Part shown: positions 1-18,387 of the stretch, one piece after another | How positions within the stretch are numbered: position 1 is the first letter of the stretch | Layout: every line of letters begins with the position of its first letter | NCBI GenBank assembly: GCA_045863395.1 | Contig: BTVJ01000126.1 | Coordinates: forward strand, 1-18,387 | Length of the DNA: 18,387 nucleotides | Source: Myxococcales bacterium | GTDB taxonomy: Bacteria > Myxococcota_A > UBA9042 > JABWCM01 > BTVJ01 | Reading direction: 5' to 3' | The notes under the pieces: model-generated | Seen by the model: the letters and a program-made list of their open reading frames with translations, nothing else | What the model was told of the DNA's origin: nothing | Databases searched by the model: none | Position numbers and translations under genes: made by a program

Positions 1-58
1 GGGCGGGGGCGGGGGGGGGGGGTGGGGGGGGGGGGGGGGGGGGGGCCCCCCCCCCCCC
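1..58. other. Poly-G followed by poly-C low-complexity tract, probably a sequencing/assembly artefact at a contig end
   Basis: About 45 nt of nearly pure G then about 13 C at the extreme start of the window; no coding context. Confidence 0.6.
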
Positions 59-73
59 ACGACACCGCGCGGC

Positions 74-465
74 GTGAAGAGCGCACTCAACCCACCTACC
101 GACACCATTCCGGCGGTGGTGCCCCAACTTGATGCTCCGCTCATTCGGGTGGTCGCTCAGGTGCGTTTCCCACGGTACTGTCGGTGGAGTAGCGCGATTT
201 CGTTGCGAGTTCTCTGGAGGCGCTTCGAAGCAGATACCCCGTTCACCGGGCGGTTCAAGGCCGATCCGTGGCGTTGCGGCCGGACTGCGTGCTGGACGCT
301 CGGACCGGCATCGGTTGGCGCTTCCAGGAGCAGAATCGCGGCTGGGGCATCACGCTGTCTCCCGACTTCCTCGTGCTCGAGACGACGCGGTACACGAGCC
401 GCGCGGACTTCATGGAGCGACTCGAAACACCTGCGGCGCATACTGGACGTGGCTCGTACAGCTGA
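74..465 (+). pseudogene. Disrupted, truncated TIGR04255-family-like gene
   Basis: The frame starting at 74 gives ...LDAPLIRVVAQVRFP. After a frameshift near 170-175 another frame continues VLSVE*RDFVASSLEALRSRYP...GWRFQEQNRGWGITLSPDFLVLETTRYTSRADFMERL, with an in-frame TAG at 190-192. The APLxxVxAQVRFP, WRF and LETTxYxSxxDF motifs are as I recall them for TIGR04255 proteins (not HMM-verified). Confidence 0.6.
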
Positions 466-1314
466 TCGGAGAGAGGCGCGCAGTACACGGGTGGCTCAGT
501 TACAGGCGGAGGATGGTACGACTCCGTTGGAGCTGCTGACGCCTCGGCGCTTGGACGAGGCGCGGGCAGTCCTCGGAGCAGGCACACCGACTCGGGCGTG
601 CGTCCCCACCGTCTCGGTCGGCACGCGGGTCGCCCAACCTCGAGAGTGGGCGTCTGCCGCCGCGTGCCTGAGCGATGCACTCGCACTGTGGGTGGAGCCG
701 CCCGAGAGCTTCCTGGAGGAGCGGCAGCGGAAGTAAGGGCCCGTGCAGCAATAACCTGTCCATTCGGCCGCCGCTGCATCCCCGCTGGCGGCCCGCCGAG
801 ACCTTGGAAGGACAAGGCCCTGCCTGCGGTCTCGTCGAACCCCCAGCGGGGCGCATCAGCGCCCTCGGTGGATCAGGTTATTACTGCACGGGCCCTAAGG
901 TTCTCGATCAATCGGAGGAGATGTGGGAGGGGCCCCTGCACGTGGTTCCACCGCCGACCATCCGCCGCAACCGTCGCCCGTCCCTGATCCATCGGTTCCT
1001 CGCCGACGTGGTCGCGGCTCGCCGAGCGGGTCACGAGGCAGGTCGGACGGGACTTCGGTGTCGCGACCCTGCGGCGGGTCAGCCCTTCTACCTCCTGAAT
1101 CCAGGGGGCTCGGCCACTCCCGCAGAACCCTGTGGGCCGGAGAAACAATCCGCGGCGCTGATTGAATCGGCGGACCTCGCAAGCGCGAGGTCCGTCTGGA
1201 GGCCGCTCACACGAAGCACATACCCGAGAGAGTGCGAATCAGGCGCCATGAATCGGGATTCTGGCACGCGAGACGAGGATGAAACACTGCAACGAATCCT
1301 ACCGTCGGCGACGA

Positions 1315-2913
1315 TCAGTGCTTGATCGCCGCAAACAACCCCAGCCCGAAGTGGGAGGCATAGCCGAGCGCGACGGGGCCGCTGACCGGCTCCTCGAAGC
1401 TCAGTTCGACGGACAGGCCCAAATCCTGAGGCGGCGGCTGTGTATCGCCCCTGCCCCGGACACGGACCATGTGGCGCAGATGGTTGTTCGTCTCGTCCCA
1501 TGCGAGCACCCGGACGCTCGCCGCTGGAAGCCCGCGCGACTCCAGCTCCGCGACGACCTGCCCCTCCACGCTGTTGCGGCCGCGCGGCTTGAGGTACCGA
1601 GGTGGAACGAATGGCGTGACGCTCCGCCACACCCGAGCGCCGCCCTCAGGACCAAGCACCCGCGTCACTCCCTCGTGAAAGGGCGGCGGCAGGGAACGAA
1701 AGTCCGCCAGGGATCCACTCCCCGCGAGCGCCACCTGGATATCCCCCTCCCTCCCCTTGCTCCACGTTCGGCGCACGTCTCGAACCGCCCTCTGCGCGAG
1801 AGCACCGAGCCCCATACGTGCAAACACGATGATGTGATCCAGGCGCCCGTCCGCGTCCAGGTCGAGAGGGAGCACGAACGCGTGGCGGTGGCCCCGCAGC
1901 GGGTGACCATCCCGATCCTTCCCGGTGAGCTCCGGGCAATCGACCCTCTCTCCTCCGCCTGCCTTGCATACCAGGGAGCGGTGGAACAGCTCGGCCTGCG
2001 GCAACGTGCGAGTGACGAGCGGGAGGGCAGACTGGCTACGGCTCGGGAGGCTCAAGGCCACGAGCATCGCTTCGACGGGCGTCGGGGCGGCCTGCGCCCG
2101 CAACGGCGATACGCTCACGTCGAGCGCGTCGGATCGGCGCCAGTAGAGCGCGCGGCGCGACCCCGGAGGCTGGCTCCAGCCATGCTCCTTCCAGTCGGCG
2201 GTGTCGAGCTGCAGGCATGCGATGAGGTCCTGCGGGAACGGCGCCATGGCCTTGGCTCGCGCATCGACCAGCTTCTTCGGAGGCTTCCGCGACCCCTCGG
2301 GCAGCGGGTGCGCCACCAGAGCCTCTTCCACGGCTGTTGCCCGCCAGGCCGACCACGCATCCGGGTCCTCGGGCACGAGCAGCGCAACCTGTTCCCAGCC
2401 CCGGCCCTTGAGTGCCGCGTCGGTGACCGGAACCGCATTCACAGTGAGGCCACGCACATCCGGCACGACACGCGCATCGACCCAGCTCTCGCTCCGGCCG
2501 AGGTACCCGAGGTTTGCGGCGAGCGTCTCGAAGAGGCGCGACGCCTCGGGGTCCAGTTCGGTGTCCCAGCGTACCGCGATCTCGCCATCACCCATGTTTG
2601 CCCAGGCATCGAACACCAGCGTGGTCTTCTCACGCCCGTTTTCAAAGACACCGAGAGGCATGTAGTGCCGTGAGTGCGCAAGGCTCGTCTCAGGGAGATG
2701 AAAGGTCGGCAGCACCCGCGATAGCGCCTCGACGAGGCGTCGACCTTCAGGTGGGACCGCGGGCCATCCAAGCGTCGAATACCCACAGGCGACGAGCGCG
2801 CGTGTAATCCGCCAGGGGCTTGGCGGCCACTCCACGATGCCCTCATTCACGTGGTGGCCGGCGGGCGTGGCGTGATACCGCCCGGCGGGAAACCGAAGCA
2901 GCAGAGTCGGCAT
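1315..2913 (-). CDS. csb2: Type I-G Csb2 (Cas5/Cas6-related RAMP protein, crRNA processing)
   Basis: N-terminal RYHATP.GHHVNEG.VEWPPSPWR, LGYLGRSESWV, WRSVTPFV and C-terminal glycine-rich loop GPVALGYASHFGLGLF. Start is ATG 2913 (GAGG 7 nt upstream) or ATG 2919 overlapping the csb1 stop. Confidence 0.93.
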   Translation of the reverse strand: MPTLLLRFPAGRYHATPAGHHVNEGIVEWPPSPWRITRALVACGYSTLGWPAVPPEGRRLVEALSRVLPTFHLPETSLAHSRHYMPLGVFENGREKTTLVFDAWANMGDGEIAVRWDTELDPEASRLFETLAANLGYLGRSESWVDARVVPDVRGLTVNAVPVTDAALKGRGWEQVALLVPEDPDAWSAWRATAVEEALVAHPLPEGSRKPPKKLVDARAKAMAPFPQDLIACLQLDTADWKEHGWSQPPGSRRALYWRRSDALDVSVSPLRAQAAPTPVEAMLVALSLPSRSQSALPLVTRTLPQAELFHRSLVCKAGGGERVDCPELTGKDRDGHPLRGHRHAFVLPLDLDADGRLDHIIVFARMGLGALAQRAVRDVRRTWSKGREGDIQVALAGSGSLADFRSLPPPFHEGVTRVLGPEGGARVWRSVTPFVPPRYLKPRGRNSVEGQVVAELESRGLPAASVRVLAWDETNNHLRHMVRVRGRGDTQPPPQDLGLSVELSFEEPVSGPVALGYASHFGLGLFAAIKH

Positions 2914-2915
2914 GA

Positions 2916-6170
<3,255 letters not shown>

Positions 6171-6174
<4 letters not shown>

Positions 6175-8840
6175 CGTCGTTGCCCCTCGATCTGAGGATC
6201 GCTCGTGGACAGGCGCGATGCGCGCCGGTCTGCGGCGATGATCAACGCCTCCATGTAGGCGAGCGCCCCGGGCCCATGGCGGGCGACCAGTCCGAGAGTG
6301 CGCTCCCGCCAGCTCCGTCCGGTGCGGCCCGACAAACCGAGAGACGCAGGCGAGAGGCTGAGCGTGAGAGGTGGCAGGGGGGCCTCGTCTGTGCCCATCA
6401 CGATCCCTGGCAGCTCGTCTCCTTCTCGCACGCCGCGAATCGGGAGCCCACGGCCGTCGTGATTGCGGTGGTCCTGGTCCTTGGGCGCAGCGTGCAAGGC
6501 CACGCGCACCTTGCCGTGGTGGCTCAGCACCAGGTAGGCGAGCAGATCGAACTGCTCGGCAGAGCAGGCGAGGATCTCCCGCTCGATCACGGACGGGGTG
6601 TCTGCGAGCGGCTTCCGCGCAGAGAGTCCGAGCGCCTCCAGCTCGTCGGCGCAGCCACCGAGCAGGGCTGAGTGTGTCGGCGCGTATCTTTCGAGGATCG
6701 CGAAGAGGGCCAGGGCGCTCGCGAGCTCGTGGCGAAAGCCCGGGCGCGCGTCACGTTTGGTCACCTCGTAGCGCCCTGACGGACGCACCCACTCGCCATT
6801 GGGGGCCTTGGCCAGGTCCGGACGGTCGGGTCGCTTCTCGCTCCGGATGATGCTCTGAAACGCCGGGTGGGACTTGCCGTAGTCATGCCACCGCGCCGCC
6901 AGCGCCAGGAGCTTCGCCAGCTCCTCTGGCAGACACGTCTCCCGCGCGATCACCGCTGCGACCTCGGCGGCTTCGGCGCCGTGCGTGGTGATCGTCTTCC
7001 ACTGCGACACGCTGAGAACCTCGGCGTCCTGGCTGTCATCTGCCAGATCCTGCGCTGGCGCTTCTGTCAGATTCTGCGTATCGGGGGCCGCCACCGGCGG
7101 TACCCGTGCAGCGGAGGTGGGTGCGAAGCCGACTCCGAGGTCGTAGCCGCCGGAGTCCGCGGCGACACATACGATTCTGCCAGGGAGCAGCGAGGCGCGG
7201 GTGGCCACCACCCACTCCCCGTCAATGAAATCCCACACCCAGGCGCTCATGGCGGAGCGGAGCCTGGGCGCCCGCTTCGTGGACGTCTCCTTGCCGCACA
7301 GCCAGTCGCGAGCGGCGAGGAATGGCACGGCGCACAGCTCGCGACGCAGGGGGCGCCGCGTCGGCGAAGGCGCCGTCTTGGGTGGCAGGTCTGCCCAGAA
7401 CACCTGCACGTCGCGCTCGTCCCCGCTGCGGATGAAGCGGCTCACGTCGAGGTCGGCGCCGGTCAGGTCGGGGGTCGTGTCGAACAGCTCTTCGAACTCG
7501 GAGCGCCGAAGCAAGTGAGACGCCGCATAGGGATAGAGCGCGTCACGGGCCGACGCGGAGAGAGATTCCTCGAAGGCGTCGAGCGCTGCCAGTCCAACGT
7601 CGGTGAGCGCCTGGAGGGCCTGCAGGGCGGCCTCGAGCTCTTCTGATGAGTAGGGGCGGCTCGCACGTTCGTCCGTGCCGCGATCCACCACCGTGACCTG
7701 GCCGCTTCCGCCGTACCGTGCGCAGCGCCCGAAGCGCTGGACCAGGCTCGGCCAGGGCGCAAGCTCAGTGATGAGGCGGGTGGCGGAGATGTCGACTCCC
7801 GCCTCCACGACCTGGGTCGCGATGATGATGCGGTCCGTGGTCTTGGAGCAGGCGGCGCGGCACAGGACGTCCTTTCGCCACCGCTCCCGCTCCGCGGGTC
7901 GGAAGCGGCTGTGCACGAGGTGCAGCTCGGTCGCGCCGGCGTCCTGGCGCAGCGCCACGTAGGTGGCAGTCGCCCGTTCGACCGTGTTGCAGATCACGAG
8001 AGTGATCCGGCCGTGATCTCCGCCGTCGTTCTCCGCGTGCTCGTGCAGGACCAGGCGGGCCAGCTCGGGTGCTTCGTCAGGCGCGATCATGGCGACGCGC
8101 AGGCTCTTGTGGGTCGTGTTCTCCGGAGTCTCGCGATCACTGGCAGACAGCATGGTCGGGGCTTGGACCCACTGGGGGTGCTGCGCTGCGCAATCTACTG
8201 TATGGAGCCAGACCGATTGAAGCGTCGCGCTCATCCACCAGCTCTTGCAGGGCCGGAGACCGCGCGCCGCATCCTCGTCGCGGTAGGCCTGAAGCTGGGC
8301 GCTCGTGGCCAGCCCGACGTCCATGAGCTGCACCTCGTCCAGCACCCACAGCGCGTCCTGGCTCAGAAGACCGAACTCCATCGGCCAGCGTGCGCGGGGA
8401 GCGGCAAACCCGCGGTTCATGGCTCGGGAGAGCAGCATGTCCTGCGTGCCGACCAGAACGGCGGCCTCCTCGGGGAACAAGTTCCACTCGCCGGCATCTG
8501 CGCCGCCCATGACGAGGTGGACGCCGACTCTGCCGCGGTGGTCGCCGGTGCCATCCCAGAGCACGCCGAGTTGGTCGAACAGAGCAGCAGCCTCATCTGC
8601 GGTCTGCTCGGCCAGAACGCGCATCGGGAGAGCCCAGACCAGCCGGCGGGGCCACTCGGAGCGTTGCTGCGCGATACGATTGTACGCCCAAGCACCCAGG
8701 ACGCCCAGCGTCTTGCCGTTCCCGGTGGGGATGCGAATCAGGCGGCTGCGGCAACCGGGCTCGCCAGCGAGCGCCCGCTGCCATGCATGCGGCGACTTCC
8801 CGCTCGTGGCGACCCGGAACCAGGAATCGAAGTCGGTCAT
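6171..8840 (-). CDS. cas3: Type I-G Cas3, N-terminal SF2 helicase with C-terminal HD nuclease, 889 aa
   Basis: Walker A PTGNGKT, DEVQ, SAT, HSRFR, ATQVVEAGVDIS, QRFGRCAR; C-terminal HDYGK...FRHELAS...SHHGK...AADRRAS. GGAGG RBS at 8851-8855 on the minus strand. Confidence 0.95.
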
Positions 8841-8873
8841 GTGGTCGTCGCCTCCGAGCGTCGCAAACGTCTA

Positions 8874-8964
8874 CCTTCGATGGGGCCGCAGGGGGGCCTG
8901 CGGAAAGTGCGTCCGGCACGGCACTCGATCGCGCTGCCGACGCTGCTTCAATTGGGGCGGAGAG
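8874..8964 (-). ncRNA. Solitary CRISPR-like mini-array (pseudo-repeat 1, 37-nt spacer, pseudo-repeat 2); candidate CreA/CreR-like regulatory crRNA
   Basis: Minus strand: CTCTCCGCCCCAATTGAAGC (8964-8945; both ends of the array repeat with the hairpin missing, terminal ATTGAAGC intact), spacer AGCGTCGGCAGCGCGATCGAGTGCCGTGCCGGACGCA (8944-8908), then CTTTCCGCAGGCCCCCCTGCGGCCCCATCGAAGG (8907-8874; 7/8 identity at the 5' end, 14/16 at the 3' end, 7-bp stem kept by compensatory changes). Confidence 0.85.
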
Positions 8965-8997
8965 CGACGACCCACGATGTCTCGGCGGCGCCACGGC

Positions 8998-9066
8998 CGC
9001 CGGTTTGGACCCCGGTGACCTGATCGTTGACACGGCGCCAGCGGGACGGGTCGCCGGTTTGGACCC
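8998..9066. repeat. Two exact 15-bp direct repeats CGCCGGTTTGGACCC, 54 bp apart, each within a predicted stem-loop
   Basis: Copies at 8998-9012 and 9052-9066; stems CGGGTC/GACCCG (9047-9067) and, on the minus strand, GGTCACCGG/CCGGCGGCC (8995-9020). Confidence 0.8.
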
Positions 9067-9084
9067 GCGCTCCCAGCTCCGGGT

Positions 9085-9113
9085 GTGATCTCACAACGGA
9101 AGAGGGATGTCAA
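9085..9113 (-). promoter_or_regulatory. Candidate sigma70-type promoter for the mini-array and cas3 operon
   Basis: Perfect TTGACA (9113-9108), 17-nt spacer, TG-n then a weak -10 GATCAC (9090-9085); overlapped by the palindrome TGTGA-TC-TCACA (9084-9095). Confidence 0.45.
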
Positions 9114-9140
9114 GCGCCTTCTTCTCACTTCCTCTGCCTT
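9114..9140 (-). other. CreT-like translation start: purine-rich SD-like stretch, GTG, then AGA AGA AGG CGC
   Basis: Minus strand reads AAGGCAGAGGAA-GTG-AGA-AGA-AGG-CGC with GTG at 9128-9126. AGA/AGG are expected to be rare codons in a high-GC genome. Confidence 0.35.
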
Positions 9141-9166
9141 CACTCTTTCGTACTGCCTACACTGAA
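9141..9166 (-). promoter_or_regulatory. Predicted Cascade binding site (TTC PAM plus partial protospacer) for the mini-array spacer
   Basis: Minus strand TTC-AGTGTAGGCAGTACGAAAGAGTG versus spacer AGCGTCGGCAGCGCGATCGAGTG: 17/23 identical, mismatches at 3, 6, 12, 13, 17 and 18. Confidence 0.75.
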
Positions 9167-9220
9167 CTTCATTTTTCGGTCCATCCGGCCGGTTGGTCAC
9201 CAGCACTGCAAGTCCCGAGA

Positions 9221-9444
9221 GGTCCCGTCCCACGTGGGGCCACCCGGAGCGCAAGACCCCAGGGGTCGTGTCCCTCGTGGGGCCACCCGGAGCGCAAGAC
9301 CCCAGGGGTCGTGTCCCTCGTGGGGCCACCCGGAGCGCAAGACCCCGGGGGTCGTGTCCCTCGTGAGGCCACCCGGAGCGCACGACCCCAGGGGTCCCGT
9401 CCCTCGTGCAGCCACCCGGAGCGCACGACCCCAGGGGTCCCGTC
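9221..9444. repeat. Tandem array of about 5.2 copies of a 43-bp unit
   Basis: Consensus GGTCGTGTCCCTCGTGGGGCCACCCGGAGCGCAAGACCCCAGG; GCCACCCGGAGCGCA recurs at 9239, 9282, 9325, 9368 and 9411. Unit junctions form the palindrome GACCCC-A-GGGGTC. Confidence 0.95.
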
Positions 9445-10264
9445 AGACGGTCTCGTCGCCGCCGCCCGGCCCCTCGGGGGCGACCTTCTTCGCCTTGCCC
9501 GCGCGGCGCGCCGCGCGGTCGTCGGACAGGTCGTCGAGGTATCCGAAGACCAGGCGCTCCAGGTTGCGGGGGAGCGCCTCGTTCACGGCGATCTCGTCTG
9601 CGAGGACCGCGCGGCAGGAGCGGAGAGTGGTCAGGGTCTTCGTGCGGATCACGAACGCGCGCTTCTGGTCCTCTGGCGAGACGGTCTCCGTCAGCGCGTT
9701 GGACCGCGCCGCCAGCAGGCTGCCCACGGCGTCCGCCGCGGTCCCGAGGCCGCTCACCCAGTCCGCCATGGTGCGGCCATCGCCCTCCCACGCCACAGGG
9801 AGCTCGGCCAGCTCCGCACCGTGAGAGGCGAGAGCCTTGCCGTAGGTCGGCGCCGCCGCGGCCTGGTCGGCGTAAGAGGCGGTCTTCAAGGTGGGGCTGA
9901 GCGCGAGGCGGGCAGTCAGGTTGTCGACGCGCGCACGCACCACCTCGGGGGTGCTCGGCGCCCTCTGAATCGCCCGCAGCAGAAGCCCGATGCAGTCAAT
10001 CCACGCGTCATGCGTCAGGTCGGCCGTCGCGAGCTCATCGGTGAACGGCCGCTTTTGAGACGTGAGCGCGTCGGGCAGCGACGCGATGTCGGCCCTGAAT
10101 GTGGCGATCCTGCCTTCGTAGACCGCGCCGGTATGGGTGGAGCGCAGCACGGCAAGCGTGCTCGCCGGGTCGATCTCCGTGGCCTTCTTCGCCGTCACCG
10201 CGTCTGCGGGCGCATACAGCGCGTTCAGCCAGAGACGGATGTCGCCTATGGATGCGTCGTTCAA
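9443..10264 (-). CDS. Uncharacterised, probably all-helical protein of 273 aa located between the two cas modules
   Basis: Long ORF with GC3-rich codons and natural composition. GGAGG at 10275-10271 lies 6 nt before TTG 10264, which I prefer to the ORF-track start at 10315. Family not confidently recognised; the D..HD...SYADQA...R pattern is loosely reminiscent of DUF6261-like proteins. Confidence 0.8.
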   Translation of the reverse strand: MNDASIGDIRLWLNALYAPADAVTAKKATEIDPASTLAVLRSTHTGAVYEGRIATFRADIASLPDALTSQKRPFTDELATADLTHDAWIDCIGLLLRAIQRAPSTPEVVRARVDNLTARLALSPTLKTASYADQAAAAPTYGKALASHGAELAELPVAWEGDGRTMADWVSGLGTAADAVGSLLAARSNALTETVSPEDQKRAFVIRTKTLTTLRSCRAVLADEIAVNEALPRNLERLVFGYLDDLSDDRAARRAGKAKKVAPEGPGGGDETV

Positions 10265-10449
10265 GGAGCACCTCCCGGGGTATTGAGTCGGAGGCGATGG
10301 TAGACGAGCAGGCAACTTGCGTCCACTGAAATGAGCGCGCGGGGACCACAGGCATCATCACAGTGGATTCCGGAGACCGACCTGGCGTACCCTTCACCTG
10401 CCTGCTCCCGTCGCCACGGGGCCCCGCCCCCAAGCTTCGAGGTGCAGCC

Positions 10450-12084
10450 ATGCTCGACGAAACCCGCCCCATCCCCGCCCGCATGCTGAACGAGTGGACC
10501 TACTGCCCGCGCCTCGCAGTGCTCGAGTGGGTGCATGGCGAGTGGGACGAGAGCGCCGACACCGTGGACGGCGCGCGGGTCCACGGCCGCGTGGACCGAC
10601 CCACGGAGCCCCTGCCGGAGCCCGACGACGAGCTGGTAGCCCGCGCCCGCTCCGTGTGGTACGAGGGCGACGGGATCACGGCGCGCATGGACGTCGTGGA
10701 GGTGGAGCGCGGTAAGGCCGCGCCCATCGACACCAAGAGGGGGTCGCCGCCAGATGAGGGAGCGTGGGAAGCAGACCGGGTCCAGGTCTGCGCCCAGGGG
10801 CTCGTGCTGCGAGCGAACGGCTGGCAGAGTACGTCCGGCTTCGTGTGGTACGCGGCCGCCAGGCGGCGAGTCGAGGTCGTCTTCGACGACGCACTCGTGA
10901 CGCAGACCCGCAGGGCAATCACGGATCTGAGGGCGGCGGCGGAGGCCGCGGAGCTTCCTCCGCCGCTGATCGACAGCCCGCGCTGCCCCCGCTGCAGCCT
11001 GGTCGGCATCTGCCTCCCGGACGAGGTGCACTGGCTGAATGCGCCAGGCCAATCGAGCGACGAGCCGCGCCAGCTCCTCGCACCACGGCCCGACGGCCTG
11101 CCGCTTCACGTGAGCGAGCAGGGAGCCACGGTCGGCACGTCACAGGGCGAGCTGATAGTCACCCGCAAGGGTGCTGAGCTGGGACGCGTCCGGCTACGGG
11201 ACACGACGCAGGTATCACTCTACGGCCAGATTCAGGTGACAACTCAGGCTCTGCGAGCTGCAATGGACCACGGCATCGCCGTATGCTGGTTTTCGTATGG
11301 AGGCTGGTTCTACGGCATGGCTCAGGGCCACCACCACAAGAACGTCGTGCTGCGCCAGGCACAGTACGGGGCCGCGGCGGATGGCACCAGGTCCCTGGCC
11401 ATCGCACGGCAGATGGTCGCGGGCAAGATCCGCAACCAGCGGACCTTGCTGCGCCGCAATCACCCTGACGTGAGCAAGGCGACCTTGCGCGAGATGGCGC
11501 GCCTCGCCGGCTCGTCTCGCCACGCCCCGGCCATGGAGACCCTGCTTGGTCTGGAGGGCGCGGCCGCGCGCCTGTACTTCCAGGCATTCGGCGGGCTGCT
11601 CAAGGGGACCCAGGTCTTCGACCTCAACGGCCGCAACCGCCGCCCACCGCGCGACCCGGTCAACGCCCTCCTCTCCTACGCCTACGCCCTGCTCGTCAAG
11701 GAGTGCCATGTCGCCGCGGCGGCCGTGGGCTTCGACCCCTACATGGGCTTCTACCACCAGCCGCGCTACGGCCGCCCGGCGCTGGCGCTCGACCTCATGG
11801 AGGAGCTCCGCCCGCTCGTCGCCGACTCGGTCGTCATCCTGGCCATCAACAACGGCGAGACGGTCAAGGGCCACTTCATCCAGCGCGCCGACGGCTGCGC
11901 CCTGACCGCCGAGGGCCGCAAGTCCTTCCTCCGTACCTGGGAGCGCCGCATGGACACGCTGGTCACGCACCCGCTCTTCGGCTACCGGGTGAGCTGGCGC
12001 CGTCTCATCGAGGTCCAGGCGCGCCTGTTGGGCCGGCACGTCATGGGCGAGACGCCCCGCTATGTCCCCATCGAGACGCGCTGA
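10450..12084 (+). CDS. cas1: Cas4-Cas1 fusion typical of type I-G, 544 aa
   Basis: Cas4 part: YCPR, MDVVE...PIDTKRG, QVCAQ, CPRCSLVGIC (four Fe-S cysteines). Cas1 part: KIRNQRTLL, LLGLEGAAARLYF, RNRRPPRDPVNALLSYAY, GFYHQ, LALDLMEELRP.VAD. Start ATG 10450 follows GAGGTG. Confidence 0.96.
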   Translation: MLDETRPIPARMLNEWTYCPRLAVLEWVHGEWDESADTVDGARVHGRVDRPTEPLPEPDDELVARARSVWYEGDGITARMDVVEVERGKAAPIDTKRGSPPDEGAWEADRVQVCAQGLVLRANGWQSTSGFVWYAAARRRVEVVFDDALVTQTRRAITDLRAAAEAAELPPPLIDSPRCPRCSLVGICLPDEVHWLNAPGQSSDEPRQLLAPRPDGLPLHVSEQGATVGTSQGELIVTRKGAELGRVRLRDTTQVSLYGQIQVTTQALRAAMDHGIAVCWFSYGGWFYGMAQGHHHKNVVLRQAQYGAAADGTRSLAIARQMVAGKIRNQRTLLRRNHPDVSKATLREMARLAGSSRHAPAMETLLGLEGAAARLYFQAFGGLLKGTQVFDLNGRNRRPPRDPVNALLSYAYALLVKECHVAAAAVGFDPYMGFYHQPRYGRPALALDLMEELRPLVADSVVILAINNGETVKGHFIQRADGCALTAEGRKSFLRTWERRMDTLVTHPLFGYRVSWRRLIEVQARLLGRHVMGETPRYVPIETR

Positions 12085-12097
12085 AGGAGGCATCACC

Positions 12098-12391
12098 GTG
12101 AACCGCACCTGTACCCTCGTCTGCTACGACGTCTCCGATCCGAAGCGCCTCCGCAAGGTCTTCCAGATCTGCCGCCGCTTCGGCGATCACCTCCAGTACA
12201 GCGTCTTCCGCGCCGAACTCAGCCCCCGCTCGCGAGCGGAGCTCATCAAGGCGCTGGACGAGGCCATCGATCACAGGCAGGATCAGGTCCTGCTTGTGGA
12301 CATCGGCCCAGCCGGCCCGTCAGCAGCAAGCAGCTTCGCAGCGGTGGGTCGCCCCTACACCCACCCGGAGCGCCACGCCGTAATCCTGTAG
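12098..12391 (+). CDS. cas2: CRISPR-associated Cas2, 97 aa
   Basis: LVCYDVSDPKRLRKVFQICRRFGDHLQYSVF motif; AGGAGG at 12085-12090 before GTG 12098. Confidence 0.96.
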   Translation: MNRTCTLVCYDVSDPKRLRKVFQICRRFGDHLQYSVFRAELSPRSRAELIKALDEAIDHRQDQVLLVDIGPAGPSAASSFAAVGRPYTHPERHAVIL

Positions 12392-12982
12392 GCGGGCGGC
12401 GCGGTGGTGGGGACGGGGACGCTGGGAGGCGGCGGACTTGGAGCGGGGGACCGGGGACCTCGGGGCGTAGGCCGGTCCAGTATCATTATTTTGGAGGGTG
12501 CCTTTGAGCGCTGAACGTCGATCATGGGAGCAGCCGAGGGACGCGCAGCGGGAGCTGGCCCCGTTAGAGCGGCGGGAGCAGCCTGGTTCGGCCCCGCAAG
12601 TGCATACGACGCCGGTTGAGCCACGACGCACGAGCAGAACCCACAGCAGGCACCTTGACCGCTGCGCCCCCTCCGAGCCCGCCAGCGGCGGCAGCAAGAA
12701 GCCGCCCCGAACGCACCTGAGGCAGTCGCAACCCACAACATGAACCCAAGTCCGCGACTACAAAGGAATGTGAAAACTGAACCCCCCTTCGAGCACCTCG
12801 ATGGTGAACGTACCCCCGGGGAGTGCTCGAAAAGTGCGCCAACACCGTGAAAACAATCAGCTTGACCAGGCCAGCGAAGCATGGCAGGGTACCTCCAGAG
12901 GCGCCCGATGAACCGGCCGCATGACAACCTCTCGAAAGTGCCCCCGCAACGCCCCAGGATCACACAGGTTCTGGGGGGTGGG
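12392..12982 (+). promoter_or_regulatory. Intergenic region containing the CRISPR leader (core probably about 12780-12982)
   Basis: Lies between cas2 and the first repeat with no credible ORF. Contains the inverted repeat TTCGAGCAC (12788-12796)/GTGCTCGAA (12823-12831) and a near-direct repeat CTCGAAA(A)GTGC (12826-12837, 12931-12941). Confidence 0.7.
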
Positions 12983-15900
12983 CTCTCCGCGTCTCTTGGG
13001 ACGCGGCCCCATTGAAGCAGCGTGTCCAGCAACGTCGCCATGTGTCTCCTCCGGGCTCTCCGCGTCTCTTGGGACGCGGCCCCATTGAAGCAAGCCGCTC
13101 AGCTTGCGCCGGGCCCTCATCGTCGACCTCTCCGCGTCTCTTGGGACGCGGCCCCATTGAAGCGTCAGGACCTGGAAGGTGTGCCACGGCGCCCTGCCCT
13201 CTCCGCGTCTCTTGGGACGCGGCCCCATTGAAGCAGATAGTTGCCGACTCGGGCGCGCTCCCCGTCACGAGCTCTCCGCGTCTCTTGGGACGCGGCCCCA
13301 TTGAAGCAGAATCTGGCGCCCGGACACGTACACGATGCGCCCGACTCTCCGCGTCTCTTGGGACGCGGCCCCATTGAAGCGCCCCACGGGACGAGGACGA
13401 AGAGCCACTGATCTTTCTCTCCGCGTCTCTTGGGACGCGGCCCCATTGAAGCGGGGGAGATGACGCGCCGGATCTCGTCGCGCACCTGGCTCTCCGCGTC
13501 TCTTGGGACGCGGCCCCATTGAAGCGCCATAGAATTTAGGGCAGCGTAAAGCAGATTCTTTCTCTCCGCGTCTCTTGGGACGCGGCCCCATTGAAGCGTC
13601 GAGGGCGTTGTTGATGGCGTCCTCGATGCGAGTGCTCTCCGCGTCTCTTGGGACGCGGCCCCATTGAAGCTCCGGCGTCCTGTGCGGCAGATGCTCGTCC
13701 TCTCCCGCTCTCCGCGTCTCTTGGGACGCGGCCCCATTGAAGCACGACGAACAGCCATCGGTCGTGAACCACGGCGGGGACTCTCCGCGTCTCTTGGGAC
13801 GCGGCCCCATTGAAGCCCCGTCGGTCCCACGATGCGCACGCGCCCCTTCGCGCTCTCCGCGTCTCTTGGGACGCGGCCCCATTGAAGCCGATACCTGTAG
13901 CCACTGCTCTAATCGCGTACTGGAGGTCTCTCCGCGTCTCTTGGGACGCGGCCCCATTGAAGCTTCTTCGTCTGGACGCTCGACTCCGTCGCCTCCCGGA
14001 TCTCTCCGCGTCTCTTGGGACGCGGCCCCATTGAAGCCGGTCCGTCGGCCACGGCATCGACTGCCCCGCCTCCACTCTCCGCGTCTCTTGGGACGCGGCC
14101 CCATTGAAGCGGTAGGGTTTGCTCCGTTGTCGCCGTCGGAAGGGTACCTCTCCGCGTCTCTTGGGACGCGGCCCCATTGAAGCGGATCCACGCGCATTGT
14201 GCTCTCTCCCTTGTCGTGCTTGCTCTCCGCGTCTCTTGGGACGCGGCCCCATTGAAGCGCGATCCGCCAGGTCGCGTCCAACGGCCCGGTCCTCCCTCTC
14301 CGCGTCTCTTGGGACGCGGCCCCATTGAAGCGTGAAGCTCCCGCTCCGGGAGGTGGTGGACCTCGACGTCTCTCCGCGTCTCTTGGGACGCGGCCCCATT
14401 GAAGCTACGTCTACGGAAACCGCGTGGGTTCTTAGCGCCATAACTCTCCGCGTCTCTTGGGACGCGGCCCCATTGAAGCGCACCTGTAAGGTCCGCGCCT
14501 GCAAGGTCCGCACCTTCTCTCCGCGTCTCTTGGGACGCGGCCCCATTGAAGCGCCCAGTGCTTCTTGCACTCGGCCTCCAGTTGCTCCTCTCCGCGTCTC
14601 TTGGGACGCGGCCCCATTGAAGCATCGTCATCGACGACGGCTGGACCGCCTCGGCGATGCTCTCCGCGTCTCTTGGGACGCGGCCCCATTGAAGCACGGA
14701 GCCCGCGCGCGCGACCTCCTCGGCCATCGACTCTCCGCGTCTCTTGGGACGCGGCCCCATTGAAGCCTGAGGCAGCGTCGGCTCTGGCTGCGAGATCCCC
14801 ATCTCTCCGCGTCTCTTGGGACGCGGCCCCATTGAAGCGGTCGGTGGTAAGAGCGATAATGGGTCACTCATTGCTCTCCGCGTCTCTTGGGACGCGGCCC
14901 CATTGAAGCGGCGCTTCCTCTGTTCGCAGATGCTCCGGGACCTCACTCTCCGCGTCTCTTGGGACGCGGCCCCATTGAAGCGTCCAGCGCGGAATCACGT
15001 CCTTCGCGACGCCCGCTGCCTCTCCGCGTCTCTTGGGACGCGGCCCCATTGAAGCCGGTGATGGCGGCCCATGCGTCCCAGGCGGCCCGGGTCTCTCCGC
15101 GTCTCTTGGGACGCGGCCCCATTGAAGCAAGAAGAGCCGCAAGGTGCGGGCGTAGCGTCAACCGTCTCTCCGCGTCTCTTGGGACGCGGCCCCATTGAAG
15201 CAGCGATGCCCGGGCCGCCATGGCCGACTGGGCCGGCTCTCCGCGTCTCTTGGGACGCGGCCCCATTGAAGCCCCGTCGTGTAGATCAGCACCGTCCCCG
15301 CCGCGTCCACTCTCCGCGTCTCTTGGGACGCGGCCCCATTGAAGCCGCGCCTGCTCCTCCGTCTCCCCCTCCTCCGCCGTCCTCTCCGCGTCTCTTGGGA
15401 CGCGGCCCCATTGAAGCCGGTACTCCCCCCGCGCCGCCTCCACCATGCCCTCCACCTCTCCGCGTCTCTTGGGACGCGGCCCCATTGAAGCTGAAGCGCC
15501 TGCCGACGCCGCCGGAGCCGATGAAGCCTCTCCGCGTCTCTTGGGACGCGGCCCCATTGAAGCGTAGGTGCTGTTAGGAGCTTCTACCACTGGTAGCTCA
15601 GCTCTCCGCGTCTCTTGGGACGCGGCCCCATTGAAGCCCAGCGAGCACGGTCCCTTCGGCCGGGTGGACGCGGTCCCTCCGCGTCTCTTGGGACGCGGCC
15701 CCATTGAAGCGTCGTACCGCCTCGCGGATCTCGTCCTCCGAGCACTCTCCTCTCCGCGTCTCTTGGGACGCGGCCCCATTGAAGCCTGTCTGACATGCCA
15801 GTCCTCATCACCCATCATCTTCTCTCCGCGTCTCTTGGGACGCGGCCCCATTGAAGCGTGAAGCTCCTCGCTGTTGTCGATGTAGTCGCGGATCGACTCT

Positions 15901-18341
15901 CCGCGTCTCTTGGGACGCGGCCCCATTGAAGCACGAGAGCGGCATCCAGCGAGGAGAACGACAGCGTACTCTCCGCGTCTCTTGGGACGCGGCCCCATTG
16001 AAGCGTCCAGGCGCTGGAGAATGTCTGGTGCGTACTTCGTGACTCTCCGCGTCTCTTGGGACGCGGCCCCATTGAAGCGGTCGAGTCCGAGCGCGATCCC
16101 AACGAAATGCGTTCGACTCTCCGCGTCTCTTGGGACGCGGCCCCATTGAAGCATGAAGGCCGAGGGCGACGACGTGCGCCACCGCATCTCTCCGCGTCTC
16201 TTGGGACGCGGCCCCATTGAAGCCTGTCGTACCTGGGAGGTGTGATAGGGCATCCTGACTCTCCGCGTCTCTTGGGACGCGGCCCCATTGAAGCGGTCTG
16301 ACACTACCGCCTTCGGCCTGAAGCTCCATGAACTCTCCGCGTCTCTTGGGACGCGGCCCCATTGAAGCCCGGTCTCCGGTCATGCGGCAACCATAGCTCT
16401 GCCCACTCTCCGCGTCTCTTGGGACGCGGCCCCATTGAAGCATCGAAGCCGTCGCTCAGTACTATCAACCCGTAGTTCTCTCCGCGTCTCTTGGGACGCG
16501 GCCCCATTGAAGCGGGTCGGGGGCGAGCTCCGCCGCCCGGATGCGCTTCACCTCTCCGCGTCTCTTGGGACGCGGCCCCATTGAAGCAGTTGTCAGGCGA
16601 CCCGCACATGGGCCGCGCGAGGGTACTCTCCGCGTCTCTTGGGACGCGGCCCCATTGAAGCAAGGTGCGGGAGGAAGCGGCCCGGCAGATGGACGCGGCT
16701 CTCCGCGTCTCTTGGGACGCGGCCCCATTGAAGCGCTCATTCAGGAGGCGGCCGAAGCACTCCGTCGCAGCTCTCCGCGTCTCTTGGGACGCGGCCCCAT
16801 TGAAGCTACCACTTCTTGCGCGCGCTGGAGGTGAACCCCAGCTCCTCTCCGCGTCTCTTGGGACGCGGCCCCATTGAAGCTCGCGGTCCCGCCAGCTCGT
16901 CTTGTAGTCGAGGATCACTCTCCGCGTCTCTTGGGACGCGGCCCCATTGAAGCAGGTACTGGTGCACGGCGGCGTTGAGCGCTGCCACCGTCCTCTCCGC
17001 GTCTCTTGGGACGCGGCCCCATTGAAGCTGCTTGACCGTTTCCAAGGCCCCTAGCTGCCCGTCCTCTCCGCGTCTCTTGGGACGCGGCCCCATTGAAGCC
17101 GGGCCCGCTGGTGCCACCGGCGGCATAGATGCCCTCTCTCCGCGTCTCTTGGGACGCGGCCCCATTGAAGCAGCGATGCCTGGGACGCCAGGGCCGCCTG
17201 GGACGCCTCTCTCCGCGTCTCTTGGGACGCGGCCCCATTGAAGCAAACGAGTTGGGGGGGAGCAGCCAAAGGGGGTGAAGAACTCTCCGCGTCTCTTGGG
17301 ACGCGGCCCCATTGAAGCCAACTGCCGCTCGCGAACTTCACGAGGGGCGCTGGCCTCTCCGCGTCTCTTGGGACGCGGCCCCATTGAAGCGGCTGATTTA
17401 GGTGCATATGAGAAGATTCGTACAACACTCTCCGCGTCTCTTGGGACGCGGCCCCATTGAAGCCACGAACCCAAGGGGGACGGGGGCTACGTCTCCTTCG
17501 CTCTCCGCGTCTCTTGGGACGCGGCCCCATTGAAGCGCCTTCAGGCGCTCCTGGTCCGTGAGCAGATCGATGTCTCTCCGCGTCTCTTGGGACGCGGCCC
17601 CATTGAAGCCAATGACGGTTGCCGTATCGAATGTCTCGTTCTTCCATGCTCTCCGCGTCTCTTGGGACGCGGCCCCATTGAAGCGCTCAGGTTCGCTTCG
17701 TGCAGGTCAGCTCTGCACAGGCTCTCCGCGTCTCTTGGGACGCGGCCCCATTGAAGCGCGGTGTCCCTGTTCCTGACGTCGAGGACGTTCGACTCTCCGC
17801 GTCTCTTGGGGCGCGGCCCCATTGAAGCGCCCCGAAGGCCCCGTTGAACTTGCGGAAGGGAGGGACTCTCCGCGTCTCTTGGGACGCGGCCCCATTGAAG
17901 CTCTCGACGGCGAAGTCCTGTGCGATGCCGGCACCGATGACTCTCCGCGTCTCTTGGGACGCGGCCCCATTGAAGCTTGAGGCTCTGCGGGTGGAGTAGG
18001 TAGGAACGCGACCACTCTCCGCGTCTCTTGGGACGCGGCCCCATTGAAGCTCGATGCCCCACAGGACGAGTCCGGGGCCGTAACGCCTCTCCGCGTCTCT
18101 TGGGACGCGGCCCCATTGAAGCGGTGGCAACGACGGGGATGGTGATCGGGCCGATGGACCTCTCCGCGTCTCTTGGGACGCGGCCCCATTGAAGCCCAGA
18201 TGCACATGCTCATGGCTCGCTGCGGTTGGTTCTCTCCGCGTCTCTTGGGACGCGGCCCCATTGAAGCCAGATCCGCGCAGGGTTTGCGACGCTGAGGTCC
18301 ACCTTCTCTCCGCGTCTCTCGGGACGCGGCCCCATTGACAG
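12983..18341 (+). CRISPR. CRISPR array: 74 repeats of 36 bp (CTCTCCGCGTCTCTTGGGACGCGGCCCCATTGAAGC) and 73 spacers of 35-39 bp
   Basis: Counted by hand; mean period about 72.9 bp; stem CCGCGTC/GACGCGG. Orientation is plus, based on the ATTGAAGC 3' end, the leader on the left and the degenerate last repeat (18306-18341, ending ATTGACAG). Single-base variant repeats at 15675 and 17793. Confidence 0.99.
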
Positions 18342-18362
18342 GGTCGCGTAGAATAAGCAGGA

Positions 18363-18379
18363 GGTGGGGAGCCCCCACC
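18363..18379 (+). terminator. GC-rich hairpin just after the array; possible terminator or 3' stabilising structure
   Basis: GGTGGGG-AGC-CCCCACC with a 7-bp stem, but no U-tract is visible before the window ends. Confidence 0.3.
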
Positions 18380-18387
18380 GTGGAAGG

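Follow-up and report, generated by a model that had tools for sequence, protein, structure and literature searches.

A candidate CreR-type mini-array upstream of cas3 in a type I-G CRISPR-Cas locus of a Myxococcales bacterium

Type I-G, formerly named I-U, is to our knowledge the least studied of the type I CRISPR-Cas subtypes. The binding of its crRNA is unusual, in that the 3' hairpin is occupied by a Cas5-Cas6 fusion and the 5' handle lacks a dedicated subunit. The window analysed in the present work, a stretch of 18,387 nt which represents one contig (C126) of an 8.77-Mb genome in 186 contigs, contains such a system, and the intergenic DNA in front of its cas3 gene harbors two degenerate repeats that enclose a single spacer-like segment. 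Does this mini-array encode a guide by which the effector complex (Cascade) is directed to the region upstream of its own genes? The original prediction for this DNA had proposed a circuit of RNA-guided repression, exerted either on the cas operon or on a toxin gene.

Our analysis favors the former. We assign a probability of about 0.55 to the reading that the mini-array is a CreR-type Cascade autorepressor, located in the 5' leader of the cas3-cas8g-csb1-csb2 operon. The reading draws on the anatomy of the element, its PAM, the periodic mismatches and abrupt end of its pairing, its conservation and its position. Liu et al. (bioRxiv 10.1101/2023.03.10.532045) have described CreR RNAs for systems of types I-B, I-E and V-A.

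The type I-G locus and the anatomy of the mini-array

The subtype was assigned by matches to the families PF22590, PF18019, PF09617, PF01867 together with PF01930, TIGR04113 and TIGR02165. All of the signature genes, i.e., cas3, cas8g/csx17, csb1, csb2 and the cas4-cas1 fusion, are present (Table 1), and, as judged by the hits to TIGR04113, TIGR02165 and PF09617, the locus is a complete type I-G system. The operon, of which cas3 is the first gene, appears intact and the main array looks active, both of which were counted in favor of a regulatory reading. None of the array spacers has a full-length match in the genome; the PAM could therefore not be derived here, and TTN was taken from the literature. 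The host, which is uncultured, is known from metagenomes of sludge, bioreactors and aquatic habitats. At the contig start (positions 1-45 of the window), there is a run of approximately 45 G residues, probably an assembly or sequencing end artefact.

Table 1. Coordinates of the features of the locus in the window
Feature	Position	Strand	Description
csb2 (Cas5-Cas6 fusion, repeat-cleaving enzyme)	1315-2919	minus	TIGR02165, E 1.1e-47
csb1 (Cas7 of I-G)	2916-3914	minus	PF09617, E 2.3e-39
cas8g/csx17	3907-6174	minus	TIGR04113, E 5e-187
cas3	6171-8840	minus	889 aa; helicase, Cas3 C-terminal and HD domains; ATG at 8840
GGAGG, cas3 ribosome-binding site	8855-8851	minus	10 nt before ATG
PsiR2, degenerate repeat	8907-8874	minus	CTTTCCGCAGGCCCCCCTGCGGCCCCATCGAAGG
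PsiS, spacer-like guide segment	8944-8908	minus	37 nt
PsiR1, truncated repeat (compared with the 36-nt array repeat)	8964-8945	minus	CTCTCCGCCCCAATTGAAGC
Leader between target and mini-array	9126-8965	minus	TTGACA (9113-9108) without a good second hexamer
Protospacer-like target	9163-9127	minus	Positions 1-23 match 17/23; positions 24-37 match 2/14
TTC	9166-9164	minus	Fits the TTN PAM of type I-G
Weak sigma-70-like site facing cas3	9200-9171	minus	GTGACC (9200-9195), 18 nt, AAAAAT (9176-9171); 8/12
cas4-cas1 fusion	10363-12084	plus	
cas2	12062-12391	plus	Followed by leader and main array
Main CRISPR array	12983-18341	plus	74 repeats (36-nt), 71/74 identical, last one degenerate

The mini-array lies on the strand opposite the main array and ends 33 nt before the cas3 start codon, as had been reported; every coordinate and count given in the original prediction proved correct upon re-examination. 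Two repeat-like sequences (PsiR1 and PsiR2) thus flank one spacer-like segment (PsiS) in the cognate cas locus, as in CreR and other regulatory mini-arrays. According to Liu et al. (bioRxiv 10.1101/2023.03.10.532045), the 5' handle of CreA and CreR is preserved in the first repeat and the 3' part in the second, and the same division is found here. PsiR1 retains the first 8 nt of the array repeat (CTCTCCGC) and CCCA followed by the complete 8-nt 5' handle ATTGAAGC (8/8), and lacks the 16-nt hairpin core between them. PsiR2 retains the first 8 nt of the repeat and the 3' hairpin part, comprising a 7-bp stem (CCGCAGG/CCTGCGG) and the 4-nt linker CCCC, followed by ATCGAAGG, which preserves 6/8 of the handle. 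PsiS does not duplicate any of the 73 spacers in the array and has no full-length match elsewhere in the genome; this and the degeneracy of both repeats set the element apart from an ordinary immune array.

The PsiR2 stem appears in the minimum-energy folds, and differs from that of the array repeat in three base pairs, each of which is compensated on both sides. The covariation was examined in an alignment of five repeat-like sequences: the array repeat, PsiR2 and three from a related locus on a metagenome contig (L034, see below). In this alignment, 94.3% of the 35 cells pair and both-sided change occurs in three of the seven pairs, a score which was reached by none of 500 shuffles.

In type I-G, Csb2 cuts 4 nt past a 7-bp stem, thereby generating the 8-nt 5' handle (PMC9638904). 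The stem and CCCC linker of PsiR2 fit this rule, and a Csb2 cut is therefore predicted between positions 8882 and 8881. PsiR1 has no hairpin for Csb2 to bind, so the end of its handle cannot come from canonical Csb2 cleavage, and this counts against the CreR-type reading.

The same asymmetry suggests another explanation, namely control at the RNA level only, whereby the PsiR2 hairpin would be a Csb2 site in the 5' untranslated region of cas3, through which free Csb2 tunes the stability or translation of the mRNA, the DNA match being secondary. PsiR2 indeed keeps exactly what Csb2 needs, the 7-bp stem and the 4-nt linker, and the cleaved hairpin is known to keep Csb2 bound at nanomolar affinity (PMC9638904); the hairpin ends 33 nt before the ATG, and PsiR1 would not be cuttable by the canonical route. 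We nevertheless consider this explanation improbable, as it gives no reason for the PAM-flanked match or for the conservation of the PsiR1 handle and of the 37-nt spacing. Moreover, approximately 390 nt separate the mini-array of L034 from the cas3 gene downstream of it, and this interval includes a strong promoter-like site (TTGACA, 18 nt, TACACT); the mini-array need not be part of that mRNA at all. A putative pairing of the PsiR1 flank (8972-8959) with the ribosome-binding site of cas3 (8855-8843), which forms 9 + 4 bp in the minimum-energy fold, was rejected, as it is no better than chance (equalled by 175 of 2000 shuffles).

A PAM-flanked partial match upstream of cas3

Positions 1-23 of PsiS match the DNA at 9163-9141 in 17 of 23 positions, directly after the TTC. 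The mismatches fall at positions 3, 6, 12, 13 (a G:T wobble), 17 and 18. Beyond position 23, only 2 of the remaining 14 positions match, in agreement with the prediction that pairing stops there. The earlier list of mismatches had correctly included positions 6, 12 and 18 and the wobble at 13, and had omitted those at 3 and 17. Half of the mismatches (3/6) thus occupy positions 6, 12 and 18. Both the TTN PAM and the flipping out of every sixth guide base, on which the prediction had relied, are in print for type I-G (PMC9638904).

The match was scored with every sixth base ignored (17/20) against dinucleotide shuffles of PsiS over the segment 8841-10362 on both strands. None of 300 shuffles reached this score, with or without a TT flank. 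When the paired length was optimised for every position, which removes the post-hoc choice of 23 nt, the observed value was reached by 0 of 3000 shuffles with a TT flank and by 8 of 3000 with any flank; shuffled sequence, which had been suggested as a test, yielded no equally good TT-flanked match. PsiS also ranks first among 74 when compared with the 73 real spacers. In the complete 8.77-Mb genome, both strands included, position 9163 marks the only TT-flanked site with 17/20, followed by a single site at 16; three additional sites, all of them GC-rich, reach 17/20 without the TT flank. The strongest statistical argument is that this single best PAM-flanked site of the genome is found only 177 nt from the mini-array itself. 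The match to 9163-9141 is not due to chance.

A further match of PsiS (17/18), present on contigs C123 and C124, was rejected; it represents one duplicated GC-rich site with the flank AGC and is consistent with chance. At that place, 178 nt or more are identical between the two contigs (C123, ~15730-15900; C124, ~3150-3330), which reflects either a duplicated region or a split assembly.

Complementarity to a PAM-flanked site that is confined to the PAM-proximal part is a property of CreR, and is observed here with one blemish, the C:A mismatch at position 3 of the seed. In the published examples considered here the seeds are uninterrupted, e.g., 15 consecutive nt in Salmonella (bioRxiv 10.1101/2023.03.10.532045). 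The seed mismatch, together with the wobble at 13 and the mismatch at 17, weighs against the CreR-type reading.

The target lies inside a GC trough (0.53 at 9070-9130, versus 0.70-0.79 around it), the only one upstream of cas3. A standard scan of 8700-10500 for promoters matching in at least 9/12 positions yielded no site. A relaxed scan yielded three, the best of which (8/12) is on the cas3 strand and adjoins the target, its AAAAAT hexamer ending 4 nt before the PAM. Sites of this quality occur at 0.25 per strand-kb in the genome, and the only TTGACA hexamer (9113-9108) sits downstream of the target. The weakness of the site and the location of the hexamer are further points against the CreR-type reading. 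If the 8/12 site is the promoter, Cascade would be bound where transcription starts, and the guide would be carried by the very transcript that it represses.

The leader between the target and the mini-array contains two copies of the 15-nt sequence GGGTCCAAACCGGCG on the minus strand (9066-9052 and 9012-8998), 54 nt apart. A short hairpin is possible in each, and they may represent a protein binding site or a duplication. A 48-codon frame also runs through the leader on the minus strand (9094-8948), from a GTG without a ribosome-binding site to a TGA inside the ATTGAAGC handle, with AGA as its second codon; it is probably not a gene.

The alternative outcome of the original prediction was the silencing of a toxin, as in addiction or abortive modules of the CreTA or CrePA type, in which the guide serves as an antitoxin. 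Repression of a toxin promoter guided by CreA is established in type I-B (reviewed in PMC12737573). The toxin in our case would be either the 48-codon frame or a plus-strand RNA expressed from the TACACT box (9158-9163) into a set of 43-nt tandem repeats. The target is indeed located upstream of a 160-nt leader in which the 48-codon frame is open as far as the TGA of the handle, and target positions 1-6 contain TACACT, the second hexamer of a plus-strand promoter-like site (7/12). A CreTA toxin gene specifies a small RNA with a strong ribosome-binding site, a start codon and rare Arg codons, and is targeted at its promoter. The GTG of the frame, however, has no ribosome-binding site, a mini-gene of the CreT kind with AUG and rare codons is absent, and the leader that contains the frame is not conserved in L034; no other candidate for an adjacent toxin gene was recognised. 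The GC3 profile gives no indication of plus-strand coding between 9170 and 10360, where the only real gene is on the minus strand and upstream of the target, and no Rfam match of the tandem repeat rises above noise. Nothing was found to stand behind this option of the prediction, and we regard a toxin-antitoxin function as very improbable.

Conservation in related loci and comparison with known systems

Searches with Cas3 in 61 genomes, genome contigs and metagenome contigs produced 11 related loci, the Cas3 proteins of which are 42-62% identical to that of the window. One of them, L034 (Cas3 59% identical), contains a homologous mini-array upstream of cas3 on the same strand. It shares with the window the sequence CCCAATTGAAGC, a 37-nt spacer and the elements CTTTCCGCAG...CTGCGGCCCCAT, whereas the flanks of the two mini-arrays are unalignable and their spacers are identical in only 17 of 37 positions. 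The preservation of these parts at 59% Cas3 identity argues for selection on a crRNA-like RNA. For the spacer of the L034 mini-array, on the other hand, the 8-kb locus offers no convincing target; the best match is 11/20 when a TT flank is required and 13/20 when any flank is accepted. Co-variation of spacer and target, which the original prediction had called for in related loci, is thus not seen in the only homologue available. In the other 10 of the 11 loci, no element combining handle and hairpin was detected within up to 1 kb upstream of cas3 (169 nt in the case of L002). By sequence comparison, the structure of the mini-array is conserved but rare, and the lack of a target in L034 and of the element in the 10 other loci both speak against the CreR-type reading.

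Broader pattern searches added little. The exact pattern was found among 401 genomes of the phylum only in the window and in one match, taken as chance, that lacks a hairpin and falls where a coding region ends. When one mismatch was allowed, matches in 107 class-level genomes were about as frequent as those of reversed-pattern controls, and are hence uninformative; some of them are ordinary array units. The PsiR2 pattern has no match in viral contigs.

The 19-nt 3' end of the array repeat occurs once in the viral contigs, in a 50-kb contig (L062; 301-319, minus strand), as an exact copy without the 5' arm of the hairpin. It is situated approximately 50 nt after a promoter-like site (TTGACC, 17 nt, TATATA), and may be a phage-borne repeat unit, although a single 19-mer match may equally be chance; the segment downstream of it has no target in the window. 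L034 itself carries, in addition to its mini-array, a solitary full-length repeat with hairpin and handle intact (609-644, minus strand), which is located next to a minus-strand gene of 386 aa and precedes an AT-rich stretch and a frame of 81 codons (266-511). The segment downstream of this repeat has no target in that locus.

Another possibility is that the element is a decaying remnant, either what is left of the final unit of an earlier second array or an incidental product of recombination, with no present function, and that its match is of no consequence. Standalone mini-arrays arise readily by recombination of repeats (Shmakov et al., PMC10120712), and such an origin would agree with the loss of the PsiR1 hairpin, the two of eight handle bases missing from PsiR2, the seed mismatch at position 3, the L034 counterpart without a target, and the 10 of 11 related loci that have no element. 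A remnant would not be expected, however, to keep its handle, spacer length and PsiR2 stem at 59% Cas3 identity while its flanks have become unalignable, or to have the changes in its stem compensated. The genome's best TT-flanked match would also have to lie only 177 nt away by accident, which we estimate at about once in 10^4 random placements or less. Finally, the region upstream of PsiR1 does not derive from the leader of the main array by copying, as their local alignment scored 21, versus a shuffle mean of 19.6. We therefore consider decay an unlikely explanation.

The CreR-type reading finds its closest parallel in the elements described by Liu et al. (bioRxiv 10.1101/2023.03.10.532045). 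Like CreR, the present element is a degenerate two-repeat mini-CRISPR within a cas locus, with the handle kept in its first repeat and the 3' part in its second. Upstream of the effector genes there is a PAM-flanked site with which its spacer pairs in the PAM-proximal part only, and a toxin is not evident. As in Salmonella, where the distance is ~140 bp, the target is well upstream of the first cas gene. Unlike the I-B, I-E and V-A examples, it belongs to a type I-G system, the effector of which has a Cas5-Cas6 fusion (Csb2) and no Cas11. In addition, its seed is interrupted at position 3, its first repeat has lost the hairpin, and its guide is inside the leader of the operon that it would repress, 33 nt before cas3, in contrast to CreR as described in the accessible part of that study; it is also known from sequence alone.

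The element likewise resembles the regulatory mini-arrays of Shmakov et al. (PMC10120712), which are standalone, have degenerate repeats and carry spacers partly complementary to cas promoter regions. Such partial complementarity gives binding without cleavage, as was tested for the I-F1 mini-array of P. aeruginosa (PMC10120712). The typical targets in that collection are cas8 promoters, whereas here cas3 heads the operon. The CreTA system of Haloarcula hispanica (I-B) also employs a crRNA-like RNA with two degenerate repeats that leads Cascade to a promoter by partial complementarity (PMC12737573, PMC10120712); unlike the present case, its CreA silences an adjacent gene for a small toxin RNA, creT, for which no equivalent is recognisable in our locus.

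Outside the type I systems, tracr-L is a natural guide which represses its own cas promoter through partial complementarity. This autorepression, of type II-A cas9 operons, is mentioned in the same survey (PMC10120712). It differs from the present element in being part of a class 2 system, in using a different RNA and in having no mini-array.

The novelty of the element is smaller than the original prediction had assumed. Our literature search returned no paper naming both "type I-G" and "CreR"; creA-like elements for I-U were found by hand by Liu et al. (Figure S7 of bioRxiv 10.1101/2023.03.10.532045), and mini-arrays were recorded in 4% of 235 I-G loci by Shmakov et al. (PMC10120712), where, in the accessible part of the text, they are tabulated without discussion. 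The broader claim of RNA-guided repression was partly borne out: the I-G subtype, the CreA/CreR anatomy, the non-random match, the mini-array of L034 and the promoter-like site at the target all support it, and what did not bear it out are the lack of co-variation in L034, the missing hairpin of PsiR1 and the seed mismatch at position 3.

A proposed circuit of Cascade self-repression

The CreR-type reading translates into the following scheme, in which we infer transcription, processing, binding and repression from the features described above. Transcription would start from the AT-rich island at ~9165-9200 and proceed through the leader, the mini-array and cas3. Csb2 would bind the PsiR2 hairpin and cut 4 nt past it, at the predicted site, and the Cas7 subunits would cover the guide over its 37 nt, as far as the ATTGAAGC handle. 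As PsiR1 has no hairpin, the 5' end of the guide would have to be made without Csb2. The loaded Cascade would then read the TTC at 9166-9164, and the first four 5-nt segments of the guide would pair in 4, 5, 3 (plus one wobble) and 5 of their 5 positions. With the last 14 nt unpaired, a full R-loop would not form and Cas3 would not be licensed. The complex would thus sit at the start of its own transcription unit and lower cas gene expression. Repression would be lifted when Cascade is titrated away, either by abundant crRNAs from the 74-repeat array or by anti-CRISPR proteins.

A more far-reaching version, which we advance only tentatively and hold to be rather doubtful, is a feedback loop on one transcript that would be peculiar to type I-G, in which a single RNA comprises the promoter, the site bound by Cascade where transcription starts, the guide and the cas genes. 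In such a loop the Csb2 cut at PsiR2 would have a dual role, since it would mature the guide and at the same time, 41 nt before the ATG, detach the leader from the message of cas3. From the lack of a hairpin in PsiR1 it would follow that the I-G Cascade can be loaded with a guide that acquires its 5' end independently of Cas6 activity. The seed mismatch would be either tolerated or exploited to keep repression weak and easy to relieve. If true, type I-G would have its first worked-out example of autoregulation by a guide RNA, and something new would be learned about guide maturation there.

The available reads speak neither for nor against the scheme. Four of 24 sequencing runs were compared with the window. 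In the one metatranscriptomic RNA run among them, with coverage of only depth 2, two contigs (8506-8656 and 8746-8866) fall in the 5' part of cas3, and none covers the mini-array (8874-8964) or the target. The DNA runs compared are identical to the window or differ from it by one letter, and thus offer no co-variation among strains.

The mini-array of type I-G reveals no new principle; its local peculiarities are the hairpin-less first repeat, the interrupted seed and the placement of the guide 33 nt before cas3. Should the CreR-type reading be true, self-repression by Cascade would extend to type I-G, and the locus would provide a ready-made natural case of binding without cutting for the development of I-G tools. 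The hairpin-less first repeat would then serve to test how much canonical processing the I-G complex needs. In terms of annotation, the intergenic DNA before cas3 in I-G loci can hide a candidate functional RNA gene.

The DNA further upstream of the target has features of its own. Between the AT-rich island and the stop codon of the upstream gene, a 43-nt unit is repeated 5.4 times head to tail (9208-9439, 92% matches). Each unit contains the palindrome GACCCCAGGGGTC, its length is not a multiple of 3, and it occurs nowhere else in the genome; a search of 8700-10500 against Rfam gave only sub-threshold microRNA noise on this repeat. The upstream gene itself, on the minus strand from 9443 to ~10264-10315, is real by its GC3 (~0.9). 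It has no Pfam or NCBIfam match, and searches of the related cas loci and of the rest of the genome revealed no homologue. Its product falls into protein clusters of hypotheticals that are commonest in Myxococcota, some members of which contain DUF6261.

Follow-up and report, generated by a model that had tools for sequence, protein, structure and literature searches.

A leader mini-CRISPR with a partial self-target beside the predicted cas promoter of a myxococcal type I-G locus: probable CreR-type autorepression

Introduction

Does the guide encoded ahead of the cas3g gene in this type I-G locus restrain its own cas operon, or does it keep an RNA toxin silent? In the window analyzed here (the whole stretch of 18,387 nt), a degenerate mini-CRISPR in the leader of the effector operon carries a spacer that partially matches a nearby site, and shortly past this site the minus strand reads GTG AGA AGA AGG. 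The original prediction took these letters for the core of a CreT-like toxin RNA that acts through rare arginine codons, and the whole for a bacterial CreTA addiction module protecting the type I-G system. We find that the CRISPR-guided regulatory half of this proposal stands, and that the toxin half is weakly supported: the position of the predicted promoter, the SD, the lack of a mini-ORF and the absence of the motif from eight analogous loci speak against it. We favor CreR-type autorepression of the cas operon by Cascade, directed by the leader mini-CRISPR, and assign this reading a probability of roughly 0.6; this figure and our grading of the other readings are judgements and were not computed.

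Results

The locus and its mini-array

The window comprises a complete type I-G CRISPR locus from a genome of 8.77 Mb with 70.9% GC. In a profile search, the genes of the effector operon matched TIGR02621, TIGR04113, TIGR02570 and TIGR02165 above the models' own cut-offs, and on the plus strand a cas4/cas1 fusion and cas2 precede the main CRISPR array.

6171..8840, minus strand: cas3g, first gene of the effector operon cas3g-cas8g1-cas7g-csb2 (8840 to 1315)
12983..18267, plus strand: main CRISPR array, 72 repeat-core matches, 36-nt repeat

The nearest relatives of the Cas3 protein in the GTDB genomes and metagenomes searched share at most 64% identity with it. Viral contigs contained no Cas3 relative, and Rfam gave 0 matches across the window.

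Ahead of cas3g, at about 8980-8874 on the minus strand, lies a degenerate mini-array of the form psiR1-spacer-psiR2.

8945..8980, minus strand: degenerate repeat 1 (psiR1), with the 8-nt handle kept exactly (8952-8945) and a weak hairpin
8908..8944, minus strand: spacer of 37 nt, which is also the commonest spacer length of the main array
8874..8907, minus strand: degenerate repeat 2 (psiR2), with a 7-bp stem at the canonical position and 6/8 positions of the handle

Split conservation of the two repeats is the signature described for CreA and CreR guides (bioRxiv 10.1101/2023.03.10.532045; PMC8501985), and the anatomy found here corresponds to it: two degenerate repeats enclose one spacer, the handle is kept in psiR1 and the hairpin in psiR2. 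The hairpin of psiR1 at the canonical distance reaches only -3.4 kcal/mol. psiR2 independently matches real CRISPR arrays in two other genomes (G170 and G210), and it agrees with the G210 array repeat at 30/36 positions and with the local repeat at 24/37 columns, hinting that the mini-array may have come from elsewhere than the local repeat, or may predate a change in it. An exact match to the first 24 nt of the spacer was sought in viral contigs and none was found; an ordinary antiviral origin is therefore unsupported.

A partial self-match with the type I-G PAM

The spacer matches a site in the intergenic region from which it would itself be transcribed.

9164..9166, minus strand: PAM, TTC, which fits the TTN of type I-G
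9141..9163, minus strand: self-target (protospacer) of the mini-array spacer, 17/20 pairing positions matching

Type I-G systems are reported to use a TTN PAM and an 8-nt handle, and to flip every sixth base (5+1 pattern) (PMC9638904). The mismatches between guide and target at positions 6, 12 and 18, that is, at every sixth base, agree with this flip pattern; further mismatches fall at positions 3, 13 and 17, of which position 3 lies in the seed. The site at 9163-9141 is the sole TTN-PAM site in the genome with 17 matches, and four genomic sites reach 17 matches when the PAM rule is dropped. Within the intergenic region, 17 matches were reached by 0/20,000 shuffled guides and by 0/72 array spacers. 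The 23-nt scoring window was picked after the match had been seen; with a window-free score, none of 300 shuffles was as good. Guide and target are real, a partial self-match with the PAM of the subtype. The degenerate mini-array and a PAM-flanked match beyond shuffles thus give strong support to a guide with a self-target adjoining the predicted type I-G cas promoter, as originally proposed.

The best predicted promoter lies downstream of the arginine codons

We trained a matrix on 1,744 upstream regions from the same genome and scored promoters with it. The combination TTGACA-17-GATCAC ranks first, with 12.3 bits; the best sites of 300 shuffled regions have a median of 5.3 bits, a 75th percentile of 6.9, a 90th of 9.2 and a 99th of 12.9.

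9085..9113, minus strand: top-scoring predicted promoter for leader, mini-array and cas3 operon (-35 TTGACA at 9113-9108, 17 nt, -10 GATCAC at 9090-9085)
9071..9107, minus strand: 13-bp inverted repeat, interrupted, whose core TGTGA-GA-TCACA covers the -10
8998..9066, minus strand: a pair of identical leader 15-mers spaced 54 nt apart; the segment holds no start codon with a usable SD

The transcription start site would lie near 9078. The predicted -35 begins 27 nt past the matched stretch and 50 nt from the first target base. Sites that combine TTGACA with a -10 of comparable score are about 8-fold denser outside coding cores (80 in 5.64 Mb) than within them (22 in 11.9 Mb), a difference that base composition may partly explain. 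The 12.3-bit score derives almost wholly from the -35. The -10, GATCAC, is atypical, with both conserved T residues absent, as in 9/183 high-scoring TTGACA sites, and a consensus promoter scanner run over 8800-9500 reported no promoter. A second TTGACA, on the plus strand at 9027, is not accompanied by any -10.

Upstream of the codons no candidate scores above the 6.2 bits of TGGACC-18-TAGGCA, whose class is not enriched outside coding cores (16.5 vs 18.1 per Mb). The order of elements noted originally is correct: target, GTG motif, promoter TTGACA (9113-9108), mini-array and cas3g (8840). In this order the best predicted promoter begins after the rare-codon start, and the codons would be missing from its transcript, which weakens the parallel drawn with archaeal creT-creA. 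Contigs assembled from four RNA runs included none over 8606-9239 and are too sparse to decide either way.

The TGTGA-GA-TCACA palindrome (9084-9095) over the predicted -10 is unique in the genome, and the twin 15-mers of the leader occur nowhere else in it; both are possible protein-binding sites. The longer inverted repeat at 9071-9107 could form an RNA hairpin if transcribed and serve as an operator if not.

An uncommon motif in a purine-rich tract

The letters on which the toxin proposal was built are confirmed. The minus strand reads GTG AGA AGA AGG CGC from 9128, 12 nt past the target, whose matched part ends at 9141; AAGG stands 8 nt before the GTG, at 9140-9137; and the frame from the GTG stays open, with no early stop, to a stop at 8871 (85 aa, Arg-rich).

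9117..9128, minus strand: GTG AGA AGA AGG, proposed as the core of a CreT; relative to the best predicted promoter it occupies about -50 to -39
9116..9146, purines on the minus strand: purine-rich tract, a degenerate 10-nt x3 tandem repeat (score 32) that holds the codons

The pattern RTG-AGA-AGA is found 37 times when both strands of the 8.77-Mb genome are counted, the exact 12-mer three times. Composition-preserving shuffles of three local stretches (100,000 shuffles) contained RTG-AGA-AGA in 0.19-0.61% of cases and an RTG followed by two AGR codons in 0.8-2.5%, and among the 50-nt upstream stretches of 1,292 promoter-like sites RTG-AGA-AGA occurs here only. The caveat attached to the original prediction, that AGA runs may arise by chance in a purine-rich tract, is right about the tract; yet the shuffles show the motif to be uncommon even given the local composition, which is genuine evidence for the CreT reading. 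The tract itself is extreme: its purine fraction of 0.85 is reached by only 2/1,292 promoter-like sites. The triple 10-nt repeat was equalled by 18 and 27 of 1,000 shuffles, and a degenerate tandem repeat offers a modest alternative origin of the AGA codons.

Codon usage in 4,363 long ORFs bears out the supposed rarity for AGA and not for AGG. At 0.94 per 1,000 codons, or 1.2% of those for Arg, AGA ranks sixth among the rarest, and one gene for tRNA-Arg(UCU) was found in the genome, whereas AGG, with 4.4 per 1,000 codons and two tRNA genes, is not especially rare.

Toxin features of the GTG site

The features reported as critical for CreT are a strong SD, an efficient start, two AGA codons and a stable stem-loop (PMC8501985). 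Of these, the site has two AGA codons directly after the start codon, AGA being rare in the host. The start is a GUG, and the SD is weak, as had been conceded from the outset, at -5.0 kcal/mol; a CreT would have a strong SD, or an AUG if it had none. A GUG requires a strong SD for full CreT activity and was otherwise only partly toxic in an archaeal test (PMC8501985). Duplex energies for cas3, cas8g, cas7 and csb2 are -9.5, -7.2, -10.3 and -3.3 kcal/mol, all calculated with a generic anti-SD that may not equal the host's 16S end. The value of -5.0 kcal/mol is reached by 28% of 3,000 random 15-mers, and the SD ranks 14th among those of the 37 RTG-AGA-AGA sites. The short ORF of a CreT is also absent, the frame being open for 85 codons. 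As a protein gene this 85-aa frame was rejected, with no Pfam match and a non-coding GC3 (0.66 vs 0.83 for cas3).

Stem-loops were said to follow the codons. They are present, but the stretch 9047-9140 as a whole folds no better than expected (z -0.12). The best hairpin, at 9107-9071, has -15.0 kcal/mol and starts 10 nt past the AGG, and its z of -2.38 is the best of 17 windows; among 800 GC-matched controls 13.8% did as well, as did 10.2% of 500 shuffles and 19 of the 37 RTG-AGA-AGA sites. Accessibility of the GUG was discarded as evidence because the ribosome-binding site of cas3 is equally predicted to be paired. A convincing toxin unit was sought throughout the leader by SD, start codon and fold and none was found, RNA toxins being poorly predictable.

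Guide-target pairs in other type I-G loci

A blastn search with 8836-9445 against 400 genomes of the phylum returned short matches only, and neither the target nor the codons were covered by any of them. Plasmids contained no homologue of the leader, and the collected I-G loci gave only short matches. We therefore turn to loci of similar layout: 177 distinct I-G loci including the present one, with a Cas3 N-terminus at least 35% identical and at least 300 nt of upstream sequence, after removal of duplicates. Nine of the 426 handle candidates screened had a PAM-flanked target whose score passed the threshold, in every case better than 300 shuffles, and a significant guide-target pair is thereby found in 8/176 other I-G loci.

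In six of these eight, a same-strand -35 (weak in one case) begins 16, 17, 19, 19, 31 or 34 nt past the first target base; the offset of 50 nt at the present locus is the longest of the nine. At L139, an opposite-strand -35 abuts the target and a same-strand promoter lies upstream of it; L139 and L073 have promoters on both sides of the target. At L032, the target and the start of a short ORF, one with a hydrophobic stretch, overlap. None of the eight has a start codon with tandem AGA/AGG within 130 nt, and looser patterns of a start with tandem rare codons occur at three, often over TA-rich -10-like boxes. The feature that recurs across these loci is a promoter-aimed guide and not an arginine-codon toxin. 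The eight loci are analogues with unrelated targets, not homologues, and hence lower the case for a CreT without closing it.

Several further observations concern these loci. At L073, on the minus strand 36 nt past the guide target and about 540 nt upstream of cas3, an SD of -11.6 kcal/mol and a TTG start open an ORF of seven codons with tandem ATA CTA and an early stop, the codons overlapping a -10-like box; formally, this is a better CreT candidate than the GTG AGA AGA AGG site. At L063, a Cys-rich small ORF, read by eye, follows the promoter between the target and the repeat upstream of cas3. The small ORFs of L032 and L063 could be protein cargo or toxins within a guide-controlled unit. 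L021, L052, L139, L230 and L249 each have a repeat standing alone, with a spacer that matches a site next to a predicted promoter and preceded by a TTN PAM. Another I-G clade, which made up the bulk of a family-based search for analogues, has cas3 inside the operon.

Comparison with known CreR and CreTA systems

CreR-like elements have been predicted for type I-U, which is the same as I-G (bioRxiv 10.1101/2023.03.10.532045). The main text of a mini-array survey mentions neither I-G nor I-U (10.1101/2023.03.03.530964), and a literature search with thin coverage of subscription papers found no I-G CreTA. As described for CreR, for example of the Salmonella enterica type I-E system, the element here has the structure psiR1-spacer-psiR2 with the handle in psiR1 and the hairpin in psiR2, and a partial PAM-flanked match beside the predicted promoter of the effector genes, with no convincing toxin gene. 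It differs from the reported Salmonella CreR in that the system is of type I-G with Csb2 and the target lies 50 nt before the predicted -35. In addition, the mini-array is part of the cas3 leader and has the orientation of the operon, and the guide would consequently repress its own transcript.

The resemblance to the CreT elements described for Haloarcula hispanica (with CreA) and Halobacterium hubeiense lies in a start followed by two AGA codons, AGA being rare in the host, in a guide target close upstream and in a possible stem-loop downstream (PMC8501985). Unlike the haloarchaeal elements as reported there, the site here has no strong SD, starts with GUG, lacks a short ORF and is followed by a hairpin that is not significant, and its best predicted promoter is downstream of the codons and not upstream (PMC8501985).

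The CreA targets reported for Pseudomonas aeruginosa type I-F lie with the -35 about 30 bp downstream, and there the loading of polymerase is blocked and the toxin is downstream of the start site (bioRxiv 10.64898/2026.06.02.729485). The distance of 27 nt from the target to the predicted -35 in our locus is similar. The P. aeruginosa CreTA1/2 modules are described with a canonical SD, a 15-nt ORF reading Pro-Pro-stop and a stable hairpin past the start site, and no such unit is found here (bioRxiv 10.64898/2026.06.02.729485). For the type I-F system of Acinetobacter WCHA45, the creT start site is reported to be upstream of the CreA target (PMC10097628), so that both geometries exist and the one assumed in the original prediction has a precedent. 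That CreTA, too, has a bacterial guide with a partial match and no strict seed; unlike here, its creT has an SD and a conserved ORF of 33 bp, diverges from creA and acts by means other than rare codons (PMC10097628).

Discussion

A model of guide-directed autorepression

We propose that the promoter with its -35 at 9113 transcribes the leader, the mini-array and cas3g-cas8g-cas7g-csb2. Judging from the anatomy of the repeats, Csb2 would excise from this transcript a crRNA-like guide with an 8-nt handle, a 37-nt spacer and a 3' hairpin. Cascade loaded with this guide would bind the TTC-PAM site at 9163-9141, where the match is computed and binding is proposed. Pairing would end after about 23 nt, probably too little for cleavage by Cas3, and the complex, spanning about 9166-9127, would hinder the loading of RNA polymerase just downstream, as the precedents of types I-E and I-F suggest. 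Such negative feedback would relax once crRNAs or anti-CRISPR proteins draw Cascade away. In this scheme GTG AGA AGA AGG would be untranscribed DNA between the Cascade footprint and the -35, in a purine-rich, weakly 10-bp-periodic tract, and the codons are more likely promoter-flanking DNA than part of an RNA toxin.

We favor autorepression because the guide-target match is unique, because the best promoter scores 12.3 bits against 6.2 and lies downstream of the codons, and because 6/8 analogues have the -35 after the target and 0/8 have the AGA/AGG motif. Our doubts stem from the atypical -10, the uncommon motif, the extreme purine tract and a hairpin that, as in CreT, starts 10 nt past the AGG, as well as from the poor psiR1 hairpin and the seed mismatch at position 3.

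If correct, this would be a clear case of guide-directed self-repression in type I-G, where such circuits have, in the sources cited above, been predictions only. The frequency of 8/176 I-G loci suggests that the circuit recurs in a few percent of the present Cas3 clade. The effector of type I-G reportedly includes Cas3 as a stable component (PMC9638904), which makes it a testable point how a partial self-match represses without cutting.

Alternative explanations

The strongest competitor, which we nevertheless regard as unlikely, is the addiction module: a bacterial type I-G CreTA using the archaeal trick. An RNA with a purine-rich leader, GUG AGA AGA AGG and the 9107-9071 hairpin would trap tRNA-Arg(UCU), and perhaps CCU, when Cascade is lost or inhibited, and the guide would also throttle the cas operon. 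The RNA would come from TGGACC-18-TAGGCA, with its -35 at 9183, a -10 at 9159-9154 that the guide's seed would cover and a start near 9147, or from read-through of the upstream gene. The uncommon motif, the rarity of AGA with its one tRNA-Arg(UCU) gene and the position and z score of the hairpin all speak for this, as do the atypical -10 of the downstream promoter and the upstream start sites reported for Acinetobacter creT and predicted at L139. Yet the 6.2 bits of its promoter fall within the range of shuffled regions in a class not enriched outside genes, the SD is middling among comparable sites for a GUG that even in archaea was only partly toxic without a strong one, no mini-ORF exists, 10-14% of controls match the hairpin, AGG is not especially rare, and the analogous loci offer only looser patterns (3/8). 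The bacterial CreT toxins described so far in the two reports on type I-F act otherwise than by trapping a rare arginine tRNA (PMC10097628; bioRxiv 10.64898/2026.06.02.729485). An AGA-type CreT keeps its small share of the probability in view of the atypical -10 and of a start site that is a prediction, and since neither a homologue nor a covering RNA was found; if true, it would mean that rare-arginine tRNA trapping was reinvented in bacteria to guard a type I-G system. Next in likelihood, and improbable, is a CreA guide paired with a different toxin RNA past the TTGACA promoter (about 9078-8980), free of rare arginine codons like the Acinetobacter and Pseudomonas CreT. The twin 15-mers would suit it, as would the roughly 100 nt of otherwise unaccounted leader that separate psiR1 from the predicted start site, the place that creT is reported to hold relative to its target in P. 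aeruginosa, but the four start codons in 9085-8945 have SDs of -3.0 or weaker with no stop within 25 codons, and no window of the segment folds better than z -1.44.

We also consider it doubtful, to a degree below the two toxin readings, that the mini-array is a decayed relic imported from a related I-G system, neither processed nor repressing, with 9047-9140 independent of it. The closeness of psiR2 to another genome's repeat, the feeble psiR1 hairpin and three mismatches at pairing positions, one of them in the seed, are consistent with decay; against it, the handle (8/8), the spacer length, the PAM and the psiR2 stem are all intact, in keeping with the published CreA/CreR signature, and Acinetobacter CreA is reported to function without a canonical seed (PMC10097628). 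Least likely of all is that the repressed promoter is the divergent plus-strand CTGCCT-18-TACACT, giving an RNA through the 43-nt hairpin repeats described below, antisense to the 3' end of the upstream gene. Its -10 at 9158-9163 conforms to the T-A...T consensus of the genome and falls exactly on guide positions 1-6 (the seed), and L073 and L139 provide parallels with promoters on both target sides; it scores only 5.4 bits, however, with a negative -35 term, and neither a gene nor a known RNA family was found on the plus strand there.

Sequences between the effector and adaptation blocks

The gene upstream of the leader separates the effector block from the adaptation block.

9443-10315, minus strand: 290-aa gene

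Pfam and NCBIfam searches with its product gave no match, and a homologue was likewise not found in viral contigs. Its nearest Atlas clusters are hypothetical Myxococcota proteins, a minority of them with DUF6261. Directly past its stop codon, 9208-9439 forms a tandem array with 5.4 copies of a 43-nt palindromic unit, the cores of which are essentially absent elsewhere in the genome. On either strand the array has a more stable predicted fold than its shuffles (z -2.2 and -2.9), and it is possibly a 3' stabilizing or terminating element. From the RNA runs, one 73-nt contig falls within the 43-nt repeats, and an 828-nt contig that ends at 9442 carries a copy of the 290-aa gene from a related strain, about 93% identical.
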